The notes below the pieces were generated by a model, which saw nothing but the letters and a program-made list of their open reading frames with translations, did no database searches and had not been told where the DNA came from. Made by a program: the position numbers and the translations under genes. 55,109 nt of DNA from Basidiobolus meristosporus CBS 931.73 (Eukaryota > Fungi > Basidiobolomycota): assembly GCA_002104905.1 (NCBI GenBank), contig MCFE01000592.1, forward strand, positions 1 to 55,109, in the 5' to 3' direction. Shown one piece after another: positions 1 to 55,109 of this stretch (the stretch's first letter is position 1; the number at the start of each line of letters is the position of its first letter).

Positions 1-515
1 TCAGAACCTATACAAGCTGACTTATATTCCATCATATCTGGAAGCCAATATAAGTAACTTAAATGAAGAAACACCAATGCTTTGGCACAGGAGATTTGGA
101 CATATCAATTTTGATTATTTGTGCAAAATGATCAAAGATCAGCTAATTTCTGGAGTAAAACTTGATCCCCCAGCTAGTATGGAGCACCGTGATGCCTGCA
201 TATATGGGAAACAAGCCAGACAACCATACAAGAGCTCTGGGTCAATCAAAACTAAGAAAAAATTAGATCTAATTCACTCAGATCTGTGTAGACCTATGCA
301 AAATTTATCCTTAGGCAGGATGAAGCATTTAATCACTTTTATTGATGATTATACAAGATACACATGGGTTTACTTCATGGAGAGAAAGGAAGAAGCTCTG
401 TCTAAGTTCAGGAAGTTTAAAGTCATGGTGAAGAGAGAAACTGGTGAAAAAATCCAGAAAATATGCTCAGACAATGGTGGAGAATATACCTCAAAACTCC
501 TCATCCACTTTAGAA
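1..515 (+). mobile_element. Ty1/copia retrotransposon fragment (copy A): GAG-pre-integrase and integrase N-terminal half; begins before the window and is truncated at about 515
   Basis: ORF 77-526 has LWHRRFGHIN, IHSDLC.PM, ITFIDDYTRYTWVYF and SDNGGEY. The nucleotide sequence aligns with about 53947-54460 of copy C and then diverges abruptly. Confidence 0.95.
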
Positions 516-1194
516 AATTTTGCTGAGGTGGTACATTTCCCTTCATGTGCTTTCCTAACTAATAGCACTTGCTTCCTCTTGAAACTCTGGTCCTAGAGGC
601 TTCAAATTGGAATGTAAACAAGTGCTAACAATAGAGTTTTGTACAGATCTATGACTGTATATCAATAGTTGCTGAGTCCCCACATGAGGCAATAATATGT
701 GTACTCAATATAGTTCAAAGCAACAGAAAAGCATCTTCACCATTTAAAAAAGAGAAAATGTACCTATTAGACCCACAGATCTGAGACAAAGACTGTGGTA
801 ATAATCCATAACTTGACTTCAATAGGCCTTTGTTCAAACATATTAATGTACACCATGTAGACATATTGGGATCACCAATAGCTAATCAAAGGGGGAATAC
901 TACGATATTTCTGGACATCAATTTTGGGGGATTAGCCATGGATATGAATGACAAATGCACTGAGATCCCCAAGTATTTCGTTGGGTTCACACAAGGATTC
1001 AACTAACAATGGTCAACGCTCAGCCAATTAGCATCAGGTCAATTGGCGTGAATTAATGCCATGATGAACCATTTTCACGATAATCATGACCTCAACTCCC
1101 GACGATGTGGAGGTTATCAGAAAGCTCCGGCCTTGTTTGTGCATAGAGTACTTCTATTCCCAAGACGCCCCCTTCATACACAAAGCCTACAACT

Positions 1195-2311
1195 ATGGGA
1201 GAAAGCAGAGCCCAACTTCTAGCCTGGGTAAACGATCTGTTACAACTCAGCTATACCAAAATTGAGCAACTTGGCACAGGTATGTCACTGCGATAATCCT
1301 CTCTCGCTTGTGAATGCTTACTCAACACGCTGTTCCATATAGGCGCCGCATATTGCCAGATCTTGGACTCTATCTACGGTGGGTACGCATAGCATATTTT
1401 CGCAGTTCCCGAGATTGACCTGGGTTGCTGGTTGTTAGGGGATGTGCCTATGTCAAAAGTGAAGTTCCAAGCCAACCAGGAATATGAATACCTCAATAAC
1501 TTCAAGCTGCTCCAAGCGGCCTTTCTGAAGCATCGTATTGACAAGGTAGCGTAGGTTTGCCTCCCCACCACCGTTTTTCTGGCCCTGACACTCTCCCCTC
1601 CCCGACACTACCTAGAATATCCCTATGGAGAGACTCAGTAAATGCCGCTTCCAGGACAATTTGGAGTTTCTTCAGTGGCTGAAGCATTTCCATGAGGAGA
1701 TTGGGCCAGACAGCTACGACCCTATAAGAAGGAGAAAGAGCACCTCCTCCGGTGGAACACTTTCCCCAAGCATACGCTCGAGAGGATCCATCACGCCATC
1801 CTACTCGAAGAGCACCCCAGGTATGCACCACGGTTTTCTACTGGACAAGTATCCGAAGAGTCCCATACTGACACGCACCCATGTACAGATCGTTCCGGCT
1901 CCAGGTCCGGAAGGAATGGCGTTCTTAAATCTGGTGGGTCGCGCTTCACACCCTCGTCCGAACATATGGCATTGGTTGAGGATCTTCACCGACAGATCTC
2001 TGATATGCAAGCGCAAATGGAAACCTTGGAGAGGGAACGTGATTTTTACTACAATAAATTGCGCATGGTGGAGGAATTGGCTGGACAAAATGTGGACCCA
2101 GAGGAACCCGCGACCACAGTCATACGAGCCCTCCACTCCGTCCTCTACGGAACCGAGGTAAGCCACCCTTACTAAATCCCCGAACCATGGAGTCGCGAAT
2201 TGATGCGGTACCCCTCGTGTGTAGGAAGGATTCGTCGATCCTGAGGATGTCAGTCAAGATTTAGCCGGCCTGCATCTAAAAGAAGACGAGGATGCCGATG
2301 AGACATTCTAA
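1195..2311 (+). CDS. BIM1: EB1/Bim1/Mal3 microtubule plus-end tracking protein (6 exons)
   Basis: Hand-spliced product: MGESRAQLLAWVNDLLQLSYTKIEQLGTGAAYCQILDSIYGDVPMSKVKF...RFQDNLEFLQW (CH domain), then LERERDFYYNKLR (EBH domain) and an acidic tail ending DETF*. Canonical introns include 1280-1342, 1379-1438 and 1546-1615. Confidence 0.95.
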
Positions 2312-2890
2312 ACGCACAAGATTTGCTCGCTCTGTGGAACTTTGGGTTCGTCACGGATCTTCAAGAAAATAACATTCAAGCTACGTAAGCATCGAACCCC
2401 AAGTAAGTCTAATTCAAAGTCGAAAATGGAAACTCTTCTCGGGTCGCTCTAGGCTTAGTAAGCAACCTTAATCAACATGCCGTGGGTGCAGCTATCCCGG
2501 TCTTGCTTAATTTAACCTTCCCCACAAATATTGATATTATACAAGGATTTTAGCTTTGATCTCTGATTACACAATAAATATATGTCCGATGATTGTCTCC
2601 ACAAGCCAATAGCCAAGCTCGATTGTGCCGTTCTGTTGAAGATCGCCTTTGGCTCGTGGATATGCCAATTGGATCGGCCCACTGTGGGAGAAAACCAAGT
2701 CAAGTGGAAATCATATGAGCTCGCAGCAATTGGTTCAAAAAGAGCGACAAAATTTACCAAGAGAATTGTTTGCTAAGGAACCGTCATAATAATAACAATA
2801 CAAAGAGATTTACAAAATATGCTGAAGTGTGAGGGGATCACTAAACCATTTACACCAAAAGAGGGGAATATTCTTCGGGCACCAGATAGA

Positions 2891-4036
2891 TCAATATATA
2901 CAACTTGGTGGCTGTGGTGGCTTTCCACGAGGGACAGGTGGTTGAGGTGGAAGATGAGTGCTAGATCGCGGCAGTGAAAGAACGACCGAGGATTTCGAGT
3001 CAATCATAGAGGTGTGAGAGGTTTGGCTACGCAACGGGAACTCGCCGAGCGCATCTACATGGATGGGTTCTCCGTCGGAGGAGAGCAAGCTGCTGCTATA
3101 TTTCTTTCTGATAATGGCCGATTTGAGAACGCTCAACCAAGTCTTCAGCTCGTCAAGACACTCCGCCTGTATATACCACGAAACCCCGGGGTTCGTTATT
3201 TCAATCACCCATTTCTTCCCTGAAAATTTATCGGAGACACACGCGATGGTATCAGCTCGGATGTCCAAATGCTCATCAGCCACCGTGGTTGACTGCGAGG
3301 ACTTGAACCGGTACAGCACGTCGGGGGTGAGGACAAAAAACCGGCGCTTCCAGCTTTTACGAGCCAAGAATGAAGGATTAGTAATATAGAGCTTTTCTAG
3401 CCATCCTACTAGGATTGCAGCGACGAAGGTGTCATTCACTGTGATCTCGCTGCTTGGGCTACGAGTTGACGATTTTGCAGCAGAAGTCAAACCAGCATAT
3501 ACATTCTGGTAGTCCAGCATGCTGTTGGTTCGGTCGACCATAATACTAGAGGTATTGGAGTAGAAACTGGGTGTGTGCTCGCGACAAGATTTGTTGACAA
3601 TGATTGATTGGGTGCTGTAGAACTCGGGTTCGCTAGGAGTAAGCGGCTCGCCATATTGCTGAGCTCTTTCTAGGCAGCTTTCTAGATCTTTCAGCAGGCT
3701 ATGTACTCCCGGGGAAAGCGGCCGAGCGCTTTCTACATCGCACTCATCAAAGCTGTTCGCAACAGGCGAGTTTTCGCTCGCTTTGATGCTTCTTCGCTGA
3801 GAGGCGAGCTTACCTAGTGAGCTTCGGATAAGCTCAAGCTCCAGCCCCACGTGGCGACCGGAGGCGATGTGACTTGTGCGGGAATTGTGAAATAAAGAGG
3901 CAAACTCCTCATGCTCTTCGGATTTCCCTAGACTGGGCATGCCCCCTAGTATGTAGGAATCATCGCGGGAGTATCTGTGAGCCAACCTGAGCATGGGCGC
4001 TTTGGAAGGCTGTGGAGTTGACTGGTTAGAAGTCAT
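2891..4036 (-). CDS. PH-domain protein with Pro-rich C-terminus, single ORF of 381 aa
   Basis: GWLEK...KSWKRRFFVLT...WYIQAE..DELKTWLSVLKSAI is a PH-fold signature. The C-terminus is PPQPPVPRGKPPQPP. Confidence 0.85.
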   Translation of the reverse strand: MTSNQSTPQPSKAPMLRLAHRYSRDDSYILGGMPSLGKSEEHEEFASLFHNSRTSHIASGRHVGLELELIRSSLGKLASQRRSIKASENSPVANSFDECDVESARPLSPGVHSLLKDLESCLERAQQYGEPLTPSEPEFYSTQSIIVNKSCREHTPSFYSNTSSIMVDRTNSMLDYQNVYAGLTSAAKSSTRSPSSEITVNDTFVAAILVGWLEKLYITNPSFLARKSWKRRFFVLTPDVLYRFKSSQSTTVADEHLDIRADTIACVSDKFSGKKWVIEITNPGVSWYIQAECLDELKTWLSVLKSAIIRKKYSSSLLSSDGEPIHVDALGEFPLRSQTSHTSMIDSKSSVVLSLPRSSTHLPPQPPVPRGKPPQPPSCIY

Positions 4037-6405
4037 CTGGGGTGATCACCAAAGATTTGAATGTATGCAAGGCAGAAAGGATGCGGGGTGAAATGTCGAG
4101 AAATTAAAAGGCCCACTCGTTATCCCACTACTATTTATAATGGATCCCAGTGTCTTAACAAAATATTAATTGCACAAGAGGCGGGTGAAACGGACGAAGG
4201 TTGAAACAAGCAATGAATCAATTAGTAAGATGATACCTATACAATGGACCGCAATGGGATGGGAAATTAAAAATCATGATCGCTGGAGACGGGCACTATA
4301 AATATGGACGGATGGATAGCTTGGTATCGGGAATTTACATCGGCTCCTATTAAGCCTTGCTGTGACAGAAGTCCCTGAGCACCAATCAGGCCCAAGGAAA
4401 AAAACTGGACGCACCATCGATTTTCTATTGATTCCATTGTGGCGGCACACGGTGTGTTATTGGCTATTTATAATCAAATAGCTGTAGATACAAAATAGAA
4501 TAGTCAGCTCTTTACGTGTTCAAAGTTGATTACCACTAATCCTTGACGGGTAAGCAATTGCAGTTAGATTCAATTTGATAATGGTTAGTACCAGCGCCGT
4601 ATTAACCTACAGCTGCTGATTAGATCTGGCTAACAAGTGGTGGGGCGGAATTCTGATGAGCAAAATGGGATATCGCTAAACTCCGGCTCCGCTGGGATTT
4701 CTGCGAATACCTGAACAGGTATAATTGCCGCTCAGCACATGGTTCATGCATCCATGTGCTGGTATTTGGCTCATGGAAAAGAGAGGAGCCCAGTTGCATG
4801 TGAGCTAATGAATTACGCAGCCTCAGGGTGATCCCGATATTTCCCAACTGATCGAGCGGTAGAATCACTGCAATATGACTTGGACTGTCCGGCAGATTGG
4901 TGGAGAACGGTTGGGCGAAACAAGATGTGTCATAAGATACTTGGCGCTAGTATAATGACCAAATGGGCTTGAGTCATCGATGTTCCGTCCGAAGAGACCG
5001 AAATATCCGACTTGATACAAAGTTTCGCTTTTGAAAACAACCTTGAAACGATGCGCATATTGTGATTTGGAGAGCATCACTTGCGAGAAACCATATACCT
5101 ACGTGATGGTCGCTTATCTATATCACAGGGCTCTCCGTAATGTATAGGTGTCCTAGTTTAATCGGGATGCACTTTGTCTCATGCCCCTCGTTAAAGCAGT
5201 TCCTGTGCATATGACCGTTTTAGATCATTAGCAAGATTGAATTGGGTATGATATAGGAGGTTGGATGGGTCTAGACAGCTGTCGGCTCGATGCTGTTGGT
5301 GATAACAATGAATTAGAATGCTCAAAATCAGGTGGAGGATGCGCTTGGTTGTTCGCAAAGTCTAAAGATAGACCATGAAAATTTCCTATCAGAATACAAA
5401 TGTTTCCATCCACGGTCGTTTTGACCACTGGCACTGCTGGTGACGTAATTCCTCACCGGCTTAACCAGCCGGCTGCCATTTTAGTAGCGAGCGCACCACA
5501 AACAAGCCATGATCAATCAAGGACTGTTTGTATCTGTGCTTTGAGGGAACACTCGCTTTTCCATAATTAGGGGGGTTTTCTTAACCCTGGTTGTAAACAG
5601 CATTAACCTATTCACCACAACGTCACTCTGTATGACAGAGACAAGTACCGAATTTTTGTACGCATTCCGAAGATGTCGATTATGTGATATCGAAATGGAA
5701 GATGGTGCGCAGCAGTGAAAGCATGTACCTGGCCCTATTGAGACCTCGTCCCTGAAGGAGCGCAGTGGAAACTCCACTGCACTTGCTGGTCACCATTTCA
5801 TCCTTGTATCTGGTCACCTGCCATTTTTCCACGGTGCTGATAGAGCCATTCCCACCTTGTCCGCTTTTGTTCCTTCGGAGTAATTGAGGCCTCATTCGGG
5901 TGGCTGCTTCCCATGTCTCACTCATTACCATAGAAGTATCGATTTGACAGTGGATTTCCCTTTAATAGTCGTCACACAAAATGTGCTTTCCTACCTAAAG
6001 TAATCTGAAGATTCTATCAGTGAAATCGGCATTCATAGGCTAAGTGGTGGATCCATGTTACGATAACAAATCAATGAGGCTATTATAGCAGAAGCGTCGG
6101 TGGAATACTCGAAGCCACGGATTAAAGTGGAAGTGCTATAAAAAGCAGAGATTTACGACGTCATATTCGTCACATGGAACATTGGAGACGTCGCTCGAAT
6201 ATATGGAGTGATGGCCAAATCACCTATGTTAGCCACATGAGACGTTGATCGCCAAGTGGACCTAATCAGGTGGAGATTTGATGGCAGCTGGTGTATTGCC
6301 ATCTAGTTGATTTAAATCTTACTGTATCACAGAGACCTCTTTATTGAAAGATGAGAAGATATGAATGATTGTCAGAACCATATGTCTCGTGGACATGAAG
6401 TTGCA

Positions 6406-7344
6406 TCAATCCAAACCATATAGATAGCTTGAATATATGACTAGAGAGGCCCCCAATATGAACGTGGGTGTGATCTGGAAGTTAAACAGGAATATGGAAA
6501 TAACACTCGAGATGACGATAGATATACTAGTTGCAAATCCTTTGAGTATATTGTCGGCGTACTTGACGACCATCGCAACGATAATTCCTCCAAACGCCTG
6601 GCATCCTATGGCCCCAAATGTCCATATATTATATTGGTACCAAAATCCATTGGTTCTAACCGATTCGCCGTCCATCCACATGACTCCCAAGAACAAGGCT
6701 GGAAACAGAGAAAAGAATGCAAGTTGTGAGTTACGTACCCAGAGAGTACTCTGGCTCCCCTTGAGGATCTTTTCAAAATATACTCCAGCAAGGCCGGACA
6801 GAAGACAGGCACAGATCACTGCAAGAAATCCGAGAGTTCGCTGAGAATAGAGGTCGGAATTTCCCTGGGATTTTTGGGAGGACATTTTGACCAAGATTAC
6901 GCCAAGAGTAAGCAGTAGTAGCGAAATCCATTTTTTCACCGACAATTGTCGTCTTAGCATGATGACAGAAAACAATGCTGTAGTGAGGATCTTAAGTTGA
7001 TATGTCACTTGGAAAGTTGCTGGGTCGAGCAGCTTCACTGCAATGTACTGAAGGTTGTTCTGTATAGTGTAAAGTCCGGCTGGTATGATCATTTTCCAAG
7101 AATCCGGACCAAAAATCCGTTGAAGCGTAGACGCTTTTTTGTCTCGTTTAGGTTGATCTTCTTGACTAACCAGTGTAAAACAGACAACCAGCTTTAAAAG
7201 CTCTGATAGTAGCACTGCCGTTGAAGTGGCATATTTTCCTTGATTGGTAGAGTACTTGAATACCAGCGTCAAGGCGCTATTTTGGACCACCAATATGAGA
7301 AGACTCACATACTTGATTGGAATGTGTGGTGAAGCAACTGACAT
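6406..7344 (-). CDS. Golgi nucleotide-sugar transporter, SLC35A / UDP-galactose transporter (Gms1-like), intronless
   Basis: KYVSLLILVVQNSAL, IPAGLYTIQNNLQY, LDPATFQVTYQLKILTTALFS, GLAGVYFEKILK and VKYADNILKGFATS motifs; multiple hydrophobic segments. Confidence 0.93.
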   Translation of the reverse strand: MSVASPHIPIKYVSLLILVVQNSALTLVFKYSTNQGKYATSTAVLLSELLKLVVCFTLVSQEDQPKRDKKASTLQRIFGPDSWKMIIPAGLYTIQNNLQYIAVKLLDPATFQVTYQLKILTTALFSVIMLRRQLSVKKWISLLLLTLGVILVKMSSQKSQGNSDLYSQRTLGFLAVICACLLSGLAGVYFEKILKGSQSTLWVRNSQLAFFSLFPALFLGVMWMDGESVRTNGFWYQYNIWTFGAIGCQAFGGIIVAMVVKYADNILKGFATSISIVISSVISIFLFNFQITPTFILGASLVIYSSYLYGLD

Positions 7345-7842
7345 GAGTTGAAGGGCAGGTGTATGTATTCAAGTTGATGCGTTGGCTGTAGTTGGAGTTG
7401 ACTATGGCTGCTATTTAAACTACTCCTATACAAACACTGCAATTGATGCTCGAATGGTGGCTAAATATACCAACGCTCTACTCATCTATGAGGGGATACT
7501 GGTAAGAATGCTTGTCTTGATTGGTTGATGCATCCCACAGACCTGGATTAAGGCGGTTTTTCACAATTAGTAATCAAAATGCAGTCAATTGATGCCATAA
7601 TAGATATTCGGTCAGAAAACCACCGTTCAGCCCGAGTGGTGCAATTCTACTCCATGGTTTGTTTGTATGCTTATCAGATGGAGCTTTATCATCGAAGATG
7701 ATGTGCAAGTCTGATATCTGATATAATTTGTAGTTGATGAAGAATGATTCATTACATCCCATAACCGTTTTTATTATTTTAATCATTAATAGTTGATACT
7801 AATTTTCGGTACATCGGTACTTTATGCATCCTTTATCTCAAT

Positions 7843-9132
7843 ATGGAGTTTGTAAAGCCCTCTATTCCAGCCCAACCAGCACCAGCAGTGGTACAGAAAG
7901 TGGTTACAAAATGCATCTCTCTCTCAGAGATTCAATGCATAGAACCTATTAGGCGAATCGTCGAGGAGCCAGATGTTCAAATTTGGACAAAATCCGAGGC
8001 TTTCGCTCGCATTATGACCTATATACATGCCCTTAACGAGAGTGTCAAGAACAAGAAAATCTCGGACCACGTGGAAGTTTCTGAAGTATGTCTCTCGTTA
8101 ATTTTCTGAACATCCGATTCTTATGCTAAGATGTCATTCCTCTGTAGAATGTCAACAAATTATTGAGCGTTCTCGAGATACTTGATTCTTGGATCGCTGA
8201 GATCCCTCCTTTACAAAACCCTCAACGGTTCGGTAATAAAGCATTCCGGACTTGGATGAAGCGTCTTAACGAGGTTAGTGAGTTGTGAGCTTGTCCACAT
8301 CTAGGAATATAAATATAACCTTTTTTAGGATACTCAAGAGCTCCTGAACGAGTTGGTCTCAAGCGAGCTACATCAAAGCATTATAGAGTTGAAGGCCTAT
8401 TTTTGCGGGGGCTTTGGCAATGCGATTCGTATTGATTATGGGAGCGGGCATGAGCTTTCCTTTGTAGCTTTTCTATGTTGTTTGGATCTGATTGGCTTTT
8501 TTGGAGAGTCAGATAGAGCTGCTACTGCGCTTCGTATAATAGTCAGGTAAGGTTTTCATTAGAATAGCATTCTCGACTAATACTCAAAGGGATGGCTCTA
8601 CTCAGGTATTTAGAATTAGTGCGTAAACTGCAACGCGTCTACATGCTCGAGCCTGCTGGTAGTCATGGCGTCTGGGGACTTGATGATTATCAGTTTCTGC
8701 CATATCTATGGGGGAGCGCGCAGTTACTAGGTAGTTCTTAAATGTCCTCTTTTCTCCAACATAAACTAACTGATTTTAGACCATAAACATATTAAGCCCC
8801 GTTCCGTTCTTAACCAAGAAATCGTTAACACTTACGCCTCTGAGTACCTGTACCTTCGATGCATTCAATTCATACATGAAGTAGGGCCATTCTGAGAAAT
8901 TCCTGGGTTGATCCGACTTTAACATGTGGTGTTCTTACAGGTTAAGAAAGGGCCTTTCCCCGAACATTCACCAATACTCTATGATATTTCCGGGGTTCCC
9001 TATTGGGGAAAAGTTAATTCTGGGATGTTCAAGATGTACATCGGGGACGTGCTAAACAAGTTTCCCATCGTCCAGCATCTACTCTTCGGAAGTCTTTTGC
9101 CATTCATTCCCGCACAACCGAGCTCGGGCTAA
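7843..9132 (+). CDS. PTPA: Protein phosphatase 2A activator (PTPA / Rrd1-Rrd2 family), multi-exon
   Basis: [53 protein letters not shown] and [20 protein letters not shown] motifs across exons. Confidence 0.93.
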
Positions 9133-9540
9133 TCCACAAATATCAATGCGAATGCAAATACACATGCAATAACCAATCACCACTTTGCTTGTACAAAATT
9201 TCGAGGCTGTGTATGAATAAAGCTGTTGAAACACGGGTTATACAGCAAAGTTGAACTCTCAAATATTGAACCAAAGCATTTGTCAATGGCATGGCTCCCG
9301 AAATCAACATCGACCGATCGGCTGATAGATCTTGATGAATACCGTCTTTGAATATGTGTGTTCTCCGACCGGCTTCTGTGTTCAACTCGAAGCCGGCATA
9401 CCGTAATTTCCTAGCATTCACAATCGAGACCAACTTAGTTGAAAAAGTTTATTAAGGCGGATCATATTGGCAGCAAATGAAACGAGCTCTACATAAGCGA
9501 AAATCTACAGATAGTAAAAATCCCCGAAGCACATATAACG

Positions 9541-10753
9541 TCAACGGGAGCATTTAGCGTATGGCCCATTATTAGAAGCTCTAGACTCGTCATGTGTCTG
9601 AGCACGATGGCGAGTGTTTGCTTTGAGGTGACGATTCAAGGCATCTGTATTTGGAATGGTTAGACTGCATGCAGAACTTGGAGACTTGATAGATTTGTGA
9701 ATACCTTGTCTAGCAAAAGATCTACTACAGTTCTCGCACCGAAAGGGTTTTATGCCGAGATGTAACCTTGCATGTCTCTTCATATCGTGCTGTCTGCTGA
9801 AGGTCTGTCCACACGTCTGGCAAACGTATGGCCTCTCTTGAGTGTGGATTCGCATATGCGACTTAAGATTGTACGGCCTACTAAATAATTTTCGGCATTC
9901 AGGGTAGGTGCATTGAAGCTTCTCGGTCTTTTTTGCCATCTTAGCGCCATGATTGTTACTCACTGCATCCGCCAGCGAGGGATGGCCTCCTTGGAGCGGG
10001 GGTGAGGGTGATGCCAAGGAGATATCTGAGCCAGTGGACAGCTTCCTCCCACAGAGAGAATTGCTGCCCATGTCAGGCTCAACATCGACTCTACCTAGTA
10101 GGGGTTACTAAGCAGCAGTATGCAGTATATGTCTATCTAAGCATACCTTCTTGTACTCCCAAAACATTCGGGGATCCAAAATTCGCGGTATCCAAGTTTG
10201 GTAAAGTTTGATCAGCTTCCTCCATGGAGTAACAGGATGGCATGGTACACATCATCGAGTAGTCGACCGATCTTAATGGCAAATAGTCAAGTACCGCAGA
10301 ATTCAAAGCAGCGGCAACATCGCCGAACTCCTCTTGGATTATAGCGTCCAGCTCTACCGACGAAGGGCTGCTTGCGAGTGAAGTCTCGGAGTTCATCTGA
10401 TAAAAGTCGAGCGGCAGTTTCTCCATCATGAATGGAAACGGATTTTCGTTCATGGGAGCAAGTGAAGCACTCCAGTGAGGGAACCCATTATACTCGGATA
10501 TCTGATCAGGAAACAGGCATGGGTTGGTGGAGAGTGGATACGAAGGTTCGGGTAAATCCTGGTTTATTAGATTAGGTTTGTCACTTAGCCCAAAATACTC
10601 TTCGTAAGAGAGATGGGCGTCCATGCCAGCGGCCATCTCTGCATTGATTGCCAGCACGCCCGTGCTCTCCGCCTCACCGTAAGCCAAGCCGCACATGGCC
10701 TCACGGAACATCTCGTAGCCTTGCTTCTGATCGTTGACGAAGAAATAGGACAT
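9541..10753 (-). CDS. C2H2 zinc-finger transcription factor with three C-terminal fingers (Crz1-like finger type), 3 exons
   Basis: Fingers CTYPECRKLFSRPYNLKSHMRIH, CQTCGQTFSRQHDMKRHARLH and CENCSRSFARQ-DALNRH (the last restored by removing an in-frame intron). Intron 10095-10146 joins the two track ORFs in frame. Confidence 0.88.
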
Positions 10754-12359
10754 GATCTTGGGCGATTTTGTTTTACAAATCCCAGGAGCGACGTGTTGAA
10801 AACAAAATCTACAGTTCGAAGGAGGAAACAGAGTTAAAAAGGGGCAAGCATATGTTGCACTTGGTACTTACTGCACTGATAGTATCCACTTCCAACACCG
10901 CGAACCGCTTTCGGTTGGAAGGGCGCCTCAAGAAGTGGAGGGAATATATATCCATTTCGCCGGAGTGACTGTGTGGATTTTCGGTTGTGAAGCATGAATC
11001 TTGTGTAATGGAGATGCTCAAGTTTCAAGTATGATGCTATCGATTCGTATACCAACTGAAGTACGGAGTAGGAAGGTTTCAAGATACAACTTCCGTTTCA
11101 ACTAAATGGATGTTGGTCGCATTGGCATTGACAGATGGCCCGATACAGTTCGAAAGAAGCTCAGAAATCCCTTGGGCTGAACCCGGCTATGGAGCGATTC
11201 AACAAATTACATACCTCCCCAGTTATTAATGTTTGAGAGTTAGTTCTTGACATTGTTTCATGTTCTGAGAGTTTAGCATGCTGCGGTGAATCCAAATGCG
11301 GCCCCGAGCCTGCTGGATGTGGAGATGAGATTAGAGTTGACTAACCAGACTGCAGCATTAAAGTTGGGAGAGTTGGGGTTGAAACTGAATTCAGGAATCC
11401 CTCCAAGATGGAGGTCCGTCAGATCATTACGGCCGAGAAAATACCCCGCTTCCGCTTCCTTCGTGATTGTGATTCACCTGGAAATAGAGTTCAGAACCAG
11501 TATTACGAGCATAAAGTTATCAGAGTATGTTTCAGAGCAGATGGATATGCCAATGAAAAGCTTCTTAGTAATGAGCTCGCCAGCAAGAAGTAGTGGTGAT
11601 CACATCGCCAGGGAATTCGGCTTTTCTCCATGTGCAGTGATTGACGCAGATCACACCAGCTTTCAGAAGGCAAATTTATCGGAACCAGGATCTCAGTGGT
11701 ATGAATATCTCCAAGTGCGCTCACATACGTTACTCCGAAATGGCCTTGGATGATTTATGCATGCACTAAGAAGTATCGCCAAGCTACTGCCTACATGCCC
11801 AAGGTTCCCGTCAGATCAACGAAACTCTTTCGAGAATCAGATGCCCGTGCCCCCAGTAATCCAGATAAGCCATACATGACCTCAGTTCAGGAGAGTTTCA
11901 CCAAGGACATTAAGCACTTTGACTCGACAAACAGTCAAGAGCAGTCACAAGTATGAAATCATGATAGAATCTGTGACAAGGTAATTCATGCAAGCGTCAG
12001 AAACAAAGCGATGAAGACCGGCGAAGGTGCATCGATTTTTGGGTAGGTTTGTTGGAAGTCCATGCATTTTGTGTTATTTGAAGGATGCATACAGTACGGA
12101 AGTCTACTTCAAAATGATTCCTAGAAGAATAAGCAATTAGGATTAAAGCAGTGGATCTTGGATAGCACCCAACATTCAGGAGTTGATTGGCTATAGAACT
12201 CAGTATTACGAATGATTTGATTGGGAAAATCTGCATAGTTTATGAAATCCGATAGATCTTAAGTAACGATTATTAGGTGAATCAAGAAATTGCCTTGACT
12301 ACTAATAAGCTAACGCTACTGAAGTACCTGCCTATTACACTTGCATACACGTACTTGAC

Positions 12360-14652
12360 ATGGATCCCAAAACACAGAAATATGACAGACAATTAAGGTA
12401 TGTCGACTAGGATGTCTACATGATCTATGTACAGCCTATACGAAATTCAACTAATGACAACCGAAGATTGTGGCATTCTAGCGGCCAGACCGCACTTGAA
12501 AATGCCAAAGTCTGTCTAGTTCACGGAACCGCAACTGGGGCAGAGATTTTAAAAAACCTGATTCTCCCAGGTAGGTTGGATCACGTTTGAGACCACCAGC
12601 TTACTTCAACAACAGCCAATGCTTAAAGGTGCTGAATTTGTTTAACGAAATAGGGATTGGGTCTTTTACAGTGTTAGATAACCAGCTGGTAAAGAGCTCT
12701 GACGTTGGGAGTAACTTTTTCCTCGAGCTTTCCAGTGTTAACCAGTCGCGTGCCCAAGCCGTTACACAACTTTTGAAAGAACTGAACGAGGATGTGGAGG
12801 GATTTCACATAGACGAGGTAAGGTGATAACGTTCAAGGCAAAAAAGTTTGATAGCAAGACTAGCGCGCCTGATTTTAGAGAATGCACCACTCAACTTATC
12901 TTCCACTAGGACGTATACTCGTTAATTGAACATCGCCCGGAGTTCTTTAAGCAATTCTCGGTGGTGATTGCTTCGGATGTTCCAGAAAAATACTTGGTTA
13001 AGCTTTCAGAGTATTGCTGGAGAGAGGACATCGCCCTGGTAGTGGTCCGCAACTTTGGTTACATGGGCTATTTCCGTATTGCGGTCCCTGAACACACAGG
13101 TTTTGTGTCACACAGTTAGACAATGCCATATCACTATCTAACAAGCATTCATTGCTTAGTCATTGAGGCGCACTCCGAGAATACTATCGATCTTCGTGTG
13201 GACTGTCCTTTTGCAGCCCTCCAAGATTACTCCAAATCGTTTGAGCTTGATACCATGAGCAACATGGACCATGGGAATGTTCCATATGTTGTCATCTTGC
13301 TCCAGGCTTTGGACAAATGGAAGAAAGAGGTATGTCAGCGCTCATGGCAATCCTCATCCAGTACAGTGAGCCTTTATCTCATGTCTGCAATGATTCAAAC
13401 AGCATGACGGAAAAATCCCCACCAAATACGCAGAAAAAAATGAACTGAAACAATGGATCCGTCAGATGTCTCGATCCTTCGACGAGGAAAACTTCGAAGA
13501 GGCCATCAACATGGTGCTCCGTGTATGCAACGAAACTGGGGTATGGCTTTGCATAGTAGGCAAGTTTAGTGAACCCCTCATCTCATGACCACTCAGGTAC
13601 CTTCTGAAGTTCAAAACTTGTTTGCTTCCTCGTCATGCAATGAGATAACCAGCCAGGTAAGTTGGATCCGGATGTGTGGTGCCGACATGTTCCTTGAAAC
13701 CTAACCACAGTGTGTCTAGTCTTCCGACTTCTGGTTGTTGGTGCGCGCGCTGAAAGAATTTGTGAACAACGAGGGTAACGGATTACTCCCGGTAACGGCA
13801 ACACTTCCCGACATGAAATCCGACACAGAGCGCTATATCGCTCTTCAGAATATGTAAGATAGTCTTGATTGATACCGGTTGCATAAACAAGGACTAACCT
13901 CATCTTCAGCTACCGTCAAAAGGCGAAAGAAGATCTCTTGGCACTCAAGAATCACCTAGAGAGTTTACTTACTTCCGTAAACCGACCTGCCGACTCGATT
14001 CCTGAGGAGAAAATAGAGACCTTCTGCAAGAATGCGGCATTTTTGAAGGCTCTAAAATTCCGTTCGATCGCTGATGAGTACCAAAACAACCCAAGAACCA
14101 AGGAGATCCGTAAGTATTAAACGAGCGAACCAGCCGGCTACTGCGACATCTGATATCTTTTCAAACAGGCAAATGGCTAGAGGATGAAACTGGGAATTTA
14201 TCTCTTTATGTAATTATTCGGGCGGTTGATCGATTCTACGAGGCACATAAAAGATACCCAGGTAACCGCACACGAATGAACCCTTTCTTCTGTACGCCAT
14301 CCTAATATGTTCATTCCTAGGACAAGAGGACGAGACGGTAGAGGATGATATCAAGCTCCTCAAGGAATCAACCGCCAGCCTGTTGAATGAATGGGGGTTG
14401 CCTCTGGACTGTATCTCTGAAGATTATATTCAAGAAGTGTACGTTGTGTTCGACAGCTTTCAACCAGATGCTATTAACTGACTCGTTCATAGATGCCGCA
14501 CTGGACTTGCCGAGTTACCGAGTATAGCAGCACTCCTAGGTGGTATAGTGTCGCAAGAAGTAATCAAGCTGATCACCAGACAGTATATTCCGTTGAATAA
14601 CACCTGTCTGTACAACGGCATCAAAGCCACTGTCTCGACGTACGAATTATAA
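12360..14652 (+). CDS. ULA1: NEDD8-activating enzyme E1 regulatory subunit (NAE1/APP-BP1/Ula1), many short exons
   Basis: N-terminus [15 protein letters not shown]...[20 protein letters not shown], then DLRVDCPF and [12 protein letters not shown]...[19 protein letters not shown]-terminus [32 protein letters not shown]. Confidence 0.93.
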
Positions 14653-15505
14653 AAAGATCGCGAGGATTCAAAGCACATGAGCGAACATTTTCCTTTCTTT
14701 CCCTCCTCGCATCTTCCACAATCCAACATTGATTCGTGGGAATACCAGATATTTCGAATCCTGCGATATGCTATCAAAGGAGAAATAGGACAGTTGTTTC
14801 CAATAAACATCATAGATTCTTATGGGTCTAATGGATTGCAATTCCCAGCACAGATCAATATTTACCAATCCAACATCTAATCGTACACCAGAAAGCACGA
14901 TCCTCTGCTAGACTGCTTCAAGCAAATTCAACGAGTCTTCATAGTGGCTTGAGCTCTAGCAACGCAACAACAAAGACGTTAAGATAAATACCGAAAACTA
15001 CAAGGGAAGAATGGCCAGTTTTACTGCTTTCCCATAATGGTCAAGGGGCATGGATTCTATATTGAAGTTGATTAACTTGCCACATGGGAGAACAATGAAA
15101 GAATGTGGTTGAAGGATTCACCGTATAGCTCGGGAAATAACAGCATCGCTATCTGCATGAGCCATACAATGGCATCGAAGTCAACCCCACTCACACTAGA
15201 AAGCAAGACAATCCACGGCTGAGGGATCATGGGAAAGCATCAGATTACTATTTACATCAGCTCATTGTGACATTTTCTTCGAAATCGGACATTATGGCTG
15301 AATTCATGTCCTCATCTCCGTTGAAGGGAAATGCTTGGGCTATCTGGTAGATATAAGACAGGAAACGGCCGGAAATCACATTCATTGTTGCGACTCTAGC
15401 AGTCCATCCCGAAATCCCCTTTAAAGTTAATCCCAAGTTGTCTAAACGTAACCCAATCCTAAGTTAACCCGCTGGAAGATGACTAAAAAGCCCCATTTTA
15501 ACTCT

Positions 15506-17090
15506 ATGTTTACCAAATTCTTTTACGAAACTCTCCCAGGAGAAAAGCCAAAGCAACAGGACAAGTGGGTATCATCGAAACGACATTATCCGTGGTTTTG
15601 CTAAACTGTGATTTACTACCAGAGAGATTGGAGTGTTGTCGAAACACCCCATAGATAGAGTGTCTTATTCTCGGTTTCACGACGACAAGTAGGCTTGATA
15701 CCTCTGTTACACCGTATTCCATCGCCACTTTGCTTTAACTTGCTTGTCAACTAGATTAAATCCAGCTTTGAATGACTACGAATACTTCAAAGAACCTTAC
15801 TTCAACGCTTCAAGGGATGACGCATCACATAGCTCTCGATACTCTTTTCCTTCCAACTTCAGTGCATCCACCATAGCACCAGATTCGACCTATGACAGGT
15901 AAAACCAGTCACCTTACAAGATCCGTCTCCACACTTACAGATCGGTCTCTAGATATCCGTTGGATCCGAAACCCCAGGAATTGGAGCTTTCTGTTAACTC
16001 CAAAAGCTTGGACAACTACTTGTGCCAGATTATTGATCTGGAGGTCATCTTGTCTCATGATATTTTGACCAGATCTTGATACTCACCCTGTGTGCACTTC
16101 ATCAATAGAAAGAGAAACGGCAGATCATGCTGGAACGAAAAACCTGGAAAAAGCGGTGTATACGTGCTGAAACTGACCAGGCGAACCAGGCGTTGGAATA
16201 CGAGGGTAGACTGTGGTCACTTACTTCCCCCACGTCCCGCCACCATCTCTAACCCGTTGATCCAGAGAAAACCCATCGATTGAGGGAAAGGTATGCGCAC
16301 GATCTGGAAAAACTTCGTTTGTTACACCGGGAACGCTGCGGAAGCCTAAGCAACCAAGTGGCCCGGTTGTCGCAAATGGCTAAGGGTTACCATCATCAAC
16401 TTCTCGAGCATGGAATAGAACCAGGCAAGTGATTACTTCGACCGAGTCCTACCTGCAACCAACTAACTTCCACCATGTCCGTAGCGTATCTGTTCGACAC
16501 CGAACACAATCCCTCGGATGCGGATCGGAAATATATCGAGGTGAGGTTGGATTCTGCGGAGAGTCGGGGGTTGCCACTAACATCGCCCGGTACAATGTAT
16601 AGAGTTGCTACAAAAGATTGAGGAGTGGTAAGAAACGTGACCAAGAAGAGCAGGATGCACATCTTGATCACACAGTGGAGGTACTTTGCTTTGGATCGCT
16701 TATCCCTGGGCAGACGTTCTAACGATCAGCTAGTATCTCATCCAGGCACTGGGTTACGAGATCAACAACCAACGGGTGGAAATGTATCAAGACTCGCTGG
16801 AGCAAACCAGGCTTCATAGTAAAATGAAGCAGAAGTTGGAATTGGCCACCAGCGTTCGTAAGATCCGTTCCCGAGCGGAGCGATTCAGATCCAGGCCTTC
16901 CAACAGCGACCTCAAGAAGGACGCCCTAACCCCGAAAACCCCCGCCCCGAAAGATCAACCGGAACGTGGAAGGCCCTCCGCAGGCGCCCCAAGAATCCCT
17001 TCGTTGTCAGGGCTTGGCTGTCATGAGAGCTTCGGGAGATCTAGTCTGAGGAGAGTCAAGGCTCAACGTGGAGGGTACAACGCTCACTAA
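15506..17090 (+). CDS. Uncharacterised coiled-coil protein of roughly 370 aa, about 8 exons, probably with one GC-AG intron
   Basis: A continuous frame was obtained by hand using consensus splice sites: MFTKFFYETLPGEKPKQQDKEIGVLSKHPIDR...NYLCQIIDLEKEKRQIMLERKTWKKRCIRAETDQANQALEYEEKTHRLRERYAHDLEKL...YLIQALGYEINNQRVEMYQDSLEQ. The last exon is track ORF 16776-17090. Confidence 0.65.
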
Positions 17091-17673
17091 TATTGCAACG
17101 CGGAGCTGGGCGAGGGCCCCCAGAACGCCAATCGCCTTTTACCTGTAACTACATTCACTGGGCTCCCAAGTGTAAATAGAAATAAACCCGGGCCGTTCTC
17201 TTGTTCTGCGATATGCTTGAAAAGGCATTCAGTAATGCATGTAGGCACCAGAACTCGTTCTGATGGTTGGGATGGATGGTGATGTGGATGTGGGTATGGG
17301 TATGGGTTCTGAAGCACAGGCTCCTCCCCCGTATGGCGCAATTGAGTCTAGTAATAGGACACTTCATTTATCTAGGTAGTTGAACGTAGTCTGCATTGGT
17401 GTATAACAAAGGCCAGCTACGAGTAACTAAAAAAATTCATCAGAAAAGAGCTCTCGTGAGGTGATCTATGCACCAGGAATCGGTATCTAAGGTGGTTCAA
17501 TGTCAGTTGGAATTCACGACAAACTAGGTTTCAAACTACTATTCATGTCCTAATACGAAAAAAATGCCATTTACATGGGTACAGGTGTATCGAGGCACAA
17601 CCACTGTCTACAATACTGAATCTCTAACGCTACCCTAATGCTATCCGGAATTCAATCGATCCAGATAGGACCG

Positions 17674-20180
17674 CTATTTGGATGACGAATGGGCGCCACT
17701 GTTGCTTGGCAATATCGGATCGTTGGAGGGATATGGGATTGCCGGTGTAAGGTGAGTTAGCGACGGAAGGGTCCCTTGGGGATCCGAGTTGGGGCCGAAC
17801 TGTTGGGCGCGGCTCTGTGAAGCTTGAGGGGCTTGGTTCAGACCCTCCGGTGAATCCCATATCGACGGGTACTGCTCGTCAAGTGTTTTGGAATTCAGAT
17901 CGTAGCTATCATCAAACTGTTGGGATTGATTCTGGGCCAGTATTTGGGCTATGATGTCATTGAACTCCGCGGTCTCGCACAGACCTTGTCCGAAATCTTC
18001 GCATACCTCGTTTCGCCCGAAAGGGTGATCATATGAAAAGCCCGTGCTCGGGTCCCAAGGTACACTGGCTTTCTCTACACTCGGAGTCCCCAGCCTGTAT
18101 TGTGGAGACACGGTGTATTTGTCGCTGACCAATTCCTTCGCAGGCGGGGCGTGCTTCGTGTCTATAAATTGGGGACATTAATACGAAATCAGGAGAACCT
18201 CCCCAAAAAACCCACTCACCAAGTCGAGAAGAATACTCGTTGAGCAAAACGGCATGGATTTCATGCACCCGCCACAGCACCTGCCACTCCTTCAGCGTGC
18301 TGTGTAAGAATTTGAAGAACTTCAGCGAGCGTTGGGCTTGGCCGTTGTCGTGTGACCTACAACCCTGTAGGAAAAATTGGGCAGCCATGAAGATGCATGT
18401 GCCAAACATCGGATGTATCTCGGTCACAGGCAAGCTTTTGACCTCTTGCACGGCGAACGTAATCATCTTGGCCGACATAAAGCACCGCTTGATGGTCTCG
18501 GCAATATCGGGGGTGTTGGACGTGATGGTTTGCTCGGCAATGGGCTTTTTGAAAAGTGGCAAATGGATCCAGATGTCTATGGAGTGTCTCGTGGAGTCCA
18601 GGAATGCTATCTGAGCCAAGAGAGACGGATCTTCCTTGATGGTCTCTTCCGGGCGATATTTGTATTTCGCAGGTATGCTTGCCTCCCACGCTCCCAGTGC
18701 CTGCTTTACTTGGGGGAAGATGAGACTCTTCTGCACCGCGGTCAGAGTTCCAAATCGAATGATCCCCCTCATGGCTCTCGCCATGATGGTCACAAGAGTG
18801 ATGTGCACGGTGAGCAACCCAGTATTGGGCGCCGTTACCATGACAACCACTTGTTCAGAAAGCTCCTTGTCGAACTTGCACACTTTGGTGTTGACCGGGC
18901 GATACTCTTCCCAGTATTGGTCATAGCACGGTAGCATCACGCAGCAATCGTCCTCGTTAATTAAAGGCGGTCGGCTGATCATAACACTAACATACGTATC
19001 AAGGATGTAGCTAAACCACCATATCCTTCTTGCCGCCTCCTTACGAACCCACTGATTAACCGTTAAATCCATGGCACTGATGTAGGTTTCGTCGAGTCTG
19101 AAAAGGCCAAGGCCCTGGACCATTCTACTCGAGAATCAATTAAAATGTCGTGGAGAGAGGGGATTAGCATACCAACCTTACAACAATCCCTGGTACCGCG
19201 TTGCGGATTAGAACAGGTTAATACCGATCAATCGCAAAAGAACAGGGATTATCAGAACTCTTACCGGAATAAGTGCATGCTCGGTTGAGTCTTCCGTTGG
19301 CTAGCTCGTATATACACATCAGCAATATGGCTTGGCTAAACTCTAGACCCGGATTGTCTATGACGTGAAATAGCTGTGCCTCAACCGCGGCCGCATAGGT
19401 GGGATCGTGCGCTTTCTCGGAAGTACTTGCTCTGAACCAAGAGGATAGAGCACAAATACTATTGATAAGTACAGAAGAAACTTTATTTTCATGAAATTTA
19501 TCCCGAAATCCTTGAGGATGTATGAAAGGATAGTGTCGATGGATATTCTCGAAGTAGTAATCTACTAGTTGCTGTACTTCGGAATGCGGAAGATCCGTCG
19601 GCTTGGATTTGTCGAGCGTCAAATGCTTGTCGCTCGGGGCGTTTGGGCTGTCGTCTTCTCTAATAGGCAGGCTGTACGCAACCTCTGGGGCCATAGGCTC
19701 TTCCCGAGTATCCAACAGCTCGTTGATTTTAGGGCACGGCACAGGGAGGCAAGATTCCGGTTCAGGGGATTTGGGAACCGAAGCTGGAATGGCTTGCACA
19801 GCAAATTCGGTTGCTGGAAGCGGGGATGTCTCAGGGGCACTTTGACTGCCTTCGGTGGTGGGGGTTGCGTTGGAAGTATCGTTGTTGCTGGAGGTAGCGT
19901 TGGAATCGACAGGCACGTTGTCAATCAGCTCCACCATTTTGCCCCCGTCAAATTTCATGACGGTCTGGCTGAAGCTCCCAGCGGTGGCACCGTATTTCAA
20001 AGAGGCTGAGGTCTGGCGAGGCCCTCTTTTTTTGTTCCCGGTCAGGAAAGTGCAAGTGACGTTAAGTCTACGACAAGTCGCGCAAGCAGGCTTGTCGGTG
20101 TCACATTTGACTTTCATGCGACGACAGCAATCACAGGCTTGGGTGAGTCGTTTTCGTTTGTTAGAGGAGGAATCGTTCAT
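17674..20180 (-). CDS. Zn(II)2Cys6 transcription factor with fungal-specific TF (middle homology) domain, 4 exons including a 13-nt microexon
   Basis: CDCCRRMKVKCDTDKPACATCRRLNVTC cluster, YFENIHRHYPFIH, YSGIVVRMVQGLGL (after splicing) and EAARRIWWFSYILD. Confidence 0.92.
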
Positions 20181-20783
20181 TCTGAGTTATTACGAGAACG
20201 GACCGCAACAGGACAGGAGAGCTATTCTAAAAACAACCATCTAAAGCCAGGAAAGCTGGGTTTAAATGAGATTGCATTTCATTCAGACAGCAAGTTGGCA
20301 TATGCAAGTCTGACGAAAAAGAGGATAATAAAATCACCAGAATCACCTGGTTATTAATCCAATTTCCAATCCATCTTGTCTAATTTCCGGGGTGGATAGA
20401 CTACATCCGATTGGATGCTATTTCTCCTTATCCTCAGAGGCTAAGCTTCAATTGGCTAGGACGTCGGTGAGGCCGGAAAAACTTCCAAAAGTGGACATCC
20501 CACCGATAGAACTCTTACATTTTCGAAATCGCATTCATGATTCCAGTACCAATTATGTTCTACATGGAGCCAACTCATTCAGCTAATCAAACAGCCTTAA
20601 CAATGTATTAGATAATAGGTAGCTTTATTTGCAAACTAAGTCGAGTCTAGTGAGATAAAAATAAAATTGGTCTGGAGTGGGGGGGGCATCAGACAGAAAT
20701 CTATGATCCAATTCAAAGATGAGTTGGTTGGATTAAGCCAGTAACTAGCAGGGAATACGTGGGCATTTCAGTATTCACTCGGC

Positions 20784-22018
20784 TTATAAAGTCGAATACC
20801 CATGTTGTCCGCGGCCAACGCCCATACACTTGTTATACAGTTGATAGCCAAGGTCCTACCGAGAACATGGTTAGTCCCATAACTAGTGGGGATGAAGAGG
20901 CATCAGCTCGAATTTACCTTAATTACCTCCGAGAAGGATCTCCAGAAGTCTAGATAGTACAAATTGTTATAACGCGGGCAATTGAGGGAGCTCTAGGTGG
21001 TGGTACTTACGCAAATGGGGAATGAGATAAATCCCTGTCTCATGGTTTACCAAATAATTATAGATAATCCCGGCGGCGAAGTAGAGGAAGAGGAGGCAGA
21101 ACACTCTGAAGAATGGTTTAGTGTTTGTTAGGAGGGTAGAATGCTGTCGCACAAACTTACACAATGAAGAAAATAGACCATCCACTCCTGGATTGACTGC
21201 TTTCATCTGGCTTATCCTCAACGGGTTTATCCTTCTCAGGCTCGGCGTTGCTGCGTTAAACAATATGAGATCTCCATTCACTATTTGAAATTCATGGCTG
21301 AACCCACCTGCAAGCAAATGGTGATTTCCATTCCAGCGACAACAAGTTGTTTTCATAGCTTTTGATCGTAGGTTCAGAGTCCTTGTTGCCCTATTGAAGG
21401 CAGATTAGCGTGCGTTATGTAACAGCTGAATGCGGAGGTACGTACATCCTTATCGCAGGTAAAAGTAATCTCGGCCTTTTGCTTATCCATTCCAGAAAGA
21501 GACCAGATAAGAGTGTCTATCAAAATGCTTAATATACGTTTGGAGGGAGAATTCACCAACGTTTCAATGGTATACCTTGCTGTGCATTCTCAGAAGTTTT
21601 AAGCGACAGAGTAGGTTCGGTCTCATTAGCACCGCCAGCAAGGCTATTGATTCGAATGATTCTGGGTTCGTTGTTTTTGAAATTCGTAATCAAACGGCAG
21701 ATTTGAGTGTTTTTTGAGCACCGATCGGCTTCCTCTTCTTTTTTTACTTGCAAGGGGGCACACGGGTTGATCAGGTACGTAGTCTGGGTAACTGTTGGAT
21801 AGGTCTCTTCGCTGCTGGAGATGTTGAAGTCTCTAGATAAATCAAAGGATGAGGTTTAGAGGCAAGCGCACCGGACATAAATGTTCCAAACAATACTTGT
21901 TCAAGGGCGAGAGGTCGTAGCGTTTTCCTTCAATTTCAATGCTCTTACATTCCAGGGCAAGGGTCGTGTAGCAACCTGCGAGAGCGACTAGTGTAGATAT
22001 CAATGGTATAATTCTCAT
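20784..22018 (-). CDS. ATG27: Atg27-like type I membrane protein (mannose-6-phosphate receptor homology domain), multi-exon
   Basis: Signal peptide MRIIPLISTLVALAG, MRH motifs YDLSPL, YLINPC, AEITFTCDK and LEWKSPFAC, TM segment FCLLFLYFAAGIIYNY, tail LIPHLHFW, and C-terminal Yxx-hydrophobic motif GYSTL*. Confidence 0.8.
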
Positions 22019-23211
22019 TGTTTCGACTACGTGCAACTAAGGTCCACAAGTGATCACTTTTTTCTGGTTAGCTGACTGAGGTAAGCATGGCTGAACTCAC
22101 TGCGACAACCTTATTCCAAACCCCTGGCAAAATCTATGCCCCTGAAGGATGACCTATACAAGCATGATATCATTAAAGTGATTCTTGAGCTTGATTAATC
22201 ATTGTCTGATGATGGAAAATTTTGTGAAGCTCATGTTCATTGATAATGATTTGGGAGGTACCTATTGGGTCAATTATCTGGTGTGAAACATAAAGTACAG
22301 TATGATTTGAGGCACTCGCTATATCGCTTGTATATTGAGCCATGATTCGAACTGTTTTCGGAGGGTAGGAAGCTCTCCCCTAATGAGAGAGAGGATAGCA
22401 TCCCTAGCATTGATACACAAATGGAACTGGGACCTTTCGGATACCACGTTCTTAAGGGTCCAAGCCGCACAGGCGAGTTCATAGCATGATGGATGGAGTT
22501 GGCATAGATCAGATTATGCCACATCAACCTTTATCGTGGTCTGGCGGCACATGTGAAAACGTTACCGACAGTATCGCCGCGGGGTGCGGATGCACATTCA
22601 GGATTGAGATCATGATACCAGCTATCTTTGCCTACAACATAAGGTTAGTGAGGTGTCTAACATGGACTGGAGCTGAATCAATTTGCAAGATCTATTTATA
22701 CCCCTCATGTGGCTAGATTTCGAAGACGGGGCATGAGCAATGCCGTCACAGGACAAGCCCATCACGGACATTGGCCTCTTTCTGGCGCATAGCCATGACG
22801 GTATGGGACAGTCTGTCAGCTTTGGAGGCGAGCAGCACTCGTGCCTTGTCAGTCCAAATGTCCTTACCAACCAGTGATGAACGAGGTTACGAATGACATT
22901 TTTCTGTGTTTGAAGCACAGTCAGCAAAACAACATTTCATTGGGCTACCACCCGATGCGAAATCGAACCAACTCGGCATAGCCAGTTGTTGAGGAGATTC
23001 TGTTTGCTGATAGTTGCTGTTGCAGCGTCAACCTCAAAAAACACGCACCCATTTGTTTTGGGCCAGATGGTCTTGGGCTCCAGATGTGAATCAGTAAACA
23101 AAATGGCCACAGCAATTGGTCCATGGTTCCAATGTGCGGTGTTAGACCGAGGAGGTATAAATGAGCGGGGTACCTCGCGCCAGGACAGATAACACATCCA
23201 ATACCTTCCCA

Positions 23212-23697
23212 ATGAAGTTCTCCATCATCATTTGCGCCTTGGTCACGATGCTATGTGTGTCCAAAGCTGTGGAAGCGACCTGCGCCGCCCAGACTGTATT
23301 CGATGCTTGTATCCAACGAGGCAAAGATATGTTCAATGCCTGTAGTGATCAGGATTATGCATGCAAATGCCAGCGTCAAAAGGATATCCGGCTATGTTAC
23401 GATAACTGCAAAGACGATCCTACCATCACCAGTCAAGGTCAGATCCAAGATGGATTGGTGACGACCTATTGCGCGTTAGTTCCTAGCTCGACATCGTCTT
23501 CTGCCGGGAGCACTTCAACCGGAACCCAAGCATCGCTCGCCCCGTCAAGCCCTAGTGCTTCATCAGCCACCGGCTCCACTCCCTCCAACACCAACACTCC
23601 ACCAACCATTACCCCCAACAGCACGTCAAAGCTTGCCGCACAATGTTCAGGACTCCTTATGGCTGTTGGTATCTTGGTCCATCTCAGTCTTTCCTAA
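23212..23697 (+). CDS. Secreted or GPI-anchored Ser/Thr-rich protein with an 8-Cys extracellular domain
   Basis: Signal peptide MKFSIIICALVTMLCVSKAVEA, then CAAQTVFDAC...C...CKC...CYDNC...C (8 Cys), an S/T/P-rich stalk and a hydrophobic C-terminal GPI signal. Confidence 0.85.
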   Translation: MKFSIIICALVTMLCVSKAVEATCAAQTVFDACIQRGKDMFNACSDQDYACKCQRQKDIRLCYDNCKDDPTITSQGQIQDGLVTTYCALVPSSTSSSAGSTSTGTQASLAPSSPSASSATGSTPSNTNTPPTITPNSTSKLAAQCSGLLMAVGILVHLSLS

Positions 23698-24454
23698 ATC
23701 ACCCCCTGGGATACCTCAGCTCACAAAATAGCCAATGCTAGTGTATGCACCATGTTGCCCATGATTCTCAAAAACCTCCAATAAACCATGTTTACCTATC
23801 TGGCAATCTGTTTACCTTATCCCGACACGACTGAATTGGCCAAGCCTTTAGTTGATGAGCAATATCGCATCCTGCAAATCATCGAGCCTCGCTAAAAAAT
23901 AAGGCCGCCGATTCCAACGGAGCCCGACGCATTTGGCAGTCGGCTCACAACCTGCTTCAACCCCACCGGATATTAAGCAAAAATAACCATGGAGTGACTG
24001 CCGGATCCGGTTGCTTCAGATACCATCGGTCTCATTTATGGTCTTAATCCTGGATTCCCTTGCAACCTGTTGACCCAGAGTTGTCAAAATATTTTGGGGC
24101 TGGCCGGCTGATCAATTAGATGGCACGATTCTTCTGAATGTTGTAACTCAATAAATTCCGAATTGTTTTTCGGTTTTTTGGCATTGCATACCTGGGTGGT
24201 AATGATTGGTAGACATGCGGACGAAAGGGGCAGAGCCCGTATTTTATATTCCATTGCTTGGTCGCCGGTGGAATTCATCGCCTAGCGGGATCTGAATGTG
24301 GGATATTATCATTCAGTAGGGATTCTCTTTAACCGATTCTCTTTAACCAGCCTTTTCCACTTGTACGCTATTTGTGCTCTATCAGCTCTAGAAACCATTC
24401 TTCGTGACAGTTAAATTTTCCGTTCCCCCTGCTTTATTTCACCAGAACTTTGAT

Positions 24455-25383
<929 letters not shown>

Positions 25384-28250
25384 ATAATTCTATTCCTAAA
25401 ACAAATCACTCTCAACATATACTCACGAACACGTAAATTTCTGCGCTATGTCCCCTTGCGCCCGTCCCTTGATTTCCACAATATATTCGCGCGCTCTCGG
25501 TTGTAGGCACATGCCACACCTTCTGTAGTGTATATAGTATGGAAATTTATTTGCTGCTTTACAATAATACACTTGATAAATCACCAACTGCTACTTGTCA
25601 ACTGAAAACCCTTCACCTATGTGCTCAAGCGCACTCGACCGATTTGCGTTAAATTTGTGGGCTAGAGTATTTATTTGAGTCAAATACGGTTTCAGGCATA
25701 TGATTTAGGCTTCGTCATGGACTTTCAACAGTCCACCTGAAGTTTGACAAATGATCGCTTGGTTTTTAGAAGACACATGATGTGAGTACGCTGAACAATG
25801 CTATCTGCTTAATGCCGGTTTCAACTAGTGGAGCCACCAGGTTAGGAAATATTAGCATTGTTTCCAATTGGGCAAGTGGTATCATGGCTCCGCAGGGAGT
25901 TCACGCCATTGGCGGAGCTGGCTTTTGGAATTGCGTCGGCAGTTGGACGGTGACGGTAGCTTAGATGGATCTCAACCCTCAACCTTATCAGCAACAATTA
26001 CTGCGCACTCGACTGGATTCATCAGAAGTCTGGGCTCCATCGACTATTGATCAGCATAGATTCGCTGAACAGTTGCTGTTCGCTGTATGCAAATGAGAAT
26101 CGCACATCCCATTAGCATGGGCCCATACCCTACACCATCCCGCCTCAGTTCGCGCTGAGCGATGGCAACGTGCCAAAGTAGAAGCGGTGTATCGTTTTCG
26201 CAAGGCACCGATGTATGCCATCGAAGTAATCGTGTGTACCGGATTTGGTCGCACCGAAATACTCAGATGACGAACAACAGAGGCTACGTGGTGAGTCACG
26301 GGACAGGCCATTGTCGGCCTCAGATGCTTTGGCGACTAGCAATCGTATGGAGCAATAAACAACAAAGCACTGTTAATTCCTGTCCACACCTTGTGTGTGC
26401 AGCAAGCGTACGCTGACAAAGAGCCAGGCTGACCAGGATCCAGTCATAAGGGGTACATCTTATATCAGATTTATTGGTCATGTTTTAGTAGCCCGTTCTG
26501 AATTTCCGCTGCAGTATGAGACTGTGTTTATTTCCATGATTTCCTACGCTTAACTAGGAATCATTATGAGTTATATCGCCGCCAGCCCAACGGTACTACA
26601 AAGGATGAATAGTCACATTGATCGCTAATAACGACTGCCTCGCCCTCAAATTCCATGCGCCCTTGCTAATTGGGGAAATTGCTCTGGGTGCGGCCCTAGC
26701 TGTGTTGGAAATGGCCATATACCGCTGCCTTTGCTCTGAATTGCTACAAATATCCGAGATGGTACAAAAGGAAAAGATGAGATTTGAAATCAGGGCACAA
26801 TCTACCCGATGGATGTTGAGGCTACTCTTGTGTCTCTTGATTCCAACCTGGCGGTTGCACCAACACTCATGAGTATCGCTATTAGAAAGCATGGAAAGAT
26901 TGATTATGCGTCGTGGAAGCTCATCCCATTCTAGGGAAGGCTGCCTTCCTTCCAAGAGCATACCAGTTGGAATCACACCCAAATACCATCATGCTGTCTT
27001 GAAATGTTCGACGGAATGAAGCTATTTCTCCACTCAGATGATTCGTAGAGCACGAAAGTAATTCGTACATAATTGGCGAATTCTGGAATTCGGTATATAG
27101 CTTAACCTAAAATAAGAATGCTCAGCCGTCCATTGGAGGGAGATAGATTCGCAGCAAACATGATTAGCTTGATTTTGTGGCTTTTCGGCGAAAATCTGAT
27201 AAGTTTGATGGATCCGAATGAAGTGACACTGAAACGACTGATCTGCACCTCAACAGTTCAATTTGGCAATCGGGGAGAACGACTGCTCAACAAGGATACG
27301 TTTCAATCAACTGAGGTCGCTGTTTAAGGTTGTTGCAGCTACTCCTTTGCTAAATTTTTAACCTTTGCGCATTCAATGGGGCAGCTGAAGCATGACCCAT
27401 GCTTTCCAAGTATCCTCCCTGGATGCACGATTCCACATTTCGACCCCTACATGAGCTGTTTCGCTCAGTGAAACCCAGATAGGTAACAGTCCTTGTTCCA
27501 AGATGCTGATGGGGTCAGCATACCCGTCCTGATAAGAAAGCCAGAGTTCAGGGGTTGTGTAGGTCAAGGGAGCAAGCATTGTTTTGAAGAATACCACCAC
27601 CAGCACTGGTCAATTAGACCATTGCATTCGATTTCGGAACAAATCCTTCATCGTGCCACAGTGACAATGCCAAACACGACAGCATTGGATAGGCAACCAT
27701 AAGCTTTGTTGTTGGCTCGTGTAACTGGACTCTTACTGAGCGGTGACTTGGTTTGCTCTCCCCTTTCTTTGCAAACCCATTTCATGATTGGGTTTCAGTG
27801 GGATGAATAAATGCAATCTGAATATACAATTACGTAGCCTCCTATCCTTGATGACAATATATTTGAATCTATGGCAACAATGACTGCATTGCTAAAATCT
27901 TGAGAGCTGAAATTGGCGATTCCTATTATTATTTGCCCTTTATGCTTGAGGCTCGTATGGTTTGCTCAAATCTTCCTCAATCACGCGATCACATCAAAGA
28001 ATGTCTTACCTCTTGTTTTCGCAGCACATATTATTTAGGAACCATATCAACCTGACTCCTAATTAATCCTAATCCCATGACTAAGTCAAGGACCCAATCG
28101 GGGTGGTATTGAGATATCCCATCCCCCACCACACCCTATATAACCTAGGTGGGATTCCTACCAGTAATTCAGATCAGTCCATCGTTTCTACCCTTCTCAC
28201 TTGGCTCTATCCTTTTCCTTTTATTTATTCTCGCAGTAGCATCATAGAAA

Positions 28251-29513
28251 ATGACCTGGAAGACTAATATCATCTTCGCTACTCTTTGCGCTACTGCTAC
28301 CACCTTTGCAGTTTTTGTTGAAAAACCTGGTGCCCCCGTCATCACCTCTCTTGACGCGGAGATCATCCCGAACTCCTACATTGTTGTTCTAAAGGATGAC
28401 TCCCGTTACGGATTACTCAATCATCAAGCCTGGTTATCCTCTTATTTGCAAATCGCAAACTCCGATGGTGTTCAGGCTAATCAGATCAAGCATATCTACG
28501 ATGCCGAAGGCTTCAAGGGTTATGCCGGGCGTTTCCAATCCGAGGTGGTTGAACGTATCAGAGAAATGGATGATGTAGCCTACATCGAAGCCGATTCTAT
28601 GGTTTATGTCTCCGAGCTGCAAAAGAATGCCCCATGGGGCCTCTCCAGAATCTCCCATCGTGAGGCTCTTTCATTTGGTACATTCAACAAGTACATTTAC
28701 CAGGAGAATGGTGGTAATGATGTGACTGCTTATATTGTTGACACTGGAGTGAATGTGGATCACGAGGACTTCGAAGGAAGAGCTTCATGGGGTGCCACCA
28801 TTCCCGAAAATGACGAAGACAAGGATGGCAACGGTCATGGTACTCACTGTGCAGGAACAGTTGCCGGAAAGCGTTATGGTGTTGCCAAGGGCGCCAAAAT
28901 TGTAGCTGTGAAGGTGCTCCGATCCAACGGCTCCGGAACAATGGCTGATGTAGTAAAGGGTGTTACCTGGGTTATTACCGCTCATCAACAAGCTCTACTC
29001 GAAGCCAAGAAAGCTGGCAAGAAGCACAAGGGCAGTGTTGCGAACATGAGTCTTGGTGGAGGAAAGAGTATCGCCTTAAATGAAGCTGTAAATTCTGCCG
29101 TAAATAGCGGAATTCATTTCGCCGTTGCCGCTGGTAATGACAACAGAGATGCTTGCGGTTATTCCCCAGCCTCTGCCGAGAATGCCGTTACTGTCGGTGC
29201 CAGTGACATTAGCGATGAGAGAGCTTGGTTCTCTAACCATGGTAAATGTGTAGACATTTTCGCTCCTGGAAAGGATATCACATCAACCTGGATCGGCTCC
29301 AAGGACGCCACAAACACAATCTCCGGAACTTCTATGGCCAGTCCCCATATCTGTGGACTTCTCGCTTACATGCTCTCATTCGAGTCCAACTCTACTATCA
29401 CTCCCAAGGAATTGAAGAATAAGTTGATCGAAGCCGGCACTAAGAACGTCTTGCAGAAGCTTCCAGGGGACACACCAAACGTCCTCGCCTACAACAACCC
29501 ACCCAAGGCCTAA
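28251..29513 (+). CDS. PRB1: Subtilisin-like serine protease S8A with I9 propeptide, vacuolar proteinase B/cerevisin-like, intronless
   Basis: Catalytic triad contexts YIVDTG, GNGHGTHCAG and SGTSMASPH; APWGLSRISHR; Lys-rich insertion before KGSVANMSLGGG typical of proteinase-B-type enzymes; signal peptide. Orthology to PRB1 is inferred. Confidence 0.88.
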   Translation: MTWKTNIIFATLCATATTFAVFVEKPGAPVITSLDAEIIPNSYIVVLKDDSRYGLLNHQAWLSSYLQIANSDGVQANQIKHIYDAEGFKGYAGRFQSEVVERIREMDDVAYIEADSMVYVSELQKNAPWGLSRISHREALSFGTFNKYIYQENGGNDVTAYIVDTGVNVDHEDFEGRASWGATIPENDEDKDGNGHGTHCAGTVAGKRYGVAKGAKIVAVKVLRSNGSGTMADVVKGVTWVITAHQQALLEAKKAGKKHKGSVANMSLGGGKSIALNEAVNSAVNSGIHFAVAAGNDNRDACGYSPASAENAVTVGASDISDERAWFSNHGKCVDIFAPGKDITSTWIGSKDATNTISGTSMASPHICGLLAYMLSFESNSTITPKELKNKLIEAGTKNVLQKLPGDTPNVLAYNNPPKA

Positions 29514-30099
29514 TTCTTACCCAAAAGGACTCACGACTGTACAAAAGATGTATGATCCGACCTATTTCGCGCGAATAATTTGATAAGCTTGAATTGACAG
29601 CTCATTAATTCCACACTGTAACTTCTACTAACTGGTGCTTTGATTAGTATTTTCAAAACGTAATATACAACTACCAAATTCTGGTGGCAGTACAATTATG
29701 AATAAAGCACTCTAGATAAACCAACAACCACTTTGGTAAAATCAGTTTGTTCAACTCGTGTGTACTTCGTTCCCGCAACCCATAAATTGATGAGATGACT
29801 ATCACATGATACTCCTTGCTACTCGACTCATTTTGAATTTATAGTAGATTGACAGGTTCCAAGAACCGAGCTCATTTCATCTACAGCGGGAGTAATTCAT
29901 AGTCCGGTACCCCGTTTGCCTAACACGATCCACAATTTATGACCCATTTCTCTACCAGCTACGGCCAATCAAAAATTACCAAATTTTCATTTCCCTAGTG
30001 GAATGAATCATGTCTAATCGTGCAGACCAGATTGGTATGCTTGTGGATAATTTAAACTCATGAATTATGTATTCATAATATTTTGGAGCCACCGGCAGG

Positions 30100-30118
30100 C
30101 CAATCACCTTCGACCACA
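30100..30118 (+). promoter_or_regulatory. ERSE-like element CCAAT-N9-CCACA upstream of the HAC1/XBP1 gene, with a TATAAA at 30214-30219
   Basis: Sequence CCAAT caccttcga CCACA has exact 9-nt spacing, about 210 nt upstream of the ATG. Function is not demonstrated. Confidence 0.35.
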
Positions 30119-30325
30119 TTTGAATATTTGATGTATCCTATCAAAGAGTGTTCTTCGGCATCTGCGGATTCTCATGTCAAGGAATACCAAAGACATTCTT
30201 GGCGCGAAGAATTTATAAATACCCGACAATGTAACCATCAGAACTCAAGAAATCCAACTCATCTTGGAGTACATACGCAACCTGTTTCTTGAATCTAGTG
30301 CCACAGATCAAAGCCGCTAGTCGTC

Positions 30326-31412
30326 ATGTCCTCTCTTCCCTCAAACCTCCCCCTACAACCAACCATGGTGCCAATTTTAGGGATTGAGGACATGGCGACA
30401 CTCGACAATAAGCTTTTCTTGAGTGTCTCACCTTTTTCGACGCAGAGTAACCATATCGATTCCGACTCGGATTCCAACTCTCTACCTTCTACTCCACCCT
30501 CCATATCGCCAACGAATCCACTCATCCCCGACCAATCATCCTACACTAAATTGCTCGATAACGACCTCCAGTCGCCTGCCTTCCCGCTTAACCCGACCAC
30601 ATCCCCACGAGGTCCTAGCGAGGCGCCGGTGAAACAGGAATGCATTAGCCCACAAGGGATTTGTGATTCGAAAAGAACCAAAACCGGAAACAAGGTTGGT
30701 CGCAAGCGCAAGAGTGAAGTGGTCGATAAGGAGGCCAGGGCAAAAGAGAGGTAGGTCATTGGCCGCATGACAGTACCCCCAGGCCGCGATTTCTAACGAT
30801 TTTCTCAGGGTTATTCGGAATAGAGCCGCTGCCCAAGAATCCAGGGATCGTAAGAGACGCTACATCACCGATCTGGAGGAGGCAAACACCCAGCTTCATG
30901 TGGAGAATGAGAAGTTGGGGAAGAAACTCTATGCAGTCGAACAAGAAAAGCTAACCTTGTCGAGGCAACTTGAAGCAATCACTGCTCAACTTGCCATGTT
31001 CCAAGCTCAAGCGCAAATGGTCGAGATGTCAAATTTCCTTTTTGACGGCTTTGGCGAGTCAGCAGTACTCACCAAGTTCAGACACGGTAAACGTGTCTGG
31101 AATTCTCAGCAGCGGAGGCCGTCAATTTACCAGAGGAACCTTCACAAAATGACTTCAACGGAATCTATGCACCTCAGCCAGCACAATGCTACGGCAACTA
31201 TGTTGATCCTCTTGTGGATCTTCAGCTTTGGCCTCAAGGTCAGCATTATCAGCCTCTGGCGCCAAAAGATTTCCCAATGTGATAAAGAAGTCATGGACAT
31301 CCCGACCTTACTCAAGCTTTCCCAGGAAATGCTTGAACCAAATGTGAAGGAATTGCACAAAGACTGGAGCTCATCTCCATCTTTGAACAATCAGTCTTTA
31401 TGGCCACCCTAA
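30326..31412 (+). CDS. HAC1: HAC1/XBP1-family UPR bZIP transcription factor; unspliced form about 342 aa, IRE1-spliced form about 283 aa ending at 31282
   Basis: Removing spliceosomal intron 30751-30808 gives KERVIRNRAAAQESRDRKRRYITDLEEAN plus a leucine zipper. Downstream are two IRE1 consensus loops flanking a 47-nt segment. Confidence 0.88.
31042..31125 (+). other. IRE1-cleaved non-canonical intron (31063-31109, 47 nt) within a four-helix RNA structure
   Basis: 7-nt loops CAG|CAGT (31060-66) and CAG|CAGC (31107-13). Stems: 31051-59/31067-75, 31079-86/31092-99, 31104-06/31114-16 and closing helix 31042-50/31117-25. Confidence 0.85.
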
Positions 31413-32012
31413 CGGGGCATTTGTAATTATATTCTGACGCAGCAATCGGGGACCGAACAAGCGTGACCCCTCAGCCTTACTGCATCCTTTTCTCTGATTT
31501 GTTAACTGAATCTTCAGAATGATTTCTCGGCTGTGTATTTTTATTTTCCTTCAGTTGGCGCAATGAGTTCGCACAATTCAATCCGAATAAATGATCAAAC
31601 AAACAAAAAACTTCTACACACTCTCCAAAGCACCCCGGTTGGACCGGCGATCCACCAAGCCCACCCAATTTTTTTGGGTTTGTTTAAACCACCAACGAGC
31701 TTCGGCACTTCTGACCTCTCTTTTGGTTCATCAAGTATCTGAATTACCCAATGTACCCAACTTCAGTGGTTTTCCCAATCCACCCAAACTAGTAGTCTTT
31801 GATCTGTTTACGTCAACGAGTGTAACCTCAACGGCGACAACTCGATCGATGTTTTACTCCTCGATCACTTGCTATGTAGATCAAACACGTTGACGTATGA
31901 GGCGCAACCATCCAACAATTCTGATTTCAAATCAGGTGGATTTGAATGTATATGATCAGTTCGATGACCAGCAACTGGTCTGGTTTATTTAAAAGTACAT
32001 CTGACGTCACGT

Positions 32013-32894
32013 TTACCACTTCATCCAGTCGGGGGATACAACACGTTTTCTGGTCTTGATATTATTAATCTTCTCGATGTCCTCCTTAGATAGCTCGAAC
32101 ACATCGAAGTTGGAGACGATACGTTTCTCGGTGACCGATTTTGGAATAATCGAGATATCACGAGCCAAGAGCCAGCTAAGCAGTACTTGGGCCTCGGTGT
32201 GGTTGTTCTTCTTGGCGATCTCAACAATCACAGGATCATCCATCAGCTTGGGTTCACTGCCAGAGCCAAGGGGACTGTAGGCGGTGATATGAATGCCATG
32301 CTTCTTACAGAAATCGTAGAGCTCATTTTGAGGGTGATATACATGCGTTTCAACTTGAAGAACGGCTGGTGTAACGCTGCCTTCTTTCAAGACTCTTTCA
32401 AGGTGTTGGATCTGGAAGTTGGAGACACCAATGTTCTTCACCTTGCCAGTATCAAGCAACTTCTCCATGGCCTTCCAAGTGTCGACATAGTCGGTGTCGA
32501 CAACATAGGCTTTGCCGTCGTCGCCCTTGGGGAAAGTTTCCTTGCCACTCTTGAAGGCGACAGGCCAATGCATCAAGTAGAGATCGAGATAGTCGACACC
32601 CAACTTCTTCAAAGACAGGTCCAAGGCAGAGGGCACATCAGCAGGGTCGTGGAAGGTGTTCCAGAGCTTGGAGGTAATCCAGAGCTTTTCACGGGGGATG
32701 CCAGAAGCGGCAATAGCTTCGCCAACCTCTTCTTCATTGCCGTAAATGTAGGCACAGTCGATATGACGGTATCCAGCCTTCAAAGCGATCTCAACAGCCT
32801 TTCTGACTTCGTTCTTGGGAGATTGCCAAGTACCGAAGCCAACCAAGGGGATTTGAGAGCCAGAAGCAAGTTGGAAGGTGCGTTGGTTAGCCAT
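32013..32894 (-). CDS. Aldo-keto reductase (Gcy1/Ypr1-like NADPH-dependent), intronless
   Basis: IPLVGFGTW, GYRHIDCAYIY, ITSKLW, YLDLYLMHWP, IGVSNF and IIPKSVT; the D/Y/K/H tetrad is present. The likely start is MANQRTF at 32894. Confidence 0.95.
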   Translation of the reverse strand: MANQRTFQLASGSQIPLVGFGTWQSPKNEVRKAVEIALKAGYRHIDCAYIYGNEEEVGEAIAASGIPREKLWITSKLWNTFHDPADVPSALDLSLKKLGVDYLDLYLMHWPVAFKSGKETFPKGDDGKAYVVDTDYVDTWKAMEKLLDTGKVKNIGVSNFQIQHLERVLKEGSVTPAVLQVETHVYHPQNELYDFCKKHGIHITAYSPLGSGSEPKLMDDPVIVEIAKKNNHTEAQVLLSWLLARDISIIPKSVTEKRIVSNFDVFELSKEDIEKINNIKTRKRVVSPDWMKW

Positions 32895-33476
32895 TTTCTT
32901 TAGTATGCTCATCGAAGAATGTTTGTAGTTGAGGGTCGGCACTGCTCTTAAATAATACGGAAGAAATTGTCGCCTGGAATGAAATCAAGGTTGAATGATT
33001 ACCATGACGTGAACGAGCATTATGGTCACCATTCTTCTAGATGACGAAGCATAGCTAGATTAGTCAGCGACAGTCGCATGTAATCGAAATTCATGGTAGT
33101 GAGATATAGAAACAGCAACACGTTCCCATTTGGGAGGGCTTTCGGAACTACTAAGCATTATGATCGTAATGTCTAGAATAGCACATTTGTGAGTGATATC
33201 ACAAATCAATTTGGTGGCCAATCCAAATTGAAATCCTGTTCCTCAAGACGATTCCGGTACCAAGAATGGCATATCTTGTGTTTCACTTCGAGCCAATGAA
33301 ATATGGTCGCAGCAATTTATTATGTTTGAACACGCTCATCATATCACTTGTCAATGTCTAGAGTATCTAATATCAGCAGCAAGATCGTAGACGTATGACA
33401 AAAAAAGATTGCGAACAAATGTGAAGACTCGAGTTCTTCACACAGAGTGGATGGATAACTAGGAGGCAGATCACGA

Positions 33477-34521
33477 TTATGCTGTGTTGATATCTGTGGG
33501 AGTTTCTGGATCGATGACGAGAGATTCGTAGCGCACATTGTCTCCACTGAATGTTAGTGTTTTGGTAGCAATACGTTTCTCTTGTTCCGGGTTATGGGTG
33601 ATCCATAGGCAGGTGTATTGTGCCAAAGTTTTTTCAACTGCCAGACAGGTGGAAGGGTCTAGGGCACTGGTAGGCTCTTGAAATCATCTATATTAGTTGT
33701 GATTGAGATATCTCACTGCTATGCATACATACGAACCATCAAGTAGAACCACTTTTGGTCGCATTGAAAGCCCAATTGCAAGGGCAACTCTTTGAATTTC
33801 TCCACCTGATAGCTGGTTCCACTCCTTTTCCCAAAGAGATTCTGGTACGTCCCAGCTATATGTTGTCATATTAACAAAGCTGTTGTGGGAAGTTGTGCTT
33901 TCAGCAGGGTGTAAACTACCTCTCAGCTATAGAGATCTTTGAACATGCTTTTAGTCAACTGTTTTGGAAATACCACGGATGTGTAAATATTTACCGGATC
34001 GACAAAGTTATTCTTCTTGCGCTGTGAACGGAACTGACGAATCTTCTCGACCAATTCCAAGGGGGTTCCAGGAAGGATAGCTGTATGCGAAGATATGAGC
34101 ATGTTTTGAAACAGAACTTTATGTTATATTGCTCAACATACGTGGCCGCTGTGGGATATATGTTACCAAACTTCTCCAGTTCGGAATGCCATGTTGTTCT
34201 GGAGTGCTACATTGTTCGTGAATTAAAGGCCAACCTCTAAAATCGAATGAGAAAATACGAACAGCCCATCCAAGGTGATTTTACCAGCATCTGCTTCAGT
34301 CAACTGAGATATGCATTTGAGAAAAGTTGTTTTTCTACGAAGACGACAATCTCTGATCAGTATATCCAAGTACAAACAAAACGAGCGAAGGAATCATACC
34401 CAGCACCGCTTGGTCCGCGAATGGCTACTACGTCGCCCTCTCTAACTTGTAGATGGACATCCTGAAATAAGGGACTACCATCCGGTTTATTTTTGCCAAG
34501 ACCGCTAATATCAAGGAGCAT
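33477..34521 (-). CDS. Stand-alone ABC ATPase (single NBD, no TMD), YbbL/FetA/STAR1-like, multi-exon
   Basis: Spliced motifs: Walker A GPSGAGKTT, WRSLVTYIPQRP (Q-loop), LSGGEIQR signature, VVLLDEPTSALD (Walker B/D-loop) and WITHN (H-switch). Stop at 33477. Confidence 0.85.
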
Positions 34522-34800
34522 TTTCACAACTGGGAATACAAGTGATAGATGACCAATATATATACATTTGGCTAGGTGAATAGATCCATTTCTCAGAATT
34601 ATAGCCAAATGCGAGCCCCATTTCTGAAAAACATCCAATCCAATACTGATTTGATAAATGAGCCGGCGAAGTCAACTAATGAGCTTGGAACAAGTTTATC
34701 TTATCATGATTGAATCTAACGATAGAATTTGGTCTTCATGAAAATCTTCACGTTGATTCTAAGAAACACTTTATTGCCAATGAAAGATGCCATGATGCCA

Positions 34801-36327
34801 TTAAGCATTGGAAGGACGTTGATTTGGGTATGAGCCCAACACAACGATATCCAAGCAGTAATTGCTGAGGTCGGCCAATGCCTTTTTCACTGAGTCGTCG
34901 TCCTTGTGACCTTCGAATTCCACGAAGAAAACGTAATGCCATGGTCGCTGATGGGATGGCCGGGAATCAATGTGGGTGAGATTAAGGCTATAGTCCTTGA
35001 AAACCTTGAGTCCATCGCACAGGGCACCAGGTTGCCTATGGTCCACGGTAAAGTAGAGCAGTGTTTTATCATCTCCAGTGGATTTGTCACAGTTCTTGCC
35101 AATGATAAAGAACCGAGTGTGATTGTCTAGATATAGAGGCTTAGAGGAGATCTCTATCGAGCAGATACTGTTGCACTTACTCCTCAAATCAGAGATATCT
35201 TGCTGAACAATTTGAAGGTTGTACAAGTCAGCACACACTGAGCTACAAACAGCAGCAGCATACATTTCACGGGATGCTAGCTCAGCGGCATGTGAGGTAG
35301 AGCTGACGTTAATACGCTCGACACCCGGTAAATTTTCGTCAAGCCACTTTTGGCATTGACCAAAGGCCTAAGCAAAAACTAGATTACGCACTGAAGCTTG
35401 CAGCACCACGCAGCTCGAATGCTTACCACTGGCTGGCTGTATATCTTTGTTATAGCGCCCTTCTGGAAGTTCGAGAGTAAACACTGCTGGATCTAATGGA
35501 TAATAGAGCAATCCGGTCAGGGAAGGGTGGACCGAGACATTCTAAGAGGATACAAACCGGTAGGTATGTCTCTGCTCGGATTTGAACTTTATCAGACCTG
35601 ATGAATCTATCAAGAGTCAACACGACCGACCCAAAGGTCGAGTTTTCAATAGGAATGATCCCGTAGGTGACTTGATCACCCTCAATCGCATCGAAAACGT
35701 CTAATAGGCACGTTAGGAGAACATCAATGATGCTTAAAAATAGACGATCCCATACCTGATATGTTATCGTATGGCTTGTAGGTAATGCTATCGCCAAAGC
35801 GTTTCACAGCAGCCTAGAGCTGATTTTAATCACCCCAGTTTGTGAACAACATTGTTTTTGGCTCCTACCTGATGGGTGAAAGAACCCGCTGGTCCGAGAT
35901 AAGCAATAGAGACATCCTTTTGGAGTGAAATGGAGGCTGACATGATTTCTCGGTAAATGGAGCACAAAGAGTCCCCTGAAAGAGGGCCTCTATTCATTTT
36001 CTTGAGCTAAAAGCAGTCAAAATCCCGTTAGAATATACTTTTTGGACTGTAACACAGTCCCATAAGTACCTTCTCGAATACGGCCTTTTCTTGTGCGGGA
36101 ATGTAGACATCCTTGGCTTGGACTTCAGAGCTTCCGAGCAAGACATACGATTTTTAGCGACTTAACGAAAGGGAAAGCTTATTGCCAGCGGGGTACCTTT
36201 CAGCTGCCTGAGCTCTCTTAGCGGCCCCGACCTCCAGCGATAAACTCGCTCGCTCATTCAGCAGATTGACCAACTTGCTATCAAGTGTGCCAATGTAGCC
36301 TCTTAGCCTTTCCAAATCTCTGCTCAT
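34801..36327 (-). CDS. pheA: Bifunctional chorismate mutase (AroQ)-prephenate dehydratase-ACT (bacterial PheA P-protein architecture), 8 exons
   Basis: MSRDLERLRGYIGTLDSKLVNLLNERA...IYREIMSASISLQKDVSIAYLGPAGSFTHQ, YGIIPIENSTFGSV, NHTRFFIIG and ACT domain PGALCDGLKVF...NLTHIDSRP...VLGSYP. Seven GT-AG introns. Confidence 0.9.
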
Positions 36328-39300
36328 AGTTGCTATGGCAAGGAAGATAAATTTTGTCCAGAAGCGGTTCTAAACGTGCTTTTTGTTGCGCGCATTTCTG
36401 AAAATCCCCAAAATGCATGATATATTATTAGTCATTCAGTGAAATATCGAATCATTCTTTGAACCATCACCAAAGGGATTGTCGTACCCTGCTATTGGTG
36501 TTGGCCTGGTCAGTCCAATGCATTAGAACATTGTATAATCTAGTGACTAGGTATGGCACCATATGCATCATTTATATACGGATTGGGCGGCCTACATAGG
36601 ATATAACCCATCAAATCGTCGTGATATGTTTAATTAGTATTTAACATTGGCCCACCGCCCGATCAAAAAGTGGCCACATGTGTATGGTCTATACACCCCA
36701 TTTCTCCCCGACCACCCTCAATAGAGCGTGTGTTCGCACGCCCGTTCAAAATTTAATGGTGAGTTCCAACCCAAGCTTCTAGACGAAAACGACGATCACC
36801 ACTTGAACCAAGAAACCTCGGCCCCTCGTAGCCTATAAAATGGGCGATGAATTGGTCCCTGATGGCGGAGCATGGCCGGATGTGTAGAGCCCAGCTTGTC
36901 ACTGCCGCATATACCTGGCGATAGCAACTCAGAGCCAATCAATCACCCGCGGAATATCGAAGACACCTTCCCCCTCAGTGCCAAATCCTTTGGAGACGTG
37001 GAGGGTATAGTGTGTAGGTATTAGGCATTTGGCATTTGGCTTTTCACCAAACGGAGCCATCCTCGTTCAATCGGTAGCCACAACCATACTTGGTTAAAAA
37101 TGCGTTCAAACGGGAGGGTGGCTCAGTGCAAACCAATGGTGCTGGTGTGGGGATATAGATGGATATATTATAATATTCGCTTTGCAATTACTGACCCCTG
37201 TATATGATGTATACCGGTGTTCTCTCTAGCTGCTCTCCAAATTTTCACCGAAAGCTGACTACGATTGGTGAGATGTCACCGCAAACGGAATGACAGTCTG
37301 TCAAACATCCAGTTTCGTACGATTGGTAGCTTCGATCGACTATGGACTTCGTTCAAAAAAGACTCCAATGGCCAATCATTGTGCAACACCGGGAAGATTC
37401 CTTGAATGTGGTCAGCAGTCACTAAAATGGCAAATTCCTTTTGAAGCTTTTGCTTCGAATACGCCATGCTGGCGAGAGCCTTCAGCACAGCATCAGTTGG
37501 GGATAATCCATATAGCCATGTTTGGATATAAATATGTGTACATTTACACGTTCTCGAAATTAAAAGTTCCCTCCACGTAAAGTTATGGCCACCGCCAAAT
37601 ACAGCCACAGTACCCTATATTTGGAGCAATTAAGTACTTGCCTGATGGCTTTGAAGGGCATCGTTTCTTTAGGTCCGGTGGGGAATAATTGCTCCACGCA
37701 AGGTGGAATCATGGCCTTGTGGAATGATTAATGGCAGGTTTAAGAGACAATGCTATCTGCCCAATACCAATGAAGATCCCGCAACGCTTCAAAGGATTAC
37801 ATCATCTCGAATCAAGGGGTATTGGCTCCGGATACCCTGATATGTCCATAAATAGCAAGACACCATGTTTCCTCAAGATTGAATCTCCTGGTTGGCAGAG
37901 TGGAGTCTACAATTGGTAGAACGCACAAGTTCAACTCATCAGTTAGCGCTTCACGGGGATGAAAAATTTTAGCAGTTGATGGGACTTGCTAGGGCCCCGT
38001 TATGCATTGGGTACTTGCAAATCGCGTGTGCGGTGTTTAGCCAGCATGATGTGCCTGTGACCCCAGCATGAACCCTTGGGTAACAAGATTCGTCCTACTG
38101 TTGTTCCATGGTCACTAATCCACAAATTCGTGGTGATGTAACGACCTGCGATACTAGCGGAAAGAGCCAATGGTATTCCCGATCACCAGAGCTCTGCATA
38201 GGGTTAGGGTTCCAGCTCCTCACTCTTAGTGTGAGCCAGTTCTAATGTGGGCCCTATTCAATTGCCCATTTCTTTGTGGCGTGGCGTGAAGACACAAACA
38301 ATTAGGCCGTTACCGGCGTCGAGTATATTGGTACGGTTACCTAGATTTCATTGTGGTTCAAATAAAACAGCTGCGGTGGTACTAATATCATGCGAGCCAT
38401 CCGATTTGAGAGAACCGTGAAGTTTTTGGCATCATGCCACGAGCTGGATCTCATGCGGTGAGATCCCACGGGATCGCTTGGGTGGGCTTTGCTTGTCCGT
38501 TATACCACCTAATAAAATAGAGAGCAGTCAAAATATCATGGCGATTATCTGGGTTGCCTCAAATGAATCTGGGCAATTCTACCTCTGCAGCCATTGAGCA
38601 TCCTCCGACCTGCCTCATCGTCGAGGGTATGTAGACCACATCACAATGTTCGCAACATCCCAGCGGTAGAGATATCTCGAACCCTCAACCAATCCACAGA
38701 GGCCAGTTCTTTAGCGTTTGAGTGGACTGTACTAATATGTCAATCAACCATCTTCGAGTCAGGGCTGAAGGTGGATTCATGACCGGCAGATCATTCGAAA
38801 TGTGCCACCGCTTCCCCGTATGATTTCGGCTAAGATTAGTGATTCACTGACATAATCAACACCCTCAATATGTTCATCACACAATTAGCCTTCGTAGCTC
38901 TTCGCCACTCCTTCTACGGCAATATATTCACTTACAGATATAGTCAGACCAACTGAGTTTTCTGGCGCAGAAATATCTTGCTTGTTATCTATTCGCGGCC
39001 GCCGGTAACTCAAGTACTGAGGGGTTTTCAGGCAGGTAGCATTGGCCACCCGCCATCTAGTATTCAAGGGATCTAAGGTTTATGTGTACAAATATGATGC
39101 TTTTGTAAAATTTCGGGGAGAAAGGGGTCCATATTAAGTTAAATATACTCTGTGATAGTATATTTAGCCAGTGCCTCGCCCCACCTCCCGAGACTTGCTA
39201 ATTTCAGACATCACCAATACGTATTTCATATAAATAGTGAGGCGAGGTCCATGGGATCGCTAAGTCTTTGATTTCACCAACACACACTCCTATTGAATTA

Positions 39301-39390
39301 TTTAATTTTATTTTGATATTGTCCTTTAATTTAACCTTCTCATTCCAGCTTCGTCTTAATCGTTTTTAAAAGTTTCTTGAAAAAATCATA

Positions 39391-40447
39391 ATGTTTTCCG
39401 TTCCCGTAGTTGATATCATCTTCGACCAAGAAGTAGTCATTGCTCGCGGCTCTGCCTCCGAGTCACAAGGGTACTTTGTCGAAGGAGTTGTTGACTTGAA
39501 GCTTCAGGAGCCGACCAAGGTTAATGATATTGTTCTTAAGCTAGTTGGAACCATAAGTTTATTCACCGCCACCAAAGGTAATTACTATACAGTTCTAATG
39601 GTGCGTTTCTTATGCTAAAGATGTTTACTATCATTCAGGTTGGCTTCATAAAACAATTGTAAAACAAAAATGGTCCTTAATGGACCGGTCAAGTGGTGGG
39701 AAAGCGCTGGCTGCCGACACCTATCAATATCGGTTCAATGTATTCCTTCCTGGCAGTCTACCAGAAAGCGTCATCTTGGAATTGGGCGAAATCAACTACA
39801 GGTTAACCGCTCAGGTGAAGAGGCCGGCTTTCGCAAGAGACGTAAGCGCAAGCAGACTTGTAACTCTGCGCAGGGACTCTCTTCTCTATCTTGAGCCCCA
39901 GGAGACATTGTTTGCTAATGATCAAGAGATCAAATTACCTATTCAGGACTCCATCCGTTTACCTACTCGAACCGTTCTTCAGGGGGACTCGATTCCTCTT
40001 CAAATCTTGTTTTGTCATCTTATCGGTCATCAAATTGAGAAGGTATCGATATCCATTATGGAGCACGTGAGATATCAGAGTAATATCTCTGCATATCAAA
40101 CCACCAAGCAAATAGCCAAATTTAAACTCGACATCCAATTGGAGGATTTATCTCAAGAGAAGCTATTGATGCTGGATCTGAGCAGTTGCGAAGTGCGGTT
40201 CAGTTGCAACACAAGCTTTATTCAGGTGGAGCATTACCTCCAAGTCGAGTTTAGTTCGTGCGAATGCCCTGACACTGATGACCTCGGCCCCATGGCCATG
40301 AGGATTCCCATTTGGTTTGCGCCGAAAGAGCTCCAGACTGCTTATGACGAGCTTCCTCCGTATTCCGGTCAATTGAGCGGTCCAGAGAACGGAAGCTTGC
40401 CTTCCTATGAGCTGATTGCACAAATCCCATCCCCGATCGTGGCTTGA
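39391..40447 (+). CDS. Alpha-arrestin (ART-type ubiquitin ligase adaptor), 2 exons
   Basis: GVVDLKLQEPTKVNDIVLKLVG, YRFNVFLPGSLPES..GEINYRLTAQVKRP, and C-terminal PY motifs LPPY and LPSY. Intron 39578-39638. Confidence 0.85.
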
Positions 40448-40855
40448 TGGGGGGGGGTTGCAACTCACATGTAATATTCCATATTTTCGGTTTACTTGTA
40501 AAAATGTCAAAGCAGCAAAGCGATCGCCCATACACCTGCTCGAGGATGTGACGGAGAGGTATAGGGTGAATGCTTTCTTTCTTGTATCTTAATTCTTTTC
40601 TGCATATTTGGTTGGCGTACTTGCATTTCTTTGGAACCATTCTCCCGATTTGTAAGATATTATGTTTGGATTCTGCTTTTTGTTCTGTTTATTTTGAGCT
40701 CTTCTATTGTTCATTCCTTGGCCCTTCTGCATGATTTAACTAAAACCCACAAAAATTCGCTCAAACAACCTAATACAAAACTTAACCCTGATTTGTCGTT
40801 GCAGTTCAGTATCAGTAATCGGCTGATGCGAAAGATTGCTTTTTGTATCTTCGTA

Positions 40856-43171
<2,316 letters not shown>

Positions 43172-43317
43172 GGATTTCTCGTGAAGGTTATGTTGTTTAT
43201 CACTTGTACATATCCAATGCTACTTTAAGGATTTTTTGTCCAATTCACGTGATCTCGCGGTGAATGAAAGTCACATTTCTTGGATTTGCTTCAGGATTTT
43301 ACAGTAAAAATAACAGA

Positions 43318-46300
43318 ATGCTCCAAGCAAACATTAAAACCTCATTCTACCAACATTTCAATCCAACTCTAGACCACAAAATGGTTGGTGAAGCAAAGGT
43401 AAACTTGATAAGTAGCCATCGATACAAGTCACAGAGCTAACGTAAGATTTTCTAATAGGCCGGGCGTGTCAAGCCTGAAGGACATTGAAGAGTCTAGGTA
43501 GCTATGCTACATTGGCTGCTATATACTCGCTTTATCCGTGAAATATAGGATTGGGACCCTTGATCTGGTTAGAAGCCTGCCTTCACAAAGGATTACGCCG
43601 TAAGGATTCTACTGGGAATCTTTAGCAAAAGTCACGGATCGTTTAGTACACTAGGGTCAATCTAAATATCGGTGCTTGGCTGCAGCATCCCCAAAATAAC
43701 CGTAGTTTAAGGAATTAGAAAGCTTGGCGGGGTTAACCCAGCTTTACACTCGTCCAAGAAACAATGGCCCTAGGCCATACAATTCGAGTCACGCCTTAAA
43801 CAGATTGATATCAAGCCCAATCTAGGATTGTATACTAGCCGCCATTGGCCTATAACCATCACCAGCGATAGTGGCTTGATTTATATTGAACAGCCCCCTG
43901 TGTGAAGCGATCCATTGTGGATGATCCCGTGAACCGGATAATTCAGGATGCATCCTTAATTGAAAGCTGTCTCTCATATGACATGATTGTTATTTTCCCG
44001 GTCAACCAATGCGCTTGACCCAAGTTGTTCGCTTGAAACATGGTCATTAGCAGCTGGTCATATTGATTAGTACCTGCTTGAGAAGAAAACGAGAAACTCA
44101 AACCACCAACCTCCACTAGTTATTCCAAAATTTGGAACTCAGTTACAACTCGCCTCACGTCTTGCCACGTACGACTCTGAGCTCGAGGGTACTACTTCGA
44201 TAGCATCATCAATTCGTGCGGTGTGAAAATGCACTTGGACATGTGAGCACTGTGGACTTGACGGAGGCTTGTGTGCATCTAGGCCCGCAAGGCTCAAGTG
44301 CACCGGCCAAGTACGAAGCAAATTCATCTCTAGAAAACCTCTGCGGCCCAACTGATGCATGCCTGGGACATGACAGCTTGCTTCTCAATGGATCCTATCG
44401 ATGAAGAGGTGGGCCAAGTAGCGCAAGCCGTCTGATGTATTCTTTGCAGTAAGGCTCAATCAGCGCCACAACAGCATTCCTTTTGCTACAACACCCAGTA
44501 CTAAAATCAGAGTAGCCCCTAACTTCATCGGAGATGATTGGTCGGGGAGATATCAATTCTCAAATAAGTCCTAGATTGGATAATTAGTGGATTTGGGTTC
44601 CCTCAAAAATGTAACCCAGGCGAATTAAACAAGTCTTGCTGGACACGCATATAGAAATAGTCTTATTAATGTGTTGATAAAGAATTATATATCGCTATTT
44701 ATGACATCATGTATGGTATATCTTTGTAGCAGGCCCTCTGCATTTCTCCATACTGACCGACTTGGTTTGTCGTTTTTACAAGCACATCAGTTCTTCTGGT
44801 GGTTCATTTCACTCACCTTGCTTGTCTAAGCACCGCTTTGAGCCGAACTTAGCTTTCAGGTTCTTGGCAACCTTCGCTGTCCCTACTTACACCCCTTTCC
44901 TATCTGCTTAGCCACCATAGCCTACTCGGTGGCACTCAAGCATCCCTCTTTCAGGTCTCAGTACAGCATATCAGAGCCTATCCGAGATTTGTATAGCCAA
45001 ATAGTTTAGCATTTGTCTGTTTCTCCTAAAAGTGAGGTTCTTATGATATTGCTTGACGTGTTGACTTAACCTTTTATACCTGACATAACATAGAATAGAG
45101 TATAAAATCATCCGCCTTTCACATTGAACCAGCTTTTGATACCATGTGGGTTAGACCTGGCCTAGTCGGCTCGAGCTTAGGTCGTAAGAATCTGAGGACC
45201 TCGACAAACTTCGTTCTCCAAGCTATTGATCCTCAGCGCAACACTAAGGCGCCGTATTTTTATCGGATCATCACCAAAAATTTCCCGCATTACAAAGGTA
45301 CCTTCAAGGAGTAATTTCTCAGCGTCATGTATCTAGCCAACCAGTTACTCACAAGTCACTGAAAAGTTGCTGAAGGTGATAATTATGAGGAGATGCAAGA
45401 AAACTTCACCTATCTCAATGAAATTCTCCTGCCGTCGATCGCCGAGAAGAAAACGTCAAAAAATATTGCGAAATGGTTGAGAGTTTGGTACGAGGAGAAT
45501 TATGTAAGTGCAGAGGGGGAATTCTAGTACAAATACCATATCTTTGCTAACCCAATCCTCCGCACTAGTCTATCTTGGCCACTAATGGTAATCGTGACTC
45601 GCTAGTTGGCGGTGACTCCACCGAGGATGAGTCGTCGGATATCTCACAGCACTCCAATCCTGGAGAGCCTGTGCTTGATCGTGCCAATCCGATTTTCACT
45701 TCAGAGCCAGTACCGAGTTGTTTAACGACCGAAGCCCAAATTGCCGATCCGGTGAACACCCGGAGGCCATCAATCACCGCTCCTGAATCGTTGGAAAGCC
45801 CAATCGATGGTGAGGGCGATACCTCTTTGCTTCAAATCCAGGCTCAAGAAAATGACCCACCGGCCAACGAGCAAGCCAATGACGAAAGGCTTGGTCCAGA
45901 CAACCCGGAATCCGTACACTCCGAGAGCTTGAGCTCTGAATCGACCCACTCCGAAAACAAGCTAACGGAGGATTTGGAGCCTAGTGTACATGACAATTGG
46001 TGGTCATCGCAGGGGTTGGGTGTGCTGAGCAATTGGTTTGATAGCCCTGCCGCTGTCAAAAAGAATAACCAGAATATCGGCATCTGGGAGATTCCCATCC
46101 AATTGATCGCCCTACTAACGTACCCAGTAACGGACGCCCACCCAGGGAAGAATCCAAGCTATGCAGGTAGGTAGAAAGCATGACATTCTCGAACTCTCCA
46201 GTAATTCACGTGTTATGCAGAGCTTCGAGCAATCTCGCAGGTAACCCAAAGGCGCAAAATCCTACTGTTCCTAACGCTCTACGTATTCGTCATCCGCTAT

Positions 46301-46867
46301 GCCTCGTTTGATTTGTTTCTTCTCCTACTGTGTGCTACCCAATGCGCCATGCTTTTTCTGATGAAGAACTCGGCCAAAGTAAACATGCAAATGGCCAAAA
46401 GGTGATGCTCATATCCTCTTTTATTGACTAGACCTTCCAAGCATTAAATGGCTCTCTTTTGTTACAGGACTGTTCGACAGCGGGTGAATTGGGCAAAGCA
46501 ATGGGCCGGGGGCTTTTTCCGCAAAAGTTCGCCCCCAAATCAAGCACCAACTCAACCCCGTCCTTCTAACATTGTATTATATCCAAACAAGCAATCCCCA
46601 ACTGGGTCTCCGACCGAAAGTCCAAGCGCCAGCCAGCCCGATCCTCAGATGAAGTCCCAAAAACGCTTCTTTTCGCGGACCAGAAACAATACTGCTCCAG
46701 ATTTGAGCACTAATTTTGTGGCAAACGAAAACTCCTCGCCAGCTCCAACAGCCAAGCAAAGGCGCAGGTTTTTCTCTAAGTCCAAGGGATTCAATTCGAA
46801 CCTTCCGCCTACCATTGAGGCCTCTGATATAGAGCCGGATGGCCGAAAGTCTCTTGAAAGTCCTTGA
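43318..46867 (+). CDS. Uncharacterised large multi-exon protein with a C-terminal hydrophobic segment; start uncertain (ATG 43264 or 43318) and possibly two genes
   Basis: Hand-spliced blocks: RIGTLDLVRSLPSQRITPVNLNIGAWLQHP, IDPQRNTKAPYFYRIITKNFPHYKVAEGDNYEEMQENFTYLNE, track ORF 45575-46174, RRKILLFLTLYVFVIRYASFDLFLLLLCATQCAMLFLMKNS and track ORF 46448-46867. Some middle exons are unresolved. Confidence 0.6.
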
Positions 46868-47463
46868 ATACCTGTTGGTTGCACTTCAACAAAATCCTGT
46901 ATCTGATGCATATATTCTTCCCACCTACCATCTCATATATATTTTTTATTTTATGCAAGGCAGCTACTGTAGTCAATAAACAAATTACATGTATGTAGGC
47001 CTTGCAGCTTTATTTAGATATGATTTTGTGCTCAGAATGCGTGCTCAAATGTCCAGGAGGAATATTAATTCTATTTTACCCCTAACAGCAACATACTATT
47101 TGGTGCGATCATTGTTAAATCGATGCTATTGCAATTTAGGCGGGGGTGGCATGGCTACCCTACCATCAGATCTTGCTATTCTAAAATGCTTGTATAAATC
47201 GTGAGGAATTAGCACAGATTTAGATGAGGGTAAGCCGCAGAAATGATGAAATTTGTTGGGTGATTAGTTTGGCACCTGATAATTGATATAACTTGATACT
47301 TTGTTGTGATTGTAATGTTTGTCTCTGTAGAACAAATTTTGTATAATACTCACATCTTAAACATAGTAGTAATACCAAAAGTTATCACTAATTGCAAACA
47401 AGCATAAACAGTCCCAAGCATTGTACAAAACCTCCCAAGTTCTCCCTCCCTATGAAAAATCAC

Positions 47464-47755
47464 AAAGTTGGAATTCATTGGATTTTTGGCTGGTATTCAG
47501 CTGGTATTCTGATGGAATTTTGCTGGCATTTTGTTGGTATTCAGCTGGTGCTTCAGCCTCAAGTTCTCAGTTGCAATTTTGGGTGGAGGTAATGAGCAGC
47601 TGATTACCAAACTTGATATGAATGCTAGTAGGCCTATTTTCCCCTGGAAAGAATGACTGCTTGTCTGCTGTGAAGCTAGTACCTGAGATATTGAGAGTTG
47701 TCACTTTTGGGAAAGTTGGAATTCAGCTGATATTATGATGGCATTCTGCTGGCCT
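47464..47755. repeat. Degenerate short-period repeats (AAAGTTGGAATTCA x2, TGGTATTCAGCTGG x2 and variants), possibly decayed subterminal repeats of the adjacent DNA transposon
   Basis: Exact 14-mers at 47464/47712 and at 47491/47535, within a CpG-free zone. Confidence 0.4.
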
Positions 47756-47779
47756 TTTCCTAATTTATTCTCTTAGGGT

Positions 47780-48560
47780 TAACCAAGTTATTCCCCATAT
47801 ATGTTGACAGTTGCATGGCATTCACATCAGAAAATGCCACCATTACAAGGTGTACAACTTGTCATGAATCTACCACCATAGGAGGAAAACATTGCTAACA
47901 CTCCAGATACATTCCAGTAATACCCTGTCTACAGAAGCTCATGCAATCCAGCAAATATTGCAAACTACATAGTACTGCACCCAGTAACAATCAGGTGCAA
48001 AATCTTGCAATATAGTTGATGGCAAACATTATAAACAATTAAGAAGCAAGGGCTACTCTGAAGGTATGTATGACCATGTGTTTGCCTTGGCACTTGATGG
48101 ATTTTCATTAAACAAGTACTCTACCAGCAAATCCTACTGGCCAATGATTCTGATTAACCTGAATCAGCCACCAATCTTATGATATTGGAGCAGAAATCTG
48201 ATGATATATCACTGATATTTGGGCCTATATGACCATCCAACCTGGATAGTTACCTGTATCCACTGCTGGATGAGTTTTGTATGCTTTCTAGTGGGATATT
48301 AGTGAATTGCCATCATATCAATGCACAAAATACTATCTGGATCAGAGATAACCCAGCCATAAGCAGGATAGCTGGCTTTTCTGGGCACAATGGATGGTGT
48401 TGCTGTCAAATTTGTTACTATCTAAAAAAACAACAACAGGAATATTGTCTTCTCACAGAGAGAATGTTCAGAAGTCAGCATGCAATTGCAGGAAAGTTGG
48501 CAAGCTATGTGCCATTGGGCACATTATGGAATTAACTGGAAACCAGAGATACCTAAGATT
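47780..48560 (+). mobile_element. Decayed CACTA/En-Spm (Tnp2-type) transposase remnant
   Basis: Translated motifs in order: DSCMAF...CTTCHE, YIPVIPCLQKL, IVDGKHYKQL..KGY..GMYDHVFALALDGF, YWPMILINLNQPP, GPI*PSNLDSYLYPLLDEF and DNPAISRIAGFSGHNG..CCQIC. Stops and frameshifts are present. Confidence 0.8.
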
Positions 48561-48572
48561 GAGGGTATATAC

Positions 48573-48921
48573 TGTTGTAAGAGTCTTGGAGATATTGGAA
48601 GTGATTGGGAGAACAAGTAGATTATGTGGTTTTCACTTAGTGATTTATTGAATGTAAAAGTAGTATTTATACTTTTACATGATCTTGGCATTACAAACAC
48701 GTAGAATAGGTTAAGGAAGGTCCCAAGAACATGTATGCAAAGTTTGGGGCTGTTTGGTCAACTTTGAGAATTTTCGTGTTCTGGGTACCTGGTATTTTGG
48801 TGAAAATATTCTAAGTAAATCCCGACAAGGAATTTAGTCAGTATTCTCTAGGATTTGAAGGTGATGATCTAAGTGACTAAGTTAGGTGAATATTTAGGTG
48901 GAATTACAAATTTTTACAACA
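48573..48921 (-). repeat. 3' LTR of copy B, 349 bp, TGTTGTAA...TTACAACA termini
   Basis: 8-bp terminal inverted repeats; about 98% identical in reverse complement to 52415-52760; immediately follows the PPT. Confidence 0.93.
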
Positions 48922-48930
48922 CTCCCACTC
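48922..48930 (-). other. Polypurine tract (GAGTGGGAG on minus strand) of copy B
   Basis: Located between the RNase H stop (48933) and the LTR start. Confidence 0.75.
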
Positions 48931-51900
48931 AGCTAAATGTTCATACTGACTAGTCCTAATTTTGACCTAAGATATTCAAACTTTTCTCTAGCTAATGGTT
49001 TGGTAAATATGTCTGCAATCATTTCATCTGTAGGACAGTAAACTAAGCTAACTAAGCTATTCTCTATAGCTTCACATATGAAATGATGTCTAATATCTAT
49101 GTGCTTGGTTCTAGCATGAAAAGTTGGATTTCTACCTAATTGTATACATCCTTGATTATCCTGAAATAAAGTAATGGGCGTTTTTTGACATAGGCCTAAA
49201 TCTGTTAAGAGTTTTCTTAACCACATTGCTTCTTTTGTAGCTTCACAGGCTGCCATATACTCTGCCTCTGTAGTAGAAAGTGCTACGGTTGGTTGCTTTC
49301 TTGAATTCCATGAAATTGCTCCTTTACAGTAAAGAAAGGTGTATCCTGTGGTGGATCTTCTGTCTTCCAAATTTCGTCCCCAATCTGCATCAGAGTATCC
49401 CACAAGATCTTGTTCTGAATCTATATAAGTGTATCTTAAGCAGATATCAGCAGTTCCTTTTAGGTATCTAAAAATCCGCTTAACTGCTGCAATATGATCA
49501 GATCCATAGTTCTGATTATGTTGGCTGACAACTCCCACTGAATATGAGATATCTGGACGTGTTCCCAGCATGATATACATCAGACTGCCGACCATTGATT
49601 GATAAGGAAAGTCAGGGCTTTCAGATGGCACCAAGCTCTCTTGATTTGGTCAAGTTTTGACCAAGTTAAGGTTTGTCTCCATTGGGGTAGCTGCCGGTTT
49701 ACAGTCTTCCATTTTGTACTTCTTTAGTATATCTTGAATATACTTGGATTGGCTTAGGGTAATAGTCTGGGTACTTCTGTCTATGGAGAACTTAATCCCT
49801 AAGTAGTAACTAAGTTCTCCTAAATCAGACATCTTGAACTCCTTAGATAGGCTGGATTTAGTCTCTTCCAATGTTTCTAGGTTATTGGCGGCTATAATAA
49901 GATCATCCACATATAGAGCTAATAGAACTGGATTTGCTCTATCTGGCTTATAGTATATACTATAGTCAGCATTACTCCTTTGAAACTCAAAGATTCCAAA
50001 TAAGAATCTATCTTGCAATTCCAGGCTCTCGGTGATTGTTTGAGACCATATAGTGACTTTTTAAGCTTGCAGACCAAATGGGGGTTATTTTGGTCAACAA
50101 ACCCATCAGGCTGGTCCATATACACGTCCTTATCAAGTTCTCCATTCAAAAATGCAGTTTTTACATCCATTTGATGAATAAAAAACTTATATTTGGCTGC
50201 AATAGCCAATATTAATCTGATGGAATTAAACTTGGCTACCGGTGCAAAGGTCTCAGTACAGTCAAGTCCTTTTGTTTGAGAGTATCCTTTGGCTACAAGT
50301 CTTGCTTTGTATCTTTCAATTGTGCCATCAGCCTTGTATTTTGTCTTGAAGACCCATCTGCATCCAATTGATTTTTGGTTGATTGGTAATTTGACTAAGT
50401 CCCAAGTTTGATTTTCCATCAGGGCCTGATATTCCTCAGTCATTGCAGATCTCCAAAACTTTGTCTGAGGGCTATTTAGGGCCTCTTTTACAGTCTGGGG
50501 TTCATCAATATGGACTGAATAGGCATAGGCTAAGTTTGTACCCTCATTGATATAGTAATTTGGGTATATCTTGTCCGATTTGATCTCCGGGCATTTGATA
50601 CTAGAATGATCACTTCTGGGATATTCCTGGGCACTGATTCTGGCTGAACCACGGTTGTAGAGTCCTCTGGAGTGAAAAAATTTTCATTGTTTTGCTCTGA
50701 TTCAATCCTGACAATTGGTGGACTTGAGATCAAATTTTTGTCATCATCTGATGTCATTTTTTGTGAAAATTTTGAATTTTCATCAAACAACACATCCCTG
50801 GACTTGATCAGCTTCTTTGCTTTGGTATTGTAGAGTCTGTATGCCTTACTCTCATTGCAGTAGCCCAAAAATATGCATTTTACACTTTTTGGCTCAAATT
50901 TTGACTGATTTCCGGCCAGTTTTTTGGCATATGCTGTACACCCAAATATTCTTAGATGTTCTGCACTTGGTCTGTATCCATACCATGCTTCAAATGGAGT
51001 AGAATCACGAAGTATTCTGTTATAACTCCTATTTTTAAGATATACAGCAGTGGCAACTGATTGCGCCCAAAAATCATAGGATAATTTTTGATCATGATTC
51101 ATAGATCTTGCCATATCAATTATTGATCTGTTAGCTTGTTCTGCTACTCCATTTTGCTGTGGGGAGTATGGTACAGTAGTCTCTTGCTTTATCCCATGAA
51201 TTTTGCAGAAGTGGATGAAGAGTTTTGAGGTATATTCTCCACCATTGTCAGAGCGTATTTTCTCAATTTTTTCACCAGTTTCTCTCTCCACCATGGCTTT
51301 AAACTCCCTGAACTTAGACAGAGCTTCTTCCTTTCTCTCCATGAAGTAGACCCATGTGTATCTTGTATAATCATCAATAAAAGTGATTATATACTTCATC
51401 CCGCCTAAGGATAAATTTTGCATAGGTCCACACAGATCTGAGTGAATTAGATCTAATTTTTTCTTAGTTTTGATTAACCAAGAGCTCTTGAACAGTTGTC
51501 TGGCTTGTTTCCCATATATGCAGGCTTCACAGTGCTCCAAATTAGCTGGGGGATCAATTTTCACTCCAGAAATTAGCTGATCTTTGATCATTTTGCGCAA
51601 ATAATCAAAATTGATGTGCCCAAATCTCCTGTGCCAAAGCATTGGTGTTTCTTCATTTAAGTTACTTATATTGGCTTCCAGATATGATGGAATATAAGTC
51701 AACTTATATAGATTCTGATCTCTGATGCCCGAAAGCAATATGAGCACCATTTTGATCAGTGATCCTGCATCCAGAATTGTCAAAACTGATACTGAGTCCT
51801 TCTGCTGTGGCCTTGCTTACAGAGCGTAGGTTCTTGGCTATTTCTGGTACATAGAGTACTTCTTTAAAGGTCAGTATATGGCTTCCTTCACTGCTTCTAA

Positions 51901-52414
51901 GGTTTACTTGGATAGTTCCTTCTCCCACTGCATCAAGTGTTGTATTGTCACCCATGAAAACCTTCTTAATTGGAATTTCTTGATATTGGGTAAAAAGTTC
52001 TTTTTGGTGTGTAAAGTGTTGAGAAGCTGCAGAGTCAATATACCACGTCTGAGAATCCTTGTTTGTGGTCATATTTAGTGCAGATATGAATAGTCTATCT
52101 TCAGTTGTTGCAGTATTTCCATATTCAGGCTTCTTTTGCTGATAATCTCTCTTTTTGAAACACCGTCTGATGTGTGTCCTTTCCTTTTGCAGTAGTTGCA
52201 AAATAGGTTGCTGTTGCCTTTGTAGGTCTTGGGTACCTCCTTTGTTGGTTATCATTGCTTATTAAAGCATTTTCTTCTTCCTTCTTATTGGCGCTTGATT
52301 TTCTTAATTCTCATCCAGGAGCCTTCCATATACGTAATTTAAGTCAAATCTTCAGTTCTGGACTCTAGGCTGATACAGCCTGAACGTGTCTGTCAGCTAT
52401 CAGGATGTAACTAT

Positions 52415-52760
52415 TGTGTAAAATTCGTATTTCCACCTAAATATTCACCTAACTTAGTCACTTAGATCATCACCTTCAAATCCTAGAGAATACTGACCAA
52501 ATTCCTTGTCGGGATTTACTTAGAATATTTTCACCAAAATACCAGGTACCCAGAACATGAAAATTCTCAAAGTTGTCCAAACAGCCCCAAACTTTGCACA
52601 CATGTTCTTGGGACCTTCCTTAACCTATTCTACGTGTTTGTAATGCCAAGACCATGTAAAAGTATAAATACTACTTTTACATTCAATAAATCATTAAGTG
52701 AAAACCACATAATCTACTTGTTCTCCAATCACTTCCAATATCTCCAAGACTCTTACAACA
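52415..52760 (+). repeat. 5' LTR of copy C (first ~20 nt degraded)
   Basis: Reverse complement of 48573-48921 with about 6 substitutions and 1 indel outside the degraded start; ends TTACAACA. Confidence 0.92.
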
Positions 52761-52774
52761 GGTTATGAGCCCCG
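52761..52774 (+). promoter_or_regulatory. Primer-binding site GGTTATGAGCCC(CG), complementary to the anticodon stem-loop of initiator tRNA-Met (half-tRNA priming)
   Basis: Abuts the LTR 3' end. Its reverse complement GGGCTCATAACC is the tRNAiMet anticodon arm (CAT anticodon); same PBS type as Ty5 and Drosophila copia. Confidence 0.85.
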
Positions 52775-55109
52775 AGCTGTCACTCTCTGCAATGTCTACT
52801 ACTGCTATTACTGGAATTTTTCCCTCTGCTGAAAAGTTGGATGGATCTAACTACCAAGTGTGGAAGGTGAAGATGAAGATGCTGCTACAAGAAAGAGGCC
52901 TTTGGGATATTGTCATGGGAGAAGAATGCCCTCCTAAAAACGTGGGAGAGGAAGCCTTAAAGTACCAGAAGAAAGAACAAAGTGCCTTTAACTGCATTTG
53001 CCTTAATGTCAAGGACAAATTGCTAATTCAATGCTCAAGAGCAAAAACGGCAAAGAATGCCTGGAAGGCATTAGAAGACACCTACCAGTCATGTTCAGCT
53101 GCCAAGAAAATGTATCTGAGAAGAAAATTCTTTACTACAAAGATGCTGCCAGGAGAAGAAATGAAAAATCTAATTAACAGAATTACCCTGCTGGTAGATG
53201 AGATGGAATCTGTGGGCGTACCAACTACTGATGAGGATGTGATAGTTACCATCCTGAATAGCCTGACAGACAAGTTTCAGGGCCTTGTATCAGCCCTAGA
53301 GTCCAGAACTGAAGATTTGACCTTAAATTACGTATATGGAAGGCTCCTGGATGAAGAATTAAGAAAATCAAGCGCCAATAAGAAGGAAGAAGAAAATGCT
53401 TTAATAAGCAATGATAACCAACAAAGGAGGTACCCAAGACCCTACAAAGGCAACAGCAACCTATTTTGCAACTACTGCAAAAGGAAAGGACACACATCAG
53501 ACCGGTGTTTCAAAAAGAGAGATTATCAGCAAAAGAAGCCTGAATATGGAAATGCTGCAACAACTGAAGATAGACTATTCATATCTGCACTAAATATGAC
53601 CACAAACAAGGATTCTCAGACGTGGTATATTGACTCTGGAGCTTCTCAACACTTTACACACCAAAAAGAACTTTTTACCCAATATCAAGAAATTCCAATT
53701 AAGAAGGTTTTCATGGGTGACGATAGAACACTTGATGCAGTGGGAGAAGGAACTATCCAAGTAAACCTTAGAAGCAGTGAAGGAAGCCATACACTGACCT
53801 TTAAAGAAGTACTCTATGTACCAGAAATAGCCAAGAACCTACTCTCTGTAAGCAAGGCCACAGCAGAAGGACTCAGTTTCAGTTTTGACAATTCTGGATG
53901 CAGGATCACTGATCAAAATGGTGCCCATATTGCTTCGGGCATCAGAGATCAGAATCTATACAAGTTGACTTATATTCCATCATATCTGGAAGCCAATATA
54001 AGTAACTTAAATGAAGAAACACCAATGCTTTGGCACAGGAGATTTGGACACATCAATTTTGATTATTTGCGTAAAATGATCAAAGATCAGCTAATTTCTG
54101 GAGTGAAAATTGATCCCCCAGCTAATTTTGGAGCACTGTGAAGCCTGCATATATGGGAAACAAGCCAGACAACCGTTCAAGAGCTCTGGGTTAATCAAAA
54201 CTAAGAAAAAATTAGATCTAATTCACTCAGATCTGTGTGGACCTATGCAAAATTTATCCTTAGGCGGGATGAAGTATTTAATCACTTTTATTGATGATTA
54301 TACAAGATACACATGGGTCTACTTCATGGAGAGAAAGGAAGAAGCTCTGTCTAAGCTCAGGGAGTTTAAAGCCATGGTGGAGAGAGAAACTGGTGAAAAA
54401 ATCAAGAAAATACGCTCTGACAATGGTGGAGAATATACCTCAAAACTCTTCATCCACTTCTGCAAAATTCATGGGATAAAGCAAGAGACTACTGTACCAT
54501 ACTCCCCACAGCAAAATGGAGTAGCAGAACGAGCTAACAGATCAATAATTGATATGGCAAGATCTATGATCCATGATCAAAAATTATCCTATGATTTTTG
54601 GGCGGAATCAGTTGCCACTGCTGTATATCTTAAAAATAGGAGTTATAACAGAATACTTCGTGATTCTACTCCATTTGAAGCATGGTATGGATACAGACCA
54701 AGTGCAGAACATCTAAGAATATTTGGGTGTACAGCATATGCCAAAAAACTGGCCGGAAATCAGTCAAAATTTGAGCCAAAAAGTGTAAAATGCATATTTT
54801 TGGGCTACTGCAATGAGAGTAAGGCATACAGACTCTACAATACCGAAAGCAAAGAAGCTGATCAAGTCCAGGGATGTGTTGTTTGATGAAAATTCAAAAT
54901 TTTCACAAAAAATGACATCAGATGATGACGAAAATTTGATCTCAAGTCCACCAATTGTCAGGATTGAATCAGAGCAAAACAATGAAAATTTTTTCACTCC
55001 AGAGGACTCTACAACCGTGGTTCAGCCAGAATCAGTGCCCAGGAATATCCCAGAAGTGATCATTCCAGTATCAAATGCCCGGAGATCCAATTGGACAAGA
55101 AATAGCCCA

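What the first reader, a model, noticed from the sequence alone, without database searches (positions are those of the whole stretch)
31042..31125. IRE1-type unconventional intron folded as a trifurcated (four-helix) structure with a 47-nt intron
Seen: the 84 nt tile almost without gaps. The closing helix is TTGACGGCT/GGCCGTCAA (8 WC + 1 GU). Hairpin 1 is TTGGCGAGT-[CAGCAGT]-ACTCACCAA (8 of 9 paired). Hairpin 2 is a perfect CAGACACG-[GTAAA]-CGTGTCTG. Hairpin 3 is TCT-[CAGCAGC]-GGA. Both 7-nt loops match the IRE1 consensus CNG|CNGN. Excising 31063-31109 (47 nt, not a multiple of 3) shifts the frame to give ...GESA-AEAVNLPEEPSQNDF...KDFPM* (stop 31282). The junction peptide ESAA matches the spliced mammalian XBP1 junction. 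Established: HAC1/XBP1 introns are about 20 nt in filamentous ascomycetes, 23 in Arabidopsis bZIP60, 26 in mammals, 56 in Cryptococcus HXL1 and 252 in S. cerevisiae, and short ones form a bifurcated stem-loop. Inference: this is the UPR switch of an early-diverging fungus, with a third arm inserted between the cleavage loops. Standard GT-AG gene predictors would miss it.
Basis: partly seen in the sequence, partly recalled or inferred. Interest (0 to 1): 0.85.

Follow-up and report, generated by a model that had tools for sequence, protein, structure and literature searches.

The report
Unannotated IRE1-type intron in Basidiobolus
A stress-response transcription-factor gene of the fungus Basidiobolus meristosporus carries a 47-base intron of the rare kind cut by the stress sensor IRE1 rather than the spliceosome; the mechanism is well known, but gene models miss this intron, and it has an extra central hairpin shared by other early-diverging fungi.

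Summary
At 31042-31125 the sequence is as described. It folds far better than shuffles (z = -5.96). It holds the only pair of stem-closed CNGCNGN loops within 300 nt anywhere in the window.

The host gene is a bZIP gene of Basidiobolus meristosporus CBS 931.73. Its public model is the 342-aa unspliced form.

Removing 31063-31109 (47 nt) shifts the frame to a 283-aa product with an acidic tail.

Four further Basidiobolus copies keep the same layout, with introns of 47 or 59 nt. All 100 scored base-pair cells pair. Four pairs of the exon-exon helix and three of the central arm show compensatory changes.

Homologues in Conidiobolus, Massospora, Endogone and Geosiphon have the same junction, with introns of 44, 41, 107 and 152 nt. 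Actinomortierella has the two loops 47 nt apart. All lengths are 2 mod 3.

A transcript-like contig from a Mortierella-like fungus carries exactly the predicted spliced junction.

Splicing was not seen in Basidiobolus itself. The one RNA run shows only the unspliced mRNA, in contigs that drop rare forms.

Verdict: very probably a genuine HAC1/XBP1-type intron, a new member of a known kind with a conserved extra arm. The scan's notes hold no earlier IRE1/HAC1/XBP1 finding.

The parts
30257..31556 (+). Transcribed span of the bZIP gene as seen in RNA contigs
   Evidence: Contigs of run X3 cover 30257-30748 and 30807-31556, with sequencing adapters at both outer ends.
30326..30750 (+). Exon 1: start codon, Ser/Pro-rich N-terminus and first half of the basic region
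   Evidence: Translation and gene model reconstruction. Matches the public protein P0001 at 100%.
30751..30808 (+). Ordinary spliceosomal GT-AG intron, 58 nt
   Evidence: The only in-frame GT..AG solution. A joint skipping 58 nt is seen in an RNA contig of run X3.
30809..31412 (+). Exon 2 read in the unspliced frame (bZIP, junction region, basic/hydrophobic tail, stop at 31410-31412); gives the 342-aa annotated protein
   Evidence: Pfam bZIP_1 at 8.9e-08 and bZIP_2 at 1.4e-07. Translation.
31042..31050 (+). S1 closing helix, 5' strand (in the 5' exon)
   Evidence: Pairs with 31117-31125. 100% of cells pair in 5 Basidiobolus copies, with 4 compensatory pairs. 6 of 9 pairs are compensatory across 9 sequences from three phyla.
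31051..31075 (+). Hairpin 1 (S2) with loop CAGCAGT at 31060-31066; predicted 5' cleavage after G31062
   Evidence: Stem kept in all copies. 5 of 9 pairs are compensatory across phyla.
31063..31109 (+). Predicted IRE1-excised intron, 47 nt
   Evidence: Distance between the two CAG|CAG sites. It is retained in the dominant mRNA of run X3.
31077..31101 (+). Central (third) arm, lying wholly within the intron: 8-10 bp stem with a GTAAA loop
   Evidence: RNAfold gives -15.4 kcal/mol for the arm alone. 3 compensatory pairs among the three 47-nt copies.
31104..31116 (+). Hairpin 3 (S3): TCT/GGA around loop CAGCAGC at 31107-31113; predicted 3' cleavage after G31109
   Evidence: Invariant in the 5 Basidiobolus copies. 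U-G becomes C-G in other genera. Not predicted by RNAfold.
31117..31125 (+). S1 closing helix, 3' strand (in the 3' exon)
31110..31282 (+). 3' exon read in the spliced frame: 56-residue acidic tail AEAVN...KDFPM, stop at 31280-31282; total product 283 aa
   Evidence: Tail net charge is -6 in all four copies examined. The motif DLxxW is shared with Endogone and Hesseltinella.
31200..31259 (+). Hydrophobic segment MLILLWIFSFGLKVSIISLW, present only in the unspliced frame
   Evidence: Highest Kyte-Doolittle 15-residue mean is 2.0-2.4 in all four unspliced proteins and at most 1.15 in the spliced ones. Conserved in alignment.
31398..31412 (+). Unspliced-frame C-terminus L-W-P-P-stop
   Evidence: Conserved in Basidiobolus copies. 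...PP-stop also ends the Endogone protein and several proteins with Geosiphon-like tails.

Best explanation
The element is the unconventional, IRE1-cleaved intron of a HAC1/XBP1-type bZIP mRNA of Basidiobolus meristosporus.

Shown:
- The mature, spliceosome-processed mRNA keeps 47 nt (31063-31109).
- The surrounding 84 nt can form a four-way junction. It has an exon-exon helix S1, hairpin 1 and hairpin 3 that each present a 7-nt CAG|CAGN loop, and a central arm made only of intron.
- S1, hairpin 1 and the central arm are held by compensatory substitutions.
- The layout recurs in paralogues and in three fungal phyla.

Inferred:
- Under ER stress, IRE1 cuts after G31062 and G31109.
- S1 keeps the two exons together and extends by 4-6 further pairs (a zipper) once the intron leaves.
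- A tRNA ligase joins the ends.
- The -47 nt shift replaces a 115-residue basic tail, which carries a hydrophobic segment and ends in WPP-stop, with a 56-residue acidic tail that makes the bZIP protein an activator.
- The central arm probably acts as a rigid spacer that sets the two loops side by side for an IRE1 oligomer. Its sequence and length drift while its pairing is kept.
- The hydrophobic segment of the unspliced product may bring the mRNA-ribosome complex to the ER membrane, as in animal XBP1u.
For: - Sequence, fold and uniqueness.
- Host gene: a bZIP. The public model is the 342-aa unspliced form.
- Loop motif: both loops fit CNG|(C/A)NGN in a 7-membered loop (PMC8104961).
- Five Basidiobolus copies (window, L001, L005, L002, L003): introns of 47, 47, 47, 59 and 59 nt, all 2 mod 3. 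100 of 100 cells pair in S1, hairpin 1 and hairpin 3, with 4 compensatory pairs. Slid controls pair at 34-62%.
- Central arm: 87.5% paired with 3 compensatory pairs. The 59-nt copies fold a different, longer arm in the same place.
- Other phyla: Conidiobolus 44 nt, Massospora 41, Endogone 107 and Geosiphon 152 share the geometry. Actinomortierella has the two loops 47 nt apart. All are 2 mod 3. Over nine sequences (the five Basidiobolus copies plus Conidiobolus, Massospora, Endogone and Geosiphon), S1 pairs at 89% against 19-54% when slid, with 6 of 9 pairs compensatory. Hairpin 1 has 5 of 9 compensatory.
- Shifted frame: open, acidic (net -6) and conserved. The junction SA|AEA and a DLxxW motif recur across phyla.
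- Spliced form in a relative: contig L012 from run SRR33245415 reads ...CAGTCTG|CAGCAGAAGCTGG. This equals the Actinomortierella genomic sequence minus its 47 nt.
- Spliced form in a gene model: the Hesseltinella model removes a 257-nt stretch that starts CA and ends TG, exactly at these sites.
- Literature: RNA-seq showed such an intron in Rhizopus arrhizus (PMC10946435).
- Zipper: folding the joined exons extends S1 in all nine sequences, as described for XBP1 (PMC4687415).
Against: - No spliced molecule was seen in Basidiobolus. The RNA contig of run X3 spans 30807-31556 without a gap, and no 31062/31110 joint was listed. Contigs drop rare forms and the culture was presumably unstressed, so this is weak evidence.
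- Hairpin 3 has only 3-4 pairs, shows no compensatory change, and is not in the RNAfold optimum.
- No Rfam family matched.
- Presence of IRE1 and of a tRNA ligase in this genome was not checked.
- S1, hairpin 1 and the tail motifs lie in coding sequence, so part of the conservation could be protein-driven. Against that, the compensatory changes alter the amino acids on both strands (D to G together with V to A).
Confidence: 0.88

Rival explanations
1. IRE1 cuts the two loops but the mRNA is then degraded rather than re-ligated. This would be a RIDD-type decay site, as in Schizosaccharomyces pombe, where IRE1 only degrades mRNAs.
For: No ligated form was seen in Basidiobolus. S. pombe keeps IRE1 without a HAC1 intron (PMC12530127).
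Against: - Decay needs neither two sites a fixed 2-mod-3 distance apart nor an exon-exon helix with compensatory changes.
- It also needs no open, acidic, conserved reading frame after the shift.
- Ligated forms exist in relatives.
Confidence: 0.04
2. It is a structured coding-region element unrelated to IRE1, for example a translational pause or an mRNA-stability hairpin. On this reading the CAGCAG loops merely encode Ser-Ala and Gln-Gln.
For: The structure lies inside an ORF, and CAGCAG is a common triplet repeat. No Rfam hit.
Against: - This is the only stem-closed loop pair in 110 kb of sequence.
- It sits just after the leucine zipper of a bZIP gene.
- The loop sequences are invariant while the stems co-vary.
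- The same junction appears spliced in relatives.
Confidence: 0.03
3. It is a true IRE1 intron, but the central arm has no role. It would be a tolerated insertion that happens to fold, and the working structure would be the ordinary bifurcated stem-loop.
For: - Arm sequence and length vary freely, leaving 21-126 nt between the hairpin 1 and hairpin 3 regions.
- In Massospora the arm is weak.
- HAC1 introns of 19-850 nt all work.
Against: Pairing in the arm is kept by 3 compensatory changes among the 47-nt copies. An arm is present in every lineage examined. That argues for selection on folding, at least to keep the linker from interfering with the two cleavage hairpins.
Confidence: 0.3
4. The 3' cut lies in a different register: the overlapping heptamer CAGCGGA at 31110 would give a 50-nt intron. 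That is also 2 mod 3, with one alanine fewer in the product.
For: Overlapping CNG[CA]NG matches at 31110 and 31113.
Against: - These heptamers are not closed by any stem.
- The B. ranarum copy reads CTGCAGC at the first position, keeping that register.
- Spliced proteins of relatives read SAAEA, which fits the 47-nt register.
Confidence: 0.03

Closest known systems
Metazoan XBP1 bifurcated stem-loop (26-nt intron; S1 exon-exon stem, S2 and S3 exon-intron stems, exon zipper ES1; PMC4687415)
   Same: - Two 7-nt C(N)G|CAGN loops on short stems above an exon-exon stem.
- Predicted extension of that stem after cleavage.
- A frame shift that swaps a tail bearing a hydrophobic segment for an activating tail.
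- From my memory of the human sequence, not tested: the 5' hairpin sequence and the ESA(A) peptide are nearly the same.
   Different: - The intron is 47 nt (59 in a paralogue), not 26.
- The linker between S2 and S3 folds into a fourth helix, giving a four-way rather than a three-way junction.
- S3 is only 3-4 bp.
- The ligase in fungi is expected to be Trl1-type, not RTCB.
Fungal HAC1/hacA/HXL1 unconventional introns (19-29 nt in many ascomycetes, 56 nt in Cryptococcus HXL1, 252 nt in S. cerevisiae, up to about 850 nt in the CTG clade; PMC3154848, PMC6222058)
   Same: A bZIP host gene, CNG|C splice sites in two hairpin loops, IRE1-dependent excision, and an intermediate intron length like that of Cryptococcus.
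   Different: - There is no sign of the yeast-type block by intron-5'UTR pairing.
- The unspliced frame instead encodes a conserved hydrophobic segment and a WPP-stop end.
- Whether Cryptococcus or Ustilago introns also carry a central arm could not be checked here.
Rhizopus arrhizus HAC1 (G6F37_009984), a noncanonical intron found by RNA-seq (PMC10946435)
   Same: A zygomycete homologue of the same family, unannotated and supported by RNA-seq. The related Hesseltinella gene has a 257-nt intron at the same sites.
   Different: The Mucorales intron is much longer. The paper's text gives no structure, and its figure is not held. The Hesseltinella 5' loop reads CAGCACG, off consensus at +3.
Plant bZIP60 (about 23-nt intron; the unspliced protein is membrane-anchored)
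   Same: The unspliced form carries a hydrophobic segment that splicing removes.
   Different: Different kingdom and a short intron with twin hairpins only. This comparison rests on general knowledge and was not tested here.

Membership tests
HAC1/XBP1 IRE1-spliced intron | Host gene encodes a bZIP transcription factor, with the intron just downstream of the leucine zipper | tested here: met
   Pfam bZIP_1 at 8.9e-08 and bZIP_2 at 1.4e-07. The intron starts about 70 codons after the basic region.
HAC1/XBP1 IRE1-spliced intron | Two 7-membered loops with CNG|(C/A)NGN, cleavage after the G at position 3 | tested here: met
   CAGCAGT at 31060 and CAGCAGC at 31107. Motif taken from PMC8104961. The loops are kept in all copies.
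HAC1/XBP1 IRE1-spliced intron | Each loop closed by a stem, and an exon-exon stem beneath them (bifurcated stem-loop) | tested here: met
   S1 and hairpin 1 are supported by compensatory changes. Hairpin 3 has only 3-4 bp, is conserved, shows no covariation, and is absent from the MFE fold.
HAC1/XBP1 IRE1-spliced intron | Intron length is not a multiple of 3, and excision opens a conserved alternative C-terminus | tested here: met
   Lengths of 47, 47, 47, 59, 59, 44, 41, 107, 47, 152 and 257 nt are all 2 mod 3. The spliced tails are acidic and conserved.
HAC1/XBP1 IRE1-spliced intron | The intron survives nuclear splicing and is removed from mature mRNA in vivo, more so under ER stress | tested here: inconclusive
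   In run X3 the mRNA lacking the 58-nt GT-AG intron still holds the 47 nt, and no spliced contig was listed. The spliced form is seen only in relatives.
HAC1/XBP1 IRE1-spliced intron | Cleavage depends on IRE1 and joining on a tRNA ligase | not testable with these tools
   Needs enzymology or genetics. The presence of IRE1 and Trl1 genes in this genome was not checked, because I had no query sequence from a tool.
HAC1/XBP1 IRE1-spliced intron | Exons zipper into an extended stem after cleavage (ES1 of XBP1) | tested here: met
   RNAfold of the joined exons extends S1 by 4-6 pairs in all nine sequences. This is a prediction only.
XBP1u-type co-translational targeting of the unspliced mRNA | Hydrophobic segment in the unspliced-frame tail, absent after splicing | tested here: met
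   Kyte-Doolittle maxima are 2.0-2.4 in unspliced tails and at most 1.15 in spliced proteins. Segments scoring 1.4-2.4 also occur in Massospora, Endogone and Geosiphon, but not in Conidiobolus (0.81).
XBP1u-type co-translational targeting of the unspliced mRNA | C-terminal translational pausing peptide placed so that the hydrophobic segment has left the ribosome | tested here: inconclusive
   A conserved ...WPP-stop...KYPP-stop or ...RPP-stop lies 38-78 residues after the hydrophobic segment in the related genera measured. Counted from the Basidiobolus sequences, the distance is about 46-57 residues. Pausing itself was not tested.

The most novel reading that the evidence does not exclude
Early-diverging fungi keep an ancestral, animal-like XBP1 switch rather than a yeast-like one.

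It would have two parts. The first is an IRE1 intron built as a four-way junction. The second is an unspliced-frame tail with a hydrophobic segment followed about 40-80 residues later by a conserved W/K-x-P-P-stop. That ending would stall the ribosome and deliver the mRNA to ER-bound IRE1 co-translationally.

If true, XBP1u-type mRNA targeting predates the split of animals and fungi and was lost or replaced in Dikarya.
Probability: 0.3. Interest if true: 0.75.

Novelty: new member of a known kind. Interest (0 to 1): 0.45.

Why it matters
**Annotation.** The real UPR activator of Basidiobolus is a 283-aa protein that no public model shows. The same error affects its paralogues and the homologues in Conidiobolus, Massospora, Endogone, Geosiphon and Actinomortierella.

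**Comparative biology.**
- HAC1 homologues are called hard to detect in zygomycetes (PMC10946435). Here a profile built on the Basidiobolus copies recovers the family across Zoopagomycota, Mucoromycota and Glomeromycotina.
- The RNA layout is conserved: exon-exon stem, two cleavage hairpins, and a variable central arm.
- The layout is supported by many compensatory changes, which makes a usable covariance model possible.

**Evolution of the UPR.** The 5' hairpin and the hydrophobic unspliced tail look more like animal XBP1 than like yeast HAC1. That makes the question of the ancestral control mode in opisthokonts directly testable. The mechanism itself is textbook, so the surprise is moderate.

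Tried and rejected
- **Rfam.** A scan of 30200-31700 at E up to 10 gave only four chance hits and nothing related to HAC1/XBP1.
- **RNA runs.** A search for RNA runs listed none. A search of any kind gave seven runs. Of the four I laid, one labelled 'DNA?' (X3) proved to be RNA, but it shows only the unspliced form. Both read tools are now at their caps, so raw reads could not be searched for the junction.
- **Run X4.** It holds a relative about 91% identical over the whole gene, with no listed indel in 31042-31125. Its substitutions in the element fell in the rows not shown, so it added no covariation.
- **Word-indexed protein search.** It found only Basidiobolus proteins. The exhaustive profile search was needed to reach other phyla.
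- **L004 (B. ranarum).** It is probably the closest copy to the window gene, but its contig ends before the intron.
- **Actinomortierella.** The genomic fold is not meaningful, because a GT-AG intron ends 5 nt before the 5' cleavage site and hairpin 1 exists only after nuclear splicing.
- **Literature.** Hooks and Griffiths-Jones 2011, the reference survey of these introns, is not held. I therefore cannot say whether it already lists zygomycete introns or a central arm. Searches for the UPR in Basidiobolus or early-diverging fungi found nothing relevant.
Full report
**1. What is in the sequence**

- It contains CAGCAGT at 31060-31066 and CAGCAGC at 31107-31113.
- Each heptamer is flanked by complementary bases.
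- Between them lies a perfect 8-bp hairpin, 31079-31086 with 31092-31099.
- The outermost nine bases on each side are complementary, 31042-31050 with 31117-31125.

The 84 nt fold at -38.0 kcal/mol against -21.1 +/- 2.8 for 200 dinucleotide shuffles (z = -5.96).

The proposed four-helix drawing costs -33.6 kcal/mol. That is 4.4 above the optimum, which pairs into loop 1 and leaves out the 3-bp hairpin 3.

Across both strands of the 55-kb window there are 264 CNGCNGN heptamers. Sixteen are closed by at least 3 pairs. Only one pair of those lies within 300 nt of each other: this one.

**2. The gene**

The element lies in a two-exon gene:
- exon 1, 30326-30750;
- a 58-nt GT-AG intron, 30751-30808;
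- exon 2, from 30809.

Exon 2 encodes a bZIP domain (Pfam bZIP_1 8.9e-08, bZIP_2 1.4e-07).

The unspliced frame runs to 31412 and gives 342 aa. This is identical to the public protein K493DRAFT_291610 of Basidiobolus meristosporus CBS 931.73. The organism is therefore an early-diverging fungus, and the public model is the unspliced form.

Removing 31063-31109 gives a 283-aa protein that ends ...KDFPM, with the stop at 31280-31282.

**3. RNA evidence in this organism**

One run listed as 'DNA?' (X3) is in fact RNA.
- Its contigs carry sequencing adapters at 30257 and 31556.
- They skip exactly the 58-nt GT-AG intron.
- They run uninterrupted from 30807 to 31556.

So the gene is expressed, and the 47 nt survive nuclear splicing. 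The dominant mRNA under that (presumably unstressed) condition is unspliced, as expected for HAC1u/XBP1u.

No 31062/31110 joint was listed. Because contigs drop rare variants, this neither shows nor excludes splicing.

**4. Paralogues and orthologues in Basidiobolus**

Protein searches found four further complete copies:

| Locus | Species | Intron |
|---|---|---|
| L001 | B. ranarum | 47 nt |
| L005 | B. meristosporus (shares FMO-like and arrestin neighbours with L001) | 47 nt |
| L002 | B. meristosporus | 59 nt |
| L003 | B. ranarum | 59 nt |

All carry the two loops.

In the five-sequence alignment A3, all 100 base-pair cells of S1, hairpin 1 and hairpin 3 form standard pairs. Four S1 pairs change on both sides (A-U to G-C, C-G to U-A, G-C to A-U, C-G to U-A). 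Sliding the 3' partners by 1-3 columns drops pairing to 34-62% with at most one such pair.

These changes alter the encoded residues on both strands (FDGF/EAVN against VGGF/EAAN). They are therefore not a by-product of protein conservation.

The central arm of the three 47-nt copies is 87.5% paired with three compensatory pairs. The 59-nt copies fold a longer, different arm in the same place.

Hairpin 3 is invariant, which says nothing for or against it.

**5. Both reading frames are kept**

Downstream of the junction, the unspliced frame conserves two features:
- a hydrophobic segment, W-I-L-I-W-I-F-S-F-G-L, with a Kyte-Doolittle 15-residue mean of 2.0-2.4;
- a C-terminus ...SL.N..LWPP-stop.

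The spliced frame conserves AEA(V/A/T)N... and VD.NLDLQ(L/F)W, and has net charge -6 in all four copies examined.

The two best-conserved motifs are encoded by the same nucleotides in different frames, so conservation cannot be assigned to one frame alone. Even so, the shifted frame stays open for 43-56 codons in every copy.

**6. The family beyond Basidiobolus**

A profile of the five proteins, searched exhaustively, gave 130 hits at E <= 1e-10. The top hits carry a junction motif of the G-F-x-(E/D/Q)-S-A type about 80-90 residues after the basic region.

Named members come from Endogone, Actinomortierella, Bifiguratus, Geosiphon, Massospora, Conidiobolus coronatus and Hesseltinella.

The fetched loci hold the twin loops at these spacings, all 2 mod 3:

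| Genus | Intron length |
|---|---|
| Conidiobolus | 44 nt |
| Massospora | 41 nt |
| Endogone | 107 nt |
| Actinomortierella | 47 nt |
| Geosiphon | 152 nt |
| Hesseltinella | 257 nt |

In Conidiobolus, Massospora, Endogone and Geosiphon the geometry is the same. An 8-9-bp hairpin 1 abuts S1, and a 2-5-bp hairpin 3 abuts the other strand of S1, which runs to 10-12 bp (5-6 bp in Conidiobolus and Geosiphon). A central arm of variable size lies between them. Conidiobolus has a perfect 8-bp arm; the Massospora arm is weak.

Nine sequences were scored by fixed registration: the five Basidiobolus copies plus Conidiobolus, Massospora, Endogone and Geosiphon.
- S1 pairs in 89% of cells, against 19-54% when slid, with 6 of 9 pairs changed on both sides.
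- Hairpin 1 pairs in 89% of cells, with 5 of 9 changed on both sides.

**7. Spliced forms exist in relatives**

- Three database proteins read straight through the predicted junction...GETAAEAVEIDD...CQSAAEAGS and ...CDSAAEVV.
- The contig behind the second (L012, from run SRR33245415; 1,697 nt, one uninterrupted ORF) reads ...CAGTCTG|CAGCAGAAGCTGGCTCCAC. This is the Actinomortierella genomic sequence with its 47 nt removed.
- The Hesseltinella gene model removes a 257-nt stretch that starts CA and ends TG, exactly at the two sites. That suggests a transcript-based model.
- RNA-seq showed an unannotated noncanonical HAC1 intron in Rhizopus arrhizus (PMC10946435).

**8. How it most likely works**

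By analogy with the XBP1 bifurcated stem-loop (PMC4687415):
- S1 holds the exons together;
- hairpins 1 and 3 present the scissile G|C bonds to IRE1;
- after cleavage the exons zipper further, eject the intron and align the ends.

RNAfold of the joined exons extends S1 by 4-6 pairs in all nine sequences and places the junction in a 9-nt loop.

The extra arm is intron-only. Its pairing is conserved but its sequence is not. I infer that it acts as a spacer that keeps a long linker from interfering with the hairpins and may fix the relative position of the two loops. That role is untested.

The switch in protein terms runs from a basic tail with a hydrophobic segment to an acidic tail.

The unspliced tails of Basidiobolus, Endogone and several proteins with Geosiphon-like tails all end in ...PP-stop, and Massospora-type tails have ...KWFPP three residues before the end. 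A hydrophobic segment lies 38-78 residues upstream of the stop in the related genera measured. This resembles the XBP1u arrangement of a hydrophobic region plus a pausing peptide, which I know from general knowledge. It is a lead, not a finding.

**9. Comparison and novelty**

All sequence-level features that define a HAC1/XBP1 intron are met. The in vivo and enzymatic features are untested here.

Known introns range from 19 to about 850 nt, so a 47-nt intron with an internal hairpin is a member of the family, not a new kind.

What is new in practice:
- the intron is unannotated;
- the four-way layout is shared across zygomycete phyla with strong covariation;
- the unspliced tail looks animal-like.

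I could not read Hooks and Griffiths-Jones 2011, so prior description of zygomycete introns cannot be excluded.

The scan's own notes contain nothing on IRE1, HAC1 or XBP1.

Noticed in passing
window 31398-31412; proteins P0007, P0012, P0015-P0017, P0025, P0028, P0029, P0013, P0040: The unspliced-frame proteins end in a conserved proline pair just before the stop: ...SLWPP in Basidiobolus, ...AKRPP in Endogone, ...DWRKYPP in Geosiphon. Unnamed hits P0015-P0017, P0025, P0028 and P0029 end ...DWRKYPP, ...EWRNWPP or ...NKWPP. Massospora-type proteins have ...KWFPP three residues before the end. This may be an arrest or slow-termination signal like the XBP1u pausing peptide.
   Followed up: partly
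L005:1501-2465 (B. meristosporus), L002:1501-2499, window 30326-31412: B. meristosporus has at least three copies of this bZIP gene, all keeping the unconventional intron. The copy on L005 shares its neighbours (an FMO-like gene and an arrestin gene) with the B. ranarum gene on L001. Its public model (P0006) lacks five residues of the basic region, so it is either a mis-drawn intron or a decaying copy.
   Followed up: partly
L009:2100-2260 (Actinomortierella wolfii): A spliceosomal intron ends (...TATTAG) only 5 nt before the IRE1 5' cleavage site. Hairpin 1 and the exon-exon stem can therefore form only after nuclear splicing, an enforced order of the two splicing systems.
   Followed up: no
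L011:1690-1990 (Hesseltinella vesiculosa): The public gene model already removes the 257-nt unconventional intron, whose ends are CA..TG. The 5' loop reads CAGCACG, which departs from the CNG|(C/A)NGN consensus at position +3.
   Followed up: partly
L002:1501-2499 and L003:1501-2496: The 59-nt-intron paralogue has no spliceosomal intron at all, while the 47-nt copies keep a 57-58-nt GT-AG intron inside the basic region.
   Followed up: no
window 30100-31595 against run X4: A DNA run of another organism label holds a contig about 91% identical over the whole gene (131 substitutions, 15 gaps). It is probably a further Basidiobolus species or strain. No indel was listed inside the 84-nt element.
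   Followed up: no
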